From a virus: a DNA stretch of 64,000 bases. Where the stretch lies: positions 32,001 to 96,000 of IMG/VR virus record IMGVR_UViG_3300027749_000060. The stretch is one strand, 5' to 3'. Of this stretch, positions 1 through 64,000 are shown piece by piece. Positions within the stretch are counted from its first letter, which is position 1. Each line of letters begins with the position of its first letter. The position numbers and the translations under genes are program-made. Under the pieces are notes generated by a model. That model searched no databases, had not been told where the DNA came from, and saw nothing but the letters and a program-made list of their open reading frames with translations.

Positions 1-161
1 GGTTTAGTTCTATCATCATTGATTGTTGTCACCGGACCCCAGTTTGTATACTTAGGATCGCGATAATTCATACAACTAAAACTACGATAACTTTGATAGT
101 TGTCTTCCCCTAAACGATTTAATGGAATAAATCCTCTAGTGTCTGCTGGTCTAATTTTCAT
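1..161 (-). CDS. Pirin/YhhW-like cupin protein (5' part; runs off window)
   Basis: Manual translation MKIRPADTRGFIPLNRLGEDNYQSYRSFSCMNYRDPKYTNWGPVTTINDDRTK resembles the YhhW pirin N-terminus (R..RG...S..(T/S)FSF..Y.DP.......INDD). Not in the ORF track. Confidence 0.65.
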   Translation of the reverse strand, partial: MKIRPADTRGFIPLNRLGEDNYQSYRSFSCMNYRDPKYTNWGPVTTINDDRTK

Positions 162-181
162 ATACAGTATTTAATAGCCGT

Positions 182-208
182 AAAAAAGCCTACTATAAAA
201 GTAGGCTT
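182..208 (-). terminator. Rho-independent terminator after the 128-aa gene
   Basis: Stem aagcctact(186-194)/agtaggctt(200-208) with a U-tract on the - strand. Confidence 0.75.
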
Positions 209-228
209 GATTTTTAAATAACTACTGA

Positions 229-615
229 TTAACAGTCGTTAACAATACTGTAGCCAACTAACTCGCCGTCCCAAACACGAACACTAGTTAGACCAGTTGT
301 TGCATTAATTGCATCTTCTAGTAGACTGTTACGTTGCTGATCGGCTGCTGCACGGTTTGAGGGAAACGGTGCTGTTTCTGCACTGGCAATAACTGTAAAC
401 CAATGATTATCTGGCTTACCAATTCCGTACAATTCAATGCTTTGTTGCAATCCTCTAATAGCTTTTGAGTACAAACTATTTGGTAATAGATAGTTGGTTT
501 CTACATCTTGCTGCATATCAACTTGAAAAAACGCTAGATTGCGAGTTCCCATAGTTGTTGTTGGTTGTGTTTTCTGATAATTAACTGCTAAGTCTGTTCC
601 GGTTAGATTTGCCAT
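229..615 (-). CDS. Hypothetical protein, possibly virion-associated
   Basis: 128-aa ORF with AAGGAG SD and a TAAATA box at 642-647, directly downstream of the major capsid gene. Confidence 0.6.
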   Translation of the reverse strand: MANLTGTDLAVNYQKTQPTTTMGTRNLAFFQVDMQQDVETNYLLPNSLYSKAIRGLQQSIELYGIGKPDNHWFTVIASAETAPFPSNRAAADQQRNSLLEDAINATTGLTSVRVWDGELVGYSIVNDC

Positions 616-681
616 AATGGCTCCTTATAATTTAGTAATAATATTTATCAAAACTTGATAATTTATTATTGATTAGCCAAC

Positions 682-704
682 AAAAAAGGCTCCAAAGAGC
701 CTTT
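682..704 (-). terminator. Rho-independent terminator of the capsid operon
   Basis: AAAGGCTC-TTTG-GAGCC-TTTTTT on the - strand. Confidence 0.8.
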
Positions 705-747
705 AATGTAACTTCCCATCCCAAGGGTAAAAAGTTTGGTTCCGTTT

Positions 748-1917
748 TTATTGGAACGATAGATTTTGTACAGCGATCTCAGAAACGTAGTCACCTGCGT
801 TGCCTAAAGAACTTGCTGTATTTGTTAATTCAACATATCCATAACGTGTCATGAAACCAACTACTGGCTCAAACGTTTGTGGATCTAGAACAACACCACT
901 GCTCATCAATGGAACATATGGGCAATAGAATGCTGCTGCGTCAGCTTCGCTGGAACCTTTGTATCCAACTAAAACTGGCTTTTGGTCGTCAGCATAGCTG
1001 TCAACGAAAATACGCATTGCGCCATTCAATGTACCAACAAACTTAGTGTTTGTAGGTGCTTCAAATGTACCTTCTGTAGTACGAGCAAAAGCACTAGTTG
1101 TAGCAGACTGTAGCACAGTTAGTGCAGCAGATGAAACAACAGCCCAGTTTGCAGCGCCACGACGTGTACGTTGTGCAATTGAGTTAGCTGCGCGGTTAAT
1201 TAAAACAGCTAGAGCAGCATGCTCGTCACCAACGAATGTTGCGGTTCCAGATACAGCGGCCTGATTGTAATAGAATTCAGTTGCGGCTAGTGAGCGCAAT
1301 GATGCTAAAACTTCCTGGTCAATTTCAACTGTAATTTCTTGTGCTAGAGCAGCCATGATTTCTGCTTCAACATCCAAACCGTGCATAGCTTGTGCGTCTT
1401 GAGCAGCTTCAAATGTCCAACGAGCAGATAGCTTACGAGTACGAGCCTCAACTACTTGCTTCAAGATTTGAACATTGATACGATTTCCTGGTACACCTTC
1501 TAATGCACTTGTTGAATATGCTCTTGATGTTGCTGGGTTACCAGAATATGCTGTAGCAATTTTGAATGGGCTTAGTGCTTCGTCACCAACGCTAGCGCCA
1601 TCGTTTCCTGCGGAAACATTATCAGCATAACGAACACGTAAAGTGTGGATCTGTGCAACAGGTCCGGTCATTGGTTGTACACCAACAATTTCGTTAGCAA
1701 TAACGGTAGGCATTACACGACGAATAACTGGAAGAATTACACGGTTAAGTGTAGACATATTTCCAGATGTTGTTGCACCGGTGCTTGCTGTCTCAGCTAG
1801 ATTTCTGCGAGTATTTTCTAGGATAATACTCATTGTTGTGCGGCGTGATCCTTGTAGACCTTCTAGCAGGGCATCTTTAGTTTCGCCCCAACGGCCTTCT
1901 AATAGTTCTTGTGTCAT
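748..1917 (-). CDS. gp23: Major capsid protein, T4 gp23-like
   Basis: Motifs GVQPMTGP, RKLSARWTFEAAQD, EITVEIDQE, AAFYCPYVPL, GFMTRYG. Confidence 0.95.
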   Translation of the reverse strand: MTQELLEGRWGETKDALLEGLQGSRRTTMSIILENTRRNLAETASTGATTSGNMSTLNRVILPVIRRVMPTVIANEIVGVQPMTGPVAQIHTLRVRYADNVSAGNDGASVGDEALSPFKIATAYSGNPATSRAYSTSALEGVPGNRINVQILKQVVEARTRKLSARWTFEAAQDAQAMHGLDVEAEIMAALAQEITVEIDQEVLASLRSLAATEFYYNQAAVSGTATFVGDEHAALAVLINRAANSIAQRTRRGAANWAVVSSAALTVLQSATTSAFARTTEGTFEAPTNTKFVGTLNGAMRIFVDSYADDQKPVLVGYKGSSEADAAAFYCPYVPLMSSGVVLDPQTFEPVVGFMTRYGYVELTNTASSLGNAGDYVSEIAVQNLSFQ

Positions 1918-1943
1918 TTTCTTTCCTTTAAGGTTTAACTATA

Positions 1944-3038
1944 TTATTTTAACCCTGCTAATCGACGTAACTCAACAACATTAGTGTTGGATTGAGTTGT
2001 CACTTTAGCAGTCTTATCTCCAGTTACTGCAACATGTCCTTCATTTAGAGTAGTCGTAGACTTCTCTTTTGTAGAACTTGATGTTAGTACTGCTGGAAGA
2101 TACTTATCAAATGCCGACTTTAATTTATCAGTCTGCACGTTTTCAAGAAGTTCGCGCATTACCACTTGCTTCTCGCGGGTAAGAGTACCCAATAATCCAG
2201 AAATTACTTCCTTACGATTAATACTCTCAGTAATCACGCGAATTTCGCGATCTTTCGATTCAACAAGCTGACGTGTATCAACTGCGGCTTTAGAAGCCTC
2301 ATTGATTTGTGCTTGTTGTTGATTAATAACTTGTTTTAGTTTTTGCAATTCGCGATTTTCATTAAGATGAGTCAATGAAAATTCACCAGCAAAAGCTTCG
2401 AATATACGACGGCCAAACATGTTCTCACGAGCAAGTTGAATGTCTTCTTTGAGTTGTGATAGTTCAGCACCTAGTTTTGTAGTCACTGATTCTTTAACAA
2501 GTTGTGCGCTGCTAGCAATGAAACGTTTTTGTAATTCGCTAATTTTTTCTCTAGCTTCTGCAACTAGTTTAACTTTAGTTTCAATTACGGCTTGTTTGTC
2601 TTGCGCAAATTCTCTAATTTCTCCCGCCAATGAGCGAACAATGAATTGTTCTAGACGACGATAGTTTTCAGTTTGAATTTTGCGGTCTTTGTGCAACTCT
2701 TTAATTTCTTCAGCTAGTTTAGTAGCCATGAAATTATTGAATCTGCCAGCACTTTCCATCATGTGGTTTTTAACACGCACACGATCTTCTACTACAGCTT
2801 GTTTTTCGCCAACAAATTCTTCAATTTCTTTAGCGAGACTTTCAGTAACCATTTTGTCTAGGGCTTCTACCATTACTTGTTTGTCATGATTGTAGCGACT
2901 AGCCATTTCTTCGCGCAATTCGGCGCGAATACTTTCACGAGCTTCATTTAACTTGGTTTCCCAAGCTTCACTGATAGCTGTACGAGTTTCCTCGTTAACA
3001 ATGCCACTATCTAATAATGGTTTGATAGCATCAAACAT
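1944..3038 (-). CDS. gp22: Prohead core scaffold protein, gp22-like
   Basis: Coiled-coil, Glu/Lys-rich 364 aa between the protease and capsid genes. Confidence 0.8.
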   Translation of the reverse strand: MFDAIKPLLDSGIVNEETRTAISEAWETKLNEARESIRAELREEMASRYNHDKQVMVEALDKMVTESLAKEIEEFVGEKQAVVEDRVRVKNHMMESAGRFNNFMATKLAEEIKELHKDRKIQTENYRRLEQFIVRSLAGEIREFAQDKQAVIETKVKLVAEAREKISELQKRFIASSAQLVKESVTTKLGAELSQLKEDIQLARENMFGRRIFEAFAGEFSLTHLNENRELQKLKQVINQQQAQINEASKAAVDTRQLVESKDREIRVITESINRKEVISGLLGTLTREKQVVMRELLENVQTDKLKSAFDKYLPAVLTSSSTKEKSTTTLNEGHVAVTGDKTAKVTTQSNTNVVELRRLAGLK

Positions 3039-3050
3039 AATAGCTTTCTC

Positions 3051-3686
3051 CTATAATTTTAAGTCATTGATCAAGCGAGTTACCTGCTCTTTCAAATACT
3101 TTTGCACTTTTTTGTCGCCCTGAGCATCACGAGCTATTTCTAGCGCCTTGTGCCCATGTTTCATATTAAACAAACCTTCATAGATGGCTGTTGGATATGC
3201 ATGTGGCGCACTAGGTTGTGCTACAATGTCAACTGTGACTATCTCGAATTCACTGACGTGCCCAGTGCCTTCGCTGACGTTACCGCTACCGCGGCTTGAA
3301 ACACCTAATTTAACACCACTTTCTAACATGGTTCGGACTAACTGTCCCATAGGTGTTGGTAGAATCTTTAACTTGCCGCAGCCTGCAGGACCATCCATCC
3401 ACATTTGTTCAATCATGTGGCTGACACGGTCCAAATTAATTTTTAAATCATCTGGGTGATCTACTTCGCCTAGGACGCTGTAGCCACCTTTGATTTGCTC
3501 ATTAATCTCTGACACTGCTTTGGTAATTTCATTAACAGGGTAAATACGCTCGTTTAGATTTCTTACGCCGCCTTCAATGAAAATACCTTTCATGTAGCAC
3601 TCTTTGACTGAGCCAGACTTGCTATCCTCGTAGAGGACTTCCATGCCAGCACGGTCAAAGGTAAGATTTTCTTTTAAATAAGCCAT
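3051..3686 (-). CDS. gp21: Prohead protease, gp21-like
   Basis: N.N.R.YP, LGEVDHP, LGVSSRGSG and DIVAQPSAP motifs. Confidence 0.93.
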   Translation of the reverse strand: MAYLKENLTFDRAGMEVLYEDSKSGSVKECYMKGIFIEGGVRNLNERIYPVNEITKAVSEINEQIKGGYSVLGEVDHPDDLKINLDRVSHMIEQMWMDGPAGCGKLKILPTPMGQLVRTMLESGVKLGVSSRGSGNVSEGTGHVSEFEIVTVDIVAQPSAPHAYPTAIYEGLFNMKHGHKALEIARDAQGDKKVQKYLKEQVTRLINDLKL

Positions 3687-3695
3687 TATAACTAA

Positions 3696-4640
3696 TTAAC
3701 GAGTGGTTTTACGTGCTACTTTACGTGACTCAGCTACTACGCTGCCTTTAGCAACCGGAACTGAACCATCGGTAGTTTGTCCTTCTTTGCCATGATTCTT
3801 TTCATAGCTGGTTTCATTCTTGTTAAAGAACTTGTTAGCACCATTGCCGCCAGGAACATTAACATTGCGTTTAGCGATGTCATTTTCTGTAGCACCTTTG
3901 CTATATGCATTGTTTGGTTTGGTATAAGCCTTACCTTCGGGCGCCGCTTCCGATCCACCTTGGGCAATATTTTTGTTAGTTCCGCCCATGTTGTTCTTAG
4001 GTTGATTTAGGCTTTTAGAATTAACAGAGGTACTACCACCACTGCTGCCAATTAGTTTGCCTTCAGATCCGCCCTTTTTTTCAGCGCCATGACCGTCTTT
4101 AACTGGAATAACATATTCCATCAATTCCGAATCATCCATTCCCGGTGCTTCACCATGCATGCTGTGTATACTTACATCACCATGTACACCTGGCTCGCCG
4201 TCTTCCTCATTTTCTTCGCCAGCAATGATTTTATCAAACTTTGCTTGCAATTCGTCTAATTCTGCTTCTAGGCCCATAACACGGTTGGACAAATCTTCTT
4301 CGCCTTCTTCGCCGCCTTCTTCGTCGCCAAATGGGTTTTCTTCTTTGCCTTCTTCGCCGCCTTCTTCGTCGCCAAATGGGTTTTCTTCATCGGAATCTGA
4401 CGATGGCATTTCCATTTCGCCTTCTTCTTCTTCCTGTTCTTCGCTCATGCCAAGATGATCATTGGAAATTTCGTCTACTAGATCGTCTACACCGTTTGAT
4501 TCGCCATGTGGGCTAACTTCATCGATTAGATTTTCATAAATTGATCTTGATTTTTCAACAACGATTTGGTGAAAAAGTTCACGTGCTTTGTCTTCTTGCT
4601 CATTGATGATATATTCAATTAGCTTTTCAAATTGGTTCAT
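3696..4640 (-). CDS. Acidic, low-complexity prohead core-like protein
   Basis: Very Glu/Gly-rich, in the head module. Start placed at MNQFEK (AAGGAG upstream; TAAATA at 4694-4699). Confidence 0.65.
   Translation of the reverse strand: MNQFEKLIEYIINEQEDKARELFHQIVVEKSRSIYENLIDEVSPHGESNGVDDLVDEISNDHLGMSEEQEEEEGEMEMPSSDSDEENPFGDEEGGEEGKEENPFGDEEGGEEGEEDLSNRVMGLEAELDELQAKFDKIIAGEENEEDGEPGVHGDVSIHSMHGEAPGMDDSELMEYVIPVKDGHGAEKKGGSEGKLIGSSGGSTSVNSKSLNQPKNNMGGTNKNIAQGGSEAAPEGKAYTKPNNAYSKGATENDIAKRNVNVPGGNGANKFFNKNETSYEKNHGKEGQTTDGSVPVAKGSVVAESRKVARKTTR
4302..4388. repeat. Two identical 42-bp copies (period 45) encoding EENPFGDEEGGEEG
   Basis: Copies at 4302-4343 and 4347-4388. Confidence 0.9.
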
Positions 4641-4751
4641 AGGAGGCTCCTTGTAATTATGTGAGTTAACCACATTATGTGGTCGCTTAATGATATTTAC
4701 ATAATATCGTAATATTATGCGTTAAATGGCGGTTTTTTGACGGTTTTTAAA

Positions 4752-4982
4752 TTAAAGACCAGGCATTCCAGCTGCTGCTGGGGGCTTGTACTGCTTTGCT
4801 ACGTCTTCAACTTCTTGTTGACGTTCAAATGTACGTAGGTCATTCATAACTCTCAGGCGTTTAATTTGTAGTAGAGTTAATCGGCTTTTACGAGAATCTG
4901 TCATTTTTTTAACAGATTGGTCGTCATTTTCAGAGCTGTAGCCTTCAGCTGAATTAGTACTAAAAAATTCGGTTATAAACAT
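4752..4982 (-). CDS. Small head-module hypothetical protein
   Basis: 76-aa ORF between portal and core genes, TAAATA box 6 nt upstream of ATG. Confidence 0.7.
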   Translation of the reverse strand: MFITEFFSTNSAEGYSSENDDQSVKKMTDSRKSRLTLLQIKRLRVMNDLRTFERQQEVEDVAKQYKPPAAAGMPGL

Positions 4983-5010
4983 ATATGATATTTATCAAAC
5001 AAATTAAAAA

Positions 5011-6750
5011 TTATACCACACCTGGCATTGGGGCATTTGCACCGCCTCCCATTGGGGTTGCACCACCACCTGCACCCACTCCGGCAGCACCGGGCATAGC
5101 ACCAGGCATGCCCAGGTCGCCGCCTGGCATACTGCCATCCAATCCAGGCAATGCTTCGGCATTGGTCATATCTCCGCTGATTGCACCTGGTGTGATGCCT
5201 ACGCTACGTAAACCAACATCGTTCGCATCACCGGCAGTTTTTGTTTCCCCTTGCTCTTCAAGCCAAGCTTCTTCGTTTTCGCTCATCTCTTGTTCGTTTA
5301 GTCCCAAATAACGTTTCATTAAGAATCTCTTAGAGAAATACGGATATTGCTCTAGCTGCGTATATGTATTAATACGTGCTGCATCGACTTCTGTTTGACG
5401 ATATTGTGCAAAATTCTGCGGTTCATTGAGGTCTAATGTAAACAATTGACTGTCTATATTAATACCTCTCCAACGCATAAACATCTTAAATTCGGTGTCT
5501 AGTTTACCAACAATCATGTTTTGTAATCTAACACAATAACGATTAAAACGCCACTCTTGAATTAAAGCAGTGCCTACTCTGCCGTCGGTAATTGACGCTG
5601 TTCCGTCATCTGCACCAGTTGGTAAATAGCTGCTGGGAATACGCAAGCCACGGAATAACTTGTTAGTAAAGAAACGCAAGTCCGTAATTTCGCCCAAATT
5701 TTGTCCACCTTGCAACACTTCAACTTTGCTGCCACGTCCTTCGGCTGTTTGCGGAAAGAAAAAGTCTTCGTTAGTGGATATGGGATTGTATGTAGCATCC
5801 ATCATATTGGCGCCGCCGCCAGTCTGACTAGGAATTCTACGTTGTTGAATTTCGTTTTTAACACGCTCAACAAAGGCCATAGCCATATGACTCGGCATAT
5901 TACCAACGTCTACATAAAATGCCCTGCGTTCTGGCGCACGTTGCACACGATAAATGATAATAGCATCTTCAATAAGTTCTTTTTGTTTGAACACTTTGAA
6001 AATGTTTTCTAATACGCTATTACCAAAAGGCCAATTGACATCGAGCCCTTCAGTTAAACTTAAATGTACTATATGTTCTGCATTTATTGCAGATTCGTTT
6101 TGTGCTTTTTGGAATCTGCTACCGCCGGTATAAGGTGCAGCAGGTTGTATATAAGAACCGTTTGCTCCGCCTACTTGCGGATGGTTTGAATATACATCGG
6201 ATGTGCTTACCGCAGTCACAGTTAAATTTTGAAAATTGGGCTGAATATCTTTTAAAATATATTGTTCAGGTTCTTTGCCTTGCGTTTCGTTTACAATAAC
6301 CTTAACTACTTTACCCATTTCTACCCACATGAGCTCAAATGTTTCTGGGTCACGCACAAATACTTGATCGCCGTATTTTAAAGTATTTCTGACAATTTTA
6401 AATATTCTTCTATTAAATTCGTTCAATGATACCCATTGTTGTAATTGCTCTTTAATGATGTCAACTTCATTATCTGTTGGTTTTTCTTTATAATTTAATT
6501 TAAAAGGTAATCCAGTGGTTGCATCAGGTTGGCTACTGAATTCAGCTAAAATGTCCAATGCAGCGTTTACTTCCGAGTCTTGGTCCATTTGTTCGTATTG
6601 ATTGTATCTTTCAAGACGGTTTGGATGCCCAACATATACCTCTGGTAAATTACTTTGATAATTCCTGTATGAAGGGGTATTCCCAGATTGCAATGGCACA
6701 GGACTAAGCATTGCTGGGTTTGGCGATTTAAAGTATTTTTTCCAAGACAT
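5011..6750 (-). CDS. gp20: Portal protein, gp20-like
   Basis: EDAIIIYRVQRAPERRAFYVDVGNMP, EDFFFP...GRGSKVEVL.GGQNLGEI.D, L..P.S. Confidence 0.95.
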   Translation of the reverse strand: MSWKKYFKSPNPAMLSPVPLQSGNTPSYRNYQSNLPEVYVGHPNRLERYNQYEQMDQDSEVNAALDILAEFSSQPDATTGLPFKLNYKEKPTDNEVDIIKEQLQQWVSLNEFNRRIFKIVRNTLKYGDQVFVRDPETFELMWVEMGKVVKVIVNETQGKEPEQYILKDIQPNFQNLTVTAVSTSDVYSNHPQVGGANGSYIQPAAPYTGGSRFQKAQNESAINAEHIVHLSLTEGLDVNWPFGNSVLENIFKVFKQKELIEDAIIIYRVQRAPERRAFYVDVGNMPSHMAMAFVERVKNEIQQRRIPSQTGGGANMMDATYNPISTNEDFFFPQTAEGRGSKVEVLQGGQNLGEITDLRFFTNKLFRGLRIPSSYLPTGADDGTASITDGRVGTALIQEWRFNRYCVRLQNMIVGKLDTEFKMFMRWRGINIDSQLFTLDLNEPQNFAQYRQTEVDAARINTYTQLEQYPYFSKRFLMKRYLGLNEQEMSENEEAWLEEQGETKTAGDANDVGLRSVGITPGAISGDMTNAEALPGLDGSMPGGDLGMPGAMPGAAGVGAGGGATPMGGGANAPMPGVV

Positions 6751-6805
6751 TTTAAATGAATCTCTCTATTAACTATATTTATTACTAATGATATAGCGTT
6801 ATGTT

Positions 6806-9800
6806 TTAATATGCTGCATTTAATAACTGTCGGGTATTATTGTTGCCTTCGGTTAGTAAATTTATTAAATTATCAGTTTTTGTTATACTAGTTTCCATTG
6901 CTAGTAATTGTTTACTTACTAATTCAAGTAACTGTTGCTGATCAGACCCTATAGGAGCAGATATTGGTTCGTTGGTTAGAGATTTTGGTTGAACTTGAGT
7001 TGCTTTTTCTGCTTGAACATTTTTATCCCTGAGTTCCCCAATCATTCTAGACAAAGCACCATCTAACTGTTGATTGCTATCAACTATTAACGATTTTGAT
7101 ATACTATCAAAACTTTTATTAATTTGATTTGGAGAATCTTGATTTGTTAATAATAACTGTGATGTGTTTTTATCTGTTGATACACCTAACGCTAACATTT
7201 GATCAAATGTTTTTTGTATAGACGTTGAACCCAAGTCAAATTGATTAGTTGACATTGCCGAATTGAACATCTTATCAGTTAGTGTTTGAAATTGTGTAGT
7301 TTGATCGGTTGATTGTTTGCTTGCAGTACCACTGAAGTTAAGTAACTGCCCCATTGTAGTTTCCATTTGTGACATCAATGAGTTAGATTGCGCAGTATCT
7401 GCTTTTGTATTATTACCAAAAGAATCAATTGACGATTTTAATTGTGCAGTTTGATCTGCAAACTGTGCGGTGGGTAATTTAATAGCACCAGACATCTGAT
7501 CAATCGACGATTTTAATTGTGCAGCTTGATCTGCAAACTGTGCGGTGGGTAATTTAATAGCACCAGACATCTGATCAATCGACGATTTTAATTGTGCAGC
7601 TTGATCTGTAAATTGTGTATTAGGTGCTTTAACAGAACCAATCAATTGATCAATTGAAGTTTTTATTTGCCCAACTTGAGTCGCAACTTGTGCAGTGGGT
7701 AAATTTGCAGAACCAATCAATTGATCAATTGAAGTTTTTATTTGGCTAGCTTGATCTGCAAATTGTTTATCTTGCCCGTTGGGTAATTTAACGGCAGTAG
7801 CCAATTGGTCAATTGACGTTTTTATTTGTCCTGCTTGATCTGCAAATTGTGCGTTAGGTGTACTAATAGATCCAATTAATTGAGTGATTAAACTTTTTAT
7901 GTCACTGGTTTGATTTGCAAACTGTGCATTGGGTAAATTAACAGCACTAGTCAATTGATCCATTGAAGTTTTTATTAAACCAGCTTGATCTGCTACTTGA
8001 GTATTCTGTACGTTAGGCAGTTTAACAGCAGTAATTAATTGATCAATTGATGTTTTTATTTGACTTGACTGATCTGCAAACTGTGCATTGGGTAACTTAA
8101 CAGCATCTAATAATTGGTTAACTATGCCTTGTAATTGAGTATTTTGCCCCAACGACTGTTGATCCATGGATTTACCAATGGTAGTTAATTGATCAATTGC
8201 CAATTTTGTAACTTCTGCGTTATTTGATCTAGACATTTCTGCCGAATTCATTTGATCAAATATAGTTTTAAGTTGTGGTGCAAAATCAGTAAAGCCCGGA
8301 GGCATCATTGATTCAACTTTAATGTTAATATCTTTGTTCAGTATGTCAGATAACTTATTTGCTCCGCTTGATAACAAGGTCTGCAGAGAAGTACCAGCAG
8401 CAGACAAGCTAGAAAAAAACTCTTTAAATGGAGTTTGAGCTTGCTCGTTTGCTGTTGATATAATACTACTAGGAGTAGCAAGCCCTTTATTGTATTCATC
8501 GGTTTCAGCTCGATTTAATACACGCTCACCTTCATGTATTAATAAAATTTTGGTACTGGGTTCAGCAGCGGCACCGTAACGTTTGCCTGTTCCATCCAGT
8601 CTGGTATTTTTAGGTTTACTAAAAAATCCCTCAATTGCGCCGCCAATACCGCCAATTATGCCGCCAATTACGGTTCCAGTAGCTGCTCCGCTATAAAGAC
8701 CTGCGCCTGCGCCTATTACTGTACCAAAGCCAGGACCAACAGCACTTCCGGCTATACCGCCGGCGACCATGCCAACGCCAGCACCTGTTTCAGCACCAAA
8801 TGCGGCGCCATCGGCGGCGCCGCTAAGAGCGCCCGCTTTTACTCTATCAAACGTACTTCCCCCACCTGCAGCGGATGCTGCACCGGTGCTACTGCCTCTA
8901 TCGTGTATCTCTTTGGCAATTTCAGCAAATGTCTCTTTTATGCTTTCAAGCATTGCTGCGGTTACCGACGCATACCCTTTAATCAATGGATCCATGGCCG
9001 ATTGTAAATCTAGTGCCATTTTTTGCGATGCTTGCAGTGCTTTCATCAGATCATTAGTTAACTCGTCTTTGGTAGTTTCTTGCCCTTTGGTGCCTTGTTC
9101 GGCCAATTTTTGTGCATCGGCAGTCCATAAATTTCTGAATTTCAACTCATCGCCCATTACTTTAGATAAATCAGTAACAAACCCACCAATACCTGCCATA
9201 CCTGCCATACCAATATCCGACTGCTTGAGCATGTCATCTTTAATTTGGCCAGTATACTGCCCATTTATACGTCGTTGTTCAGCATCATCAAGTTTACCAG
9301 CTTGGAATGCTTTATAGCTGGAGGTAACACTGTCGGTTAATCCTTGACTCATTGCTGCCGCTGCTGCGCCTTCTTTGTTAATAACACTGCCAAACATGAC
9401 CATGTCCATGAAGTTTTTGCGCTCCAATTCACTCATGTTACCCATCGCACCAATAACACCCTTGCGCTGATTTTCATCCATGCCGGCTAGTTTTTGTTGG
9501 AAACCAAGTTGACTGGCTTGATCTCTAACTCTTGCCATTCTTTGTTTTGCATCTTCGCCAGTAATAGCAGATATTATTCTTAAATTTTCAGCATATTTTT
9601 GTGTTTCTGCTGCAATTTGCGTGTCTGTGGCCTTTAAGGGTCCACCAGACTGACGCATATCTTTCATGGTTTCTGCCACTAAACCAGCTTGATCTTCTAA
9701 ACTGTATCCCAAATTTAATAGGCTGCGTTGCATTGTGTCGCCACCAGCTTTTAGTGCTGCACCTACTTTTTTAATGCCGCCAGATACACCCAATCCGGAA

Positions 9801-10618
9801 CCTGCTAGGGTACTTGAATTTTCTTGTACTACTTTAGCAAATTGATTTACTGTTAACCCAGCTGCTAAGGATGCATCACGCATGCCTTGTACACCGTCGG
9901 CAAATAGAGCACCACTGGCACTCATTGTCATAAACGATTCTACTGATTTTTTTAGTTCTGCACTCAGAACTTCTATACCAAATTTAGCTAGTTTGCTTGC
10001 CGATTCGCTGAAAAAACTAAGTGCAGTCCCTGCTGCCATTAGCCCTAATCCAAATAGTTTTGCTTTTCCTGTGCCATGCATCAGGGCTTCGCCCAGGCCT
10101 TGTGCACCTCCAGCCGCAGCTTGTAGTCCACTGTTAGCAACATCAACGCCAGCGGTCATTATTCCAGCAGCTACATCTATACTAGACGCACCGCTTTGTA
10201 GATTTTTTACAAAAGTCCCAGCGCCACCTGCGGCAATTTGTCCTATCGCTGCACTGGCTTTTTGCAATCCTATAGTAAAGTTAATGGTTGCCGCTTTAGC
10301 ATTAGCTTCAAAATTTTCTTTAGCTATCTGGGATTTCTCCCACATGAGAGTATCTTTTTCAGTTTTTTTAGTAGTTTTAGATATCTGTTCGTCTAGTTTT
10401 TTTAACTCATCTGATATATCCCGATATGGTAATTTTTGATTTTTAATTACACTACTAAAAAATCCAGTGTCCTTTGAAGCTTGCCTGATAGTCTTTGACA
10501 GACGTAACAGCGCATCATTGGCTTCTTGTGCCCGTGCTGCATCTTCCGCACTGGTGCGAGTCTGTATGCCTGCTTGTAACGCTTGAACAATTGCTTCTGC
10601 TAATCTAGTTTCATCCAT
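6806..10618 (-). CDS. Tape-measure-like protein
   Basis: 1270 aa, Ala/Gly/Gln-rich helical, central glycine-zipper segment, HEGERVL motif, 25-aa repeats. Confidence 0.75.
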   Translation of the reverse strand: MDETRLAEAIVQALQAGIQTRTSAEDAARAQEANDALLRLSKTIRQASKDTGFFSSVIKNQKLPYRDISDELKKLDEQISKTTKKTEKDTLMWEKSQIAKENFEANAKAATINFTIGLQKASAAIGQIAAGGAGTFVKNLQSGASSIDVAAGIMTAGVDVANSGLQAAAGGAQGLGEALMHGTGKAKLFGLGLMAAGTALSFFSESASKLAKFGIEVLSAELKKSVESFMTMSASGALFADGVQGMRDASLAAGLTVNQFAKVVQENSSTLAGSGLGVSGGIKKVGAALKAGGDTMQRSLLNLGYSLEDQAGLVAETMKDMRQSGGPLKATDTQIAAETQKYAENLRIISAITGEDAKQRMARVRDQASQLGFQQKLAGMDENQRKGVIGAMGNMSELERKNFMDMVMFGSVINKEGAAAAAMSQGLTDSVTSSYKAFQAGKLDDAEQRRINGQYTGQIKDDMLKQSDIGMAGMAGIGGFVTDLSKVMGDELKFRNLWTADAQKLAEQGTKGQETTKDELTNDLMKALQASQKMALDLQSAMDPLIKGYASVTAAMLESIKETFAEIAKEIHDRGSSTGAASAAGGGSTFDRVKAGALSGAADGAAFGAETGAGVGMVAGGIAGSAVGPGFGTVIGAGAGLYSGAATGTVIGGIIGGIGGAIEGFFSKPKNTRLDGTGKRYGAAAEPSTKILLIHEGERVLNRAETDEYNKGLATPSSIISTANEQAQTPFKEFFSSLSAAGTSLQTLLSSGANKLSDILNKDINIKVESMMPPGFTDFAPQLKTIFDQMNSAEMSRSNNAEVTKLAIDQLTTIGKSMDQQSLGQNTQLQGIVNQLLDAVKLPNAQFADQSSQIKTSIDQLITAVKLPNVQNTQVADQAGLIKTSMDQLTSAVNLPNAQFANQTSDIKSLITQLIGSISTPNAQFADQAGQIKTSIDQLATAVKLPNGQDKQFADQASQIKTSIDQLIGSANLPTAQVATQVGQIKTSIDQLIGSVKAPNTQFTDQAAQLKSSIDQMSGAIKLPTAQFADQAAQLKSSIDQMSGAIKLPTAQFADQTAQLKSSIDSFGNNTKADTAQSNSLMSQMETTMGQLLNFSGTASKQSTDQTTQFQTLTDKMFNSAMSTNQFDLGSTSIQKTFDQMLALGVSTDKNTSQLLLTNQDSPNQINKSFDSISKSLIVDSNQQLDGALSRMIGELRDKNVQAEKATQVQPKSLTNEPISAPIGSDQQQLLELVSKQLLAMETSITKTDNLINLLTEGNNNTRQLLNAAY
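7430..8130. repeat. About 9 tandem 75-84-bp coding repeats (QFADQAAQLKSSIDQMSGAIKLPTA)
   Basis: attgtgcag at 7441 and 7516 (period 75); copies degenerate toward 8130. Confidence 0.85.
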
Positions 10619-10635
10619 GGCCAGGTTTTTCCCGA

Positions 10636-10662
10636 TAAATATATTACTAACTTATATTTATA
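10636..10662. promoter_or_regulatory. Two crossed late-promoter boxes (TAAATA on + at 10636-10641; TATAAATA on - at 10655-10662)
   Basis: T4 gp55 late consensus TATAAATA; lies between the divergent tape-measure and gp26-like genes. Confidence 0.7.
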
Positions 10663-10674
10663 GGATTTCAAATA

Positions 10675-11523
10675 ATGGAAAATCAACGCAAAAACCCACT
10701 AGCTGGGCACTTTAGACAACCGGCTATTTACTTAACATTACCCAGCAAAGGTCGATGGTGGGGTGAAAATGCTCTAAATATGCCAGCAAACCAAGAAATA
10801 CCCATTTATCCAATGAGCACCAAAGATGAAATTATACTCAGAACACCAGACGCATTGCTAAATGGCCAGGGTATTATAGAAGTTATTCACAGTTGTTGCC
10901 CAAATATATTAGATGCATGGCAAATGCCTAGCATTGACGTAGATGCTGTGTTAATAGCAATACGCATTGCCACCTACGGCAATGACATGAATTTTGATAG
11001 TAAATGCACACATTGTGGTGAAGATAATACACACGGGGTAGATTTAAGTGAGCCATTGGCTAGTTTAAGATGTCCTAACTATGCCGAACCATTAGAACAT
11101 AAAGGCTTAAAAATAAAGTTTAAACCACAACATTATTTTACTGCTAATAAATCAAATGTTTTAGAGTTCCAAGAACAAAAGATATTAAATTTACTAGCAG
11201 CAGCAGACATGGATCCAGAAGATAAAGCAGTGCAAATAAAACAGGCAATGGATAAACTTTTTGATCAAGGCCTCAGGGCCTGTACGGACTGCACAGATCA
11301 TATAGAAATGGAAGACGGCCAGCAAGTACATAATACTGACTATATCTTTGAATTCTACACAAACGCTGAAAGCGGACTAATCCGCGAAATACAAGCTAAA
11401 GTACAAGAGTTTAGCAATCAAGCTAAACCTGATGGAATAGCACTAGCATGTCAGGAATGCCATAAACCATACGAGGTAGAACTAGCGTTCGATTACGCAA
11501 ATTTTTTCGGAAGAGGCTTTTAA
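10675..11523 (+). CDS. gp26: Baseplate hub / tail assembly chaperone, gp26-like
   Basis: YLTLPSKG, PMSTKDEI, DVDAVLIAIRIATYG, CxxC pairs, C-terminal NFF. Confidence 0.8.
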   Translation: MENQRKNPLAGHFRQPAIYLTLPSKGRWWGENALNMPANQEIPIYPMSTKDEIILRTPDALLNGQGIIEVIHSCCPNILDAWQMPSIDVDAVLIAIRIATYGNDMNFDSKCTHCGEDNTHGVDLSEPLASLRCPNYAEPLEHKGLKIKFKPQHYFTANKSNVLEFQEQKILNLLAAADMDPEDKAVQIKQAMDKLFDQGLRACTDCTDHIEMEDGQQVHNTDYIFEFYTNAESGLIREIQAKVQEFSNQAKPDGIALACQECHKPYEVELAFDYANFFGRGF

Positions 11524-11741
11524 CTTTAAACACTGACGCAGAGGTCATCAAGTTCTTAGAGAGATATGACCGAGAAGTAAAAGCCTTAAAAGAAGAAACA
11601 TTGCGTATGTGCTGGTATATGAGAGGAGGAGTATCTTATAATGAACTCATGGAAATGAGCAACATTGAAAGAACTATCATTGGGGATATTATTAAAAGCA
11701 ATTTAGAAACTACTAAAGAATCCAAATTGCCTTTCTTCTAA
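11499..11741 (+). CDS. gp51-like frame, probably reached by -1 frameshift from the gp26-like gene
   Basis: Frame -1 is open 11466-11741 and reads ...WYMRGGVSYNELMEMSNIERTIIGDIIKSNLETTKESKLPFF*; no ATG/GTG/TTG until 11601. Confidence 0.7.
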   Translation, partial: KFFRKRLLTLNTDAEVIKFLERYDREVKALKEETLRMCWYMRGGVSYNELMEMSNIERTIIGDIIKSNLETTKESKLPFF

Positions 11742-12200
11742 TATTCTTTATCTATTCGAGACTTGCTGTGCAAGTCTATTGCTATCGCTATCGCTCAGCA
11801 ATATTATTTCTTCTAATCTAAGAAACAATTCTAAATACTTTTAATTCGGATATATTATCTAGATGTAGATCACAATTCGGCCCAGCAGGCCAAAATTGTG
11901 ATCGAGACATTATCTGAGTGCCTTCAACACACTAACTATAAGAGATTGCTTGCTGGTGCAAACACGGAGGCGGTCATCCTGTACCCCCTACTCTAGATTC
12001 GATTATGACGGTACACTATACAATAACTAGTTAGCGCCATTGTTAGTGCTTGGGTTGTATATTTTTTACAGAGCCCAGATCATTTAATACCTTACGTTGG
12101 TATCTTACCGTACAGCTCCTAAGTCTGCGGGTGTTATTTCACACACACTCAATAGGGATCGAGGTACCTCGATCAAACGACGCTGCTATAATAATTTGCC
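11742..12200 (-). ncRNA. Candidate large structured non-coding RNA or structured cis-element
   Basis: ~460 nt without a credible ORF; many helices, G-U pairs that work only on the - strand, and an 8-bp loop-distal pairing. Confidence 0.6.
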
Positions 12201-12722
12201 TTAGCGGCTGGATTTACATAGTTGTTCTATTGATTCGGAATTTTTATTCCAGAATGATTCAAAGTCTTGGATGATCCATGTGCCATAATTAGGAGAGATA
12301 TACGTGGAGTAATTGGGATTTAGTGATAGACTTGGTGTCGGTTGACAGGCAATATAAGTGCCTTTGCGATTAAATTTCATGAGTAATATATTGAAATCGC
12401 CAGTGTTGGCCACTTCTAATAACTGCCCAATCCATTTTTCTAATATAGGTATTGTACCTTGATAAAGTTGATGGAATGGAAAATCAGCATAACTCTTTGC
12501 TTCCGCATTAAAATATGTCCAAGATTCCGGGGGAACAATATCTCCTTTGAAACTCTTAACTTGACTTGCATCAAGACTTGCTTTTCTAAAAGAATTTGTT
12601 CCGCCAATGTACGCTCCGCTGTGTGGTGCTCTAATAAAAGAGGCATTGTGGCGCTCAGATAGAAATTTGGCAACTACACGTTCCCAGGAATTTCCTTTAT
12701 TTTTGCTTTTTGATCCACTCAT
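12201..12722 (-). CDS. PD-(D/E)xK nuclease, Hjc-like Holliday junction resolvase
   Basis: KGNSWER..., GDI..., EAK catalytic pattern. Confidence 0.75.
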   Translation of the reverse strand: MSGSKSKNKGNSWERVVAKFLSERHNASFIRAPHSGAYIGGTNSFRKASLDASQVKSFKGDIVPPESWTYFNAEAKSYADFPFHQLYQGTIPILEKWIGQLLEVANTGDFNILLMKFNRKGTYIACQPTPSLSLNPNYSTYISPNYGTWIIQDFESFWNKNSESIEQLCKSSR

Positions 12723-12787
12723 TGATTTTTGTACCTTGACTATTACTTAGCTTAATTCTCTGTATCTGTGTATTTTTTATTAAAAAA

Positions 12788-12866
12788 ACTGCGGCTGGGT
12801 GGCCAACATGATGGACTAAAGTATTGTATTATATTTTTATTATATAGTATTCGTCCCAGCCGCAGT
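12788..12866. repeat. 12-bp perfect inverted repeat around a 55-bp AT-rich spacer
   Basis: actgcggctggg (12788-12799) / cccagccgcagt (12855-12866). Confidence 0.85.
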
Positions 12867-12878
12867 AAATCTGTGTAA

Positions 12879-14645
12879 CTATGAGTCTATATCAGTCCCA
12901 TACGTGGTATAACCGTTGCTTTTGGTGACCCTTAATATATTTTCAACCCTGGCAACTAACTCATCTCGATGACTAACTAACCAAACACTCTTCTTGCCAT
13001 CCCTGCTGAGTTTTTTAAGTATAGCCAATGAACTTTCCATTCCGCTGGAATCTAAACCTGAGTCAACTAATTCGTCGACAAATAACAAATTGACTTTCTG
13101 ATATAGGCTTTCCCATACATCACGGAATGCCCAACTTAAACTTAATATAAGTCTATTGCGCTCACCTCGGCTGAGATTGTCAAAGTCTAAATCTCTACCT
13201 AGCTCTGTGATACTGACTGTGAGATCATTTTGAAACTCAACTTGATGTGGCAGTCCAATCTTTTCTAAGTAGTAACTCAGTCTGGTATTTAAATAACTTA
13301 AATTTTGATCAATTATTTTTTTGCGAATAAAACTGTCTTTGCTGGTTAACAACTTGAGTAAGAATTCTTCATGATCCTTCATCTTAGTCAACTGGTTAAT
13401 ATTATCGTAGCTAACTTCTTCTAATGCAGTTTTTGTCATTTCTTCAATTTGATCATCGTATGGATCAATTTCAAGTTTTTTCTGTTCTATTTGCTGCAAC
13501 AGATTTGCTAATGTAGCTCTATGCTCAACGGCGTCTGACTCGCGGTCGTAAAACACATTAGGATGTGTACCTAATGCACCCAAGTCGTTTAATTCCTGTG
13601 TATTTTCTATGTATTGAGTATTAGTAGCTAGCGACTGTAGTGCAGCCTCTTGCAATGCTTTCTTTTTGCTGTCTAACAATTTTACTTGTTTATCATCGTG
13701 GAATGATTGCCCGCAACTATGACATGTATGATTTTCTAAACTGGCTATTTCAGTTTTAAGTTGATCAATAAGTTTAATTTCGCGAGTTTCATCTAGTTCA
13801 CAGCGTTTAATTAAACTGTTAAGAGTTCTAATCTTTGTTGATTTTTCGTTGTAGGCTGTTAATGCACGATGTGCAGCTAGCTCTGCCTCAATGTCAATTT
13901 GATTCAATTGATCATATGCGCTTTGTAGTTGGTCGCAATCTGTATTGTATTTGTTAACCCAAAGAGTTTGTCTGCGTCGTAGGGCTTGAATTTGTTCTTC
14001 TATGCGTTTATTTGCATCAATGACAGCTCTAATGCGGAATTCGTCCTGCTGTATATCGTCTTTGGTCTGTTTAATTCTATCTTTTAGTACTTCTGCTTTT
14101 TCACTTAGCAGGGTAATACCCATTAGCTGCTCAATGATTTCTCGTTGATCGCTGGCCCGTAGACTTAAAAAGGGCTCTGTATAGGTGTTTAATGCAACAA
14201 TATGCTTAAACATACTGTGGCTCATGCACAATAGTCGTTCAATGTCCTGCTGTGTTTCTCTACTATCGCCCTGACTTTCATCTACAATCTGTTGCTCAAC
14301 ATCAGCAACATAAAATTTCATCACGTTAGGTTTACGTCCGCGTTCAACTCTATATTCAACGCCGTCTTTTTCAAAATCAATAGTAACCATCATGCCTTTG
14401 GCATTAGTTCTATTAATCAGATTGTCTTTTTTGATATTGGTTAGTGCATTGCCATACAAAGCATAGCTAACTATATTCAATAATGCGCTTTTTCCAGTGC
14501 CGTTGCGAGCACCGCTATCGTCGCCGCCTAAGTCGAGGTTCTCGCCCAGTATCAGTGTTAGGTCATTACGATCTAAATTGACACTCTGGGTAACATTGCC
14601 AATTGACAAAAAGTTTTTTGCCGTAACAGATTTTATTTTAAGCAT
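12879..14645 (-). CDS. gp46: Recombination endonuclease ATPase subunit (gp46/SbcC/Rad50-like)
   Basis: KNFLSIG, Walker A NGTGKS, CHSC zinc hook, LSRGE signature, LLFVDE Walker B, LVSH. Confidence 0.93.
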   Translation of the reverse strand: MLKIKSVTAKNFLSIGNVTQSVNLDRNDLTLILGENLDLGGDDSGARNGTGKSALLNIVSYALYGNALTNIKKDNLINRTNAKGMMVTIDFEKDGVEYRVERGRKPNVMKFYVADVEQQIVDESQGDSRETQQDIERLLCMSHSMFKHIVALNTYTEPFLSLRASDQREIIEQLMGITLLSEKAEVLKDRIKQTKDDIQQDEFRIRAVIDANKRIEEQIQALRRRQTLWVNKYNTDCDQLQSAYDQLNQIDIEAELAAHRALTAYNEKSTKIRTLNSLIKRCELDETREIKLIDQLKTEIASLENHTCHSCGQSFHDDKQVKLLDSKKKALQEAALQSLATNTQYIENTQELNDLGALGTHPNVFYDRESDAVEHRATLANLLQQIEQKKLEIDPYDDQIEEMTKTALEEVSYDNINQLTKMKDHEEFLLKLLTSKDSFIRKKIIDQNLSYLNTRLSYYLEKIGLPHQVEFQNDLTVSITELGRDLDFDNLSRGERNRLILSLSWAFRDVWESLYQKVNLLFVDELVDSGLDSSGMESSLAILKKLSRDGKKSVWLVSHRDELVARVENILRVTKSNGYTTYGTDIDS

Positions 14646-15661
14646 TAGAGAGTACGATAGATTTCAAGCAACAAGTTAGTATTATAGTTATCGCTGGTAA
14701 TACCTGTCAATTGATTAGACACAATTTGATCCACGCTTTGAAATGATATGTTGCCTTGTGCAACCATGCCTTCGAGATCCACATTTGATTGTGGAATTAA
14801 TTTAATCTCTCTAAGATGATGACTATTAATAAACGTTTCTTTAATAAAACTAGCTTCTTCGTAGCTAATGTCGATGTCCAAGTTGACCCTAGCATGCATA
14901 TTCTTACGTAACAACCTATCGGAGTCATTTAAGATACTGCTGAGATTGTATACTCTATACACGGGTTGATCAGGCCATGCATGATATACAGGCTCTTGTC
15001 CCCATTCAAGTATCATTAGTCCGCGTTCGTCGTCACCGGCATCGGCATAGTTATGCGGAAAACAATTGCCAATGTAAGTAATATTCTTTTTAGTTTGACG
15101 TTTATGAAAATGCCCAGTAAACACATGATCAAAGTGATTAAAGTCTTCTCTATGCACAGTGCCGTGATCGGGCATTTCTACCATAGCATTCATCAGGTAA
15201 CCTGGCAATTCAAAATGCCCAAACATATACCTGGCAGATAGCTTAGGTATACGTTTATGGTCGTCGGCAACAAGCCAAGGAGCAATAACTACATCGCCCT
15301 CAATGAGCCAATCGTTGCAAATGACTACATTCTTTAAATGTTTAGCCCACTCAACACTTTGTACATCGCGCTTGTCTCTATAATACAAATCATGATTGCC
15401 GGGTATAAAAAACACCCTATCAAAATTTGCATTTAAATGTTCTAATGCTTGTAGACTATAATTAAGAGTAACAATATTAATGCTAGCTCTATTATTATGC
15501 CAATCACCAAGAAACATGGCTGTTTCGCAGCCCTCTTCCTTGGCCTTAGCAGTAGCCCACTTTACAAAATTTAAACAGTCATCGTTGTGTTGGCTGCTGT
15601 TTGATTTTAATCCAAAGTGGATATCAGTAAAGACAGCAGCTTTTTTAAAAAGATTACTCAT
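14645..15661 (-). CDS. gp47: Recombination endonuclease nuclease subunit (gp47/SbcD/Mre11-like)
   Basis: DIHFG, LGD, GNHD and GHFH phosphoesterase motifs. Confidence 0.93.
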   Translation of the reverse strand: MSNLFKKAAVFTDIHFGLKSNSSQHNDDCLNFVKWATAKAKEEGCETAMFLGDWHNNRASINIVTLNYSLQALEHLNANFDRVFFIPGNHDLYYRDKRDVQSVEWAKHLKNVVICNDWLIEGDVVIAPWLVADDHKRIPKLSARYMFGHFELPGYLMNAMVEMPDHGTVHREDFNHFDHVFTGHFHKRQTKKNITYIGNCFPHNYADAGDDERGLMILEWGQEPVYHAWPDQPVYRVYNLSSILNDSDRLLRKNMHARVNLDIDISYEEASFIKETFINSHHLREIKLIPQSNVDLEGMVAQGNISFQSVDQIVSNQLTGITSDNYNTNLLLEIYRTL

Positions 15662-15667
15662 TCATCT

Positions 15668-15697
15668 ATTATAACAGTTTGCCCTACAGTATGTAAA
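15668..15697 (-). promoter_or_regulatory. Sigma70-type promoter for gp47-gp46
   Basis: TTTACA-18-TATAAT with extended -10 TG; -10 ends 6 nt before ATG. Confidence 0.65.
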
Positions 15698-15708
15698 GCA
15701 TTATGGCG

Positions 15709-16590
15709 CTAATCGTGGTCGCCATCGCTACCACCTGTATAACCAGATGACATACCTTGTCTGGTATAACTTGGATTAAAGTTATTCATTTCTAAAATAT
15801 CGTCGCGTAAGTTCTGATTACGTTTTTCAATATTCAACACACGAGTAAAGCTATTAGTGATAGCGGCAGTATAATACGCAAAAGGGTTCTGCGATTTTGA
15901 CTCATCAAATTGGAGTCCAATTTGGCTGAGTTGTAGTAAGGCTTGGCTTCGCATTTCGTCATTGTAGGTATATCCTCTCCAGTTTGATCTTGTTGCATAT
16001 CTCTCGCATAATTTCATAAACATCAGGGCTAGCTTTTTAGTCATAGACCCATGGTCTCTTGACCATTCTCCGTCATCTATATTGCCCTTCCAGTGGCTTT
16101 TGCCTACGCAATAGCTAGCACCGTTTACATCAATTTTATAATGTTGGAACGGAGGGAAATTGCATTTAGTGTATTTAATTATTGCAGCTGGTACTTTATA
16201 GTCGGCGTCGTCATCGTATTCGGTATGAGCAGCGGCTTCTTCGTCTGCCGCGTCTTGACTCTTTTTAGTAGCAGCTTCGTTTATTGGTACATGAGCCCAA
16301 GTCATTACTCGAAAAATTACATCTGTAGTAGGAATTTCTTCAGTTGGAAGTAAAAATTCGTCTAGTTTACGTTTTTCGCCCTGGGCAGCAGCAGCTTCAA
16401 GTTGAAGTTTTGCTAATCGCTCTGCTCGATTTTCCTGTGCTTGCCGTATGTTATCTGTGGTGATCTGTAATAAATCATGGATAATCATATCATAGTCGGC
16501 GTAGTCTGGTAATGTAAAAGTACAGTAAGTACTTTTGCTACGGTGTATCTCTTTTAAGATATCTTTATTATTTAGGTAATTATGTTTAAT
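15709..16590 (-). CDS. gp55: Late-transcription sigma factor, gp55-like
   Basis: NYLNNK, NWRGYTY.DEM, FDESKSQNPFAYYT motifs. Start placed at ATT 7 nt after TAAGGAG (track start TTG 16608). Confidence 0.85.
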   Translation of the reverse strand: MKHNYLNNKDILKEIHRSKSTYCTFTLPDYADYDMIIHDLLQITTDNIRQAQENRAERLAKLQLEAAAAQGEKRKLDEFLLPTEEIPTTDVIFRVMTWAHVPINEAATKKSQDAADEEAAAHTEYDDDADYKVPAAIIKYTKCNFPPFQHYKIDVNGASYCVGKSHWKGNIDDGEWSRDHGSMTKKLALMFMKLCERYATRSNWRGYTYNDEMRSQALLQLSQIGLQFDESKSQNPFAYYTAAITNSFTRVLNIEKRNQNLRDDILEMNNFNPSYTRQGMSSGYTGGSDGDHD

Positions 16591-16625
16591 TTTTATTCTC
16601 CTTAGCAAATTACTGCATTGTTTTT

Positions 16626-16654
16626 AGTTTAGCATATAAATCAACGTATTGCAA
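16626..16654 (-). promoter_or_regulatory. Sigma70-type promoter for gp55
   Basis: TTGCAA-17-TAAACT with extended -10 TG. Confidence 0.55.
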
Positions 16655-16688
16655 CCATTTAAGTATAAACATAGCATATTTTAACTCA

Positions 16689-16696
16689 TATAAATA
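16689..16696 (+). promoter_or_regulatory. Late promoter TATAAATA for the baseplate operon
   Basis: Exact T4 late consensus 19 nt before ATG 16716. Confidence 0.75.
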
Positions 16697-16715
16697 TAGT
16701 TAAGAAGGTACAACC

Positions 16716-17642
16716 ATGCCATTTAATATTCCAGATTTATCTACAACTGCCATACAAAAAATGACAGGGCCTCCTAACCTATACCAGAGTCTGTCGGGAA
16801 TTTCTAATCCAGTCAGTGACTTAACGTCGTTGTCAGATCCGGCTGCTAGTAGGTTGTCTTCAGCGGGATTGTCAAAAGGTGCATATCTGCCAGATGCTGA
16901 CGAAGTGGATCCTTCTAACATAGATTATGAAGAATCCGACGATACTAGCCAAGATGGTGGCGGAGGCGGTGCCGACGACGATAACGAAGGCGACAGTTCG
17001 TCTCCAACGTCCTCTAATAGGGCTGCATTTAAAACGTCGCAAATTGCAGCATTTTCTGGACCACAGGGCAAAGATTGGCGTTTAAAAGTCACGTGTAAAG
17101 AAATCTCAAACTTTTCTGGATTATTAGGACCATTAAAAAATACAGGTGGCGTTATATTTCCGCACACTCCTACAGTTACAGTTGGGTATCAGGCAAACTA
17201 TGCAGCACAGAGATATACACATAGTAATTATCCAATGTATACATATGAAAGCAGTGAAGTTCAACCTATACAAATATCTGGAGAATTTACTGTACAAAAC
17301 AGTGCAGAGGCAGCCTACGTATTAGCTTGTATTTATTTCTTTAGGGCAAGTACAAAAATGTTCTTTGGATCTTCAAAAAATGCAGGTGCTCCTCCCCCAA
17401 TAGTCAGACTTACTGGATACGGAGATCAATATTTTCCGTCAGGTGGTGTTCCTTGTGCAGTAACCTCGTTTACTCACACTATGCCGCCTGATGTAGATTA
17501 CATTAATACAGGGCAAACTCGAATGCCCGTAATTAGTACCATAACAGTAAATTTACAACCAATTTACAGTAAATCAACTTTGACAAAATTTGATTTAAGT
17601 AAATTTTCTACAGGTGGACAACTAGGAACAGGATTAATATAA
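16716..17642 (+). CDS. Baseplate tube-initiator-like protein
   Basis: VIFPHTP...ISGEFT...PPPIV.L.G.G pattern typical of contractile-tail tube initiators; first gene of the baseplate cluster. Confidence 0.55.
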   Translation: MPFNIPDLSTTAIQKMTGPPNLYQSLSGISNPVSDLTSLSDPAASRLSSAGLSKGAYLPDADEVDPSNIDYEESDDTSQDGGGGGADDDNEGDSSSPTSSNRAAFKTSQIAAFSGPQGKDWRLKVTCKEISNFSGLLGPLKNTGGVIFPHTPTVTVGYQANYAAQRYTHSNYPMYTYESSEVQPIQISGEFTVQNSAEAAYVLACIYFFRASTKMFFGSSKNAGAPPPIVRLTGYGDQYFPSGGVPCAVTSFTHTMPPDVDYINTGQTRMPVISTITVNLQPIYSKSTLTKFDLSKFSTGGQLGTGLI

Positions 17643-17944
17643 TGGCTGCAATATACTCAAAAACTAGTCCGTACTATACAACCTCTGTTACCGGTAATTT
17701 TTTAAATGTGTTGGCATACCGCCCTATCCCTAAAAATCCAATGGATATAAAATATACAATTGATTATGTTTATGAATTTAGGCCTGACATGTTAGCATCT
17801 GACCTATATGATAATTCAGGACTGTGGTGGGTATTTGCAATAAGAAATCCAAATGTAATTGCAGATCCAATATTTGATTTCTATGCTGGTCAGATTATAT
17901 ATCTTCCTAGTAAAGATACATTAATTTCATCATTGGGAATGTAA
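17642..17944 (+). CDS. gp53: Baseplate wedge protein gp53-like (LysM-like)
   Basis: RPDMLASDLYDNSGLWWVFAIRN. Confidence 0.75.
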   Translation: MAAIYSKTSPYYTTSVTGNFLNVLAYRPIPKNPMDIKYTIDYVYEFRPDMLASDLYDNSGLWWVFAIRNPNVIADPIFDFYAGQIIYLPSKDTLISSLGM

Positions 17945-17945
17945 A

Positions 17946-20219
17946 ATGGCTGACAACGGTGCTTATGCACGATATCTTGAAGCTCAAAGGCAACAAGCCA
18001 TTAAAGATAACAAGGCTAAATTTTCAGCTGTATCTAAAGCAGAAGATGATAAAATAAAACTCCGTGGCGCCGGGTACGGCGATTTAAGTACCGGTGCTCA
18101 AATAAACAATAGAGCCAATGGCAAATTACTTAGATCGGGCGGATCCCCGGCAGTGGGCACATCGGGCAAAGTATCCGACCCGTATGCTGATAATAGAAAA
18201 AATGCAGGTAAAGGTGGGTATGACGAAGCAGGTGACCCAATTGACAATTATTCTTCTAATAGAAAAAATGCAGGTAAAAGTGGGTATGATGAAGCAGGCG
18301 ACCCAGTTGATCCGTATGCAAAAGACCGTGCCAATGCTGGTCAGTCTGGATACGATGAAGCCGGTACAAAAATTAATAGTGACGGCACACCAGGCGGATC
18401 TCAAAAAGTAAATTCCAATGGGGAATCTAGTTCAAGCGACTCGGGCGGCGGTGGTGGTGGAAGTGGCAACCCACTGGATCAATACGCCAACTATACATAT
18501 GGTTTAAGCCTGCATGTAATTAAACCCGAAGAATACGAGGGATTAAAGCCAGGGTACAATCCCGATGGAAAAGTTTTAATTGCCAGCGGTGGCCGGCAAG
18601 GTAGCGGATTTGGGCGTATTGCAGGATTCCAGTCTGATTTCTATTTTGATAATTTTAGGATGACTACAATAATAGGAATGAATCAACGCACTCGCGGCAG
18701 TAATGTAATAGATATGCAATTTACAGTACTAGAACCGTTTGGCATGACACTATTAGATAAGATACTTAAAGTAGCAGATCTACTTGGAGCAAAAAATTGG
18801 AACGAAATGCCGTTTGTAATGCAAATTGATTTCTTTGCTAATACCAACGATGATAGGTCTGTATTAATATCAGGGCATACAAAATATATTCCTATTAAAT
18901 TAATTGAATGTAAAATATCAGCAACTTCAAATGGCGCAAGTTATCAATTCCATGGTATTCCATACAATCACGCTGCTTTTCAAACTAATTCTGTTTCTAC
19001 CCCAGCCTTTAATGAAGTAACTGCCAAAACTGTTAAAGAATTTTTTAGCAGTGACAGTAAAGACAAAGGCAGCTATGCATTGGCATTAAATAATTATCAG
19101 AAAAAATTAGCGGCAGATGAAGCTAAGTATCAAGAATTTCCTGACATATATGAATTTAAGATTGATTCAGAAATAGGTGATGCTAAGATTGTATACGAAA
19201 AAAGAAATAACGTAAAATCTGCACCAATGGCAAGTAAATCAAATAAAACAGCCACAAAGGACGACGGAAAACGTGCCGCCGAAGGTGGATCTGCTGCACA
19301 ATTGGATTTAGAATATCAAGCGATTCCTATCAACGCAGGAACTTCCATTATTGATGTAATCAGCCAAGTTATAAGAAATAGTAGTTATATGGCGGAACAA
19401 GTTGGTAAAGGTGGCGACGACCTTATAAAATCTTGGAGGGTTATTCCTGAAATTAAAATATTAAAATTTGATAATTATAGAAAAATTTATCAGAAAAAAT
19501 TTACTTATCATGTTAAAAAAGCTGATTATCATAATACAAAATATCCAGATGCTCCAATGAAAATGCCAACAAAGATTTCTAGGAAATATAATTATTTGTA
19601 TACTGGAAAAAATCAAGATGTATTGGATTTTGCTATAGATTTTAATGTGGTATTTTATACAGCAATGACTGCAAACAGAGATAAATTGAAAAAAGTTGAA
19701 GTTGATAAAGAAACCAAAAAAAATGAAAAAGATAAAGGTGTAAGTGCGTCGGCCAGCCCAAATAAATTAGATCCAAAACATGTAAAGACTGTTGCTACCC
19801 AAGCCGATGTAGCAACCTCTGCCCAAGGAGCAAACGATGCAAAAAATGTGTCATCGAATGATTTAGTTAGATCAATGTTCACCGATTCTCGTGGTGATAT
19901 GATTAATATTAATTTAAAAATATCAGGGGATCCTGCATATATCAAACAAGATGATGTATTTTTTAAACCTTCTGCCAGTAACAATTCTGCAGGAACAATT
20001 GACCAGCACGGTAGTTTTTCCACGGACAACGGCGAGCTATTTGTTGAAGTTAATTTCAGAACTCCGTCGGACATAAATCCAAGTACTGATACGTATGATT
20101 TTAGCAATAGTGAAAAAACAGCGTTTAGTGGAACATATAGGGTAATGACAGTTGACAATGTTCTTGAAAGAGGACAATTCACTCAAACGTTGTCGTTGAT
20201 TAAAGTTTTTCCAGCATAA
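17946..20219 (+). CDS. Baseplate hub-like protein with N-terminal repeats
   Basis: Between gp53 and gp5; C-terminal ISGDP...FSGTYRV..V...F.Q.L.L; three NAGKxGYDEAG repeats at ~18190-18365. Confidence 0.6.
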   Translation: MADNGAYARYLEAQRQQAIKDNKAKFSAVSKAEDDKIKLRGAGYGDLSTGAQINNRANGKLLRSGGSPAVGTSGKVSDPYADNRKNAGKGGYDEAGDPIDNYSSNRKNAGKSGYDEAGDPVDPYAKDRANAGQSGYDEAGTKINSDGTPGGSQKVNSNGESSSSDSGGGGGGSGNPLDQYANYTYGLSLHVIKPEEYEGLKPGYNPDGKVLIASGGRQGSGFGRIAGFQSDFYFDNFRMTTIIGMNQRTRGSNVIDMQFTVLEPFGMTLLDKILKVADLLGAKNWNEMPFVMQIDFFANTNDDRSVLISGHTKYIPIKLIECKISATSNGASYQFHGIPYNHAAFQTNSVSTPAFNEVTAKTVKEFFSSDSKDKGSYALALNNYQKKLAADEAKYQEFPDIYEFKIDSEIGDAKIVYEKRNNVKSAPMASKSNKTATKDDGKRAAEGGSAAQLDLEYQAIPINAGTSIIDVISQVIRNSSYMAEQVGKGGDDLIKSWRVIPEIKILKFDNYRKIYQKKFTYHVKKADYHNTKYPDAPMKMPTKISRKYNYLYTGKNQDVLDFAIDFNVVFYTAMTANRDKLKKVEVDKETKKNEKDKGVSASASPNKLDPKHVKTVATQADVATSAQGANDAKNVSSNDLVRSMFTDSRGDMININLKISGDPAYIKQDDVFFKPSASNNSAGTIDQHGSFSTDNGELFVEVNFRTPSDINPSTDTYDFSNSEKTAFSGTYRVMTVDNVLERGQFTQTLSLIKVFPA

Positions 20220-20231
20220 GAGCAAATAAAA

Positions 20232-22376
20232 ATGTCTAAAACAGATAGAAGAATAGGAAAAAAAGTACCTGACTATATACGCAGGGAAGATGCTGCGGGC
20301 GTAAGATTTGATTCGGGTCCGTATGTAGGAAAAATAAAAAACAACTACGATACTATTCGCCAAGGGAGACTTCAAGTATGGATTCCTGATTTAGGCGGTG
20401 GTGACGAAGACGATGTCTCAAATTGGCGAACCGTTAGCTATGCAAGTCCATTCTTTGGTTCTACGTATCAAGAACCCGACAATAAGAAAAATACATTTAA
20501 AGATGTAAGACATACTTACGGGTTCTGGTTTACACCACCAGATATAGACAATTTTGTTATGTGTACTTTTATTGCCGGAGATCCTCAACGCGGATTTTGG
20601 TTTGCATGTATACCATCGCAATTAGGGCAACATATGGTTCCTGCTATAGCAGGAACGAGTAGCTACGACACTGAGGGAATTACCAATAGTGCAGTGCAAA
20701 AAATGAACAAGCCGTCGGTGTTGCCGGTAGTTGAATTTAACGAAAACAAAGAACAGGATTGGACAGATTTCACTGGGCTAAAGAAGCCGTTACACGAAAC
20801 ACAAATTGAGATATTAATAACACAGGGTCTTGATAGGGACACAGATCGAGGAGTAGTAAGCAGCAGTAGCCAACGCGAGAGCCCTAGTAGGGTGTTTGGA
20901 ATTAGTACCCCGGGGCAACCCGAATCGGGTGCTACTAAAGACGAATTTGTTTATACACGTAAAGGTGGACACACTTTAGTAATGGACGATGGTGATTTTA
21001 AAGACAAAAATAGAATATTTAGATTGCGATCGTCAGGTGGCCATCAAATTATAATGAATGACACCCAGGATATATTTTATATTGGTAACAGTAAGGGAAC
21101 AGCCTGGGTTGAATTAACCGAAGCAGGAGCAGTTAATATCTTTAGTGACACAGATATAAACTTTAGAGCAAAAGGTGATTTTAATTTCCATGCTGATAAA
21201 GATTTTAAAATACATGTAGGTGGCAAATTTAGTTTATTTGCTAAAACATCTATCCAATCAGAATCTGAACTAATAACATCAACCTCTAGTGCAAAGACCA
21301 CTATATTTGGTAACGGTGTTGAAATTGGCAGCGAGTCTACTATTGATATTAATCCTGCAGGAGCAGGTAGTTTCACATGTGGGCCCACATTAACAATGTC
21401 GGCGGGCACAATAAAATTAAATTCTGGTAGTGGCCCAACAGTATCAAAACCTGACAAGATTACAGTCAACGATGTAAATGAAGCCGAACTTGACGGAAGT
21501 GGACAATGGCAAACTAAAGCAGCCGCATTAAAAAGCATTGCAAGTGTTGTTCCAACGCACGAGCCGTGGCCTCGCAAAGGTGGAAAACCAAATGCAGCAG
21601 CTAGCGGCGCATCAAGTGCAGCAGGCGGTGGTAGTAGCAGCACCAGTGGAGGTGGCAACACTGGCGGCAACACTGGCAGCGGCAACTCCACATTAAATTC
21701 AGGTACAGGTGGTGCAGCTACAGATGGTAAAGGAAATCCGGCTGTTAGTGGCCAGTCGGGCGACGGCGGCGGCCCTAATGCCGCAGCGTCACAAAGTGTT
21801 AAAAATCCAGCATCAAAATCGTCTATGTACAATAAGGACAATCCAACTCCTACTACAGGGGTAGGCCCATTGGATCCTATAGATAAAAAAGCACTTAAAA
21901 CACAAATAGCTCATAACGAAAGTGGCGGCAGGTATGATATAGTTGAAGCTAAGAGAGGCAACTATTTAGGAAAATATCAAATGGGCGCAGGTGCGTTAGT
22001 TGGCGAGGGATATATTAAACCTGATGCGTATGCTAAATATGGGTCATCCGCAGTTAATTATCCCTCAAGCTGGACCGGTAAAGGCGGAGTATCATCAAAA
22101 GAAGACTTTTTAAATAATCACGATGCACAGGAAAAATCAATGGATGGTCTACTAGATAAAAATTATTCCACGTTACAGAGAACTGGCGGAGTCAAACCCG
22201 GAGACAGTAAAGAAACTGTATCCGGTATGTTGGCAACAAGTCACCTATTAGGTGCAGGAGGTGCAACAACATGGCGTAAAACAGGTGGCGGCGCAGATGC
22301 CAATGGTACATCGGGTACCTCTTATTATAACATGGGCCGGTATGCATCTAATGTGCTAGCCAAACAAACTGCTTAA
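20232..22376 (+). CDS. gp5: Tail spike gp5/VgrG-like protein with C-terminal lysozyme-like domain
   Basis: OB-fold (D..RQGRLQVWIP, PDIDN.V...F..GD), beta-helix repeats (GGHTLVMDD, GHQIIMND), then ESGGRY...GKYQM. Confidence 0.8.
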   Translation: MSKTDRRIGKKVPDYIRREDAAGVRFDSGPYVGKIKNNYDTIRQGRLQVWIPDLGGGDEDDVSNWRTVSYASPFFGSTYQEPDNKKNTFKDVRHTYGFWFTPPDIDNFVMCTFIAGDPQRGFWFACIPSQLGQHMVPAIAGTSSYDTEGITNSAVQKMNKPSVLPVVEFNENKEQDWTDFTGLKKPLHETQIEILITQGLDRDTDRGVVSSSSQRESPSRVFGISTPGQPESGATKDEFVYTRKGGHTLVMDDGDFKDKNRIFRLRSSGGHQIIMNDTQDIFYIGNSKGTAWVELTEAGAVNIFSDTDINFRAKGDFNFHADKDFKIHVGGKFSLFAKTSIQSESELITSTSSAKTTIFGNGVEIGSESTIDINPAGAGSFTCGPTLTMSAGTIKLNSGSGPTVSKPDKITVNDVNEAELDGSGQWQTKAAALKSIASVVPTHEPWPRKGGKPNAAASGASSAAGGGSSSTSGGGNTGGNTGSGNSTLNSGTGGAATDGKGNPAVSGQSGDGGGPNAAASQSVKNPASKSSMYNKDNPTPTTGVGPLDPIDKKALKTQIAHNESGGRYDIVEAKRGNYLGKYQMGAGALVGEGYIKPDAYAKYGSSAVNYPSSWTGKGGVSSKEDFLNNHDAQEKSMDGLLDKNYSTLQRTGGVKPGDSKETVSGMLATSHLLGAGGATTWRKTGGGADANGTSGTSYYNMGRYASNVLAKQTA

Positions 22377-22384
22377 ATACTATT

Positions 22385-22759
22385 ATGACTACATACAAAG
22401 GATTCAGTACTTACAACAGAATGCGTAAATTTACGCTAACTGACTTTGACTTGATTAAGCAAGATTTATTTAATCATTTTTCAATTCGCAAAGGTGAAAA
22501 ACTAATGAATCCAAAATTTGGGACAATTATTTGGGGTCTTTTATTTGAACCAATGTCCCCGGATATTAAAGCATTAGTGTCCCAAGACGTTAAAGAAATC
22601 ATTGACTACGATCCAAGAATTTCGGCTGATAGAATATCAGTGACTGAATTTGAACACGGGATTCAGATCAATTTGAATATACGTTATGTATTAACGAATC
22701 AAACTGGAACAATGGCGTTAAAATTTAGTAGAGCTTCAAATCAATTAACTTATAGTTAA
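22385..22759 (+). CDS. gp25: Baseplate wedge protein gp25-like
   Basis: RKGEKLMNPKFGT...LLFEP...YDPRI. Confidence 0.9.
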   Translation: MTTYKGFSTYNRMRKFTLTDFDLIKQDLFNHFSIRKGEKLMNPKFGTIIWGLLFEPMSPDIKALVSQDVKEIIDYDPRISADRISVTEFEHGIQINLNIRYVLTNQTGTMALKFSRASNQLTYS

Positions 22760-22806
22760 CAACCCACTTTTATTACATAATAAATATATGAACAGAGTCT
22801 TATAAC

Positions 22807-25800
22807 ATGGCTATTATATCTCGACAAACCGGACTGCTCGCAGCAGAAAACTGGAAAAAAATCTATCAGACCTTCCGCGAGGCCGATTTTACTACCTACG
22901 ACTTTGAAACTCTGCGCAAGAGTATGATTGATTATATCAAGCTATACTATCCTGAGGACTTTAACGATTTTACAGAAAGTAGTGAATTTGTTGCATTGAT
23001 TGATTTAATAGCATTCATGGGGCAAAATTTAGCATTTAGGACCGATTTAAATGCTCGAGAAAACTTTATTGACACTGCTGAACGCAGAGAAAGTATATTA
23101 AAACTAGCAAAATTGGTTAGCTACAACCCTAAAAGAAATGTACCGGCTAGTGGATATTTAAAAATTGAAAGTGTAAGCACTACCGAATCGCTATTTGATA
23201 GCAATGGATTTGATCTAAGTAATACTATTATTACTTGGAATGACCCAGCTAATGATAATTGGCTAGAACAATTTACTACCATTTTAAATGCATCGTTGGT
23301 TGGTAGCCAAATAATAGGAAAACCTGCTCATAGTCAAGTTATAAATGGAATTATGACTGACGAATACAGCATAAACAATATAACTACTGCGGTTCCTATT
23401 TTCAGATTTGAAGCAACAATTGAAGATACTACATCTTCATTTGAAGTGGTTAGCGGAACAAGTTTAGGAAAAACATATATATACGAAGCTGCGCCCGACT
23501 ACGAAAAAGCGTTTAATGTTTTGTATAGATCTGACAACAACGGCAACTCCAGTAACAGTACAGGATTTTTCTTTTATTTCAAACAAGGCGAAATGTCTAG
23601 TTTTGATTTTAATATACCCGAGGCTGTGCCAAACAAAGTTGTTAGCATTGATATTAACAATATTAACAATACTGATGTATGGTTATATAAATTAAACACC
23701 GACGGTACAACGCAATCACTATGGTCGGCTGTTCCTTCTACTACTGGTATTAACATTATATACAACAAAGTTGAAGATAGAAATTTATATCAAATTGGTA
23801 CAAGAACATCAGACCAAATTAACTTAACTTTTGGTGACGGATCATTCTCAAATGTGCCACAAGGCGACTTCAGATTATACTATAGAACTAGTAATGGATT
23901 AAATTATAAAATAACACCCAACGAGATGCGATCTATTGCTATATCTATTAGATATATTAGTAGAAAAAATAGGCCAGAAACAGTTACAATTCGTGCTAGT
24001 TTAAAATATACAGTAGTAAATGCAGTACCAACTGAGTCAACAGATGCAATAAGACAAAAAGCACCACAACAATATTATACGCAAAATCGTATGATAACCG
24101 GTGAAGACTATAACATATTGCCTTACACATCTTTCAGCAATATTATTAAAGCCAAGTCTATTAATAGAACTAGTAGCGGTTTAAGTAGGTATCTTGACAT
24201 GTTAGATACAACTGGAAAGTACAGTAGCACTAATACATTTGGTCAAGATGGTGCAATTTACACTGAAAATTTCATAAACACATTTTCGTTTGGATTTGTA
24301 TCTGCTAACGATGTTCGTAAAATTGTATATAATCAAATAATTAATAAAATTATTCCTGATAAAAGATCGTTGCATTACTATTATAAAAATTTAACAATTA
24401 TTAATTCTGCTAATAGCTTAACACCGGCTACTGCTTTGGTTACAGGTAGACGTTATATCATTAATAAAGTTGGCGTCACCGACTTTACCCTATTAGGGGC
24501 TAGTAGGAATGCACCGGGCGTTAATTTTATAGCAACTGATCATGACACAAGAGATCCTAATTATTTTGCAACAACAGTTGGTCAAGCAATAGAGGCATCT
24601 ATATCTTGGCATTTAAGTACGGTAGGAAGTAATAGCTCAAATGGATATTTCATTGGACCTGCGTTTACTCCTTTATCGGTTCGAGCATTGGGGTCTGTAG
24701 CAAAATACCTCAGAGCAGGTGCAATAATAAGATTTGTTGCTCCGAACGGTAGTTACTTCAATGCAGGAAATAACTTAATAACAGGAGCACCGGTTGGCCC
24801 TGAAGATAAACTTGAATTATATGCGGCTGTGGTTGATATCATTGGTGATGGTACAAATGATGGATTGGGTAATTTTACCAATGGTGCAGGGCCAGTATCA
24901 TTGAACACTAAAATACCTACAGGGGCTATAATTAAATATATTGTGCCAGCATACAAAACTAATTTTGGAGCAGGATTTACAACCGCATTAGTTAATAATA
25001 TAACATCTTATAAGAATTTTGCTATATTATATAATTCAACAATGCAAAATTGGCAATTAGCAAGCCCAACAGACATAACAAATGATAAATGGTCAATTAA
25101 ATTTGATTACAGCAATGAAAATGGAACATATCTTGTTAGTTATAAAGGTATTAATTATATCTTCTATAGCCCAATGGAAACCACATTTTACTATGATCAA
25201 GCATTAAAAGTATATGATAGTAAAACAGCAAGTGTGATATACGATCATATAAAAATACTTGGAACGAATCCCGGGCCCGACTCACCAATGCCAATTGGAA
25301 AAACAGTTGTATGGGATGTTTTAGACAAAGTAACTAATTCGGATGGTACCATTGACAGTAGTAGAATATATATAACATATTCAGATTCTGACAATGACGG
25401 AGTTCCTGACGATCCAAACATATTTAACATAGTGGTTAATCCAGAAGTGAATCCAATAAGCAAATTGGTATTTTTTGAATTAACTACAAGTACAGGATAT
25501 ACAAAATACGTAAACTTGGATATATTAGATCTGTCAAGAGTTACTACGCAGTTCAATACAAGGTCACAAATTGTTGCCGTATCGGCATCTTACTCAGTGG
25601 GAGATATATTTTATGCGCCCGGCGATGATGCATTTTATTCAATTTTGCATTCAAAGACCGAAAACGCTAACTATGTTAGTGAAAGTTTAACAAAATACAA
25701 ATATTTTACTGGCAGACAAAATCTGAATTATCAATATAGACATAATTCTCCTAATACACGTAGGATTGATCCTAGTGTTAGTAATATTATAGATATATAT

Positions 25801-26352
25801 CTTCTAACATCTGCATACGACACCGACTATAGAGCATGGATCAACGATACATCAAATTCAATTAGTCAGCCGTCACCGCCTACTAGCACTGAGTTATCGT
25901 TATCGTTCTCAGGACTAAATGAAATTAAATCAATCAGCGACACTGTTGTATTTCAAAATGCAATATATAAACCTATTTTTGGATTAAAAGCTATTAATAA
26001 TTTACAGGCAATATTTAAAGTTGTAAAAAATCCAAATTTGAATATCAGTGATGCAGATATCAAAGTGTCTGTTATTAATGCTATAAATGACTATTTTAGT
26101 ATTGACAATTGGGACTTTGGTGAAACATTTTATTTCAGTGAATTGTCTGCCTATTTACATCAAATTTTAAGCCCTAACATTGCTAGTATTATTATTGTTC
26201 CAAGAGATAGTACAATTAAATTTGGTACTCTTTATCAAATTAATGCAGAGGCAAATGAAATTATTATTAGTGCTGCTACAGTTGAAAATGTCGAAATCAT
26301 AAGCGCAGTTACGGCAATGCAATTAAATCAAGGCGTGTCCCTGACTTATTAA
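22807..26352 (+). CDS. gp6: Baseplate wedge protein gp6-like
   Basis: DFETLR, ENFIDTAERRESILKLA, FGDG, QNRMITGEDY. Confidence 0.88.
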   Translation: MAIISRQTGLLAAENWKKIYQTFREADFTTYDFETLRKSMIDYIKLYYPEDFNDFTESSEFVALIDLIAFMGQNLAFRTDLNARENFIDTAERRESILKLAKLVSYNPKRNVPASGYLKIESVSTTESLFDSNGFDLSNTIITWNDPANDNWLEQFTTILNASLVGSQIIGKPAHSQVINGIMTDEYSINNITTAVPIFRFEATIEDTTSSFEVVSGTSLGKTYIYEAAPDYEKAFNVLYRSDNNGNSSNSTGFFFYFKQGEMSSFDFNIPEAVPNKVVSIDINNINNTDVWLYKLNTDGTTQSLWSAVPSTTGINIIYNKVEDRNLYQIGTRTSDQINLTFGDGSFSNVPQGDFRLYYRTSNGLNYKITPNEMRSIAISIRYISRKNRPETVTIRASLKYTVVNAVPTESTDAIRQKAPQQYYTQNRMITGEDYNILPYTSFSNIIKAKSINRTSSGLSRYLDMLDTTGKYSSTNTFGQDGAIYTENFINTFSFGFVSANDVRKIVYNQIINKIIPDKRSLHYYYKNLTIINSANSLTPATALVTGRRYIINKVGVTDFTLLGASRNAPGVNFIATDHDTRDPNYFATTVGQAIEASISWHLSTVGSNSSNGYFIGPAFTPLSVRALGSVAKYLRAGAIIRFVAPNGSYFNAGNNLITGAPVGPEDKLELYAAVVDIIGDGTNDGLGNFTNGAGPVSLNTKIPTGAIIKYIVPAYKTNFGAGFTTALVNNITSYKNFAILYNSTMQNWQLASPTDITNDKWSIKFDYSNENGTYLVSYKGINYIFYSPMETTFYYDQALKVYDSKTASVIYDHIKILGTNPGPDSPMPIGKTVVWDVLDKVTNSDGTIDSSRIYITYSDSDNDGVPDDPNIFNIVVNPEVNPISKLVFFELTTSTGYTKYVNLDILDLSRVTTQFNTRSQIVAVSASYSVGDIFYAPGDDAFYSILHSKTENANYVSESLTKYKYFTGRQNLNYQYRHNSPNTRRIDPSVSNIIDIYLLTSAYDTDYRAWINDTSNSISQPSPPTSTELSLSFSGLNEIKSISDTVVFQNAIYKPIFGLKAINNLQAIFKVVKNPNLNISDADIKVSVINAINDYFSIDNWDFGETFYFSELSAYLHQILSPNIASIIIVPRDSTIKFGTLYQINAEANEIIISAATVENVEIISAVTAMQLNQGVSLTY

Positions 26353-26372
26353 AATATTACAATAGGTAAACA

Positions 26373-29300
26373 ATGGCAACTAGAAAGACACTAAATCTTC
26401 TTCCGAGTATATTTCAAACGGAAACCAATAAGAAATTTCTTGGTGCAACACTAGATCAATTGGTCAGCGAACCAGATATTTCCAAGTTCAATGGATTTAT
26501 AGGAAGAAAGTTTTCACCGGTTAATAAACCTAGTGATAATTTTATCAACGAGCCTACAGTTAGCAGAGAAAATTATCAATTTGAACCGGCTGTTGTTATT
26601 AAAAATACTAGTAATGGTATTGACCTATATGCAGATTACCAAGACCTATTAGAAAAAGTTGCAAATCATGGCGGGATAACAGAAAATCATAATAGATTAT
26701 TTGAATCAGAATATTATAGTTTTAATCCTAGAATTAATTTTGACAAATTTATTAACTATACCAGATATTTTTGGTTACCAACAGGTACCGATCCTGTAAC
26801 AGTATCTGCAGGCACACCCGGCAATGATAGAACATTTGTCATTACTAGAAATGATCCAGGCGGTTATGCTACTATAAATCAAGACTCCACTCCAAATTCA
26901 ACTATAACATTAGTACGTGGCGCAGTATATAAATTTAACGTCAACCAGCCCGGTGCCAAATTTTGGATTCAAACAGAAGTTGGTATAGATGGCTTTAAAG
27001 ATTTTAATCAAACTATCTCTACTAGAGATATTATTGGCATTGAAAATAACGGTGCCGAATCCGGAACTATTACTTTTACTGTGCCAGACAAAGATTCGCA
27101 AGATTATTATTTTAAAATGCCATCATTGGGATTTATTGATTATGCTATTAGTGAACCGTTCTCTGCAATTGACGGTCAGTTTTGGGTAAACGGTAATAAT
27201 GCAATGGATCAAATTGAAGGTTCAACTCGATATCCACAAGGTTATTATGTTGTTTTTACATCAACTAGTACAAATCCTGATAACTGGATTGATTATACGG
27301 GTAATCCAGTACCAATAGATAAACGACATGGTCTTTGGAAAATTACTATTAATCAAAATTCTAAAATACAAATGGAGTTTGTTAGAACAATACCGTTGGG
27401 GTATAAAATTAGAATTAATTATGGAGCAAATGCTGGTAAAGAATTCTTTAAAAATTCAGGAGATAATTTAGTACTATCTCCTCCAATTACTGCACCTTTA
27501 TCAACATTGTTTTATCAAGACGAAAACAATGAATCTATAGTGGGAAAAATCAACATTGTTGATTTTCCGGGTAATGCAATTAATGTTAATTCGGATATAT
27601 TGGGCAAGGTTACATACACTAGTCCTAACGGTGTAGTGTTTACCAATGGGTTAACAGTTGTTTTTGATAACACTGTATTTCCTAATTCGTATCGCAATTC
27701 AAAATATATCATTGAAGGTGTTGGAAAATCAATTAAATTAATTGATATAATATTATTAGAATCTGTTGAGAGCGTTGACACGAAATCTAGTGTGCCATTT
27801 GATCAAGAACCATTTGATACTCTTGGATTAGATCAACCAATAGCAAACAGTGTCGCTATACCCGACTATATTGTTATGAATAAATCAACAACAGATTTAA
27901 ATGCATGGGCTCGCGGCAATAGATGGTTCCACGAAGATATAATTGCAAAAGCAGCTGAATATAATAAAACAACAGTAAAGATTGATCCAACTAAAAGAGC
28001 AAATAGACCAATCATCGAATTTGAAGAAGATTTACAATTATTTAATAGTGGAAAGAACTTTCTTGCTATAATAGATAGGGCCGACACTAATTTTGTAGGA
28101 ACTGGCGAAAAAATATTAAATGCATACACTGATGTTAATGACAAATATGTCAATGATGCGTCTATTAGACGTTTAAATTATATAGAAAATCAAGTAGCTA
28201 TTTTCCCCAATGATATTAGTAGTAATGTTAGAAATGCATTATTTAGAATTGAATTTAAAAATCAAACTACTGCAACATCATTTAATGGAGTTGGCACCGG
28301 ATATGTTAACATACGTCAGGGATCAAATCGAGTTTATGAAAAAATATTAGATGGTAATAGAACAACATTCAGAGATCAATATATACCGGGTACATTGTTA
28401 TATGCAGTGGATAATACGTATATTGGAAAAATAAAATCAATTTTTAGTAACAACGAAATGATTTTAGAGTCGCCTGCATTAGTGACTCGTAACGAAGTAG
28501 TTGTAAAATTTAATTATCCTAAAATTACTTTACGCAAAATAAAGACAGCAGTCAATAATGATTCGGTGGTTGTCAGGACTGGACTTAATCAAAAAAACAC
28601 ATTCTGGTTAAATTCAGGAGTCTGGGCATATGCACAATATAAAAAAGATGTTAACACTCCTATTAAATTTGATGTAGTTGATAAAGATGGCATTAGTTTA
28701 TCTAGTCCATCTAAGTACACCGAAAGTAAATTTGCTGGAACAACTGTATTTTCTTATGACATAGGCAGTAGTATATCAGATCCTATACTTGGTATCAAAT
28801 TGCGGTATACTGGCATAGGTAATTCAATATCAGATATCAATTTTGTAAATTCTTTTGAAACTGATACATTTACATATAAACCATATGATTATAAAACATT
28901 AAATATTTCGTCGATTGGGTATTTAAGTAAACGCACTGGAAGAAATACTTATAGCTTGCTCACTGTTTGGCAATCTATATCAGAGCCTACAAAACAATAT
29001 CAACATATAGCAGATTTGTCCGATGGTACAACTAACTATTTTGAAATTGATATACTGCCCGGTGATATAGTAAATCAGCCAAACATAAAAGTTTTTGTTA
29101 ATAATGTACTAATTAAAAATGAAGATTTTGTTATAGAAACGGTAGGGATCAGACATGCTGTTAATATATTAACTACAGTCCTTGACGGTGATAAGATTGA
29201 TATATTAATTTATAATAAAAAATCAATTAGTGATCTTGGTTATTATCAAATTCCAAGTAACTTAGAATTTAATGCACAAAACTATGATATAACAAACGTA

Positions 29301-32300
29301 ACACTAGGACAACTCAGAGGGCATTGGAATGCTATTGGAAAAAATACTATTGGATTAATTGGAAATCCTATTTCATCAAATAATCTACGTGATCTGAATA
29401 CTAATGCACAAAATGGTTTAATTCTACAACACTCGGCGCCTACAATTTATGCATCGTTGTTTTTAATTGATCCGCATCTTAATTTTATTAATAGTATTGA
29501 ATTTGCACGTAGTGATTATTCAAAATTTAAAAATAAGTTTTTAGAACTATGTGTAAACACACCGGGGCTTCCCCGTAATAATACACCAGCTGGTGTTGAT
29601 ATGATATTAAAAATTATCAACGGTGTAAAAAATCAAACATTTCCGTGGCATTATTCAGATATGATTCCATGGGGCGATGATGTTGTATTAGATACATATA
29701 AAATAATTAATGCACAGACTAGACTGTATACACTGAATAATATATATCTATCGCCAATTGGCGATAAAATGTATCCAAAAAATGGTCCATCAAATTGTGC
29801 TGTTCTTGTTTATCTTAATAATAGATTATTAGTCATTGATGTTGAATACACCATTACTAATGGTAATCCTTATATTACTATTAGTGATAGTGTGTTATTG
29901 TACGAGGGTGATTTACTTACAATAAAAGGTTACAAAAATACTGACGGTAGTTATGTGCCCGAAACACCTACTAAAATGGGAATGTATCCTAAATTTGTTC
30001 CAAGTATATTTGTAGATACAGCATTCAGAACACCTATAAATGTAATACAAGGACATGACGGAAGTAGACTTCCAGTTTTTAATGATTTGCGGGACGACTA
30101 TCTACTAGAACTTGAAAAAAGAATATTTAATAACATTAAAGTAGAATACAATGCTGAATTATTTGATGTATTTACATTTGTACCCGGCAAGTTTAGAAAT
30201 AATGACTATACCAGGCTTGAATTTAATGAAGTATTAAATTCTGATTTTTTAAAATGGATAGGAACTAATCAACTAGACATTGGCAGCAATGAATATTTCT
30301 TATCCAATAACGAATTCAGCTGGAATTATAATCAAGCATCTGATTCTATTAATGATGAATTGTTGCCAGGTTATTGGAAAGGAATTTATCAATATTTCTA
30401 TGATACGTGTCGCCCGCACACACACCCATGGGAAATGTTAGGACTACAAAATAAACCAGTCTGGTGGGAACCTACATATGGCGCCGCCCCCTATACACCT
30501 TCCAAAACTCAAATGTGGACCGATTTGGCATATGGATTTAATCGCGGCGATCGTACCACTAATACACAATATGCAAGGCCTGGATTATTGAAAATTATTC
30601 CAGTTAATGATGCCGGGGAATTATTACCTCCGGTGTCTAAATTAGTAAAGAAATATAATGGGACTACATTTAATCAAAGTTATGCAATAGGAGATCAAGG
30701 GCCAGTTGAGTCGGCCTGGAGAAATACCAGCGAATATGTATTTTCATTACATCGTGCAATAGCGTTATTAAAACCTGCTAAGTATTTTGGATTATTTTTT
30801 AATACCTCTTCGTATATCAACGATCCGGTAATAAATCAGTATGTTTTAAAAAATAATAAAAAGAGAATAACTCCAGAGTCGTTGCTAATTAACGGAGAAG
30901 TAGTGTCAGGTGCAATAACCAGATCGTCAAGTTACGTAAATTGGATACATGGTTATCTGACTAATTTAGGAATTAATGCTGCACAAAAAATAAGAACTAC
31001 AATTAGTAATCTGGATATTAGACTAGGATATAGGATGTCTGGTTATAGTGATAAATCTTATTTCACTGCTCTGGTAGAACAGTATAGTCCTAACAGTGTA
31101 AATCAATCTGCTATTATTCCATCTGAAAATTACATTGTTCATTTAAATAAAAGCTCGCCTATACGTAGTGCAACCTACAGTGGGGTTATTATTTCTAAAA
31201 CTACAGGCGGTTATGTTATCAATGGATATAATTTAAAATATCCTTATTTTACAGTTATACCTAGTTTAATAAATGGCAATTTTTATAGAATTGAAGCAGT
31301 AACAGCAACTGCAATTATATATAAAGATTACATTGATCAAAAAATAAATGTACCGTATGGATTTGAATTTGGTTCATCGCAAGAGTTAGTTGACTTTTTA
31401 GTTGGCTACGAACGATTTTTAATGTCCCAGGGTTTTATATTTGAAGCATATGATTCAGATCTTGGTGAAGTAAAAAATTGGATACTAAGTGCAAAAGAAT
31501 TTTTAGGTTGGACTTTGCAAGGGTGGAACGAAGGTAATATATTAGTATTAAGCCCAGTTCATTACACACTACAATTGTTTTCAACTGATTCAGTTGTGGA
31601 TACAGTCATTGGGCAAACTTCTAATACTCAAGTATTGGGACCAAATTTTAATGTTATCAAAGCCGACGAAATTGCAGTATTAAAAGAACCGGGACGTACA
31701 ACTGTTACTGTAATTTCTGGACAAACTATTGCATTTATAGAATTGCAGTTGGTTCAATATGAACATGTATTAGTATTTGACAACACAACTGTGTTTGCTG
31801 ATGTTATATATAAACCAGAATTGGGCAGTCGACAGTATAGATTAAAACTAATTGGATCTAAAACCACTGGGTGGGACGGATCATTAAACATACCTGGATT
31901 TATTTACAACACAGGATATATTGAACAATGGACCCCTGGCAGAGATTACAAAAAAGCAGATATTATTCAATATAAAAAACAAAACTATACAGCTATAGCA
32001 GATATATCTGGGACAGATACATTTAAACATGATCTATGGAGTATAACTGATCGTAAAATTGTAGCAAAATTAGTACCAAACTTTTCTCAAAATGCGTCTA
32101 AGTTTAATACGGTGTATAGCTTGGATACTCCAAATATAGATAGTTACTTTTCAGGATTCAGTAATGGGTTAACAGGATATAGGAATAGATCGTATCTTGA
32201 AGATTTAGGAATGGATCAAATTGCTCAAACTAAATTTTATCAAGGCTATATAAAAGAAAAAGGCACATTTAGTTCAATATCGGCACTATTTAAAGCTCGT

Positions 32301-35300
32301 CTTGATAATACAATAAACAATGTAGAAATATTTGAGGAATGGGGTCTAAGAGTAGGCGAGTATGGAGCAACTAAAACAAATCAATCAATTGATTTAATCT
32401 TAGATGAAAAGAAGTTTCAAGATGATCCAATAGTATTTTCAGTCATTAACGGAATAGAAATTCCACCTCCGAATGTAAAATTCTTTCGACCTAATACTTT
32501 ATTAAGCAAAAGTATAGATTTTAAATCGCCGTTGTTTTCGCATCGTCCAATGAATGAATACTTTGAGACAGATATAAAAACAGCAGGATATGTCAATATC
32601 AATGAGGTTGATAGCTTATTATTTGATTTTAATAATTATAAAAACTTAAATTTAACAATATTGGCTGATCTAGTAAATGGATATAAACTTTGGGTAGCTA
32701 AGGATTTTAATAAAGATTGGCAAGTTTATAAAGTAGTAGAAGTAGACAATCAAGTACTTGGTATTAGTTACGGCCTTGACAACAAAGTTATTATTACTAC
32801 TAAGTATGATCACGGCTTACAAATTGCCGATATAATAGCTATCAGAGATTTGAATTCTCTATACGACGGTTTTTATCAAGTATTAAATGTTGAAGCACCG
32901 AATACTTTTATTTGTATAATATCTACAAGTTTAATATCATCAATACAAACTGTTCCAGTTTATGGAACCGGCACTTTATTTTTATTACAGAAATCAAGAT
33001 ATAAAACAACAGAACTCAGAGAGTCTAATGTCACTAAAAGTATTTGGCAAGCTGGAGATTTAGTCTGGGTGGATGAAAACAATGGTCCAAATTGGGCTAC
33101 ATACAAATTTGTAAGTAGCGATCCTGGAAATTTTGGTGGACTGCACAATTTCTGGGGAATAGACAGCGGCTCAATAATATTCAGATCGTCTGGATTACCA
33201 TATCACGAATTTGGAAATATACAGTTTGATGTAACCGCAGTTAAACAAAATTATAATCGTATTTGGCCTCTTTATGCTGGAAAAAATATACCTGCTACTG
33301 TAGCAAGTCCGATTGGCAGCGGAATAATTGGATTTTGTTTAAATGGAGTTCCAATTTATAGTAGTATTGCTGCCGATTTTACAGCACCTGCTGATTATAG
33401 TACCCCTGGGGGATTTAATTATAACTTATCGTTCTCAGATTACAATTTCTTTAAGATAGATAATGCCGGAGGTACTACAACATTTAGCGGCGAATACTTT
33501 TATAGAAGTTTTACTTTTGGACAGGCCTGGAATACCGGTATTGGTGGTAGTGATACTAGAGTAAATGTAGAATATAAGTCGGAAATTTTATCTATTGCAT
33601 ATTTAGGCGGTGGTTTGGCTCATGCCAATGGCCATAGTAAAATATTAGGATTTGCAATCGACGGCTATCCAATTTATGGGCCGTATGGTTATTCAAATCC
33701 AAATAATATTCGTACACCAATTATAAGGATGACCAGCGGTTATGCACTTAGAAATCCTTCGTACAGAGCACCAACTGAAGCATGCGATTTAAATGTATAT
33801 CCAATGGGTATGTTTGCACAAGATTACGAATTTACTCAAGACGGGACACTAGACAAACATAACGGTAGATATTGTATTACTCCTGACTACCCTAACGGTA
33901 CCTATGCATATTTTGCTACTGTTAATAACTCCGGGCCTACATATCCATATTTTATCGGACCTACTTTTTACGGAACTGTTTCGTCAGTGAGCAATTCTCT
34001 TATACCGGGACCCGGCATTAAACCTCGGGTATTTGACGACCAGGTTAACGCAGTTTGGGAATTATATAAAAATCAGGAACCGTCGGTTGATTTTAACAGT
34101 ATGCGTGGTATGCATCTAATAGATAATGTTAATAAGAATATACTTGTTAAGTTAGATATAATTGATCCAGCTAAAGGAAGAATACTTGGGTCGGCACAAG
34201 CTGATATTGATTTTACTACTTCGTTTGATCCTGCATTTTATAACAATGGTACAAATGATGCATTGACAATTGATAGTGAATTCAATTGGGGTGAACAACA
34301 AATAGGATTAGTCTGGTGGGATTTGGAAGCTGTCAGATATTACGACTACGAACAAAGTACTATTGAATATAGAGCAAACAATTGGGGAAAAGTGTTTCCT
34401 GGAAGTAATATTTTTATATACGAATGGGTGTCAAGCGACGTATTACCGTCAATGTATGTTGCTGCTGGATTAGATGGTATTCCAAAATATGCAGACGACT
34501 CGGGGTATTCTACATTATATTATGTCGACGACATCACAATGACAGTTAAGACCAAATATTATTATTGGGTCAGAGCTAAGAATAGTGTAGGGAAAACATC
34601 TAAATCGCATAGCGTGTCTGGATTAGAGCAAATGGTTGCGGATCCTGGAAAACAAGATATACCATATGCAGCATTGATTGATAATAAAACTGTTGCATTA
34701 TATAATATTGGAAAATATCTATTAGAAGATAGAGTAGCATTGCACATTGAATATTCATTAGCTAAAAATGAAAATATTGTACATAGTGAATTTGAATTAT
34801 TTCAACAAGGTAACAAGAATGCAATAATGCATCCCCGAATTGAGAAAAAAATAATTGATAGTTTAGTTGGGGTAGATGAAAATAAAAATTTAGTACCTGA
34901 CCCTAGTTTATTACCTGCCGATCGCCTTGGGGTCTCGGATCGCCCAAGACAATCAATAATAGCTGATAGATTAGTAGCGCTCGACAATATAATTGGATTT
35001 ATTAATCAAATTATATTAAAATATCCAGTTGCAACACGCATATTCGATAAAGAAACAGTATACTCTGATAATTTCTATGCAGCAGAGCCGTATCCTGCCA
35101 AATCCGAATATGATTTAATAGTTGACACATTTATACAGTTAGATTATCTATTTGAAATATATCCAACTGATTTAGTAGTAGGTACAGAATATATTATTGC
35201 ACAAGCTGGTAATACTAATTTTGTTGAGTTAGGTGCAAGTGCAAATCAAATTGGCGTGAGGTTTAAAGCAACAGGCACCGGGGTTGGGCTTGGTACAGTA

Positions 35301-37478
35301 TTCCATAGTCGTATATTGGTTGCCAAAGATATCAATAACGGAAATAGATGGGCAATTTATTATAAACGTGTAGGTATTAATCCTTTGCCATTATTGTTAA
35401 AAATTCAATCTTATAACACAACTAATTTTTGGAATTTTATAGATTGGTATGCAAAAGGGCACGATAAGAATACACTAGTAGTTACTAAAAGTTTTGACAA
35501 TTATAACTTAACATACACAGATACCTTTGACATAGGAGATATTGTTAAAATTAATGATAACGGAAAAGGTAAATTTTCAATCTATAGATATAATGAAAAT
35601 AGTACCCTTGAGTTAATAGCCATAGAGTCGGGTACAATTGAGATATCTTCTGAATTCTGGAATAAATCTGGATTTGATCACGAAGGAATGGATTTCTTAT
35701 CATTTGATTATAGTTACTTTGAAGAACTACGATACATATTTAAAGGTATTAAAGAAGATATTTTTGTAAAAGATTTAGAAATTTATTACAATCAATTTTT
35801 ATTCTATGTAATTGAATATGTACTGTCGGAACAGAAATATGTAGACTGGATTTTTAAAACTAGTTTTATAACAGTTGCACACGAATTGCAAGGGTTAGTG
35901 CAATTGCCTTCGTATGTTAAAGATAGACAGACTCTGTACGAACAATATATCAATGAAGTCAAACCTTATAGAACAAAAATTAGAGAATACATACTAAAAT
36001 ATTCCAATTTGGAAACGTTAGATACCAACACAGTAACTGATTTTGACCTACCATCATATTATGATTTTGATTTAGGAAAATTCCGTAGCCCCAATGGAGA
36101 ATTTCCAGGCAAAGACCAAGTATTATTAGCAACAAAACCAGAGTATCAAGATTGGAAAAACCACCATGGATATTCAATTGGGTCAATTGAAATAGCAAAC
36201 GCAGGAATTGGTTATATTAGTAATGGACAAGTCGTAACACCCGACATATCTATAGTTCCTACCGATGAAACAGGATATGGTGCCAATGCTACCGCAGTAA
36301 TAGACGAAAGAATTGCTGGTGCAATATCGTCTGTGAACATTAAGACACCCGGAGATTTTTATACTACTACACCACTAATAGTTGTTAGCGGAGTGGGAGC
36401 AACTCAAATGAGTCGATACCAAGCCGGACATCCAAAATCAGCTCTACTATCTCCGAGATTGTTGAATAAGAAAATAAGAAAAATTAATACGGTAATGAAA
36501 TTTGACAGAGTTACGTACGACACTCAAGTTCAAGAATGGGCCCCGAATACTAACTATGATAATGGTGTATATGTAACGTACCAAGGGAAATGTTATATAA
36601 CCAACTCAAATATTGGAACATTGAGCAAATTTGATAAAACTCAATTTGTTAGCGTAACGTCAAATGTATTCGACAATGCAAACGATCGAATAACTGCATT
36701 TTACAATCCCACTGCCTCAATGATACCAAAAACATTATCCAGACTAATGACTGGCTTGGATAGACCTATACTGTCCGGAGAACAGAATGTAATAATTGAT
36801 ACAGCAATACAAGGTGGCGGGTTTACTGGAACTTCTATAGCAGCAGGAAGATTTGTATTAGGTAAAGACTATATTATTATTAATATAGGTAATACAGATT
36901 TTACACTATGCGGAGCCTCGTCTAACAAAGTAGGACTGAAATTTACAGCAACCGATGTTGGGATTGGGACCGGATCGGCAACAATTGCGTTGTCTACATC
37001 TGGGTACGGAACAGCATCTGGAATTGAGCCAGGAACAATTACATTAACAGGTGGTGCATTTGTTTATGAAACATTCAGCCATGCCCCAGAGGAATTATTA
37101 CCTGGTATAACATTTGATGCTGTCAGCATCCGTGTCGTTGACGATAATGGAGTTGGATATAGAAAATTTGTAAACATGAATCAAATAAAAACTGTTTCAA
37201 ATACAGCACCGCAAAGTTTAACTACGCTCTCACAAGATTTGTTAATTACAGATCAAACCATAACAGTGTCAGATTCTAGCAAACTTTATACACCTAGTAG
37301 ACTTTCAATTTCGCCCGGTTTAATATTTGTAAATGGTGAGCTAATTGAGTATTACACTAAAACTAACAATGTACTTGGTCAGTTACGCAGAGGTGTAGGC
37401 GGAACTGGGACTCCGATGGTACATCTATTAGGTAGTACTGTTGAAAATTCCAATCTCCCCGGAGCACTGAGACTATAA
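26373..37478 (+). CDS. Very large baseplate wedge / structural protein (gp7-like) with an inserted YHYH-like domain
   Basis: 3701 aa directly after gp6; YHYH-like block at ~33160-33980. Confidence 0.65.
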   Translation: MATRKTLNLLPSIFQTETNKKFLGATLDQLVSEPDISKFNGFIGRKFSPVNKPSDNFINEPTVSRENYQFEPAVVIKNTSNGIDLYADYQDLLEKVANHGGITENHNRLFESEYYSFNPRINFDKFINYTRYFWLPTGTDPVTVSAGTPGNDRTFVITRNDPGGYATINQDSTPNSTITLVRGAVYKFNVNQPGAKFWIQTEVGIDGFKDFNQTISTRDIIGIENNGAESGTITFTVPDKDSQDYYFKMPSLGFIDYAISEPFSAIDGQFWVNGNNAMDQIEGSTRYPQGYYVVFTSTSTNPDNWIDYTGNPVPIDKRHGLWKITINQNSKIQMEFVRTIPLGYKIRINYGANAGKEFFKNSGDNLVLSPPITAPLSTLFYQDENNESIVGKINIVDFPGNAINVNSDILGKVTYTSPNGVVFTNGLTVVFDNTVFPNSYRNSKYIIEGVGKSIKLIDIILLESVESVDTKSSVPFDQEPFDTLGLDQPIANSVAIPDYIVMNKSTTDLNAWARGNRWFHEDIIAKAAEYNKTTVKIDPTKRANRPIIEFEEDLQLFNSGKNFLAIIDRADTNFVGTGEKILNAYTDVNDKYVNDASIRRLNYIENQVAIFPNDISSNVRNALFRIEFKNQTTATSFNGVGTGYVNIRQGSNRVYEKILDGNRTTFRDQYIPGTLLYAVDNTYIGKIKSIFSNNEMILESPALVTRNEVVVKFNYPKITLRKIKTAVNNDSVVVRTGLNQKNTFWLNSGVWAYAQYKKDVNTPIKFDVVDKDGISLSSPSKYTESKFAGTTVFSYDIGSSISDPILGIKLRYTGIGNSISDINFVNSFETDTFTYKPYDYKTLNISSIGYLSKRTGRNTYSLLTVWQSISEPTKQYQHIADLSDGTTNYFEIDILPGDIVNQPNIKVFVNNVLIKNEDFVIETVGIRHAVNILTTVLDGDKIDILIYNKKSISDLGYYQIPSNLEFNAQNYDITNVTLGQLRGHWNAIGKNTIGLIGNPISSNNLRDLNTNAQNGLILQHSAPTIYASLFLIDPHLNFINSIEFARSDYSKFKNKFLELCVNTPGLPRNNTPAGVDMILKIINGVKNQTFPWHYSDMIPWGDDVVLDTYKIINAQTRLYTLNNIYLSPIGDKMYPKNGPSNCAVLVYLNNRLLVIDVEYTITNGNPYITISDSVLLYEGDLLTIKGYKNTDGSYVPETPTKMGMYPKFVPSIFVDTAFRTPINVIQGHDGSRLPVFNDLRDDYLLELEKRIFNNIKVEYNAELFDVFTFVPGKFRNNDYTRLEFNEVLNSDFLKWIGTNQLDIGSNEYFLSNNEFSWNYNQASDSINDELLPGYWKGIYQYFYDTCRPHTHPWEMLGLQNKPVWWEPTYGAAPYTPSKTQMWTDLAYGFNRGDRTTNTQYARPGLLKIIPVNDAGELLPPVSKLVKKYNGTTFNQSYAIGDQGPVESAWRNTSEYVFSLHRAIALLKPAKYFGLFFNTSSYINDPVINQYVLKNNKKRITPESLLINGEVVSGAITRSSSYVNWIHGYLTNLGINAAQKIRTTISNLDIRLGYRMSGYSDKSYFTALVEQYSPNSVNQSAIIPSENYIVHLNKSSPIRSATYSGVIISKTTGGYVINGYNLKYPYFTVIPSLINGNFYRIEAVTATAIIYKDYIDQKINVPYGFEFGSSQELVDFLVGYERFLMSQGFIFEAYDSDLGEVKNWILSAKEFLGWTLQGWNEGNILVLSPVHYTLQLFSTDSVVDTVIGQTSNTQVLGPNFNVIKADEIAVLKEPGRTTVTVISGQTIAFIELQLVQYEHVLVFDNTTVFADVIYKPELGSRQYRLKLIGSKTTGWDGSLNIPGFIYNTGYIEQWTPGRDYKKADIIQYKKQNYTAIADISGTDTFKHDLWSITDRKIVAKLVPNFSQNASKFNTVYSLDTPNIDSYFSGFSNGLTGYRNRSYLEDLGMDQIAQTKFYQGYIKEKGTFSSISALFKARLDNTINNVEIFEEWGLRVGEYGATKTNQSIDLILDEKKFQDDPIVFSVINGIEIPPPNVKFFRPNTLLSKSIDFKSPLFSHRPMNEYFETDIKTAGYVNINEVDSLLFDFNNYKNLNLTILADLVNGYKLWVAKDFNKDWQVYKVVEVDNQVLGISYGLDNKVIITTKYDHGLQIADIIAIRDLNSLYDGFYQVLNVEAPNTFICIISTSLISSIQTVPVYGTGTLFLLQKSRYKTTELRESNVTKSIWQAGDLVWVDENNGPNWATYKFVSSDPGNFGGLHNFWGIDSGSIIFRSSGLPYHEFGNIQFDVTAVKQNYNRIWPLYAGKNIPATVASPIGSGIIGFCLNGVPIYSSIAADFTAPADYSTPGGFNYNLSFSDYNFFKIDNAGGTTTFSGEYFYRSFTFGQAWNTGIGGSDTRVNVEYKSEILSIAYLGGGLAHANGHSKILGFAIDGYPIYGPYGYSNPNNIRTPIIRMTSGYALRNPSYRAPTEACDLNVYPMGMFAQDYEFTQDGTLDKHNGRYCITPDYPNGTYAYFATVNNSGPTYPYFIGPTFYGTVSSVSNSLIPGPGIKPRVFDDQVNAVWELYKNQEPSVDFNSMRGMHLIDNVNKNILVKLDIIDPAKGRILGSAQADIDFTTSFDPAFYNNGTNDALTIDSEFNWGEQQIGLVWWDLEAVRYYDYEQSTIEYRANNWGKVFPGSNIFIYEWVSSDVLPSMYVAAGLDGIPKYADDSGYSTLYYVDDITMTVKTKYYYWVRAKNSVGKTSKSHSVSGLEQMVADPGKQDIPYAALIDNKTVALYNIGKYLLEDRVALHIEYSLAKNENIVHSEFELFQQGNKNAIMHPRIEKKIIDSLVGVDENKNLVPDPSLLPADRLGVSDRPRQSIIADRLVALDNIIGFINQIILKYPVATRIFDKETVYSDNFYAAEPYPAKSEYDLIVDTFIQLDYLFEIYPTDLVVGTEYIIAQAGNTNFVELGASANQIGVRFKATGTGVGLGTVFHSRILVAKDINNGNRWAIYYKRVGINPLPLLLKIQSYNTTNFWNFIDWYAKGHDKNTLVVTKSFDNYNLTYTDTFDIGDIVKINDNGKGKFSIYRYNENSTLELIAIESGTIEISSEFWNKSGFDHEGMDFLSFDYSYFEELRYIFKGIKEDIFVKDLEIYYNQFLFYVIEYVLSEQKYVDWIFKTSFITVAHELQGLVQLPSYVKDRQTLYEQYINEVKPYRTKIREYILKYSNLETLDTNTVTDFDLPSYYDFDLGKFRSPNGEFPGKDQVLLATKPEYQDWKNHHGYSIGSIEIANAGIGYISNGQVVTPDISIVPTDETGYGANATAVIDERIAGAISSVNIKTPGDFYTTTPLIVVSGVGATQMSRYQAGHPKSALLSPRLLNKKIRKINTVMKFDRVTYDTQVQEWAPNTNYDNGVYVTYQGKCYITNSNIGTLSKFDKTQFVSVTSNVFDNANDRITAFYNPTASMIPKTLSRLMTGLDRPILSGEQNVIIDTAIQGGGFTGTSIAAGRFVLGKDYIIINIGNTDFTLCGASSNKVGLKFTATDVGIGTGSATIALSTSGYGTASGIEPGTITLTGGAFVYETFSHAPEELLPGITFDAVSIRVVDDNGVGYRKFVNMNQIKTVSNTAPQSLTTLSQDLLITDQTITVSDSSKLYTPSRLSISPGLIFVNGELIEYYTKTNNVLGQLRRGVGGTGTPMVHLLGSTVENSNLPGALRL

Positions 37479-37496
37479 TAAACCTGGAAAAATAAG

Positions 37497-37652
37497 ATGA
37501 TAAATAATGATAATATTCAGTTAGATCAAGATTCTTTAAAGGAATCCGAAAAAGTAGAAAAACCAGACGAAGAGCCTGGTATATCTGTGCAAGGGTTTTT
37601 AAAAATATTTGATCCAGAGTCTGGAGAAGTTTTAGCCCACGGTAGAGCTTAA
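37497..37652 (+). CDS. Small 51-aa protein similar to the N-terminus of the next gene
   Basis: Manual translation MINNDNIQLDQDSLKESEKVEKPDEEPGISVQGFLKIFDPESGEVLAHGRA*; fills the gap between the two genes. Confidence 0.6.
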   Translation: MINNDNIQLDQDSLKESEKVEKPDEEPGISVQGFLKIFDPESGEVLAHGRA

Positions 37653-37667
37653 TAAATTTAAAGGATA

Positions 37668-38297
37668 ATGATGCAATCACACGAAACAATACAACCAGGA
37701 ATACAAGGTTTTATTAAAATATCCGATGTTTCGGATAGTTCCCGCCCTGTTATTTTAGTTGAAAAGAAAAATGCAATACATTATGAAAATATCAGTGAAG
37801 CATTAGCAATGGGATTAGCCAATAAATCAAGTAATTTTATATATGAAATGCATTTTGGAAATGGTGGTACTACAGTAGACCAGACTGGTATCATAAACTA
37901 TTTGCCACCAAATGTTAATACACAAAATTCTAACTTATATAATCCTACCTTTTTTAAAACTGTAGATGATACAAATGAAACAAATACAGACCCTATTAGG
38001 AATAAACTTGAAGTTCGTCATGTTCCGGGTACTGTATATTCTGACATTTTAGTAACTTGTCTTTTGGATTACGGCGAGCCAGCTGGGCAATTGGCATTTG
38101 ATAATAGTCCTTACAGTGAAGATACCTTTGTGTTTGATGAATTGGGACTTAAAGGATGGAGCGCAACTGGCGCTGGCTTGGGAAAATTACTAACACATGT
38201 TATTTTCCACCCGGTTCAGAAAAGTTTAAATCGATTAATTCAAATTGAATATACAGTAAGAATACAATCCCTAACTAATTTAACAGGATTAGCATAA
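37668..38297 (+). CDS. Baseplate/fibre-associated structural protein
   Basis: 209 aa; FDELGL...LLTHVIFHPVQKSLNR.IQI.YT; AAGGA SD. Confidence 0.6.
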   Translation: MMQSHETIQPGIQGFIKISDVSDSSRPVILVEKKNAIHYENISEALAMGLANKSSNFIYEMHFGNGGTTVDQTGIINYLPPNVNTQNSNLYNPTFFKTVDDTNETNTDPIRNKLEVRHVPGTVYSDILVTCLLDYGEPAGQLAFDNSPYSEDTFVFDELGLKGWSATGAGLGKLLTHVIFHPVQKSLNRLIQIEYTVRIQSLTNLTGLA

Positions 38298-38348
38298 TGA
38301 CATATCTAAATAAATGGGTAAATACTAGTAACTTGGAGTTAAAGTTCT

Positions 38349-39560
38349 ATGGCATATAATATATACAAATCAAATGGCGATTTGTTATCCATCGTCGATG
38401 ACGGCTTTGCCGATATAAATTCTGCTAGTGTTGCATTAATAGGAAAAAATTTCCCAGGATATGGCCAATACTTTAATGAAAATTTTGTTCACTTAACAGA
38501 AAATTTTGCTAGTGATAATGCACCCGATAATCAGCTAACCGGACAACTCTGGTATCAAACTAGTACTAGTCAATTGAAAATATGGAACTCGACTGAATGG
38601 GTATCTGCAGGCAAGCCAACTATTATCAATGACAATGCCAGTGCTAATAGACATTTTGTAACGTTTGTTGATAGTTTTGGCGGCACACCAGATTTTAAAG
38701 TTGCAGCAAACAAAGGTATAACTTTTATACCTAGTTCTGGATTCTTTGGTCTTGGTGCAGAAAACCCAGACTCTAAATTAACAATTAGTACTAACATAGG
38801 TGCTGCCCTTGCAAATCCTGCACCAAATTTAAATACCGCAGTGCATATATTGGGTGACAATGGAAAAAGTCAAACTCTGTTAACAGAAAGTTATGGCGGC
38901 AATGGTCCAACTTATAACGCTAATAATGCTCCTATTATAGCATTACGTAGAAATAACGGAACAGGAGCTGGCAGGGAAGCAGTCAAAGTATCTGATATAC
39001 TTGGTGTAATAGCAGGACAAGGCTACAACGGAACTTCTGCTACTACAACCAGAATTGGTATCAATTTTGAAGCAACTGAAAACTGGAGTCCAACTTCTAC
39101 GCCTACCAGGATGGTGTTCTATACAACACCAACGGGCACTATAACAACAGCAAACGCAATAGGAATATTGAGCAACCAAACATTAGAGTGTTATGGCAAT
39201 GTATCCATGCAAAAAAATCTGACTACCACTGGGTTTATCAGAGCCGGCGGCGACGTAACAGCATATTATACATCCGATGAACGACTTAAGACAAATGTTT
39301 TACCCATAAGCGATGCATTAGATAAAGTTGCATCATTGAATGGCATTACATTTAATTGGAATGATTTGGCAACAGACAAAGACCTGACTGTCAGGGAAGC
39401 TGGGCTTTTTGCGCAAGATTTATTAAAAGTTTTACCCGAATCCGTTACAGTCAGGGATAATGGATATTTAGCAGTTCAATATGAAAAAGTAATTCCGTTG
39501 TTGGTTGAAGCTATTAAAGAACTTGTAGCAGAAATAAATGCTCTTAAAAAAACTGTTTAA
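38349..39560 (+). CDS. Tail fibre with C-terminal peptidase S74 intramolecular chaperone
   Basis: LIGKN..GYG...NENF..L.ENFA, GQLWY; SDERLK at 39273 and LLVEAIKEL coiled coil. Confidence 0.85.
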   Translation: MAYNIYKSNGDLLSIVDDGFADINSASVALIGKNFPGYGQYFNENFVHLTENFASDNAPDNQLTGQLWYQTSTSQLKIWNSTEWVSAGKPTIINDNASANRHFVTFVDSFGGTPDFKVAANKGITFIPSSGFFGLGAENPDSKLTISTNIGAALANPAPNLNTAVHILGDNGKSQTLLTESYGGNGPTYNANNAPIIALRRNNGTGAGREAVKVSDILGVIAGQGYNGTSATTTRIGINFEATENWSPTSTPTRMVFYTTPTGTITTANAIGILSNQTLECYGNVSMQKNLTTTGFIRAGGDVTAYYTSDERLKTNVLPISDALDKVASLNGITFNWNDLATDKDLTVREAGLFAQDLLKVLPESVTVRDNGYLAVQYEKVIPLLVEAIKELVAEINALKKTV

Positions 39561-39581
39561 AATTAAAATTGGAATACTAGA

Positions 39582-42500
39582 GTGACTATACAATCCTGGA
39601 CTACTAATCCTCTTACATCATTATCATTGAGTGAAATCCAACGCGAGTTTGATGGAGTAAACCCGATTAGCATGAGTGAGTATCGTGCAACATCATCTGG
39701 ATACGTTAGTATTGGAAGAACTGGCTACCCATTTGGTGAGGAAGTAGAAATCCCTGGACTTGGGGTATCTATTTCAATTAGTAATTTTTACGGCGCAAGT
39801 TCTGTTCCGTATGCTATATATCCACAAAAAGTTTCGTTCAATGAGGGCGAAACAATGACATTTACTATCACAGCTCCAGTTACAAACGGAACAAAATTAT
39901 ACTGGACCTTTGATGATACAACAGTGAATATTCTCGTATCGCCAACTGTGTTCGATGCTGGATATAAAGATGTAGCGTATCAGACTCAGTTGTCGGCCAC
40001 TGGCGGTGTTGGTAATTACACATACCGCATTGGAAGAGGCTCACTGCCGTCTGGCCTAACATTGTTTTCTGGAAATGGTTTAATATCGGGTACTCCAACA
40101 GTTGTAGAAAGTAAAACTTTCCTGGTTAATACATCTGACACTGAATTTAATTCAAATGCATTTTTATATACCATAAGAATTGACGAGGTATTAATTTCTA
40201 TAACACCAACTAGCTTTACTCCTGTTAATAAAAATGTACCGTTTACGTATTCTGTTAATGTATCAGGGGGCGCAACACCATATATAATTACTCTGGATAG
40301 TGGATCTTTGCCACAGGGAGTCTCGTTAACACCAATGACGGATACCAGGGCCGATTTAGGAGGAATTGCAAGCATTCCGGGCACATACAATTTTGTAATC
40401 AAAGCAGTTGACCAAAATGGTGCATCTAAAACTCGCTCATACGCTTTTGCTGTAAATGAGGTTGGTATTAGTATTAATCCAACATCATTATCACCTGCGG
40501 TTGTTAATACTCCTTATAGTCAAATTGCATACGCTACCGGTGGTACAAGTCCTTACACATATACACTGAATCTTGGCTCAACATTACCTGCTGGGTTAAC
40601 ACTATCGGGTAATACAGGATTAATAAGTGGATCTCCTACAATGCCGGGGGTATCATCGTTTACAATAAGAGCAACAGATTTTAATACAAATTATGGTACC
40701 AGAGCATATACATTAACCGTCGGTGCGTCGAGTGTAGTGGTATTACCCGGAGCAATTCCTAATGTATATAAAAATGTGCCATTTAACATTAACATAACCG
40801 GTGCAGGCGGCAGCTCACCGTATGCTTATTCTATCATATATGGGTCTTTACCAACTGGGTTGACTTTCTTCAACGCCAATGGTTATGTAACAGGAACGCC
40901 GACGGTGACTGGGACTTACGTGTTTGAAATAAAAACTATTGATGCAGTTACAAACTTCGCTACTAGACGTTACACAGTAATGTGTGTACAAGTTGTATTA
41001 ATTTTTGATCCACCGTTCTTGCCGAGAGCTAAAACAAATGTAAACTATACTCAACCTTTAATTGTATCCGGTGGCCAATCACCATATTCTTTTGCTGTTA
41101 CCAGCGGGGCATTGCCTAGTGGTGTGTCATTGAGTTCTAGCGGAATTATTGTTGGTGTTCCGTCTGCACCAGTTACTGTTAACTCGTTTACAGTAACAGT
41201 AACTGATTATAATGGTAATACTGGTACTAAAGTTTATGCATTATTGGTAGACCCTGTAGAAATAATTGTTTTACCGGCAATTTTAAACGACGGTCTTACT
41301 TCTATACCTTATTCAATGAGTTTAGCATCGTCGGGCGGAACTGCTCCTTACACTTATACATTGGTATCTGGCACGCTGCCACCTGGCATTACATTGTCAA
41401 GTGCTGGAGTATTGTCTGGTACACCAACAGTAGTTGATTTATACAATTTTACTATAAGATCGTCAGACATAAACACCAATTCAATACAAAAAGCATATTC
41501 TTTAGCAATTTTAACTAATCAATGGTCGTTGTCGTTAATTGGTTACAGTGAAGGTGCAGTGTCTGGTTCACCAATTACAGTCACCGAAGGATCAGCGTTA
41601 ACATATATAATTAATTGGCCTACTAATATTCCTGAAGCGGCACAATCCCAATTGAGAATAGTTGGTCCTAAATTGACAGATGCATCAGACGTTGATTTAG
41701 AAACAATTGATGTATACACCGGTGTATACAATTACGACGTTGGGTTCAGCAATGAATATAACATAACCGGAGCAGCATTAAATTTAGCAAAATCAATTGG
41801 TAGTAGTTTTTATCTGTCCAATAATTCCTTCTTTACGTCAGACGGAATTAGATATGGCCTTTACAGGAAACCAGATGCCAATGGACTGCGTTACTGGGTT
41901 AAATATGCACAAGACAACAATTTAGCTGTAAGCGACCAAGCCTTTATTGATGCTTTCTTTTTAAAAGCGTCACTAGGTACAGGTGCTCCTGGAACAATAC
42001 AGGATGGTACAAGATGTTTAAACAACACAAAGTCTTTGTCAGTTGGGTATTATGAAGGTACTGACTTTTTTGACAGACCTAATACAATTGGAAGAGCCGG
42101 TATTGCTAGTATACATATAGTTGCAGATCAATTATTGGAAGGTGCTGAATCTTTTAATGTTAAATTATTCTATAATAGTGCAGTAGTTTCTACATGGGGT
42201 GGGGTAAATGTAACAGATACATCAACTCCGCCACCACCTAGTATTATATTAAGTAACATTGCAACCACTGGTGAAAGAGGTGTTTTGTACGACAGTACCA
42301 TTTCTGCAACAGGCGGCGCAAGTCCGTACACATTAACATTCACCGGCGGTGTAATACCCAATGGTCTTACACTTGGCCCCACTGGTAATTTATTTGGCCG
42401 ACCGTCTAGTACAGGAACTTTTAGTTTTACTATACAAGCAATAGATTCAGAAAATTACTCGGTGTCTAGAACTTATAGCATTTCAATCAGTGGAAAAACT

Positions 42501-43265
42501 TTGATACTAACTCCAAGTTCGTTACCTGATTTTTATCTAGTAGGTCCAAGTTTGTCACCGTATTATAATTCACAGTTAAGTACCACAGGCGGCATAGGCA
42601 ATTATACATATCAAGTTGTTGCAGGAACGCTACCATATAACTTAACATTATCAGAACTGGGATTGATAACACCAAATGCCAATCCAGGTGTTGCTGCTAC
42701 TTATACATTCACTATCAGATCAAGTGACTCGTATGGTAATTCAATTGATAAACAATATTCTATTGTTGACCATGAAACAACAAATGTACCGCCACCACCA
42801 CCTCCTCCCACGCCTGGGCCAACGCCTCCGTATTATCCACCGTCTCCGTACACACCTGGCAACAGATTAACAATTGACGGGTCGGTTAGATTAAGTGCGG
42901 CATTTACTTATGTCAATGAGTCGGGTGTGGCGCCCAGAGTTGGTATATATTGGACAGCTGGGCATAACACAATACCTTATACATATCGCATTGTAAATCC
43001 ACCAAGCGAAATTACATGGACTATATCACAGGGAAATTTACCTCCAGGATATGAATTAATACCGTCGGGATTTGGGTCAGTTGTGATACAAGGAGTAGCA
43101 AATACAACAACATATTGTCAATATGGTGATTGTACTCCTGGTAACTTAGTATACAGTCCCAATAACCCTCCTACGTTTACTATAAGAGCAACAGCCGCCA
43201 ATGGTGATTATGGAACTCTAATAGACGGAATATTTGTGTTTAAAACCAACGGATTTCCTTCTTAA
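39582..43265 (+). CDS. Ig-repeat (He_PIG/Calx-beta-like) adhesin 1
   Basis: N-terminal SLSEIQREF..NPISMSEY...ISISNFYG motif; many GGxxPYTY...G.LP.GL.L...G.ISGTPT repeats. Confidence 0.75.
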   Translation: MTIQSWTTNPLTSLSLSEIQREFDGVNPISMSEYRATSSGYVSIGRTGYPFGEEVEIPGLGVSISISNFYGASSVPYAIYPQKVSFNEGETMTFTITAPVTNGTKLYWTFDDTTVNILVSPTVFDAGYKDVAYQTQLSATGGVGNYTYRIGRGSLPSGLTLFSGNGLISGTPTVVESKTFLVNTSDTEFNSNAFLYTIRIDEVLISITPTSFTPVNKNVPFTYSVNVSGGATPYIITLDSGSLPQGVSLTPMTDTRADLGGIASIPGTYNFVIKAVDQNGASKTRSYAFAVNEVGISINPTSLSPAVVNTPYSQIAYATGGTSPYTYTLNLGSTLPAGLTLSGNTGLISGSPTMPGVSSFTIRATDFNTNYGTRAYTLTVGASSVVVLPGAIPNVYKNVPFNINITGAGGSSPYAYSIIYGSLPTGLTFFNANGYVTGTPTVTGTYVFEIKTIDAVTNFATRRYTVMCVQVVLIFDPPFLPRAKTNVNYTQPLIVSGGQSPYSFAVTSGALPSGVSLSSSGIIVGVPSAPVTVNSFTVTVTDYNGNTGTKVYALLVDPVEIIVLPAILNDGLTSIPYSMSLASSGGTAPYTYTLVSGTLPPGITLSSAGVLSGTPTVVDLYNFTIRSSDINTNSIQKAYSLAILTNQWSLSLIGYSEGAVSGSPITVTEGSALTYIINWPTNIPEAAQSQLRIVGPKLTDASDVDLETIDVYTGVYNYDVGFSNEYNITGAALNLAKSIGSSFYLSNNSFFTSDGIRYGLYRKPDANGLRYWVKYAQDNNLAVSDQAFIDAFFLKASLGTGAPGTIQDGTRCLNNTKSLSVGYYEGTDFFDRPNTIGRAGIASIHIVADQLLEGAESFNVKLFYNSAVVSTWGGVNVTDTSTPPPPSIILSNIATTGERGVLYDSTISATGGASPYTLTFTGGVIPNGLTLGPTGNLFGRPSSTGTFSFTIQAIDSENYSVSRTYSISISGKTLILTPSSLPDFYLVGPSLSPYYNSQLSTTGGIGNYTYQVVAGTLPYNLTLSELGLITPNANPGVAATYTFTIRSSDSYGNSIDKQYSIVDHETTNVPPPPPPPTPGPTPPYYPPSPYTPGNRLTIDGSVRLSAAFTYVNESGVAPRVGIYWTAGHNTIPYTYRIVNPPSEITWTISQGNLPPGYELIPSGFGSVVIQGVANTTTYCQYGDCTPGNLVYSPNNPPTFTIRATAANGDYGTLIDGIFVFKTNGFPS

Positions 43266-43278
43266 TAAATAATTGATT

Positions 43279-46200
43279 ATGACCATTAAAGTATCAGACT
43301 TCGCATCTAGCTCGCTATCGGGGAATGTAGTTTTAACTACTAAAACGGCTACATTTAGTACCACCATAACCGCAGACGGTTTGCCCGAAGGCGCTGCAAA
43401 GATAATTGCTAAACTTAGAAAAGATAGCGTAACTGGAACGGTGTTAGCAGCATCTGATACTATTTTAATTAATGATACTAGCCAGTCCGGAACTGGCGTT
43501 GCTATTACTGTATTGCCTTTTACACTAATTCAACCAATTAGTAATATTGCATATTCAAGACAATTGACAGCCACTGGTGGCACTGCTCCGTACCAATTTT
43601 CTTATAGTGGGAATTTGCCCACTGGATTAGATTTGTTACCAAACGGTATTTTAACAGGAATACCCAAAGAAGTTGGAGTATTTAATTTTACAGTCAGAGC
43701 CACTGATATCAACACAGACTTTGGTACAACTTATTATCAATTGGCTGTTACTGGTCCTGGTATATATTTGGCACCTTTGACAATACTTGAAGGCTATACA
43801 AATATATTTTATCAAACAACGTTTACAGCTACCGGCGGACTTGCTCCTTATTATTTTACTATATCTCAAGGTGCATTACCAACAGGAATAGAATTAGCAC
43901 CAAGCGGATCGTGTGAAGGAAAAACTTCAGCAGCAGGACCTGTTGCCATAGTAGTGACAGCAACTGATTCCAATGGTAACTCGGGATCTAAATCTTATAT
44001 ACTTACAATAAATCGTATTACTATAAATGTAAATCCAGTTACTTTACCGCCAGCATTTAAAAAATTACCATACTCTCAAAATATCACCGGAACTGGCGGA
44101 TCAACTCCCTACACCTGGTCGGTGATAAGCCAGAATACTTTTCAAACTGGAATATTATTAAACCCTGATAACGGAACATTATCGGGTACTTCTGTTGCTG
44201 TAGGAAGTAAATCTTTAACTGTGCAAATTACAGATAAAAATGGAAACTATGGTACCAGAGATTACACATTTTTAGTTAATGATGTAGTCATTTATATTAC
44301 TCCTAATACGGCTGTATTAGCCAATATACAACTAAATTCAAGATATAGCCAGGTAATAACAGCCACTGGTGGTGCAGCATTGATCAATACAGCACCGTCG
44401 TACTCATGGGTTGTGTTCAGTGGTACTTTACCACCCGGAATAACATTCAACGGAGTTAGTGCTACTCTAGCCGGAAGGCCAACTGAAATTGGTAATTATT
44501 CGTTTGCAATACAAGCAACCGATGGATATCAAAATAGCGGAACAAGATCGTATCTGTTTAGTGTATTAGCAGTTACGATTACATTGTCTCCAAATGAATT
44601 AGGCATTGTTACTATTGGTGATTTATATACACAGGTAATTAGTGCAACAGGCGGAGAAGCGCCGTATACTTTTGCGGTAACCGCAGGAACATTACCATCG
44701 GGTTTGACATTAAATACAAATGGAACACTATCGGGCACTACTTATATAACCTTAGAACGTTTGATTACTATCAGAGCAACTGATATAAATGGAAATTCTG
44801 GATCTAAACAATATAAAATAACAGTTGCATCTGACCATTGGATAATAAATTTAAAAAATGTCAACAGTGTTTCTTTAGAAGCATACACAGCCGCCGAATC
44901 GTCAAATAACCCTGGCAGTATTAATACAATTAACGAAAATGAATATGCAACTAGGGTAGTAGTCTCATCAAGATATTCAGTTGGAAATGAAACTTTATAT
45001 TGGAACATAGCTCAGGCCCCTGGGATAGATGCACACCCAGTGGGCAGCGATTTTGGAATTATTACAGCAAGCACAGTTACTAAAGCCATATACGATTACG
45101 ACACTCGTTTCGCTAATGAGTTTTCTTTTAATGCCGGGCAAATAACGTTAGCTAAATGGATAGCAACAAATCTATATCAGTCAAATACCTCATATAATAC
45201 AGATACTGGTACAAAATACGGATTATTTAGAAAACCCGATGCAGCTGGATTGGCTGGTTGGGTTAGAGGTGCTACCGCTAATAACTGGGGTGTAGGAAAC
45301 ACAAGTTTAATTAATCAGTTCTTTAGAGGGGCAAGCACAGAAATGGACTATGCCAGATCATTAACATCTAATAAAACATTTTTACCTGACATAAATCAGT
45401 CTGGGACTTATTTCTACGACAGACCCGACAGCGTTGGTGGTACAATTATTACATTTAATCCTTATACTTACACAAACGGATACAGCCAAGAGTTTAATGT
45501 AGTAGGAGCTGATCTGACATTAGCTCAATGGATTGGCGCTAATTTATACGCATCAAACAGTCAGTTTACTACAAATTTAACCCCAGCAATACGATACGGA
45601 TTATTCAGGAATCCTGATCTACTGGGATTAAACTCTTGGGTTAATAGAGCAAAAGCAATGAGTTGGGGCATCAATGATGCAAATTTAATAAATGAATTTT
45701 TTACCGGCGCATCAATAAATGTACTTGACGGCCCCAGATCACTAACAAACAAAAAAGATTTTATACCCGGACATTCCCCCGGCGATGTGTTTTATGATAG
45801 ACCAAATAAAACCGGTCTACTTGGGATTTCAGCAGTTGCAGATAATCTCACCGAAGGTCCGGAACAGTTCATTGTAGAAATAAGACAAAACAGTTTAACT
45901 GGACCGGTTGTTGCAACGACCGATAATATTACTATTGCTGATAATAGTACAGCTAGCGCGACCACTTATAATAATAACGCGGTTGGATTCAGAAATTTCA
46001 TCTATAGAGTAAGCGAAGGCGACACAATGAATTTTGAAGTGTTGGCACCCGGTAATGTGTCAACCGCTGACTTAGCAGTTAAATTAACTCAAATAGTAGT
46101 ATCTACACCGTCTACTGCCAGCCCACCGGATTTTGTTGTAAGTACAAAAACTGTCCCAATGGTTGGAAGAGTAGGAACAGCCAGTTTGACAGTGGTAGCA

Positions 46201-49167
46201 GACATGATAACCGAAGGCGAAGAATATGTTACTATTGCGGTGGTATATGATGCCTTACAACGATCTTCGTTGGAAGGACCAGTGCTAATTGCTGATACGT
46301 CAAAGGTAACATATGATTTTGTTAACACACCTGCTGCCGTTAACGAAGGAAGTGTAGGGACTTTTACTATTAACACCACGGGAGTTTCTGATGGTACAAG
46401 ATTATACTGGCGTATTAATCATATAACTACACAACCAGCAGATTTCTTTTATGCAGCATCAAAATTTGATGTGTTGTATGCATTTGCATCTAATCCCATT
46501 GCACCTCTTAAACCATCATCTGATGCAGTCATTGAGTATTGGATGACAAATGGATTAACAGCATTTAACTACTTTATACTAACAACAAGAACTAAAAGTC
46601 CTGCTGTTGCACAACAAATTGATGCAGATCGAATTGCAGATGCAATAGGCACTACCGGACAACCTATACTAGCTACACGAGCTGCGGTGTTGGCTGCTTA
46701 TTATGATTATAGTCAGGCTCCAATGTTTCCAATTGAAAGCGATATCAGATATTGGATGACTTACGGATTGGGGGTAAACAATGCTACATTTATAGCTTCA
46801 ATCCAATCTGCAAACTCTGCCAACCCTGCACTGCAACTGGCAAATCAACAGCAAAGAGCAGACCTAATAGGCAGAAATACACGTTGGGAAGTGTTGTATG
46901 CATTTGCCGGTTGTGCATATGCACCTTTGGTTCCAACTGAGGCGGAAATAGCCGACTGGAGATGCAGGGGATTACTTGGATTCCAGCAAAATATGTCATC
47001 TCGATATCGTGGCGCAAGAGCATCTACAATTTTAGCTCAAAGAAATGCAGATGAATTACTACCTGGGGTACTAGCGGGGCAATATGTTCTTAATTCAAGA
47101 TCGGCTGTGTTAGCAGCATATCAAGACAATCCTGATACACAACCGTTTCCGAGTGAAGTTGAAATAAGGTATTGGATGGAACACGGATTGGGAACCAATA
47201 AGACAACATTTAGTAGTGCAGTTCAAACATACAATCAGCAAAACCCAACTGCTTATGCTCAAAATTTAGCAACTAGGGCACAAATAGCAAAAGATAATTC
47301 AAGAGCATGTAGAGGTTCATTTTTAGTTCAAGGCGACGTTGGCACATTTGGTATTAGAGCCAGGGCCGATTTATTAGCTGAAACTAGCCAACAATTTACA
47401 ATAAGTTTAAGTACATCTGAAAATAGTGAACCGGTTGCAACAACTAGTATTGTTACTATAACAGATACTAGTATAGAAATATATTCAACAGTACCAGTGG
47501 ACTACGGTGGTGTGCAATATTCTTACTCTAATTCTGCATCTGGATATACATGGTATACAGTAGGGTATGGTTATCCAATATTAATCGATTCCACCAGTTT
47601 AAATATAAATGGTGCAGGATCCCTGGGGTCTTCGCCGGGTGGTACATTTGTAGTTAGCGGCGGCATTGGTGCTGTTACACCAACATTAAATGGTGAGTCG
47701 CCTACTTTTACTATCAATAATCCAACTGGAAGAGGAACAATTTATCAAATTGTAGCAGAATATTTTATCAGATCAAATATGCCAATTACGTATGCTATAT
47801 ATCGAGTAGCATCTACTGGGGATATTCTAGTACAAGAAAATATAAGAACATTTGATAGGGTGTCCGGAATAGATGATGATAACTTTCCGTACAGTCGTTA
47901 CAACTATTGGCCGTTAACTCAAACTGGGTATGTTGTCATACCTAGTAATACCACATATACATTTAAAATAAAAATGTCTGGCACTAGCTATAATTCTATT
48001 CCTGCTGGAAGTGGGCTAACCTCTGGAACCACAGTTTATTGTGATCCAAGCGGACTACGCAGAATTACAGTTAATCCGGTTATGACAGATGCTCCGGGAT
48101 ATGCATTACCTTTCTATTGGGTACAAGGGTACTCGGATCAAAATTATATTCCGCCTTCTACATATTATGTATCTTTTAACTCCGTTGGCCAGCCAACTAT
48201 TACAATGAGCGAAGGTGATACTATTACTGTAATAATGACAGGATTTTATATAGTAAACGGTACATATACCTGGAATCTTTATCGTACTGGTGGAGGTGCT
48301 GTTAGCGGTAGTGACTTTAGTGCATCATCTGGGTCATTTACAATGACTAGCAATTATGGATCTTTTACGTTAACTGCACTATCGGATGCAGTTACAGAAG
48401 GAACATTAACATATTATGTGGATATTGTACTTGGCGGAACAGTGATAGTATCTTCTAGTACTATTGCACTTACAGTATTAGATACCAGCTTAACACCACC
48501 ACCACCATATTACCCACCACCACCATATTACCCACCACCACCATATTACCCACCGTACTATGCACCGTACTATGCACCATATGTTGATCCTGGCAGCCGT
48601 GGCGGCGGCCGTGGTGGTGATGGTGGAGTTGGAGTTGGAGTTGGAGACGGCGGCGTTGGCGGTGCAAAAGGCGGTCCTGAGGGCAGAGGCACAATCGGAG
48701 GTGACGGCGACGGAGGAACTGGTAGCGTTGGCGTTGCCCATGGCTTTGGAGACGGCGATGGCGGCGGCGATGGAGGTGGCGGAGGTGGTGGTGGAGGTGG
48801 TGGTGGTGGTGGAGGCGGACGTGTAATCTGTACGCATTTCTATCGTAAAGGTGAAATGGATCGTGATACATGGCGTGCCGATCTTGAGTTCACATTTAAC
48901 CACCTTAGCCCAACTACTGTTCGTGGTTATCAATTTTGGGGGATTCCGTATGTTAAGTTAATGCGTAGAAGCAAATTAGCAGAAGATATTATGAGACCAA
49001 TAGCTATTCATCGTGCCAAAGAGCTTGCTTATCAAATGGGTAAAAGTTCAAAAGGATCGCTATTTGGTAAAGTTGTGCGACTGATATTTGAACCTACATG
49101 TTTTGTAATAGGATTATTTGTAGGTGAACAAGATTGGAAGGCTCTATGGGGCCCAATGAAAGACTAA
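43279..49167 (+). CDS. Ig-repeat adhesin 2 with helical inserts, Pro/Gly linkers and a C-terminal RVICT domain
   Basis: He_PIG-like and Calx-like repeats; ATG 43279 lies 7 nt after TAAATA. Confidence 0.75.
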   Translation: MTIKVSDFASSSLSGNVVLTTKTATFSTTITADGLPEGAAKIIAKLRKDSVTGTVLAASDTILINDTSQSGTGVAITVLPFTLIQPISNIAYSRQLTATGGTAPYQFSYSGNLPTGLDLLPNGILTGIPKEVGVFNFTVRATDINTDFGTTYYQLAVTGPGIYLAPLTILEGYTNIFYQTTFTATGGLAPYYFTISQGALPTGIELAPSGSCEGKTSAAGPVAIVVTATDSNGNSGSKSYILTINRITINVNPVTLPPAFKKLPYSQNITGTGGSTPYTWSVISQNTFQTGILLNPDNGTLSGTSVAVGSKSLTVQITDKNGNYGTRDYTFLVNDVVIYITPNTAVLANIQLNSRYSQVITATGGAALINTAPSYSWVVFSGTLPPGITFNGVSATLAGRPTEIGNYSFAIQATDGYQNSGTRSYLFSVLAVTITLSPNELGIVTIGDLYTQVISATGGEAPYTFAVTAGTLPSGLTLNTNGTLSGTTYITLERLITIRATDINGNSGSKQYKITVASDHWIINLKNVNSVSLEAYTAAESSNNPGSINTINENEYATRVVVSSRYSVGNETLYWNIAQAPGIDAHPVGSDFGIITASTVTKAIYDYDTRFANEFSFNAGQITLAKWIATNLYQSNTSYNTDTGTKYGLFRKPDAAGLAGWVRGATANNWGVGNTSLINQFFRGASTEMDYARSLTSNKTFLPDINQSGTYFYDRPDSVGGTIITFNPYTYTNGYSQEFNVVGADLTLAQWIGANLYASNSQFTTNLTPAIRYGLFRNPDLLGLNSWVNRAKAMSWGINDANLINEFFTGASINVLDGPRSLTNKKDFIPGHSPGDVFYDRPNKTGLLGISAVADNLTEGPEQFIVEIRQNSLTGPVVATTDNITIADNSTASATTYNNNAVGFRNFIYRVSEGDTMNFEVLAPGNVSTADLAVKLTQIVVSTPSTASPPDFVVSTKTVPMVGRVGTASLTVVADMITEGEEYVTIAVVYDALQRSSLEGPVLIADTSKVTYDFVNTPAAVNEGSVGTFTINTTGVSDGTRLYWRINHITTQPADFFYAASKFDVLYAFASNPIAPLKPSSDAVIEYWMTNGLTAFNYFILTTRTKSPAVAQQIDADRIADAIGTTGQPILATRAAVLAAYYDYSQAPMFPIESDIRYWMTYGLGVNNATFIASIQSANSANPALQLANQQQRADLIGRNTRWEVLYAFAGCAYAPLVPTEAEIADWRCRGLLGFQQNMSSRYRGARASTILAQRNADELLPGVLAGQYVLNSRSAVLAAYQDNPDTQPFPSEVEIRYWMEHGLGTNKTTFSSAVQTYNQQNPTAYAQNLATRAQIAKDNSRACRGSFLVQGDVGTFGIRARADLLAETSQQFTISLSTSENSEPVATTSIVTITDTSIEIYSTVPVDYGGVQYSYSNSASGYTWYTVGYGYPILIDSTSLNINGAGSLGSSPGGTFVVSGGIGAVTPTLNGESPTFTINNPTGRGTIYQIVAEYFIRSNMPITYAIYRVASTGDILVQENIRTFDRVSGIDDDNFPYSRYNYWPLTQTGYVVIPSNTTYTFKIKMSGTSYNSIPAGSGLTSGTTVYCDPSGLRRITVNPVMTDAPGYALPFYWVQGYSDQNYIPPSTYYVSFNSVGQPTITMSEGDTITVIMTGFYIVNGTYTWNLYRTGGGAVSGSDFSASSGSFTMTSNYGSFTLTALSDAVTEGTLTYYVDIVLGGTVIVSSSTIALTVLDTSLTPPPPYYPPPPYYPPPPYYPPYYAPYYAPYVDPGSRGGGRGGDGGVGVGVGDGGVGGAKGGPEGRGTIGGDGDGGTGSVGVAHGFGDGDGGGDGGGGGGGGGGGGGGGGRVICTHFYRKGEMDRDTWRADLEFTFNHLSPTTVRGYQFWGIPYVKLMRRSKLAEDIMRPIAIHRAKELAYQMGKSSKGSLFGKVVRLIFEPTCFVIGLFVGEQDWKALWGPMKD
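48493..48583 (+). repeat. PPPYYP coding repeats, shared with 49700-49870 and weakly with 42789-42860
   Basis: Unit ccaccaccatattaccca repeated within and between genes. Confidence 0.85.
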
Positions 49168-49168
49168 T

Positions 49169-49354
49169 ATGATACATTTAAACGAATTAATTCCAGGATA
49201 CGAAAACTTGGAGACAAGAAATCAAATTATAAAGGACATAGATGACTATGCACTAAGTATCGAGTTTACTCAAGAAGAAGTAAATTCTATTCAGGACCCT
49301 AGAATGATTTTAATAGCATACGAAGCAATGATGTACAGAAGACTAAAAGGATAA
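49169..49354 (+). CDS. Small hypothetical protein
   Basis: 61-aa ORF tightly packed between adhesins 2 and 3. Confidence 0.55.
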   Translation: MIHLNELIPGYENLETRNQIIKDIDDYALSIEFTQEEVNSIQDPRMILIAYEAMMYRRLKG

Positions 49355-49360
49355 TATAAA

Positions 49361-50704
49361 ATGGGCTACAGTGCAAGTATTAGAGAAAATCAATTCCAAG
49401 TTTTTTGGGAAATACGAACAGCAAATGTACCAAACGGTACAACTCTATACTGGACACTAGGACTGGCCGAAGGCGGCAGCCCTGGTGTCACTCCAGCCGA
49501 TTTTGGCCTAGCACAAAATTGGGGCACTGTAATTATCAATGACAACTTTAGTAATTTTACGCTGCGAGGAGTTGAAGACCAAGTATACGAAGGCCCAGAG
49601 TTTTTCATACTACAATTAAGAACAGGTAGCCAATATGGTCCTGTTATTGCAACTAGTAATTACATACAAATTGTTGATACTAGCACTAGTGTCCCGGTAG
49701 CACCACCATATTACCCACCACCATATTACCCACCACCACCACCACCACCACCCGATACACCACCACCACCACCATATTACCCACCACCATATTACCCACC
49801 ACCTGAAACACCACCATATTACCCGCCAGTACCACCTCCACCTCCGCCACCTCCACCACCTCCAGCACCTCCTGCGGTTGCCCCTACTCCTACATATCGT
49901 TTGTCAGTATCTCCTGTTACCGTAGCAGAAGGGGGTACACTCACTTACGTCTTAAATGGAACAAATGTTGTAAACGGTACATATTATTGGTTTGTTAATC
50001 ATACTGAGACTGTTCCGGCAAGTTTTGTATCCAGCTCTGGAGCGTTTGCTGTTACAAATAATTTGGGAAATTTTGAAGTGACTGCTTCGTATGATATCCC
50101 TACAACTCAAGCATTTACAGTAAGTGTATATCTGACCACTACTACCACCAGTAGTTTCAATGGGCTTTTCCAATATAGTTCTCCTAACGTATTGACAACT
50201 TCTGACACATGCTATGTAACACAAAGCGGCGGCAGCCTCGGCGGCGGCGGCGGCGGCTTTGGTGGCGGCGGCGGTAGCGTTGCAGTTAATGCATATATGC
50301 CATATACAACTAAAAGAGCAGCTGAGATAGCTGTCGGTGATCCATTATTGTTGTTATCAATTGATAGACAAGGTACAATGCCGGGCACAACAATAAGTAA
50401 TAGAATTAGTCAACAGAATTTATTAACGCTAATCAGTGAGTCTGGTATTAGATTAACATTATCGGACAATACTCCGTTGACATTACCAAATGGTGCGTAT
50501 GTTAATAGTACACAGGCATTAGGCAATTATTTACCAGTGCAAGATGTAAATGGATTCCGTTGGGAACGAATTGTGGAAGTAGTTGATGCAGGACAAGGTC
50601 TTGTTGCTACAATAGCATGCAAAAATCAATGTTATGCAGCAGGTGACGAGCCAGATAGATTCATATGGACGCACAATGTCATGATGCAAATGGAAAAATA
50701 TTAA
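49361..50704 (+). CDS. Calx-like Ig protein with Pro-rich linker and C-terminal Hint domain
   Basis: Poly-Gly, then SVAVNAYM...EIAVGD...WTHN (50276-50677). Confidence 0.7.
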   Translation: MGYSASIRENQFQVFWEIRTANVPNGTTLYWTLGLAEGGSPGVTPADFGLAQNWGTVIINDNFSNFTLRGVEDQVYEGPEFFILQLRTGSQYGPVIATSNYIQIVDTSTSVPVAPPYYPPPYYPPPPPPPPDTPPPPPYYPPPYYPPPETPPYYPPVPPPPPPPPPPPAPPAVAPTPTYRLSVSPVTVAEGGTLTYVLNGTNVVNGTYYWFVNHTETVPASFVSSSGAFAVTNNLGNFEVTASYDIPTTQAFTVSVYLTTTTTSSFNGLFQYSSPNVLTTSDTCYVTQSGGSLGGGGGGFGGGGGSVAVNAYMPYTTKRAAEIAVGDPLLLLSIDRQGTMPGTTISNRISQQNLLTLISESGIRLTLSDNTPLTLPNGAYVNSTQALGNYLPVQDVNGFRWERIVEVVDAGQGLVATIACKNQCYAAGDEPDRFIWTHNVMMQMEKY

Positions 50705-50728
50705 AATAACAAATAGAGGAATATACAA

Positions 50729-51025
50729 ATGAACTATCACATTAGAGCATTCAATAAAGTGCTAGGCCACTTATATGTTGAATTTGAAGGATTCGGGAAT
50801 AAAGCAATCAATGTACCAATCAACGAGAATGGGCTTTATATAAACGGCACTGAGTTAGACGAATATATAAAAAACTTTATACCAGAATCTGAAGTTAAAA
50901 GACGAGCAGCACTGGAAGCTGGAATACCAAATTGGGAAGACATTCAGAGTTTAGTACCAGAACCGGATCAGCAAACTTTTGTAACAAATTCTAATCCAGT
51001 TATTGATACAGGTCCAGTTCAATAA
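50729..51025 (+). CDS. Small protein at the end of the fibre operon (possible assembly factor)
   Basis: 98 aa, GAGG SD, last gene on the + strand. Confidence 0.55.
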   Translation: MNYHIRAFNKVLGHLYVEFEGFGNKAINVPINENGLYINGTELDEYIKNFIPESEVKRRAALEAGIPNWEDIQSLVPEPDQQTFVTNSNPVIDTGPVQ

Positions 51026-51026
51026 T

Positions 51027-51269
51027 TTAAAGCCATCTTAGGCAAAAATAAGTTATATCCTCAGAGTGTAACTTAGCAATAACTTTAAAAGAATAATTGT
51101 AGTTGTTGGGGTCAATGGCTTGTTCCCATCTAGGCTTTTCCACAGCATGTCCCATAACCCATTGACCTGCTTCACTAGTCTCCCATTCGTATAGAGGCTC
51201 AGAGGCATACACACTAGGATCTTCTGCCCAAGCATCTACTAGAAATGTATGGACAACGATCTCTTGCAT
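51027..51269 (-). CDS. Hypothetical protein
   Basis: 80 aa, packed 3 nt after thyX. Confidence 0.6.
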   Translation of the reverse strand: MQEIVVHTFLVDAWAEDPSVYASEPLYEWETSEAGQWVMGHAVEKPRWEQAIDPNNYNYSFKVIAKLHSEDITYFCLRWL

Positions 51270-51272
51270 ATA

Positions 51273-51956
51273 TTATTCTGACACGTATTCTTCAGCCATC
51301 GGGAATATAGCAGCAATGGCTTTAGCACAGGCCAATGCCACAAGTTGATGTTCTTTTTGTGTACCATTTGCACTACGTAGTTCTATAAAGTGAACCCAGC
51401 TACGTAATGTGCCATTCATATATAAACGGCTAACAGTATTACCTTCGGGCAGTATAGCTCTAGCCTGCTCTTTAGCAATACCTTGGTCTATTGCCCATGA
51501 ATAATGCTCATGTACTAGATCTATTACCTCTTGCTGTCTACGGTTCCACTCGGCAGTAATACCCTGTTGTTTTGCATCATTAGCATCAATTTCTATGCTG
51601 TTTTGTCTATTCTTGGTATCCTGTAAGCGTGCCTCTCTAAGAACAAAGCTAAGATCCTTAGTAGGGTCTGCATAGCGTTGACTAAACTCTTGGAAACTAA
51701 AACTACGGTGCCTGAGAATTTGACGTGCAATATCCCGTGTGGTTTCAATTTCTACACAAGCCGAAACCATTTCGAGTGGACTCCAATGTGCGTGTTTAAC
51801 CAGGTACCGAATAAGTTTCTCACTAGATTCAGTATTGAATTGATTAGACGGATTGCTTACACGAGCACAGTAGGCAATTAGCTCTTGTGCATCGTTAATA
51901 CCTTGTTGTTGAAATTCAGTCGTAGGTTGTGAGAATGAAACTAAAGTTACGTTCAT
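51273..51956 (-). CDS. thyX: Flavin-dependent thymidylate synthase
   Basis: HWSPLE, RQILRHRSFSFQEFSQRY, EQARAILP. Confidence 0.96.
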   Translation of the reverse strand: MNVTLVSFSQPTTEFQQQGINDAQELIAYCARVSNPSNQFNTESSEKLIRYLVKHAHWSPLEMVSACVEIETTRDIARQILRHRSFSFQEFSQRYADPTKDLSFVLREARLQDTKNRQNSIEIDANDAKQQGITAEWNRRQQEVIDLVHEHYSWAIDQGIAKEQARAILPEGNTVSRLYMNGTLRSWVHFIELRSANGTQKEHQLVALACAKAIAAIFPMAEEYVSE

Positions 51957-52294
51957 AGGTCTTTAAGTATTTGGTCGGTTATGGGTTGAATGGCTTTTGC
52001 AACATCGTCGACATCAACATAAAAGTCAACATCAACAATAATATGATCCAAGGCTGTTAACCGTGAATCTAACATTTCTTCAATCGCGCTAGGATCGTTT
52101 CCCTCGTCGATCAATTCTTTAACATCGATATTAACTACAGTTCCATCTATTAGATTTACATTAAGCGACCGAAGTAACGTAATAGGAATTTCATTTTTTT
52201 CTACATCTTTAAGAATTTTTTTCCATTGATCTCGAGGAGAAACATTAATCTTTTTTAGCTTTGACCGCGGGTTTTTTCTTGGTTGGGGTGACAT
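51953..52294 (-). CDS. Hypothetical protein
   Basis: 113 aa; ATGA overlap with thyX; start uncertain. Confidence 0.6.
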   Translation of the reverse strand: MSPQPRKNPRSKLKKINVSPRDQWKKILKDVEKNEIPITLLRSLNVNLIDGTVVNIDVKELIDEGNDPSAIEEMLDSRLTALDHIIVDVDFYVDVDDVAKAIQPITDQILKDL

Positions 52295-52919
52295 TTTTTG
52301 CAGTTATAGGGTCGAGCGCAGCGGCTTCTGTTAACAGACGATCGGCTTCTTTTAAAAGTTGCTCGGCATTGGCTTTCATAGTCTCGGCTTGTTTGATTCG
52401 GTCTTTGGCTAAATCGGCATCACTTAACACTTGGTCTACTGGTGCTTGAATAGAAGCAGGAATGGATCTACTAGAGCTAGGGACTCCTACTTCTCTTGGT
52501 TCTGGTTTACGCTTCTTACCAGACATTCCACGATCCGCATCTAACTCAGCAAGACGCTTAATTGCACTTTCGCCTTGTGCCATTTCATTTAAGATTGTAT
52601 TCATTTCATCTAAACGAACAGAGCTAGTGCTATTAGGTGTTAGTATAACTTGATTGGTTGGGATTTTTTTAAGTAATCCGTTTTTATGTAATGCTTCCAG
52701 ACAATTAGTTCCATCAGACATTAGATTTCTAAATAAGACATCTGACAAACTTTCGGCTGCTTGACCCGGCGCACTTTCTAAAACCGACATTACTGTGTCG
52801 TGATACATTCTTGGAAGTAAATCACTATATGCAACTAAGCACATATGATCTTCTCCGGGAAGGGTTCTAAATATTAATACAATTTTTTTGTTGTTATGTT
52901 TGCCAATATGTTTATACAT
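52245..52919 (-). CDS. Hypothetical protein
   Basis: 224 aa with AAGGA SD and a basic C-terminal tail. Confidence 0.7.
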   Translation of the reverse strand: MYKHIGKHNNKKIVLIFRTLPGEDHMCLVAYSDLLPRMYHDTVMSVLESAPGQAAESLSDVLFRNLMSDGTNCLEALHKNGLLKKIPTNQVILTPNSTSSVRLDEMNTILNEMAQGESAIKRLAELDADRGMSGKKRKPEPREVGVPSSSRSIPASIQAPVDQVLSDADLAKDRIKQAETMKANAEQLLKEADRLLTEAAALDPITAKNVTPTKKKPAVKAKKD

Positions 52920-52930
52920 AATAATTTCCT

Positions 52931-53161
52931 TTAAGTGGTGCTATCGTTTGTTTCGTCATTTTTGGCTGCATTAGCTGCATTAACAAAAGTTGTAATACGA
53001 TCGTATACTGCGCCCACACTTGAAAGTTCGTCCGGTTTCCAGGCGCCTCTTTTTGTTACAGTTTCTATAATCTGTAACATTATGTTTAAGTCGTTTAAAC
53101 TTAATGTTGGTGTTGTGTTTGACGGAATCTCGCTAGATTCAGTATTTGAAACTTCAGACAT
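52931..53161 (-). CDS. Hypothetical protein
   Basis: 76 aa, GGAG SD, TAAATA at 53186-53191. Confidence 0.7.
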   Translation of the reverse strand: MSEVSNTESSEIPSNTTPTLSLNDLNIMLQIIETVTKRGAWKPDELSSVGAVYDRITTFVNAANAAKNDETNDSTT

Positions 53162-53219
53162 AAATTGATTCTCCGATGATACACTTATTTAATAGTAATG
53201 GTCATCGGCCAATAAATTT

Positions 53220-53528
53220 TTATAATTTAAAACTATTAATGTCTGACAGCACCAATGCAAAATACGATGCTTCGCTATGTATCTCAAATCCGGCACGTTT
53301 ACGCATAGAAAATCCACTGCTACCTTCAGCAATAGATACCACATCACCAAAATAAAACCTACCTTCAAGATTTTCAAATATCCAATTGACTATCTGACTA
53401 GCAGGCCCGGTTAGATCAAAGTCCACCGCAAAAAAATGTGGCGGGCAATGATCTAATTTACGTAATCCGTGTACGTTTAACGGATTAATCTGGAATGACT
53501 GTAGTGATTGTAACGTCATTAAAAACAA
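53220..53528 (-). CDS. Hypothetical protein
   Basis: ~100 aa, operon-consistent; start uncertain. Confidence 0.6.
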   Translation of the reverse strand: MFLMTLQSLQSFQINPLNVHGLRKLDHCPPHFFAVDFDLTGPASQIVNWIFENLEGRFYFGDVVSIAEGSSGFSMRKRAGFEIHSEASYFALVLSDINSFKL

Positions 53529-53754
53529 TTTCGTTGGCCAGATCTTCTAAATCTAATCGATCTTTAAGATACTCGTTTGCAGTTTCGACAAAACTATTTA
53601 ATAGATGTGGCTGACTTGTCATGATTGAAATCTCAGCTGAGCGAGCCAAATCATCCAAGTAACGCTCACAATCTAGTAACTTAATTTGTAAGTCTGTAAT
53701 TACTTGACGAGCTTGTTTAAGACGTTTTACAGAGTCTGGATTTACAATTTTCAT
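53485..53754 (-). CDS. Hypothetical coiled-coil protein
   Basis: 89 aa; ATGA overlap with the VWA gene. Confidence 0.6.
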   Translation of the reverse strand: MKIVNPDSVKRLKQARQVITDLQIKLLDCERYLDDLARSAEISIMTSQPHLLNSFVETANEYLKDRLDLEDLANEIVFNDVTITTVIPD

Positions 53755-55010
53755 TTGACTGCATCCTCGTAGTGAGCCCAGATACCAAACGGTGGTTGAG
53801 CAGATTCATTACCTTTAATAATCCAAACGGTGTCGCAGTAGTTGGCATCACCCCAAGACCCATTTGGGTAACCGTCAGTGAACACAACCAACTTCTTAGG
53901 CTCAATTCCGTTCTCTTTCATGAATTCAAAATTGGCTTCGAACAAAGTGCCACCGCCGCCTGCTGGCTCGTACTCGGAAATTTGTTTCATGTTGTCTTGT
54001 GTGAATTCTTGCATGTTATGAACATCAGTATCAAAACACCACACTTTAATTTTGTAGTCGGTATAAGAATCCATAATGCCTTGGATTTCTCCTAAGAATA
54101 TTTTAAGTTCTTCGTTACCAATGCTACCTGAAGTATCAATGGCTACACAGATATCAACAGTTTCTCCATACTTGGTACCTGGCAGGATAGCATCCATATG
54201 CCAGCCTCTGCGGTTAACTCGCATGAAGCTGTAGTCATCTTTGATTGTACTTTGAATCTGTTGCAACAACAATTCGCGCCAGTCAATAACCGACTCAGTC
54301 ATATCTTTAATTAGACGCTTGACACCATCGGGCAAATCATTAGAACCAGCGGCCTGTGCAGCCTGCAATACTGCTTCTTTGATTTCGTCACGCAAGGCTT
54401 TACGTTCGTCTTTGCTCAGTTTAGGCCGACCGTTGCCATCGCCGTCTTGATCACCATCACCATTGCCATCACTGTCATCTTCGTCTAGATGCTCGTCTAG
54501 CATTTGATCAATCAATTTTTTAATGTCAATCTTTTTAGCATTCTTATACAAGTCGTCGTAGACTTCTTCGTAGCTCATGCCGCGATACTTACGATCTAGT
54601 AGAATTGGAACAGTGGTAATCTTCTGACCAATATTGTGATCTACTAGATCTTGATTAACGCAATAGTCGGCAGCAATGTTACTAAGCACCGGGTCACGAT
54701 TTTCACGACGTCCTAAATGATCATATACCACATGCAACACTTCATGCCCAAACAAGAACTCGCATTCTTTTAAACTTAGACGATTAATGAATTCGCTATT
54801 GTACCAAAAATTACGTCCGTCGGTAGCGGCAGTAGAGCACCAGCTATCGCCGTTAATTAGTTTTAACCGAGTTGCCAAGTTACCAAAAAACCCAGCTCGC
54901 AATAACAAACCTACACGAGCTGTAATAAGTTTTTCGCGGGCAATTGCATCAATTTTAGGATTGGTAACTGTAACGACTTTTTGTTTTTCTGCTAGGGTAG
55001 TGTCAGACAT
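53751..55010 (-). CDS. HExxH metallopeptidase-like plus VWA domain protein (DUF2201-type)
   Basis: TAATDG, HEVLH, MIDAS DTSGS, GGGGT, FTDG. Confidence 0.88.
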   Translation of the reverse strand: MSDTTLAEKQKVVTVTNPKIDAIAREKLITARVGLLLRAGFFGNLATRLKLINGDSWCSTAATDGRNFWYNSEFINRLSLKECEFLFGHEVLHVVYDHLGRRENRDPVLSNIAADYCVNQDLVDHNIGQKITTVPILLDRKYRGMSYEEVYDDLYKNAKKIDIKKLIDQMLDEHLDEDDSDGNGDGDQDGDGNGRPKLSKDERKALRDEIKEAVLQAAQAAGSNDLPDGVKRLIKDMTESVIDWRELLLQQIQSTIKDDYSFMRVNRRGWHMDAILPGTKYGETVDICVAIDTSGSIGNEELKIFLGEIQGIMDSYTDYKIKVWCFDTDVHNMQEFTQDNMKQISEYEPAGGGGTLFEANFEFMKENGIEPKKLVVFTDGYPNGSWGDANYCDTVWIIKGNESAQPPFGIWAHYEDAVK

Positions 55011-55032
55011 AATATATCCTGGTTAAAATTGT

Positions 55033-55061
55033 ATTATACATTATTCTTATCCGTTTGTCAA
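55033..55061 (-). promoter_or_regulatory. Consensus sigma70 promoter
   Basis: TTGACA-17-TATAAT, exact. Confidence 0.85.
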
Positions 55062-55064
55062 GAT

Positions 55065-55089
55065 AAAAAAGAGGCTTGCGCCCCTTTTT
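55065..55089 (-). terminator. Rho-independent terminator after the AAA ATPase
   Basis: GGGGC-GCAA-GCCUC-UUUUUU on the - strand. Confidence 0.8.
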
Positions 55090-56189
55090 TATTTAACTGC
55101 GGCAACCACGTACTTACCAAAACGCTTATGGAACTCGTCAAAGTTCTTGATCTTGCCAGGCACAAACGGAATGCCGTATGTGGTAATAGCAATACGCGAT
55201 GCCATAACTACCAATTCAGTAGTGAAATTATCCATGATGAAGCGGAAGAAATTATCCGTCATCTTAGTCCACTCTTCTGACTTTGGACCCAGTTTATCAA
55301 AAGAATCTTTGAGTTCATAGCATAAGCTGATAGTCAAAGAGTACATGGCACTGATCTCTTTAATTTTCAGTTCAGTGATACGACCTTTCAACACTTCAAC
55401 TGGGTCGGGCATCTGACCTGCTACTTTACGATGAGCCATAAACTTAACTGCAAGCCCTTCGCCTACTGCACCAGAGATCAAGTCAACAGTGCCAGAGTCC
55501 ATACCATCATCGTCGTCTAGCAGTTCGCTAACAAAGACCCACGAACGTGGTGTAGCAAAGGACCGTGTACTAGAGCGTGGGTCAAAGTCAAACAAGTCTT
55601 GTTTAGCAAAACTCAAGTAACCGACAACATCTTTATGGATCTTGTTGTTAACTGCCCATGTCTGCCAGGATTCAAAGTCTACTCGTAGTTCCATATGAAT
55701 GAAACGATTGCTCAATGGACTAGGCATACGGAAAGTAACGCCTTTATCGCTTTCGCGATTACCGGCCGCAACCATAACAACATTCTTAGGCAATACATAC
55801 TTGCCGATACGACGGTTTAGAATAAGTTGATAAGCCGCCGCCTGCACACTGGGAGCCGCTGAGTTTAGCTCATCAAGGAACAGAACAATAATAGGATACT
55901 GACTGGCCATTTCTTCATCGGGCAAATCAATAGGAGGAGCCCAATCCATTTTACTTTTTTCTTTGTTGAAGAAAGGAATGCCGCGCAGGTCAGTTGGATC
56001 CATCTGGCTTAGACGCAGATCAATCATATGCCCGCCCAAGTCTTCAGTAATGCCAGCTACCAGCTCGCTCTTACCAATTCCTGGGGGACCCCAAAAGAAC
56101 ACAGGTCGTTGTTTCTTAAAACAACGCATGAGACCACGACGTGCCTCAACTGGAGTAACTGTACGTGCATCTGAAATCTGAGTAGCCAT
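55089..56189 (-). CDS. MoxR-like AAA+ ATPase
   Basis: GPPGIGKS, LFLDELN, AAGNR, NRF, TPRSW. Confidence 0.9.
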   Translation of the reverse strand: MATQISDARTVTPVEARRGLMRCFKKQRPVFFWGPPGIGKSELVAGITEDLGGHMIDLRLSQMDPTDLRGIPFFNKEKSKMDWAPPIDLPDEEMASQYPIIVLFLDELNSAAPSVQAAAYQLILNRRIGKYVLPKNVVMVAAGNRESDKGVTFRMPSPLSNRFIHMELRVDFESWQTWAVNNKIHKDVVGYLSFAKQDLFDFDPRSSTRSFATPRSWVFVSELLDDDDGMDSGTVDLISGAVGEGLAVKFMAHRKVAGQMPDPVEVLKGRITELKIKEISAMYSLTISLCYELKDSFDKLGPKSEEWTKMTDNFFRFIMDNFTTELVVMASRIAITTYGIPFVPGKIKNFDEFHKRFGKYVVAAVK

Positions 56190-56217
56190 GATAACCTTTC
56201 AAGTTAAATAAAAATGT

Positions 56218-56266
56218 ATTATAGCATACAATCAATAACCCGCACAATTGTATGGGTATTGATTGT
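56218..56266 (-). promoter_or_regulatory. Extended -10 promoter overlapping a long inverted repeat
   Basis: TGcTATAAT at 56218-56226; inverted repeat acaatcaat-acccg...tgggt-attgattgt at 56228-56266. Confidence 0.6.
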
Positions 56267-56285
56267 GGTATTTTTGCAACACCTA

Positions 56286-56579
56286 TTAGGCTACTACAGC
56301 CTCATCCAAAACCAGCTCTAACATGCTGGCAGGAACTTTCCAAAGACCGTTGGTAGTTCGCACTGTGACGAACTTAATGGCAATTTTTTGAACAGTACCA
56401 CGTACTAACATTCCGCGCCTGGAGTCACGAAACTGTACAGTGTCGCCTAAGTCTAGAGCACGGCGATTCTGTTTTGTTAGTTGGGCACGGGCAAACTTAA
56501 CTGCATCAATAATGCTGGTCAGCTGATCGTTAGTAAAATCACCAAACATGATAGCGGTATTAATTTGAGTAATGTTCAT
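56286..56579 (-). CDS. Small hypothetical protein (possible SH3-like barrel)
   Basis: 97 aa, GGAG SD. Confidence 0.7.
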   Translation of the reverse strand: MNITQINTAIMFGDFTNDQLTSIIDAVKFARAQLTKQNRRALDLGDTVQFRDSRRGMLVRGTVQKIAIKFVTVRTTNGLWKVPASMLELVLDEAVVA

Positions 56580-56602
56580 AGTAGACTCCAGTTAGTTAAA
56601 GG

Positions 56603-56830
56603 TTAAACAGTTTCAATTTCAAGTTTAGTAACACGCATTGCCTTGAGATTTTGATGAGTGGCACACAGGCGAACTGAATAATCATGTCCGGCAATCTGAC
56701 CAACTAAGATATCAATCCAAGGAACAACTTGGTTGGCAGCGTTGAGGTTCAACGAAATGTTAGTGATAACACCTTCGAGAACGCCTGCACTAGAAGACCA
56801 AGTAACTGTATCGTTGACGTTAAGATTCAT
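56603..56830 (-). CDS. Small hypothetical protein
   Basis: 75 aa, GGAG SD. Confidence 0.7.
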   Translation of the reverse strand: MNLNVNDTVTWSSSAGVLEGVITNISLNLNAANQVVPWIDILVGQIAGHDYSVRLCATHQNLKAMRVTKLEIETV

Positions 56831-56853
56831 AATTAACTCCGTTCAGTTAAGGG

Positions 56854-56964
56854 TTAAACCAAAGTAGAAAGTTCAGGAAATACATTGGCCAGTAGCTCTG
56901 CAATAACATTCATACCCATGAACTTTGCTGTTATTACTAAAACTGCTGTTACTGCTATTTCCAT
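56854..56964 (-). CDS. 36-aa hydrophobic peptide
   Basis: MEIAVTAVLVITAKFMGMNVIAELLANVFPELSTLV*, first ORF after the promoter at 56996-57024. Confidence 0.45.
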   Translation of the reverse strand: MEIAVTAVLVITAKFMGMNVIAELLANVFPELSTLV

Positions 56965-56995
56965 CTCTATCCTGTTTGTTGCTGTCTATGTATGT

Positions 56996-57024
56996 ATTAT
57001 AGTGCCTTTCGGGCTAGCAGTCAA
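56996..57024 (-). promoter_or_regulatory. Sigma70 promoter
   Basis: TTGACT-17-TATAAT. Confidence 0.8.
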
Positions 57025-57071
57025 CCGTTTTTTATGGAATTTTTACGGATTTTTTGTTGTTTTTAAACAAC

Positions 57072-57096
57072 AAAGTGGGCCTAAAGCCCACTTTTT
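57072..57096. terminator. Probable terminator hairpin
   Basis: aaagtgggc-ctaaa-gcccacttt with T-rich flanks. Confidence 0.65.
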
Positions 57097-57116
57097 GCTG
57101 GTTTTTTCAGCAGTTT

Positions 57117-57389
57117 TTACTTTTTGCTAGTACCTTGGTTTACAAAACCGTACATTTTTTCAGCAGTTTCTAGCACTTTGTCCAGTCCCGGAAAAGTTGG
57201 CATTGCTACTGTACTGACAATTTGACCTGTCTTCTCGTCACGAGTAGCAGTCAATTCCCATCCTTGGAATTTAGCATGGAAATCGTCTTGTACCAGGCTT
57301 TTAGCCATGCCCAAGATATCAGTGCGGATTTCATACCCGTTTTTGTTGAATTTAATTTCTGGTGTTTTTGGTAGTTCAAATGTTGACAT
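57117..57389 (-). CDS. Small hypothetical protein
   Basis: 90 aa, AAGGAG SD. Confidence 0.75.
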   Translation of the reverse strand: MSTFELPKTPEIKFNKNGYEIRTDILGMAKSLVQDDFHAKFQGWELTATRDEKTGQIVSTVAMPTFPGLDKVLETAEKMYGFVNQGTSKK

Positions 57390-57390
57390 A

Positions 57391-57669
57391 TTATTCTCCT
57401 TGTGTGTTAATGTCTGTGTCGGCTGATTTTTTGACAGTCTTTGCCTTGACTGTTTTTTCCTCCGTTTGAGGATAGAAAACTTTACTCATTGAGTCAACGC
57501 TATAAGTGAGCATTTCGATTGTGTTGTTGACTATCATTTTACCAAATACTGTTTGAGCATCAATAAAATTATTTGCAACTTTATTCAGTCTATCGTCAGT
57601 GTAGACTTTGTTGGTCATCATTCTTTTAGATGACTGGAAGAGATCGATGTAAAAATCGGGTGTAAACAT
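57391..57669 (-). CDS. Small amphipathic helical protein (phasin-like, tentative)
   Basis: 92 aa; TAAATA at 57697-57702. Confidence 0.55.
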   Translation of the reverse strand: MFTPDFYIDLFQSSKRMMTNKVYTDDRLNKVANNFIDAQTVFGKMIVNNTIEMLTYSVDSMSKVFYPQTEEKTVKAKTVKKSADTDINTQGE

Positions 57670-57741
57670 AATTGTGTCCTTGTGTGTATGTTAACTTATT
57701 TATCTACTTAATGCAATAGCTAAACAGTTTTTTTTGGTGAA

Positions 57742-57876
57742 TTAAATCCACCCTTTAAAGTCTTCCATCATGAGCCTTTTAGCACCTACATGGTCGCCAC
57801 GTTGTGCAAGATGAGTAGCAGCACGGGCCTTGCCCATGTCGCCCAAAAAGTTATAAATTGATTTAAGTAATTTCAT
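57742..57876 (-). CDS. 44-aa peptide
   Basis: MKLLKSIYNFLGDMGKARAATHLAQRGDHVGAKRLMMEDFKGWI*; ATGA-coupled to the upstream ORF. Confidence 0.6.
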   Translation of the reverse strand: MKLLKSIYNFLGDMGKARAATHLAQRGDHVGAKRLMMEDFKGWI

Positions 57877-58049
57877 ATCCAACCCTTTCCTGCGTGATGC
57901 ATATCAAATTGGCGTGTAAGACGATCTACATCACATGTATTTTGTGGTGCGTGTCTGACAATGTATTCTTCTAATGCTGATCCGTAAGTTTGTGGCTTTT
58001 CAAATGCCTGAAACATCTTTTGGAAATAACCGGCTAGCTGGTTTAACAT
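57873..58049 (-). CDS. 58-aa protein (DUF3563-like, tentative)
   Basis: MLNQLAGYFQKMFQAFEKPQTYGSALEEYIVRHAPQNTCDVDRLTRQFDMHHAGKGWI*; AGGAG SD. Confidence 0.6.
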   Translation of the reverse strand: MLNQLAGYFQKMFQAFEKPQTYGSALEEYIVRHAPQNTCDVDRLTRQFDMHHAGKGWI

Positions 58050-58110
58050 ATTTTTCTCCTGTGTGTAATGTTAATAGAAACTCATGGTTTCTACTTACGT
58101 ATTTACCTTG

Positions 58111-58494
58111 TCAAGAGATATTCTGCGTATGATCTAGGTAAGATTGGAGGTTATTGTTATATAGAGTAAGAGCTAAACTAGTAACATCGTCAAACGTGCT
58201 AATAGAGGATTCATTCCTTATTAAATAAGGTTGTGTTAAAAACTTTTCTAATTGTACTAAAGTTTTTGGTAAAATATTGTGTTGGAGATTGTGTGAATAG
58301 TGTTGCACACCAAGTGCCACAAACTCAGAAAATCCTTCAAAAGTCAATCGCATGCTACGATCATTTGTAGGATTATACCAATACCTTATCCGGAAGTAAT
58401 TGATCGAGTGCTGCTCTACTTGCTCTGGAAATTTTTTTGTTTTTAACTCAACTAATGCTTTAGACCATTCAAGTTGAGTTTTAACAATTGTCAT
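58111..58494 (-). CDS. Hypothetical protein
   Basis: 127 aa, ATGA-coupled. Confidence 0.65.
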   Translation of the reverse strand: MTIVKTQLEWSKALVELKTKKFPEQVEQHSINYFRIRYWYNPTNDRSMRLTFEGFSEFVALGVQHYSHNLQHNILPKTLVQLEKFLTQPYLIRNESSISTFDDVTSLALTLYNNNLQSYLDHTQNIS

Positions 58495-58784
58495 ACAGCT
58501 GAATAAACAACAGGCCCTTGATTTAATAAAACAACGGTAAAACTCTCAGTTTTAAATTGAGTGTTTAATTTTTTGGCTAAACTAATAGCATGCCCTGGAT
58601 TTGAAAAAGATACTTTTCTGTACTTTGGGCCAGGATAGCTTACTAATATATTTTGTGTTTTTAAATTTACAGGTTTACCATTGTGATAAACTGCCCAAAT
58701 TCCATCCGACGCTAGTACTTGGTCGCATTTATAGTTTGTTTTATTTAGATTTTCTAAAATTACAACAGGTTTAGGTCTACTCAT
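58491..58784 (-). CDS. Basic hypothetical protein
   Basis: 97 aa MSRPKP...YPGPKYRKVSFSNPGHA; TAAATA at 58817-58822. Confidence 0.7.
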   Translation of the reverse strand: MSRPKPVVILENLNKTNYKCDQVLASDGIWAVYHNGKPVNLKTQNILVSYPGPKYRKVSFSNPGHAISLAKKLNTQFKTESFTVVLLNQGPVVYSAV

Positions 58785-58841
58785 AACTAAGTCCTTTGAT
58801 ATATCATCATGTACTTTATTTATGCGTAGTTAATTAACTCT

Positions 58842-59306
58842 TTATTGTATTACTTCCAATAATTTAGAATTTGCTTCGCTCTGTGTGATAAATGGACCAA
58901 AAAATTTATTTCTGGCTAACACAATTTTCTTAGGACAAAACACACTAGACCATTCGCCTTCTATATTAACTAAGTAATACCCTGCACAGTAAAAACTTTT
59001 ACTTTTTGGTTCTTTAGTAAACAACGGCAACCTGGACTTTAAATCAAATATGCCATTATAGGGAATACTATCACAAGGAAATTCAAGAACTTGGTTGGTA
59101 TTCTCTTTTTTTGCTTTCCCTATCTTGGTAGGTGCAATGTTGTATTTAGAACTTAATATCTTAAATGATGGAAACTTTTCACGTGATGTACCACGTACTA
59201 GAACAACACCATCGGGCGCGGCCTGTATAGTACCTATTTTTTGGCCATTGTTTTCGACAATCCAAAATTTATTTTTAATAACTGTTTTAGCAATCATTGA
59301 ACTCAT
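58842..59306 (-). CDS. Hypothetical protein
   Basis: 154 aa, AAGGA SD. Confidence 0.7.
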   Translation of the reverse strand: MSSMIAKTVIKNKFWIVENNGQKIGTIQAAPDGVVLVRGTSREKFPSFKILSSKYNIAPTKIGKAKKENTNQVLEFPCDSIPYNGIFDLKSRLPLFTKEPKSKSFYCAGYYLVNIEGEWSSVFCPKKIVLARNKFFGPFITQSEANSKLLEVIQ

Positions 59307-59316
59307 AATTAATCCT

Positions 59317-59724
59317 TTATTTTGTTTTTTCTGCTATCTCTTTATACCCTGCCCAACTGGGATGAATACCATCTGGTTGTAATCGAGTAATAGGAATAAC
59401 AGTATCGCCGAAGCCAGATGCTACTTCCCGGACTATTGCTTGTATCTCGGGTTTAATAGCAGGCATGATCCAATAGACACGTTTAGCAGATACCAATTGA
59501 CGTATCCGTGAAATCTCTTCTCGAGAGTGTACACCTTTGTGATCATTTGATCCTAGACTAATGATTAGCGTTTCGGCTTTGGGTAATGCACCTTGATCTC
59601 CATCAAGATATTGCCGGCGCCATTGCCAACTATTAATTCCGCCTTTGGCAATGGCTACACAATCAGGGCGAAACTGTTTTGTACCAACAGCAATGCTGTC
59701 ACCTATAATTAGACAATCAATCAT
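59317..59724 (-). CDS. SGNH/GDSL hydrolase
   Basis: GDSI, GSND and DGIHP catalytic blocks. Confidence 0.85.
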   Translation of the reverse strand: MIDCLIIGDSIAVGTKQFRPDCVAIAKGGINSWQWRRQYLDGDQGALPKAETLIISLGSNDHKGVHSREEISRIRQLVSAKRVYWIMPAIKPEIQAIVREVASGFGDTVIPITRLQPDGIHPSWAGYKEIAEKTK

Positions 59725-60722
59725 ATAACTGGATTGGGATAACTTGATCCTAGCAATTCACCAAAACTAGTAGCATTCTCGCTTAACTTGTTTAATTCAA
59801 ATTTGCCACAAAATTTTAAAAACTGTGCGCCAACCATGGGTTTGGATTTTACTACGCTATTGCTAATAATAGTTTCGGCTATCTTCAGTTTAATATTATC
59901 GGGTTGGGCAGACAAATCAACTAGTACACGATTGCGCTCGTAGTCGTCTTTAACTCTGTGCTCTTGACCATTGTGGTCAGACCAACGTTGCAACATGAGA
60001 TTGTTCCAGGAAAATCCTTTATGATCTCGGTCGTTGTAGGCTTCTTCCAATCCCACCTTGTTCTTGCTGCCTTTAGTACGCACACCCGGATAGGCACTAA
60101 AGACATTATCAGTGGGGTCGCCACGCATACATTTCTCAAATAGTATCCAGCTGGGGTCGGGGATACGTTTAGGTTCTTTGGTCTTCTTATCAATTACAGG
60201 TTTGCCTTTTTTATCAAGGATGCCATCTAAGGTGTGCAATTCATCTGCAATACCATTATATTGTTTTACGTTAGTAGCCAACAACTGATGAAAATCGGTG
60301 TCGCTGCTAACAATAACATGATTATCCAGTGGATGACTTTGTATCCACCCTGCAATTAAATCATCTGCTTCTAGCTCGGGATGACGCAAGGTAGTACAGT
60401 TAGTGCGATCGGTGAAGAAATCCTTAAGAGAATCAAGTCCTTCCCAAAACATCTTATCTTCTTCTTGTTCTGCTACAGTAGCAGCGTCTCTGGCTACTGC
60501 ACGATTAGCTTTATAAGGAGGATAAAAGTCCTTACGCCATGATCGGCCTTCGTTGCAGATAACCACATGATCGGCACGTTGATCTCTCCAGCATTTATTA
60601 ATGCTGCTCATAGTTACATGTAATCCAAATGCCACTCGTTCTTCTAATGTACTGCCTCTGTGTGCAGCATGACGAGCCCGGAAATAAGTATTTGCTAAAT
60701 CAATGAGTAGGTATGTAGTCAT
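59721..60722 (-). CDS. rnh: 5'-3' exonuclease / T4 RNase H-like
   Basis: LLID, SWRK..YKANR, EADD, SSDTDF.QL, GD..DN. Confidence 0.9.
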   Translation of the reverse strand: MTTYLLIDLANTYFRARHAAHRGSTLEERVAFGLHVTMSSINKCWRDQRADHVVICNEGRSWRKDFYPPYKANRAVARDAATVAEQEEDKMFWEGLDSLKDFFTDRTNCTTLRHPELEADDLIAGWIQSHPLDNHVIVSSDTDFHQLLATNVKQYNGIADELHTLDGILDKKGKPVIDKKTKEPKRIPDPSWILFEKCMRGDPTDNVFSAYPGVRTKGSKNKVGLEEAYNDRDHKGFSWNNLMLQRWSDHNGQEHRVKDDYERNRVLVDLSAQPDNIKLKIAETIISNSVVKSKPMVGAQFLKFCGKFELNKLSENATSFGELLGSSYPNPVI

Positions 60723-60728
60723 ACCGCA

Positions 60729-60757
60729 ATGTTAACATAGATTTGTTTAGCTGTCAA
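60729..60757 (-). promoter_or_regulatory. Sigma70 promoter for rnh
   Basis: TTGACA-17-TAACAT with extended -10 TG; -10 ends 6 nt before ATG. Confidence 0.7.
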
Positions 60758-61203
60758 CGGTACTCTGATCGATTTGAGTCTAATTTTGTTTTATTTACAT
60801 AACGTGCATCAGGATCTGCTTGTTCTTGCTCAAATGCTTCGGTTAATACATTTCGGCAAATTTCTTGGAACCATAAATCAACAATTTGTTGATCGGTCTT
60901 TCCTTTGTATCCTGCACGAACCAACTTGGCCAAGAAAATCTCATTCCAGTCTAGCTCGAATGCACCATTGCCAACATTATCAGGATCAATTTCTACACCA
61001 ATAACAGATACCCATGGTTCACCGGCAGCAGTAGCTTTATCTTTTTCTGACGTTACCGATACTGCTACTACAGGCTCTTTAGGCTTGCTTTTACTACGGC
61101 GTGCTTTCGGTGCTTTGGGTTCTTCGGGGACTACAACCGGGTTGGCCTCAACCGGTGGCGGCATAGATTCTTTTTTTCCAAATACTTTATCAAATAGTCC
61201 CAT
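60754..61203 (-). CDS. Hypothetical protein
   Basis: 149 aa; EPWV...GAFELDWN..F. Confidence 0.7.
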   Translation of the reverse strand: MGLFDKVFGKKESMPPPVEANPVVVPEEPKAPKARRSKSKPKEPVVAVSVTSEKDKATAAGEPWVSVIGVEIDPDNVGNGAFELDWNEIFLAKLVRAGYKGKTDQQIVDLWFQEICRNVLTEAFEQEQADPDARYVNKTKLDSNRSEYR

Positions 61204-61225
61204 GATTTTAAATCTTTCTTTATAG

Positions 61226-61321
61226 TTATTCTCTATCTACTCTAGCATCTTCGTTGGAACGATAGCACATATATAATACGCCTATAATATAACCAAGCAA
61301 GAAACACAAAAAGTAATTCAT
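61226..61321 (-). CDS. 31-aa membrane peptide
   Basis: MNYFLCFLLGYIIGVLYMCYRSNEDARVDRE*; fills the gap 1 nt after the previous stop. Confidence 0.45.
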   Translation of the reverse strand: MNYFLCFLLGYIIGVLYMCYRSNEDARVDRE

Positions 61322-61322
61322 G

Positions 61323-61520
61323 CTAGTTAATGCCAAACCGTTGTTTAATCATGCCAGCTGCTCCCAAACTGGTCATTTGAGTAGTACTACCTTTATCACA
61401 TATATCAATGCACTCTAATAGGATTAGTTTTGCAAAACGCTCTTGTATATCCGGATTAATGTCAGGATAAAAACTTCCACCAGCCATTAATTGTAAATTT
61501 TTAAGTAATTCTTTATTCAT
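61323..61520 (-). CDS. Small hypothetical protein
   Basis: MNKELL...ERFAKLILLECI...IKQRFGI; start placed 1 nt after the queE stop. Confidence 0.6.
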   Translation of the reverse strand: MNKELLKNLQLMAGGSFYPDINPDIQERFAKLILLECIDICDKGSTTQMTSLGAAGMIKQRFGIN

Positions 61521-61521
61521 A

Positions 61522-62388
61522 TTAAGTACCCCACTCATTTTTAAATAACGGTACTTGTAGCCTATCACTGTACCGTAGTCCGTGTTTCATTGCCAACAAT
61601 GCCACATTACGATTGTTTAATGCATACACACTTTCAACACCGCCCACTGGCATTAGATACACATGCCCTGTAAATCCTGCTGCACGATATTCAGCAATGG
61701 CACGTTCTGCATCTTCAAAATCTTCCTGTGTGGCAATAACAAACTTTAAATATGCTGTGCCGTATTCTTCATATTCACAAACTACTTCGGGTAGAATAGC
61801 TTCTTCCCACGGCTCACCACTACAAGGCAATTTGGCACTTACTGAGAAGGTAATCTCACGCCAAAAGTCTTGATCATGATGTGATTTCCATGTGTGCAAA
61901 TACGAAGCAAAGTCTAGAGCAAGTTTCTGAGTACCATTGGTTTCAAATGTAATTTCTTTCAAGCCAGCCATCTTAGGATGATTTAACAAATCTGGATAAG
62001 CACGTTGCCATCCCAGCAATGGTTCGCCTCCGGTGATAACCAAATGCTCATCGCGCCACTCACCATGCGGAAGTATTTCCATAATGCGTTCTACAATTGC
62101 ATCTGTCGTTAACATTGGACTTAGATCTTTAAATGCTGGATCCCAGCTGGCATAGCTATCGCAGCCTGTGCTTACTAACGGGAGCTCTTCATACTTTTGA
62201 AAAGGGGTAACCAATGAATGTGTAGCTGCAATACCAGCAGCCTCCATACTTAATTCTCCGCGTGGCATACCAAACCCTGCACATTTAAAATTACATCCAA
62301 ATGTACGTAAGAAAACAGACGGCACACCCATGTAACGTCCTTCACCTTGGATGCTGTAGAACAGCTCTGCTATTTTAATTTTGCTCAT
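61522..62388 (-). CDS. queE: 7-carboxy-7-deazaguanine synthase (radical SAM)
   Basis: ELFYSIQGEG...VFLRTFGCN, ITGGEP, ETNGT, RLQV; clustered with queD. Confidence 0.88.
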   Translation of the reverse strand: MSKIKIAELFYSIQGEGRYMGVPSVFLRTFGCNFKCAGFGMPRGELSMEAAGIAATHSLVTPFQKYEELPLVSTGCDSYASWDPAFKDLSPMLTTDAIVERIMEILPHGEWRDEHLVITGGEPLLGWQRAYPDLLNHPKMAGLKEITFETNGTQKLALDFASYLHTWKSHHDQDFWREITFSVSAKLPCSGEPWEEAILPEVVCEYEEYGTAYLKFVIATQEDFEDAERAIAEYRAAGFTGHVYLMPVGGVESVYALNNRNVALLAMKHGLRYSDRLQVPLFKNEWGT

Positions 62389-62653
62389 AAATGTTAGACC
62401 ATTTCTTAAGTTTTTCAATCTTTGCTTTTTTTGCAACTTCTAAGTTGTCTATGGATATTACACCCAACTCAAGCATAATGTCAATCATTGCGAGCATATC
62501 GCCCAATTCTTCTTCAAGATGCTCTCGATTGGTTTTAGGTTTACCCGGTTTTACATTGTCGGCTCCAAAGCGATTAATTTTACTAACTGCTTGGATTACC
62601 TCTGCACATTCTTCTTGAAGAATATCCATTACTTCTTTTTCTTTAGCATTCAT
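62375..62653 (-). CDS. MazG-like NTP pyrophosphohydrolase
   Basis: EECAE...EEELGD (ExxE...ExxD). Confidence 0.8.
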   Translation of the reverse strand: MNAKEKEVMDILQEECAEVIQAVSKINRFGADNVKPGKPKTNREHLEEELGDMLAMIDIMLELGVISIDNLEVAKKAKIEKLKKWSNIYEQN

Positions 62654-62671
62654 TCGCTATGTCTTTCAGTA

Positions 62672-63280
62672 TTAATAATAAGGTCCAAAATCTGGAGTAC
62701 GTTGATATCTTGCAACATATGCATTCCACATTAGAGAAAAATCGTTGCAGGTAAACAAACTAATTAACTGCTTTTGATTTAAATAGTTTTCAGTATGTGT
62801 ACCTACTGTTTTGTTTATTAGTGCTACATATTGATCTGCTACTGGTAAATCAAATGCTTGCAATAATCTAACTGATTTTTTTAGCGTATCTTGGCTACCT
62901 GCTAAGTCGTCAACTAGTAAAATAGGATTACCGGTTACTCTGCCTTCGGTGAAATTTAATAATCCGTACGATTTACGTGTTTTTTTTAAACTAATCATTG
63001 GTGACCCTAATATTTGAGCCATACCAAATCCTAGTGTAATTCCTGCATCCTCGCATGCCCCAATTTGCACATTAGTATGCGGCAATTTTTCTATTAGAAG
63101 TTCTGCTGCTGTAGTTACAAACTTAGGATCAAATAAACATCTACGCAAATAGAATTGCCAATAGTAAGAATCATTTGCTGCTTTTGCTGGAATTGCTGCT
63201 TGCCCATCTGGCACTCTATAAATGCCGCGATGCTCAATTTCGTTTCTTAAATAAATCCATTTTTCGTTACTAATGCTCAT
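62672..63280 (-). CDS. Type I phosphoribosyltransferase-like protein
   Basis: K..K.YG...EG and PRPP-binding loop ILLVDDLAGSQDT; ATGA-coupled to queD. Confidence 0.7.
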   Translation of the reverse strand: MSISNEKWIYLRNEIEHRGIYRVPDGQAAIPAKAANDSYYWQFYLRRCLFDPKFVTTAAELLIEKLPHTNVQIGACEDAGITLGFGMAQILGSPMISLKKTRKSYGLLNFTEGRVTGNPILLVDDLAGSQDTLKKSVRLLQAFDLPVADQYVALINKTVGTHTENYLNQKQLISLFTCNDFSLMWNAYVARYQRTPDFGPYY

Positions 63281-63774
63281 GCAAATAAGTCCTCGTTCCA
63301 TTCACGATGTCCTTCACGGAAAGCCATATTGGCCTGTGTCTCACGCACTTCCACACGATAACACCACAGTCGCTTGGCTTCACCTTCGCCCCAGTAGTCG
63401 GGGATATAAACACCATTGACATACTTGTACAGCATGTCACTCAGCGACTCGCATCCCATGGCTGGCAGGATAGTCAGTTTGGCCAACTTACGGCGTTCCA
63501 TTTCTTTGTAGAACTCAAGTTCTGGATCATCATGTGCCACCAGAGTTGTGTGATCAAATTGGTCTTCTAATATCTTTTTAAGTTCTTTCAATCCGCCGTA
63601 GTCAGCAACCCAGTTGCGAACGTCTAAGTCGTTGGTTCCAAAATAGAACTTCATACTAAACGAGTAACCGTGATTCATATTGCAATGACTATCGGCCCTC
63701 CATTGTCTATAAGCGCAAGGAAATGCGTCTATGTACTCTTTTGTACTAGTGTACTTGTATGTGATTGGGGTCAT
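63277..63774 (-). CDS. queD: 6-carboxy-5,6,7,8-tetrahydropterin synthase (QueD/PTPS family)
   Basis: C...HGY, DYGGLK, FDH, E.L and VEVRET T-fold motifs. Confidence 0.85.
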   Translation of the reverse strand: MTPITYKYTSTKEYIDAFPCAYRQWRADSHCNMNHGYSFSMKFYFGTNDLDVRNWVADYGGLKELKKILEDQFDHTTLVAHDDPELEFYKEMERRKLAKLTILPAMGCESLSDMLYKYVNGVYIPDYWGEGEAKRLWCYRVEVRETQANMAFREGHREWNEDLFA

Positions 63775-63781
63775 GCTGTTT

Positions 63782-63856
63782 CTCCTATGTTAATTATAGC
63801 ATAGGCGGCGGAGTTTGTAAAGCGGGACGATGCCGATAGACCGCTGTATGTATTTA
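63782..63856 (-). promoter_or_regulatory. Structured queD leader: late box, pseudoknot, nested sigma70 promoter, SD-sequestering hairpin
   Basis: TAAATA 63851-63856; P1 63841-45/63821-25; P2 63832-35/63806-09; TTTACA-17-TATAAT 63793-63821; hairpin 63800-05/63784-89. Confidence 0.6.
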
Positions 63857-63858
63857 TC

Positions 63859-64000
63859 TTATTGTTCGGATACGTTTAGTATTTGAGCTGCTTGAACATC
63901 ATCTTCTAAAATATTACCATTCTCATCTACTAGACAGATTTTAATTGGATTACTAATACGCATATAGGAACCATCAATAATCCATTGATCGTCAATTCCG
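63859..64000 (-). CDS. 3' end of a hypothetical protein
   Basis: Open frame ...GIDDQWIIDGSYMRISNPIKICLVDENGNILEDDVQAAQILNVSEQ*. Confidence 0.55.
   Translation of the reverse strand, partial: GIDDQWIIDGSYMRISNPIKICLVDENGNILEDDVQAAQILNVSEQ

Follow-up and report, generated by a model that had tools for sequence, protein, structure and literature searches.

Conserved sequence signals for a probable programmed −1 frameshift in a gp26/gp51-family baseplate hub assembly gene of an uncultured T4-related jumbo phage

Analysis of a 64,000-nt stretch of uncultured phage DNA (here called the window) revealed a recoding signal at the end of a single gene of the gp26/gp51 family (PF12322). Judged from sequence comparison, this signal very probably represents a programmed −1 ribosomal frameshift; the occurrence of the slip, its efficiency, and a chaperone role of the products are inferred. 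The support consists of a conserved signal, a −1 frame that behaves as coding sequence and lacks a start codon, covarying RNA pairs, fusions that occur naturally in one frame, and a complementary occurrence of one-gene and two-gene phages. There is no direct evidence for the long product. A literature search, which covered few subscription papers, yielded no report of a frameshift in the gp26/gp51 family.

RESULTS

Genomic context and domain content of the gp26/gp51-family gene

The window is contained in a 109-kb IMG/VR record with an estimated completeness of 31%. Its genes include T4-type head genes and genes for a portal, gp46/gp47-like nucleases, a late sigma factor, a gp5-like hub, and a gp6-like wedge. 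The source is an uncultured jumbo phage related to T4, and the wider group includes Atu_ph07, Phosso, RaK2, and PA5oct. Searching Pfam with the 282-aa product of the 0-frame open reading frame (ORF) revealed a match to PF12322 (T4_baseplate) with 52.2 bits (E 8.5e-14; profile positions 10-218 of 219), the curated cut-off being 24.5 bits. This result confirms the gp26-like identity that had been assigned in a preliminary description of the DNA. In PHROGs, the same product matched phrog_150, annotated as "baseplate hub." No other PF12322 gene is present across the 109-kb record. The AF2 model of the 282-aa form had a pLDDT of 84.1 and a pTM of 0.75. Comparison of the cysteine residues revealed that C111, C114, C259, and C262 match the Cys pairs that are invariant in T4 gp51, and the CxxC...CxxC arrangement is kept throughout the family, in-frame forms and T4 gp51 included. 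This four-Cys set, which is common to the short and long forms, is a probable metal site; metal binding itself is inferred.

The gene is positioned on the plus strand and diverges from a gene encoding a 1270-aa protein, and its other flank carries nuclease and gp46/gp47-like genes. The 1270-aa protein showed 23% identity over 313 aa (E 4e-7) to the syntenic RaK2 ORF088, which is annotated as tape-measure-like. Its nearest named clusters in the ESM Atlas are tape measure proteins (scores of 0.92-0.94), which were taken as leads only, and no tape-measure match was obtained in Pfam or PHROGs. The divergent arrangement described earlier was borne out, and the neighbor is probably, not certainly, the tape measure gene.

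Three further observations concern the flanks. The 56-nt divergent intergenic region (10625-10674) holds ATAAATA, a sequence close to the T4 late-promoter TATAAATA; as a putative promoter element it fits late co-expression of the 1270-aa and gp26-like genes. An 8-bp hairpin, AGACTTGC-TGT-GCAAGTCT (11758-11776), lies 17 nt past the stop codon of the −1-frame extension described below. It lacks a T tract and was not listed in a consensus terminator scan of the plus strand; transcription may end there. Between the extension and a PDDEXK nuclease gene (12201-12722, minus strand) there is a large noncoding gap (11742-12200).

A slippery heptamer precedes an open −1 frame without a nearby start codon

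The 0 frame of the gp26-like gene closes with GCA AAT TTT TTC GGA AGA GGC TTT TAA. This end contains the heptamer T_TTT_TTC, which is positioned four codons ahead of the stop codon TAA (11521-11523), and the overlapping A_AAT_TTT (11499-11505), which is likewise in X_XXY_YYZ phase. The −1 frame is free of stop codons from 11466 to 11741. Its earliest ATG, GTG, or TTG past the heptamer is TTG 11601, and the next ATG is at 11607. All of these elements, i.e., the end of the 0 frame, both in-phase heptamers, the open −1 stretch, and the first start codon, had been read correctly in the preliminary description. No SD-like element was seen upstream of 11502 in the window sequence. A −1 slip on T_TTT_TTC would join 278 and 77 residues into a product of 355 aa with the junction ...ANFFRKRLLTLNTDAEVIK, and the predicted product reads ...ANFF-RKRLLTLNTDAE... 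across the slip. The coordinates of the features are given in Table 1.

Among the 37 ORFs of the window, an in-phase TTTTTTC was seen just twice. The other copy (10010-10016, minus strand) is located at about codon 201 of ORF 6806-10618. It was rejected as a slip site and is probably a chance occurrence, because the −1 frame is open there for only 8 codons.

TABLE 1 Features of the gp26/gp51-family locus and its divergent neighbor
Feature	Position	Strand	Basis
Divergent gene, 1270 aa, probable tape measure protein	6806-10618	−	RaK2 ORF088 homology, ESM Atlas
0-frame ORF, 282 aa, short form, gp26/gp51-family baseplate hub assembly protein	10675-11523	+	PF12322, phrog_150
Invariant Cys pairs C111 + C114 (11005-11016) and C259 + C262 (11449-11460)	11005-11460	+	Alignments A1, A6, A8
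Slippery heptamer T_TTT_TTC, X_XXY_YYZ phase	11502-11508	+	Sequence and conservation
−1-frame extension, 77 codons (11508-11738) plus stop; C-terminal domain of the predicted 355-aa long form	11508-11741	+	Open frame, codon statistics, AF2
Candidate stimulatory helix, 5' arm GAGGCUUUUA, contains 0-frame stop	11513-11522	+	MFE fold and compensatory changes
Candidate stimulatory helix, 3' arm UAAAAGCCUU	11578-11587	+	MFE fold and compensatory changes

The heptamer and its phase are conserved among related loci

The conservation of the slip site was determined in 174 related loci. The first set of 94 loci comprised cultured phages, 5 close IMG/VR loci, and 80 further IMG/VR loci at 41-93% identity; the second set, which was independent, comprised 80 loci retrieved by using in-frame forms as the query. 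An in-phase heptamer followed by a −1 extension of 70-77 codons was found in 171 of the 174 loci, over a range of protein identity from 93% down to 25%. The first set contributed 93 of 94 loci. In the second set, 78 of 80 loci carried the heptamer and needed the slip, and the remaining 2 were in frame. The preliminary description had proposed a fusion of about 355 aa made by a −1 slip beside the 282-aa product and had suggested that homologous loci be aligned for the heptamer and the −1 phase. Both proved to be conserved, which gives the fusion comparative support.

The nearest cultured relatives identified by tblastn (25-31% identity) were Phosso, Atu_ph07, PA5oct, RaK2, Serratia BF, Kaldavass, Turkey5, and RsoM2USA. 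Except for RsoM2USA, all of them have T_TTT_TTC in the same phase, with the 0-frame stop 1-11 codons after the heptamer. Behind the slip site, every cultured relative has a −1 ORF of 65-80 codons and a closed +1 frame. The phase of the extension was always −1 across the relatives examined.

Analysis of 79 distinct sequence contexts revealed that the codon ahead of the heptamer is AAT, AGT, CAT, CGT, GCT, or ACT. Six residues (N, S, H, R, A, and T) are thus encoded at this position, and the third base is always T. The two phenylalanines that follow are encoded without exception as TTT (F277) and TTC (F278); the window's own genes use TTT and TTC at a ratio of 485:124. The invariant third-base T over varying residues indicates selection at the nucleotide level, as a tandem-slippage site requires. 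The overlapping A_AAT_TTT was found in only 36 of the 79 contexts, and it is not conserved because the codon ahead of the heptamer varies. Of the two heptamers originally put forward as the slip site, T_TTT_TTC is retained and A_AAT_TTT is not.

The extension is coding before any possible start codon

Starting from the heptamer, the peptide FFRxRLL is kept even at 25% identity. The earliest possible start codon may lie anywhere from extension codon 1 to codon 36, depending on the locus, and PA5oct has none; gene callers accordingly give the database copies of the extension scattered N termini and lengths of 40-100 aa. Nucleotide diversity at the first, second, and third codon positions was 0.41/0.28/0.57 in extension codons 1 to 32, which precede any start in the window, and 0.36/0.19/0.57 in the remainder of the extension domain. 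The pairwise dN/dS for extension codons 2 to 32 of eight close loci was 0.06-0.69. The diversity pattern and the dN/dS values ahead of any start indicate that 11508-11600 encodes protein in the −1 frame even though it offers no site for initiation. These results supply the coding conservation that the preliminary description had proposed to look for. It had also named a conserved independent start of the second frame as a finding that would refute the frameshift, and no such start exists.

The extension alone was predicted by AF2 to form a four-helix domain (pLDDT 92.8, pTM 0.70); the long form was modeled only as its two separate parts and never as a whole. No family was assigned to the extension alone in Pfam or PHROGs, and comparison of its model with the PDB gave no match. 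The public records inspected, among them those for loci L001, L011, L012, L014, and L002, either leave the extension without annotation or enter it as a short hypothetical ORF whose start is arbitrary. RaK2 and PA5oct leave it unannotated. In Atu_ph07, it is entered as a 40-aa ORF (YP_009612352.1; L001:3112-3234) that starts inside the WYMRGG motif. The short hypothetical ORFs in public records are probably a mis-annotated trans-frame product.

The same −1 ORF might instead be an independent small gene of about 45-78 aa, translated by termination-reinitiation or from a weak start of its own (TTG 11601 or ATG 11607). ATGA-type overlaps in Atu_ph07, Phosso, and Turkey5 and a nearby ATG in Kaldavass and BF are in keeping with such a gene, as are the separate small ORFs listed by annotators and gene callers and the look-alikes of 60-73 aa in BFVD. 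Coupled reinitiation could indeed also occur in Atu_ph07, Phosso, and Turkey5, since they have an ATG at or near the junction. However, the window and most relatives offer no start for up to 36 codons, and yet purifying selection acts there; PA5oct lacks any start, and the location of the first start varies among loci. A separate gene would also leave the invariant NNT TTT TTC and the fixed −1 phase unexplained, and it does not account for natural fusions in which the domain is joined to PF12322 at exactly the slip point. We therefore consider an independent gene very unlikely and favor translation of the extension by frameshifting.

A candidate stimulatory helix lies downstream of the heptamer

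Folding of the segment 11502-11600 yielded a structure stronger than that of shuffled sequences (−25.6 kcal/mol; z of about −3.3 to −3.4). The helix in this fold begins 4-5 nt past the heptamer, a spacer at the short end for stimulators. It was read first from the window's own sequence and then counted in relatives. Scored as a named structure in 33 diverse loci, 81.5% of the cells were paired, compared to 74.0 ± 1.0% in shuffles, and slid controls reached 29-60%. Compensatory changes were found in 8 of the 10 helix pairs, e.g., UA to CG in 8 sequences and AU to GC in 11. The GGCUCUUUG/CAAAGAGCC helix is also the MFE structure in Atu_ph07 (z −5.7) and Phosso (z −3.0), and PA5oct has a local hairpin downstream of the heptamer. 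The RaK2-like group showed no significant downstream structure (z about 0), and RNAalifold returned no consensus structure for the 33 sequences. Because the arms encode conserved peptides, the conservation of the helix is partly protein-driven. The data are supportive of a helix that aids the slip and do not prove it.

These observations also bear on transcriptional slippage, in which the polymerase would insert an extra U, or omit two, at the run of six T residues and thereby produce a minority of mRNA with fused frames. The slip site is a homopolymeric run, and sequence cannot separate the two mechanisms, as the same two proteins would result either way. In the Ralstonia phage RsoM2USA (L013:2265-2540), an in-phase run of nine T residues (GTT TTT TTT TCC) replaces T_TTT_TTC. 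Polymerase slippage is known at runs of this length, and at this one locus transcriptional slippage looks, from the sequence, as plausible as ribosomal slippage. For the other loci, a run of six is short for efficient polymerase slippage. Moreover, the conserved unit is not a mere run but a phased heptamer that includes the flanking T and C, and the helix with its compensatory changes stands at the spacing expected of a ribosomal stimulator. Transcriptional slippage is thus an improbable general explanation, and ribosomal frameshifting remains the preferred one.

Phages with an in-frame long form carry a second, tail-less gene

Searching 1.84 billion representatives with a profile of the extension revealed, in addition to small called ORFs, about 22 proteins of 319-351 aa with the domain located C-terminally to PF12322. 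These natural fusions represent more than 20 database clusters, and in them the domain is joined to PF12322 exactly at F-R. The junction, xF-R-x-K/R-L/I-L/I, contains one F instead of two. The four Cys residues and the WxMRG motif are invariant in the fusions. In-frame loci were also present in IMG/VR and have no slippery site (e.g., GAA TAT TTT CGG), the run at the junction comprising four rather than six T residues. The extension profile matched the in-frame long forms of L096 and L176-L182 with E values of 1e-26 to 1e-29.

Seven of the in-frame loci are distinct, namely, L096 (identical to L097), L176 (same hits as L177), and L178-L182. In all seven, a tail-less PF12322 paralog adjoins the long gene. 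It is positioned downstream of the long gene and has its own TATAAATA in L096 (5950-7890, IMG/VR 3300043399_000272), and it is positioned upstream in L176-L182. Among the frameshift loci, a second PF12322 paralog was found in 0 of 78, with flanks averaging 10.6 kb per locus. The phages compared thus possess a single gene with a slip or else a pair of genes, and T4, with genes 26 and 51, fits this pattern. We take this distribution as an argument that neither form is dispensable and that, in one-gene phages, the slip is the source of the second form. The different gene orders in L096 and L176-L182 suggest that the two-gene state arose more than once.

The in-frame loci also raise the question of an artifact or of decay, i.e., whether the T run was misassembled by 1 nt or the gene was disrupted recently, with only one product being real. 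Homopolymer runs are error-prone, and in a minority of loci the long form does occupy a single frame. Nevertheless, the same interruption in the same phase recurs in 171 loci that were assembled independently and in cultured phages whose genomes are finished, and this recurrence excludes an assembly error, which the preliminary description had listed as a possible refutation. The in-frame forms, for their part, have a single F at the junction and are always accompanied by a second, tail-less gene. An artifact or decay deserves hardly any credence, and an intact gene with a programmed slip is the reading that we retain.

The two predicted products resemble T4 gp26 and gp51

In the T4 literature, gp26 and gp51 are listed only as "hub assembly chaperones" (Leiman et al. 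2010, PMC3004832, Table 2). Both are needed for hub assembly, gp51 is absent from the particle, and their roles in hub assembly are still vague (PMC3004832). T4 gp26 has 208 aa and gp51 has 249 aa, and both match PF12322 over the full length (215.6 and 177.5 bits, respectively). Since both are full-length members and gp51 has an extra C-terminal tail, they correspond to the short and long forms. T4 gp26 terminates about 18 residues past the second Cys pair, and its end, ...EFFELL, is like that of the 0-frame product of the window (...NFFGRGF). T4 gp51 reads past that point (VFKLLVNPDE...) into a tail of about 48 aa, whereas the tail in the window has 77 aa. The earlier statement that the T4 genes are separate is correct. 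They are two adjacent, divergently transcribed genes without a slippery site, and the FF of gene 26 is encoded by the non-slippery TTC TTT; in contrast, the window has one gene with a predicted slip at TTT TTC. In T4 and in the window, the gene adjoins hub and tape-measure genes, the latter being only probable in the window. One GenBank record names a gp51 "tape measure protein assembly chaperone."

The preliminary description had also called the extension a gp51-like tail. Profile comparison by hhalign placed Y..xMxLSxxER of the extension on Y..xMxMxPxER of the gp51 tail with a probability of 59.5% (E 9e-5), and the fused set was collinear with gp51 through the junction with a probability of 65.8%. 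The in-frame long forms (alignment A8) aligned with gp51 (alignment A3) in the N-terminal part only, with a probability of 52%; the method is low-powered here. BLASTP of the extension or the N-terminal domain against T4 gp51 and gp26 was not significant. BFVD contained gp51 of Acinetobacter phage ZZ1 as a weak row (E 2.7). In precomputed tables, the gp51-type C-terminal tail is PF28602. The likeness of the extension to the gp51 tail is therefore of moderate strength in profiles and absent from pairwise comparison, and we regard it as suggestive.

DISCUSSION

Proposed mechanism and its implications

We propose that most ribosomes read the 0 frame of the gene to TAA 11521-11523 and release the 282-aa short form. 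A fraction would slip back by one base on U_UUU_UUC (11502-11508). At this site, tRNA-Phe in the P site and in the A site would re-pair from UUU UUC to UUU UUU, at most one tRNA-Phe species being assumed. The helix formed by 11513-11522 and 11578-11587 would probably assist the slippage. Ribosomes that have slipped would read 77 further codons in the −1 frame and complete the 355-aa long form, which is predicted to consist of the 278 shared N-terminal residues and a compact four-helix C-terminal domain. The frameshift would in this manner set a fixed ratio of short to long form, as in the lambda G/GT pair.

If correct, the finding would explain why T4 has two paralogs. It predicts that both forms are required, and at a set ratio, and it implies that the public annotation of the extension needs correcting. 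A broader reading, on which the evidence leaves us evenly divided, is that gp26/gp51 constitutes an independent invention of the principle of making a short and an extended form in a fixed ratio, with a fold unrelated to that of gpG. The one-gene slip would then be common and probably ancestral across T4-related and jumbo phages. The T4 pair would be one of at least three resolutions by duplication, i.e., divergent genes in T4, long-then-short in L096, and short-then-long in L176-L182. Such an origin, if true, would provide a defined biochemical approach to gp26 and gp51, whose roles have long been unclear.

Comparison with lambda G/GT and dnaX

Chaperone pairs made by frameshifting are a hallmark of long-tailed phages, and a −1 frameshift is reportedly conserved in their tail assembly chaperone genes. 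To our knowledge, no counterpart of such a pair has been recognized in the T4 paradigm. The locus in the window shares several properties with lambda gpG/gpGT. In both, two products have a common N terminus, an X_XXY_YYZ heptamer is located shortly before the first frame ends, the second frame lacks a start of its own, and the tail-assembly gene is positioned beside the tape measure gene (probable in the case of the window). The two systems differ in protein family, and the short form in the window is far larger (282 aa) and carries the four-Cys site. In lambda, the gene follows the tube gene and directly precedes the tape measure gene in the same orientation, whereas the gene in the window diverges from the probable tape measure gene. 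Searches of Pfam and PHROGs with the 282-aa part revealed no Phage_TAC or gpG-like family, and a Foldseek comparison of its model with the PDB returned nothing at E ≤ 0.001. VIA-align against 48,161 chains found only generic helical hairpins at residues ~151-210 (Z ≤ 8.4). Of the suggestion that gp26/gp51 is the T4-superfamily equivalent of G/GT, the two-product −1 logic stands, and neither homology nor a chaperone fold or family could be demonstrated. The equivalence is one of functional logic, and a chaperone role, binding to the tape measure or tube protein, a requirement of both products for assembly, and absence from the virion can be presumed only by analogy with T4. The recoding signal is nevertheless real and widespread, and what is new is a frameshift-made tail-assembly pair in a different protein family, with expression of the long form being unproven.

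The cellular gene dnaX provides a second comparison. In Escherichia coli dnaX, a −1 slip takes place on A_AAA_AAG, with an SD-like element upstream and a hairpin downstream. The locus in the window resembles dnaX in its tandem-slippage heptamer, in the RNA structure a few nucleotides downstream, and in the two products that would be made in a set ratio. The shifted frame of dnaX reaches a stop codon almost at once, whereas the slip in the window would add a folded domain.

What the first reader, a model, noticed from the sequence alone, without database searches (positions are those of the whole stretch)
11868..12200. Candidate large pseudoknotted ncRNA between the tail chaperone and the resolvase
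Seen: the largest non-coding gap in a densely coded window is packed with helices. On the - strand: an 18-bp perfect palindrome (12157-12174); a closing helix UGAGUG(12151-12146)/CACUCA(11920-11915); ACGGUA(12111-12106)/UACCGU(12013-12008); AUACC/GGUAU; UGGG..UGU/ACA..CCCA; a long stem CACUA-ACAAUGGC/GUUAUUGU-UAGUG (12048-12014) whose loop GCUAACUA (12035-12028) is complementary over 8 nt to UAGUUAGU (11938-11931), a long-range pseudoknot; GGGGGU/GCCUCC; UGUUUGC/GCAAGCA; and a ~15-bp hairpin at 11868-11903. Several pairs are G-U on the - strand but C-A mismatches on +, which points to selection on an RNA transcribed downstream of the resolvase. I see no tRNA, tmRNA, RNase P or group I/II intron hallmarks. 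Inference: an unrecognised phage RNA comparable in complexity to GOLLD/ROOL/HEARO-class RNAs, or a structured pre-primer for an R-loop origin (there is a G-tract and an AT-rich stretch downstream).
Basis: partly seen in the sequence, partly recalled or inferred. Interest (0 to 1): 0.82.

Follow-up and report, generated by a model that had tools for sequence, protein, structure and literature searches.

The report
Large twin-box phage RNA gene
The "empty" gap behind a small nuclease gene of this uncultured T4-like giant phage is a real gene for a large, knotted non-coding RNA shared by well over a hundred related phage contigs; the RNA shows the same 7-letter word twice, and its job is still unknown.

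Summary
Observation confirmed. Window 12188-11854 (- strand) encodes a ~335-nt RNA. It is followed on the same strand by an A/U-rich linker and two more conserved hairpins (to 11759). A covariance model finds it full-length in 45 of 80 nuclease-anchored loci and in all 80 loci found through an RNA motif alone. Of 89 nested pairs, 72 show compensatory changes: 90.7% of cells are paired, against ~40% when partners are slid. G-U outnumbers A-C 1193 to 230, which fixes the strand.

The same heptamer, AGAUAAU, occurs twice (11915-11909 and 11860-11854), and the two copies change together across relatives. No Rfam family, tRNA or tmRNA matches.

Earlier follow-ups of this scan met the same family on other DNA and pointed to the orphan Rfam motif Polynucleobacter-1. 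I confirm that this motif is the 5' domain of sister RNAs, but it does not match here. The upstream nuclease (PD-(D/E)XK here, GIY-YIG elsewhere) looks like a replaceable neighbour. Function is unknown. My best guess is a trans-acting scaffold whose twin words are lineage-specific recognition elements.

The parts
11854..12188 (-). Core of the structured RNA (three domains, 14 nested helices, two long-range pairings)
   Evidence: CM R1/R2 match 11855-12188, 399 bits. 72/89 pairs have compensatory change. Single copy in the 109-kb record.
12197..12203 (-). Leader motif UAAGGCA, overlapping the nuclease stop codon, 8-13 nt before helix P1
   Evidence: AGGC lies within 40 nt upstream in 46/97 distinct RNAs, against 12% of background windows, whatever the upstream gene. 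In L160 it lies downstream of a sigma70-like promoter. Not enriched genome-wide.
12113..12185 (-). Domain 1: P1 (12185-12182/12116-12113) enclosing hairpin P2 (12174-12157), P3 (12156-12153/12121-12118) and hairpin P4 (12148-12127)
   Evidence: All pairs of P1, P2 and P3 and 6/7 of P4 show changes on both sides.
12008..12111 (-). Domain 2: P5 (12111-12107/12012-12008) enclosing hairpins P6 (12104-12086), P7/P8 (12077-12051) and P9 (12049-12013)
   Evidence: P6 6/6, P7 4/4 and P9 13/14 pairs covary. P5 is 76% paired.
12028..12035 (-). PK1, 5' side: loop of P9, GCUAACUA
   Evidence: Pairs with 11938-11931. Relatives carry GCUGGCUA/UGGCCAGU, CUUGCGU/ACGCAAG, CAUGUAU/AUACAUG, ACAACAU/AUGUUGU and others. 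5 of 7 pairs show double changes.
11931..11938 (-). PK1, 3' side: UAGUUAGU (its last 3 nt overlap P15)
12148..12152 (-). PK2, 5' side: UUGAG in the internal loop of domain 1
   Evidence: 100% paired with CUCRG in 33-36 distinct RNAs. Four pairs are invariant and one varies on one side only (U-A 15, U-G 21). Consistent, but not proven.
11914..11918 (-). PK2, 3' side: CUCAG (its last two letters open box 1)
11858..11997 (-). Domain 3: P10 (11997-11989/11867-11858) enclosing hairpin P13/P14 (11988-11966), a variable hairpin (11964-11947), P15 (11933-11929/11921-11917) and hairpin P16 (11903-11868)
   Evidence: P10 has 5/6 pairs and P16 12/12 pairs with double changes. P13 is 99% paired.
11909..11915 (-). 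Box 1: AGAUAAU, preceded by ACUC
   Evidence: Identical to box 2 in 78/97 distinct RNAs (most of the rest are visibly alignment register slips, a few unresolved). At least 13 different words across relatives.
11854..11860 (-). Box 2: AGAUAAU, preceded by AUCU (its first 3 nt close P10)
   Evidence: Mean 0.76 mismatches to box 1, against 2.02 (minimum 1.77) in 1000 partner shuffles.
11803..11853 (-). A/U-rich linker of variable length
   Evidence: Hairpin A starts 21-136 nt (median 38) after the core in 82/96 RNAs.
11778..11802 (-). Hairpin A: 6-bp stem, tandem G-A, GC/GC, 3-5-nt loop (AUUGCU-GAGC-GAUA-GCGA-U-AGCAAU)
   Evidence: Outer stem pairs covary, and the inner G-C changes to A-U in 8 RNAs. 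The motif occurs once in the 64-kb window. It stays with the RNA when genes are inserted downstream.
11759..11777 (-). Hairpin B: AGACUUGC-ACA-GCAAGUCU
   Evidence: 4 of 7 pairs show double changes in 75 RNAs; AGA/UCU is invariant. The scan finds no U-tract terminator here.
12201..12722 (-). Upstream neighbour: 173-aa PD-(D/E)XK nuclease (PHROG name 'RusA-like')
   Evidence: Pfam PDDEXK_15, 75 bits; phrog_244. Replaced by a ~142-aa SegE-type GIY-YIG nuclease in about 43 loci and by unrelated genes in about 13.
10675..11741 (+). Convergent downstream neighbours: gp26-like baseplate hub (10675-11523) and a 46-aa ORF (11601-11741)
   Evidence: Pfam T4_baseplate, phrog_150. Both lie downstream on the opposite strand in nearly all loci.

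Best explanation
This is a gene for a large, stand-alone structured non-coding RNA, read from the - strand. It has a core of about 335 nt and reaches about 430-445 nt with its 3' hairpins. It belongs to a widespread family of uncultured T4-like giant phages, which earlier follow-ups of this scan called 'twin-box RNA'.

Shown: the RNA folds into three domains held together by a covarying kissing pseudoknot (PK1) and probably a second long-range pairing (PK2). It presents the same 7-nt word twice, each copy leaving the 3' end of a helix (ACUC|word and AUCU|word) on either side of hairpin P16. The two words change together between lineages.

Inferred (about 40%): the conserved body is a scaffold, and the twin words are lineage-specific recognition elements. 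They would be read by an external partner that occurs in two copies or as a dimer: a complementary nucleic acid, or a dimeric protein. On this reading the RNA acts in trans.

Also inferred: in this phage the RNA is made at the end of the late-sigma / gp47 / gp46 / nuclease transcription unit, or from a promoter inside the nuclease gene. Its 3' end would be set by hairpins A and B. The nuclease upstream would be a habitual neighbour, not a partner.
For: Real RNA:
- z -3.2 on the - strand, -1.9 on the + strand.
- The DNA is conserved even where the flanking nuclease is only ~50% identical.
- CM hits are full-length in 45 of 80 nuclease-anchored loci and in 80/80 motif-anchored loci.
- 90.7% of cells are paired, against 71% in shuffles and 35-45% when slid; 72/89 pairs have double changes.
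- PK1 covaries. G-U 1193 against A-C 230.

Twin words: identical in 78/97 RNAs, with at least 13 word types. A second, divergent RNA in one genome (L330) keeps the flanks ACUC|..|GUCUC and AUCU|..|UAUC but carries another word, GCAUGAA, where that genome's gp46-linked RNA has AGAUGAA.

Stand-alone gene: in the complete 328-kb genome behind L160, the RNA has its own near-consensus sigma70-like promoter (11/12), and the nuclease gene is divergent. The upstream gene is PDDEXK_15, SegE-type GIY-YIG or something unrelated. Hairpins A and B covary and travel with the RNA.
Against:
- No partner was identified. The word and its complement are not enriched in the 109-kb record, and that record is only ~31% of a genome.
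- Parallel change of the two boxes could reflect an unseen tertiary constraint rather than an outside reader. Positions 1-3 of each box are already used in PK2 and P10.
- PK2 has no compensatory change.
- The promoter in the window itself is not identified.
Confidence: 0.55

Rival explanations
1. Structured pre-primer of a replication origin. The transcript would fold, then stay hybridised to the A/T-rich DNA just downstream as an R-loop and prime leading-strand synthesis, as ColE1 RNA II and the T4 oriF/oriG transcripts do.
For: An A/U-rich linker of 21-136 nt follows the core in all relatives. The locus sits beside the recombination genes gp46/gp47 and a gp26-like hub gene. From my own knowledge, T4 oriF(uvsY) also lies next to genes 25/26. 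An earlier follow-up (e1-5648585) reached the same guess.
Against: Nothing tested here bears on origin activity. Two pseudoknots, many invariant junction nucleotides and twin co-varying words are more than known primer RNAs need. One genome (G004) carries two such RNAs at different places. A sister RNA sits in a bacterial island next to an integrase.
Confidence: 0.12
2. RNA partner (guide or scaffold) of the nuclease encoded immediately upstream, in the way reRNA/omegaRNA serve TnpB and IscB.
For: The RNA starts 0-49 nt after the upstream ORF, on the same strand, in 78 of 111 loci. That ORF is a nuclease in about 97 of 111 loci. The twin words look like specificity elements.
Against: Two unrelated small nuclease folds (PDDEXK_15, SegE GIY-YIG) and about 13 unrelated genes occupy the slot in front of one conserved RNA. 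In L160 the nuclease is divergent and the RNA has its own promoter. In some loci a further gene of about 1 kb lies between them. The sister RNAs L329 and L330 have no nuclease neighbour. SegE-type proteins are protein-only homing endonucleases (my knowledge), and a highly conserved RNA gene is a typical landing place for them, as SegB sits in the T4 tRNA cluster.
Confidence: 0.08
3. Cis-acting 3' end of the operon mRNA: a stabiliser against 3' exonucleases, or a bidirectional terminator between convergent genes, with no function of its own in trans.
For: It lies between convergent transcription units and directly follows an ORF without a recognisable terminator. Hairpin A is preceded by an A-run, so on the opposite strand it would be a hairpin followed by a U-run.
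Against: A 335-nt, three-domain, doubly knotted fold with invariant loops far exceeds what a terminator or stabiliser needs. It keeps its structure behind different genes and behind its own promoter. The strand bias of G-U pairs also applies to the core, not just the terminal hairpins.
Confidence: 0.08
4. Not an RNA at all: a small protein-coding gene or a DNA-level site (iterons, packaging or recombination site).
For: At DNA level the twin heptamers are direct repeats flanking an inverted repeat, a layout seen in protein-binding sites. Stop-free stretches of about 60 codons exist in some frame of most copies.
Against: Changes are compensatory in pairs, not at third codon positions. Indels are not multiples of three. 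The window's ORFs within the gap are 30-35 aa; a 74-aa frame (12050-12274 +) merely runs out of it, antisense into the nuclease gene. G-U is tolerated on one strand only. A pseudoknot covaries over about 95 nt.
Confidence: 0.02

Closest known systems
Polynucleobacter-1 RNA motif (Rfam RF01718; Weinberg et al. 2010, PMC2864571)
   Same: An orphan motif of unknown function from Burkholderiales and fresh water/estuary. In L329 (92.4 bits) and L330 (35.5 bits) it is the 5' domain of RNAs that continue into the same 3' architecture as here: an ACAG..ACCGCC hairpin, then ACUC|word, a hairpin, AUCU|word, then a GAGC..GCGA hairpin and a second hairpin. Short motifs recur in the same order here (CCCUA, AGACU).
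   Different: RF01718 does not match this RNA at E<=10, nor anywhere in the 109-kb record. It also does not match 12 other loci of this subfamily at gathering score. My model R2 does not score L329 or L330. The catalogued motif is 141 nt; the RNA here is about 335-445 nt.
GOLLD / ROOL large ornate RNAs (Rfam; cryo-EM in PMC12286853)
   Same: Large, ornate, often phage-borne RNAs of unknown function with covarying loop-loop contacts.
   Different: No CM match. This RNA is smaller, has a different fold and does not sit next to tRNAs. Oligomerisation was not tested.
Satellite phage P4 immunity RNA (CI/seqB with seqA and seqC) and P1/P7 c4 RNA (my knowledge)
   Same: A short specificity word present twice (seqA, seqC) that changes between related elements and is read by base pairing.
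   Different: In those systems the complement (seqB) lies in the same leader. Here no complement was found within the RNA or within 80-170 nt of flank. The scaffold here is much larger.
TnpB reRNA / IscB omegaRNA (HEARO)
   Same: A structured RNA directly adjoining a small nuclease gene on the same strand.
   Different: The nucleases here are PD-(D/E)XK or GIY-YIG, are interchangeable and are sometimes absent or divergent. No HEARO match. No transposon ends were seen.
Free-standing Seg homing endonucleases beside T4 tRNA genes (SegB; my knowledge)
   Same: A small GIY-YIG nuclease gene parked next to a highly conserved structured-RNA gene. This explains the variable occupancy of the slot.
   Different: It describes the neighbour, not the RNA. 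Homing was not tested.
phi29 pRNA
   Same: A phage RNA with a covarying loop-loop interaction.
   Different: No Rfam match. pRNA is 120-174 nt and comes from a different phage group and genome position.

Membership tests
Polynucleobacter-1 (RF01718) | Covariance-model score at or above the gathering score (37 bits) | tested here: not met
   No match at E<=10 in window 11650-12350. None in G000 at E<=10. None at gathering score in 12 loci of this subfamily.
Polynucleobacter-1 (RF01718) | Homology of the 5' domain, judged by position in a shared larger architecture | tested here: inconclusive
   Sister RNAs L329 and L330 have RF01718 followed by the same twin-box core and 3' hairpins. Here only the position and two short motifs agree. 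R2 does not score L329 or L330.
Twin-box phage RNA (working name of this scan; unpublished) | Same 7-nt word twice, after ACUC and after AUCU, flanking a hairpin; the copies change together | tested here: met
   AGAUAAU at 11915-11909 and 11860-11854. 78/97 identical, at least 13 words.
Twin-box phage RNA (working name of this scan; unpublished) | Two long-range pairings (double knot) | tested here: met
   PK1 has compensatory changes. PK2 is 100% paired but invariant, so it is only consistent.
Twin-box phage RNA (working name of this scan; unpublished) | 3' module: GA-motif hairpin plus a second hairpin | tested here: met
   11802-11778 and 11777-11759. 10/13 pairs covary in 75 RNAs.
tRNA / tmRNA | Cloverleaf or tRNA-like domain with tag reading frame | tested here: not met
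   ARAGORN finds 0 genes in the window.
RNase P RNA, group I/II introns, 6S, SRP, GOLLD, ROOL, HEARO, OLE, raiA, pRNA (Rfam 15) | Covariance-model match | tested here: not met
   No match at gathering score in the window. Only chance-level microRNA/snoRNA matches at E 1-10. None in 8 + 14 related loci.
TnpB/IscB guide RNAs | Obligate RuvC-type nuclease neighbour and transposon context | tested here: not met
   Neighbours are PDDEXK_15 or SegE_GIY-YIG, or unrelated genes.
Intrinsic terminator | G+C-rich hairpin followed by a U-run on the transcribed strand | tested here: not met
   The scan reports none at 11759-11802 on the - strand. The only - strand hit in the gap is the internal variable hairpin 11964-11947.
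R-loop origin pre-primer (ColE1 RNA II, T4 oriF/oriG type) | Persistent RNA-DNA hybrid and initiation of DNA synthesis at the locus | not testable with these tools
   Only an A/U-rich linker is seen.

The most novel reading that the evidence does not exclude
The RNA is a programmable recognition device. A conserved, doubly knotted scaffold presents two copies of a lineage-specific heptamer. These pair with (or are bound at) two copies of a matching site on phage or host nucleic acid. They would bring the two sites together or mark them for replication, recombination, packaging or exclusion of related phages. Paralogues with different words in one genome would then address different targets.
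Probability: 0.2. Interest if true: 0.9.

Novelty: new variant of a known kind. Interest (0 to 1): 0.72.

Why it matters
Few large, intricately folded RNAs remain without a known function, and such RNAs have repeatedly turned out to be ribozymes, RNP cores or guides. This one is as well supported by covariation as curated Rfam families. It is present in at least about 125 uncultured giant-phage contigs, including a complete 328-kb genome. It also has an unusual and testable feature: two copies of a short word that evolve in concert. Only a 141-nt piece of a sister subfamily is catalogued, as an orphan motif. A full model would improve phage genome annotation, because these gaps are now left empty or filled with spurious small ORFs. 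It would also give RNA biologists a defined target for structure and partner searches.

Tried and rejected
- Rfam at gathering and E-value thresholds on the window and on 22 related loci gave nothing meaningful. ARAGORN found nothing.
- Cultured relatives: Pseudomonas phage PA5oct and Cronobacter phage GAP32 share the sigma-gp47-gp46 ... hub synteny, and GAP32 has an unannotated 805-nt gap there. Neither R1/R2 (filters on or off) nor a twin-box/GA-hairpin heuristic finds the RNA. blastn of this RNA and of the L329 RNA against 50,697 phage records found no match.
- GTDB pattern scan: 3 real hits, which are two large contigs of a Haliscomenobacter MAG and one small mis-binned contig. The rest are chance 23-mers in G+C-rich genomes.
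- Partner of the twin word: no consistent complement in the RNA or its flanks. A leader/box pairing seen in some loci is not general. The word is not enriched in the genome. An apparent link between box position 5 and the P3 pair holds in A3 (97%) but not in A4 (67%), so I read it as shared ancestry.
- The leader motif AGGCA as a general promoter: rejected, since it is not enriched genome-wide.
- Hammerhead reading of hairpin A (CUGAUGA..GAAA look-alike): rejected. The UGAU letters belong to the covarying outer stem and there is no three-way junction.
- Group I intron with a homing-endonuclease ORF: rejected. gp46 is complete, there is no downstream exon and no Rfam match.
- Literature: four full-text searches (and the supplements of PMC10690425) found no description of this RNA. 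The 10,006-candidate catalogue of Fremin et al. 2023 may contain it, but its files are not held.

Full report
SETTING. The window is bases 32001-96000 of a single 109,418-bp virus record that CheckV rates about 31% complete. The genes around the finding are T4-like: a gp55-type late sigma factor, gp47/SbcD, gp46/SbcC, then a 173-aa nuclease, all on the - strand. A gp26-like baseplate hub gene and a 46-aa ORF on the + strand converge on them. The closest cultured gp46 proteins, at about 50% identity, are those of Pseudomonas jumbo phage PA5oct. The gap 11742-12200 lies between the two convergent units.

- A search with the nuclease protein fetched 80 IMG/VR loci. The gap DNA is recognisably conserved even where the protein is only about 50% identical.
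- Seven close sequences already give 25 compensated pairs.
- A covariance model built from them (R1, 333 positions, 89 pairs) finds the RNA in 46 of the 80 loci, full-length in 45, and once in the window (11855-12188, - strand, 399 bits).
- On that alignment (42 distinct rows) 90.7% of cells are standard pairs, against 71.3% after shuffling partners and 35-45% after sliding them. 72 of 89 pairs show changes on both sides; 0 of 500 shuffles reach any measure.
- A 23-nt degenerate motif taken from the RNA alone was scanned over IMG/VR.
- Over 111 distinct RNAs, paired cells are 6447 Watson-Crick, 1193 G-U and only 230 A-C. The functional strand is therefore the - strand (the alignment was fitted to the model, which favours G-U somewhat).

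Nearly all are confirmed at the stated coordinates (one search lists them in window coordinates).
- The loop of the long hairpin P9 (GCUAACUA, 12035-12028) pairs with UAGUUAGU (11938-11931). Relatives show GCUGGCUA/UGGCCAGU, GCUGACUA/UAGUCAGU, CUUGCGU/ACGCAAG, CUUGUAU/AUACAAG, CAUGUAU/AUACAUG, UCAGUA/UACUGA and ACAACAU/AUGUUGU. Five of seven pairs carry double changes even though the alignment was not fitted to this helix.
- The 'closing helix' UGAGUG/CACUCA is only partly right. GUG belongs to hairpin P4, whose pairs covary. What can stand is UUGAG (12152-12148) with CUCAG (11918-11914). This is paired in every sequence, but with four invariant pairs and one one-sided change (U-A 15, U-G 21). 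It is a plausible second pseudoknot, not a proven one.
- UGUUUGC/GCAAGCA (11964-11947) lies in a variable stretch where close relatives have other hairpins.

(1) The twin box. ACUC|AGAUAAU (11915-11909) and AUCU|AGAUAAU (11860-11854) flank hairpin P16. In 78 of 97 distinct RNAs the two heptamers are identical. Most of the others are visibly register slips of the alignment, and a few (L122, L140, L144, L152) I could not resolve. At least 13 different words occur: AGAUAAU, AGAUGAU, GGAUGAU, GGAUGAA, GGAUAAU, AGAUGAA, AGAUAAA, GGAUGAG, AGACGAA, AUAGCAG, AUGAAGA, GUAUGAU and more. Mean mismatch between the boxes of one RNA is 0.76, against 2.02 (minimum 1.77) in 1000 partner shuffles. Positions 1-2 of box 1 belong to PK2 and positions 1-3 of box 2 close P10. 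The rest has no consistent complement in the RNA or in 80-170 nt of flank.

(2) A 3' module. After an A/U-rich linker (median 38 nt) come two hairpins:
- Hairpin A (11802-11778): a 6-bp stem, tandem G-A, GC/GC, and a short loop.
- Hairpin B (11777-11759).
They are present in 82 of 96 RNAs with enough flank. Ten of 13 pairs have compensatory changes in 75 RNAs. The motif occurs once in the window. Where genes are inserted downstream, the module stays with the RNA and not with the convergent genes.

(3) A leader motif, (U/A)AGGCA, 8-13 nt before P1. It is present in 46 of 97 RNAs against 12% of background windows, independent of the upstream gene.

NEIGHBOURS. Gene order is conserved: late sigma, gp47, gp46, [slot], RNA, then the convergent 46-aa ORF and hub gene. 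The slot holds one of the following:
- a PDDEXK_15 nuclease, which PHROGs calls RusA-like (54 of 111 loci, though half of those were fetched through this protein);
- a 142-aa protein with a GIY-YIG motif (about 43 loci; the one tested scores 111 bits on Pfam SegE_GIY-YIG);
- unrelated genes (about 13 loci).
In 78 of 111 loci the upstream ORF ends 0-49 nt before the RNA. In the complete, terminally redundant 328-kb genome behind L160 the nuclease gene is divergent. There the RNA is preceded by a near-consensus sigma70-like promoter (TTGACA, 18 nt, TATACT; 11 of 12) about 50 nt upstream, followed by two AAGGCU repeats. I read the nucleases as replaceable neighbours. They are either the phage's junction-resolving enzyme in non-orthologous versions, or selfish homing endonucleases parked beside a very conserved gene, as SegB sits among T4 tRNA genes (my knowledge). 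I do not read them as partners.

WHAT IS IT RELATED TO? Rfam 15 gives nothing at gathering score in the window. In E-value mode over the gap it gives only chance microRNA/snoRNA hits, and nothing in 22 related loci. ARAGORN finds nothing. After I had the structure and had noticed the repeated motif, I consulted the scan's earlier notes. Several follow-ups on other genomes describe the same family as 'twin-box' RNA and name the orphan Rfam motif Polynucleobacter-1 (RF01718; listed in PMC2864571 for Burkholderiales and fresh water/estuary) as closest known.

I tested this lead. RF01718 does not match the window or its genome at E<=10. It does match two other places:
- a second locus in the genome of L103 (L330, 35.5 bits, just under the cut-off);
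- a contig of a Haliscomenobacter MAG (L329, 92.4 bits).
In both, the 141-nt motif is followed by the same architecture as here: an ACAG..ACCGCC hairpin, ACUC|word|GU.U.C, a long hairpin, AUCU|word|UAU, then a GAGC..GCGA hairpin and another hairpin. The words are GCAUGAA (L330) and AUCGAAA (L329). So Polynucleobacter-1 is the 5' domain of a sister subfamily. My broader model R2 (26 diverse sequences) does not score those RNAs. The link therefore rests on shared architecture and flanking motifs, not on a model score. L329 lies upstream of a tyrosine integrase gene, and L330 has no nuclease neighbour.

DISTRIBUTION. There is one copy in this record. There are at least about 125 IMG/VR contigs, up to 346 kb. 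PA5oct and GAP32 share the synteny but not the RNA. blastn against 50,697 phage records finds nothing.

HOW IT MOST LIKELY WORKS. Shown: it is a single-strand-specific, three-domain fold with one proven and one probable long-range pairing. Its junctions and loops are invariant, its 3' hairpin module is conserved, and its two heptamers evolve in concert. Inferred: it is a trans-acting RNA whose conserved body is a scaffold and whose twin words are lineage-specific recognition elements for an external partner that is present in two copies or is dimeric. I put this mechanism at about 40%, and the statement that it is a functional stand-alone RNA gene at above 95%.

Three observations support the recognition reading. 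The words change fast while their flanks stay fixed across subfamilies. Two RNAs in one genome carry different words. No internal complement exists.

Rivals are an R-loop origin pre-primer (about 12%; only the A/U-rich linker and the genomic neighbourhood speak for it), a nuclease partner (about 8%; contradicted by the interchangeable, sometimes divergent or absent nuclease), a cis-acting 3' end (about 8%), and a DNA site or small ORF (about 2%). No transcript data could be obtained.

VERDICT. It is not entirely without precedent. A piece of a sister subfamily is an orphan Rfam entry, and this scan has already met the family on other DNA. As far as four literature searches show, the full RNA and this subfamily are undescribed.

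Noticed in passing
L330:1501-1960 (+), same genome as L103 (G004, 302 kb): This genome carries a second twin-box RNA at another locus. It has a Polynucleobacter-1-like 5' domain (35.5 bits) and the word GCAUGAA, while its gp46-linked RNA has AGAUGAA. A redoxin gene lies downstream and there is no nuclease upstream.
   Followed up: partly
L329:1150-1635 (-), contig C184 of a Haliscomenobacter MAG: A full twin-box RNA whose 5' third scores 92.4 bits on RF01718, followed on the same strand by a tyrosine integrase gene (119-703). The RNA gene may be part of a mobile island or may be its integration target.
   Followed up: partly
window 12201-12722 (-) and the same slot in related loci: PHROGs calls the 173-aa protein 'RusA-like resolvase', but Pfam places it in PDDEXK_15. 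In about 43 related loci the same slot holds a 142-aa GIY-YIG protein that is catalytic domain only and scores as SegE-type. This is either non-orthologous replacement of a resolvase or two homing endonucleases competing for one site.
   Followed up: partly
window 12202-12193 and 11733-11724 (- strand): AAGGCAAAUU and AAGGCAAUUU (9 of 10 identical) bracket the whole RNA module as direct repeats. The downstream copy lies in the last codons of the 46-aa ORF. I did not see this consistently in other loci.
   Followed up: partly
L328:8652-9455 (Cronobacter phage GAP32, record 177397-178200): An unannotated 805-nt gap at the syntenic position (between EndoVII and the hub-side small ORF). It matches no model used here. 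It could hold an unrelated or very divergent RNA.
   Followed up: partly
window 26373-37478 (+): A single 3701-aa ORF, followed by ORFs of 1227 and 1964 aa. These are very large proteins, probably virion or fibre proteins. Not examined.
   Followed up: no
L103:9920-10000 (upstream of its RNA): The leader motif UAGGCA/UAGGCU is repeated five times within about 80 nt in front of this RNA. This suggests the motif is a binding or processing site that can be multiplied.
   Followed up: no

Follow-up and report, generated by a model that had tools for sequence, protein, structure and literature searches.

What controls the queD-like gene of this phage, whose start codon follows a short leader in which pairing segments, a Shine-Dalgarno (SD) sequence and two promoter-like motifs are crowded together? 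The window, by which we mean the whole 64-kb stretch of DNA analyzed here, is part of a 109-kb IMG/VR record (G000). Its queD leader consists of the 84 bases at 63775-63858 on the minus strand, between the stop of the upstream open reading frame (ORF) at 63859 and the queD start at 63774; queD is followed by an unassigned ORF of 209 amino acids and by MazG-like and radical-SAM QueE-like genes. A first-pass annotation, made from the sequence alone, had read the leader as a pseudoknot followed by a hairpin over the ribosome-binding site, with one promoter in front of the knot and another written inside it.

The queD leader and its elements

Read 5′ to 3′ on the minus strand, the leader runs GATAAATA, 5 nucleotides, AGCGG, a 15-nucleotide loop, CCGCU, UUACAAACUCCGCCGCC, CCUAUG, 10 nucleotides and CAUAGG. 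This last segment overlaps AGGAG, which is followed after 7 nucleotides by the queD AUG. All of the leader elements in the first-pass annotation were recovered on the minus strand at the same positions (Table 1), and the observation of these elements is confirmed as real.

Table 1. Coordinates of the queD leader elements and associated features in the 64-kb window
Feature	Position	Strand	Remark
GATAAATA box, T4-late-like promoter motif	63851..63858	-	predicted start ~63845, the first P1 base
P1 5′ strand AGCGG	63841..63845	-	partner 63821-63825
L1 UCUAUC (Y-C-U plus variable-length spacer)	63835..63840	-	
P2 5′ strand GGCA	63831..63834	-	partner 63804-63807
U, then P2b 5′ strand CG	63828..63830	-	U faces C63808 (invariant U·C)
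L2: U plus invariant C adjoining P1 3′ strand	63826..63827	-	position of the preQ1-I specificity base (PMC11625349)
P1 3′ strand CCGCU	63821..63825	-	covariation
L3 (tail) UUACAAACUC, A-rich, conserved YUC at end	63811..63820	-	
P2b 3′ strand CG, then C63808	63808..63810	-	
P2 3′ strand CGCC	63804..63807	-	last two C common to the SD-hiding hairpin
Hairpin CCUAUG (63805-63800), 10-nt loop, CAUAGG (63789-63784)	63784..63805	-	GG of the SD lies within the 3′ arm
Internal promoter, -35-like TTTACA	63816..63821	-	overlaps P1 end and L3
Internal promoter, extended -10 TGcTATAAT in hairpin loop	63793..63801 (TATAAT 63798-63793)	-	predicted start ~63786
Shine-Dalgarno AGGAG	63782..63786	-	
queD-like gene, T-fold, PTPS family, CxxxHGY, 165 aa; AUG 63774-63772	63277..63774	-	Pfam PF01242, E = 6.9e-15
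ATAAATA sites	642, 4989, 6776, 10635, 10655, 16690, 17330, 22780, 37500, 43265, 57697, 58817, 63851		

Tests on the single sequence gave little guidance. The nested-only minimum free energy (MFE) fold of the leader was no better than that of shuffled sequences (z = -0.33); because pseudoknots are outside the model of such folding, it is uninformative here. The number of promoter-like sites in 61000-64000 equaled the shuffle expectation. Rfam scans at E ≤ 10, of window positions 63000-64000 and of 20 relatives, returned no family matching the leader, and blastn searches of 50,697 phage records, with the leader plus queD and with a consensus-like leader, gave no real match. Our literature searches found no description of this leader element. 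Chance is not excludable from the window alone, and it is the comparison with relatives that settles the matter.

Conservation of the pseudoknot and its link to queD

Relatives were collected by two routes. An IMG/VR search with the QueD protein yielded at least 594, and among the best 80 of these at least 594 the motif was found directly upstream of queD at 75 loci; three of the five remaining loci end before the leader and two are without the motif. Independently, IMG/VR was scanned with a DNA pattern derived from the P1 3′ strand and L3, for which at least 120 matching loci exist. Of 80 loci among the matches listed, 78 were real and 2 were chance matches within genes. At all 78 real loci among the matches listed, the first gene downstream is queD, except where a small ORF has been inserted and queD comes second; the QueD homologues at these loci are 34-91% identical to that of the window. 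Since ORFs are inserted before queD in four relatives, the RNA element heads the operon and not queD as such. The inserted ORFs are located at L054:606-1487 (293 amino acids), L086:6345-6602 (85), L133:6409-6750 (113, a cupin) and L145:4432-5163 (243); those of L054, L086 and L145 have no Pfam match.

A covariance model (R1), built without the window sequence, detected exactly one copy of the element in the window (35 bits) and in the whole 109-kb record, and exactly one per record in five others of 229-382 kb, of which four are 95-100% complete. When the pattern was run against 185,579 prokaryote genomes (one per species), three matches were obtained, two of them by chance in coding DNA. The third, the sole real instance from outside the phage collection, is on CAZXGO010000106.1, an 8-kb contig of a Chitinophagales metagenome-assembled genome (MAG); this is probably a phage contig that was binned with the MAG. 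The three cultured phages closest by QueD, ACP17, X1 and R5C, gave no covariance-model match; in each of them queD abuts or overlaps the gene before it and so has no leader.

We then examined base pairing in these leaders. A MAFFT alignment of 55 QueD-found leaders (A1) was replaced by two others, because the variable length of L2 misaligns P2 in A1: 23 leaders aligned plainly with MAFFT (A2), and 92 distinct model-aligned sequences (A3) that were fitted to P2 and not to P1. Eighty of the A3 sequences came from a pattern search in which part of P1 and L3 is fixed, and the invariance of those bases in A3 is therefore partly by construction. In A2, P1 was 100% paired with two covarying pairs, and 5 of the 7 pairs of P2, a 7-bp loop-to-tail helix, were changed on both sides. 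In A3, 450 of 450 P1 cells were paired (100%, 90 distinct sequences). Three P1 positions covaried (AU/UA, GC/UA/CG and CG/AU/UA), as did all seven P2 pairs, one of them with five pair types. The values observed in A3 were reached by 0 of 500 shuffles, and sliding the partner by 1-3 columns lowered pairing from 88-90% to 22-54%. Versions of P2 present in the family include GGCA/UGCC, GGCG/CGCC, GGCU/AGCC, GGUG/CACC, GACA/UGUC, ACGUCAU/AUGUCGU and AUGGCAU/AUGUCAU. The P1 helix AGCGG/CCGCU of the first-pass annotation is therefore paired in every sequence and covaries at three positions; covariation among phage queD leaders, which the annotation had named as a check, is present in both helices.

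The annotation had also drawn an H-type pseudoknot resembling preQ1-I ahead of queD. The knot is conserved in relatives and its P2 covaries throughout, but the register proposed for P2, CGGC with GCCG, lies 2 nucleotides off that of the family, in which GGCA pairs with CGCC and leaves an A·C mismatch in the window. The CGGC/GCCG register can form in the window, but it clashes with the family-supported inner helix. This helix, P2b (C63829-G63809 and G63828-C63810), is set off from P2 by an invariant U·C. Its C-G pair is invariant, and its R-Y pair, A-U in 88 sequences and G-C in 4, is never broken; the window (UCG with CCGC) is one of the four G-C cases.

The unpaired positions are also constrained. 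The base before the P1 3′ strand is C in 90/90 sequences and is preceded by U in 75, C in 11 and A in 4, and the closing pair of P1 is G-C in 90/90. The first base of L1 is U in 43, C in 36 and A in 11, with C as the second base in 87/90. Invariant, besides the C next to the P1 3′ strand, are the GG/CC at the top of P1, three A's of L3, and the U, C and G of the YUCYGC block; the three A's, the U and the C of L3 are likewise invariant in the 55-sequence QueD-derived alignment, which is free of the DNA-pattern bias. Taken together, these data show the structure, its conservation and an exclusive link to queD.

Expression platforms and promoters

The same aptamer precedes platforms of several designs, every one of which contains, in the initiation region of the gene itself, a complement to the P2 3′ strand or to its 3′ end. 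In the design of the window (type a, CC-UAUG...CAUA-GG) the target is the SD. It is the AUG in type b (UGUCGUC with GAUGGCA) and in type c (GCC-AUUG...CAAU-GGC, with CAAUGGC as the target strand), both identified with RNAalifold. Rarer platforms use ACUCC/GGAGU at the SD, GUCU/AGAC at the bases just 3′ of the SD, and UGUCAU/AUGACA at the AUG. In MFE folds of the platform alone, the P2 3′ strand contributed two or more bases to pairing with the region from the SD to AUG+4 in 141 of 144 unique leaders. Strand-swap controls gave 98% of type a leaders with at least two bases paired versus 51% when swapped, and 100% of type b leaders with at least five bases paired versus 18%. The type a hairpin itself is 99.2% paired in 65 distinct sequences; its covariation is slight, consisting of CCUAUA/UAUAGG in one relative (L135) and G·U wobbles. 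The competing complementarities are thus shown across the platform types.

Being complementary to the SD or AUG of its own gene, the P2 3′ strand can enter either the knot or the sequestering helix but not both, so knot formation should free the ribosome site. We infer from this that knot formation turns translation on. The first-pass annotation had the hairpin burying the SD, and its implication for the bound state is reversed here: the anti-SD or anti-AUG is none other than the P2 3′ strand, and the knot should release the site. With the aptamer withheld, the unpaired probability of the ribosome site changed from 0.29 to 0.48 in type b, from 0.44 to 0.61 in type c and from 0.52 to 0.60 in type a, so that the predicted gain in accessibility is modest in the subtype of the window, where only two C-G pairs are contested. 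An ON switch for a biosynthetic gene departs from the usual feedback logic, which speaks against reading the leader as an ON riboswitch. The add adenine riboswitch is a precedent for translational activation, in which the 3′ strand of the aptamer otherwise sequesters the ribosome site. The queD leader resembles it in that the aptamer 3′ strand doubles as the sequestering strand, and differs in being a pseudoknot and not a three-way junction. Leader peptides starting at upstream AUGs in P2 or the hairpin were considered and rejected; these AUGs are without an SD and are inconsistent among the subtypes.

Two promoter-like motifs bear on which transcripts would carry the knot; the statistics for both are uncorrected for shared ancestry. 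The first is the ATAAATA-type box that the annotation had placed, as a late box, just 5′ of the knot. In the window, ATAAATA occurs 13 times against an expected 37.8 ± 6.5, a three-fold depletion, and 12 of the 13 sites are intergenic, most of them with 19-36 nucleotides to the next ORF start; at queD this spacing is 76 nucleotides because the RNA element adds length. A TAAATA box ends 3-12 nucleotides before P1 in 60 of the 71 type a leaders that have one. Like a T4-like late promoter (TATAAATA box), the motif is avoided in genes and sited just upstream of gene starts, and by its sequence distribution ATAAATA behaves as a real phage promoter box, in agreement with the annotation. Two of the boxes, at 10635 and 10655, face outward between divergent genes.

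The second motif is the σ70-like promoter within the platform, TTTACA-17-TATAAT with TG, which scored 11/12 and was the top promoter-like site in 61000-64000. Counting it as kept at a score of at least 9/12, we found it in 93 of 104 unique type a leaders, always with the TG and a spacer of 17-18 nucleotides, and in 12/12 cases in which QueD is less than 45% identical to that of the window; types b and c score 5-8 of 12 at the same positions. The C that makes the "ACA" of the -35 is restricted to the type a platform. Within type a, the -35 "ACA" and the -10 TAnnnT are both present in 92 leaders, both missing in 6 and mixed in 6, counts that are uncorrected for shared ancestry. In the hairpin loop, the T and A of the -10 are found in 96/96 and the final T in 88/96, with variable middle positions, which is the classic -10 pattern; as the terminal UAA of the loop is also conserved, a constraint at the RNA level could account for part of this -10-like conservation. 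Retention in relatives thus backs the annotated internal promoter as a predicted element.

The other subtypes have a different arrangement. An upstream σ70-like promoter was found in 21/38 type b, 6/8 type c and 5/106 type a leaders (uncorrected for ancestry), and its -10 hexamer ends 6-9 nucleotides before P1 in 22/23 type b/c cases, which places the start of the aptamer at the 5′ end of the transcript. This complementary distribution of promoters among the subtypes supports host-type transcription that bypasses the sensor in type a, and it fits the annotation's suggestion of a switch confined to the long transcript. We note that the strong SD and TTGACA/TATAAT promoters of the motif phages are unlike Bacteroidota signals.

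A comparable arrangement is known from genes e, soc and 49 of T4, whose ribosome-binding-site hairpins are promoter dependent: a short transcript without the 5′ arm is freely translated. At the sequence level the queD leader shares with them an SD-hiding hairpin with a promoter inside. Unlike in T4, the inner promoter here is σ70-like and presumably early while the outer one is late-like ATAAATA, so that the timing would be reversed, and the long transcript also bears a candidate sensor.

Possible ligands and competing readings

The reading that we favor, and consider somewhat better than an even bet, is that the leader is a phage-specific cis-regulatory RNA, an ON riboswitch for a guanine-like compound that can be bypassed by the internal promoter. 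In this model, transcription from the ATAAATA-box promoter would place at the 5′ end of the queD mRNA an H-type pseudoknot of ~42 nucleotides, with a 5-bp P1, a P2 of 4-7 bp plus the 2-bp inner helix, an A-rich L3 and the invariant C. Most likely it would respond, as a riboswitch, to a guanine-like compound that belongs to the phage 7-deazaguanine pathway or its surroundings. The P2 3′ strand would have two alternative partners, the aptamer loop (forming the knot) or the gene's own ribosome site; in the window, the CCUAUG/CAUAGG hairpin would be closed at its base by pairing between the CC of CGCC and the GG of AGGAG. A stabilized knot would weaken the hairpin, and the SD would consequently open, turning the switch on. 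The internal promoter of type a would yield a transcript that starts in the 3′ arm of the hairpin, without the aptamer and with a free SD, so that regulation would apply only to the long transcript. Ligand binding, and the activity and timing of both promoters, are what we infer in this scheme.

What the ligand may be is suggested by the pathway. A canonical QueC is missing from five large genomes that bear the motif, where the only matches were weak and partial, and a T-fold protein with an LxxxHRHxF signature is present in all six motif-bearing records examined (that of the window and the five large ones). LxxxHRHxF is the signature of DpdL, a proposed CDG decarboxylase; DpdL phages have FolE, QueD, QueE and DpdA, no QueC, and 7-deazaguanine in their DNA (PMC10516641, in which riboswitches are unmentioned). 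Because QueC is missing and DpdL is present, preQ0 and preQ1 are not predicted products of the motif phages, and 7-deazaguanine, CDG or guanine is at least as likely a ligand as preQ0/preQ1. For an ON switch whose specificity base is a cytosine, the candidate ligands are 7-deazaguanine, CDG, guanine (released by DpdA) and a pterin intermediate. The DpdL-type T-fold gene of the window's record (LGFPHRHIF, L220:449-898, minus strand) is clustered with a 543-amino-acid TGT/DpdA-like gene (DSGGFQ, L220:1473-3104, minus strand), the cluster corresponding to G000 100648-103303.

A stronger version of the ON-riboswitch reading, which we put forward tentatively and regard as having about one chance in three, is that the element is a new and nearly virus-only riboswitch class with a non-preQ1 guanine-like ligand, which turns queD on and, in type a, senses only on transcripts from the ATAAATA promoter. 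The ligand would then be 7-deazaguanine or CDG made by the QueC-less DpdL route, or guanine freed when DpdA swaps DNA bases. According to PMC9004378, riboswitches are rare in phages, and those it reports belong to classes also known from bacteria; a knot that is retained by hundreds of uncultured phages, most of them large and of freshwater type, would amount to a riboswitch class that originated in viruses. The element sits at the entry of a pathway that replaces guanine in phage DNA, and its ligand would reveal which deazaguanine compound is handled by QueC-less, DpdL-bearing phages, a question raised in PMC10516641. A preQ1-I-like core combined with inverted logic would show the rewiring of a minimal aptamer fold, and the nested promoter offers a testable case in which promoter choice decides whether an mRNA carries a sensor.

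The nearest likeness of the queD knot is the type I preQ1-I riboswitch (RF00522), for example that of Carnobacterium antarcticum (PMC11625349, PMC10018353). PreQ1-I is an H-type knot with a G-C floor, in which L1 begins with U, L3 is rich in A and the SD falls within P2 or beside it; its specificity C, which is strictly conserved and immediately 5′ of the P1 3′ strand, is preceded by U in type I and by A in types II and III, the L1 U (UU) reads N9 of the ligand, and the last A of L3 contacts the ligand with P2 directly next to it (PMC11625349). The two have in common the H-type fold, a 5-bp P1 with a closing G-C pair, an invariant C mostly after U, the A-rich L3, a 7-deazaguanine pathway gene downstream, and translation as the controlled process. 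They differ in L1 (Y-C-U in the queD knot, UU in preQ1-I), in P2 (6-9 bp with an internal U·C mismatch versus 3-4 bp) and in L3, whose junction with P2 seems less direct in the queD knot, with a conserved YUC added ahead of the inner P2 helix. In the queD leader the SD is outside the knot, 18 nucleotides after P2, but it is within or abuts the P2 3′ strand in preQ1-I; all known preQ1 classes repress, whereas the queD knot is predicted to activate; and the queD knot is essentially limited to uncultured phages without QueC.

These likenesses, together with the UAUG/CAUA of the hairpin, which adjoins P2 and could stack on it, lend some weight to a rival in which the leader is a divergent preQ1-I riboswitch and preQ1 or preQ0 represses queD translation as OFF feedback, P2 stacking on the SD hairpin and stabilizing it. 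The annotation had pointed to the preQ1-I, -II and -III models as a check, and none of them matched: RF00522 (gathering threshold 39 bits), RF01054 and RF02680 gave no match at E ≤ 10 in window positions 63000-64000 or in 20 diverse member loci, and over the whole 109-kb record RF00522 gave only matches of 10-11 bits, none of them at the leader. The SD is moreover not in P2, knot and sequestering helix compete in every platform type, the SD or AUG being complementary to the P2 3′ strand, and the five large genomes without canonical QueC, like the record of the window, carry DpdL (PMC10516641). By likeness the element is a preQ1-I-type knot, but it cannot be filed as a member of RF00522, and we regard OFF control by preQ1 or preQ0 as unlikely.

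The pseudoknot might instead be an operator for a phage or host protein and no sensor of a small molecule. There is precedent in T4, where a pseudoknot at the 5′ end of the gene 32 mRNA nucleates autoregulation by gp32, and a conserved 5′-terminal knot with invariant single-stranded bases, restricted to phages and present once per genome, would suit such a role. The element stays constant, however, while QueD diverges to 34% identity and ORFs are inserted before queD, and its junction resembles a known ligand pocket, which makes a protein operator quite improbable in our judgment. Least likely of all is that nothing is sensed and a fixed structure sets the translation or stability of the long transcript, with purely temporal control by promoter choice as in T4 e and soc but reversed in timing: the conserved internal promoter of type a, the promoter-like behavior of the ATAAATA boxes and a hairpin/promoter overlap exactly as in the T4 cases would fit, but types b and c keep the same knot and competing complementarity without an internal promoter, and a fixed structure would have no need of two exclusive partners for one strand across six platform designs.

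Several further features were seen in these phages. The motif CxxxHGY is found in the QueD of the window (63277-63774, minus strand), its relatives, ACP17, X1 and R5C (alignment A6). The signature given for QueD is CxxxHGH, both histidines of which bind zinc (PMC10516641), and the exact reaction of the CxxxHGY proteins may differ from that of bacterial QueD. An N-terminal QueD extension of ~20-25 amino acids (e.g., MALSSTQDLIKHMEQNLPY...) occurs in L017, L018, L022, L024, L027, L036, L042, L079 and L080, and at loci with the extended QueD the RNA element moves along with the true start codon. Finally, a second queD-type element was considered at folE, whose leader (L216:2450-2525, minus strand; G000 98149-98224) lies ~2.2 kb past the window end, and was rejected, as covariance model R2 gave no match there with filters off and only a small GGCA/UGCC hairpin is present. 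This leader contains TTGACT-18-TATAAT with TAAATA in the spacer; the hairpin, GGCA-AUCCUC-UGCC, lies 3′ of it, and its loop UCCUC is complementary to the SD GGAG.
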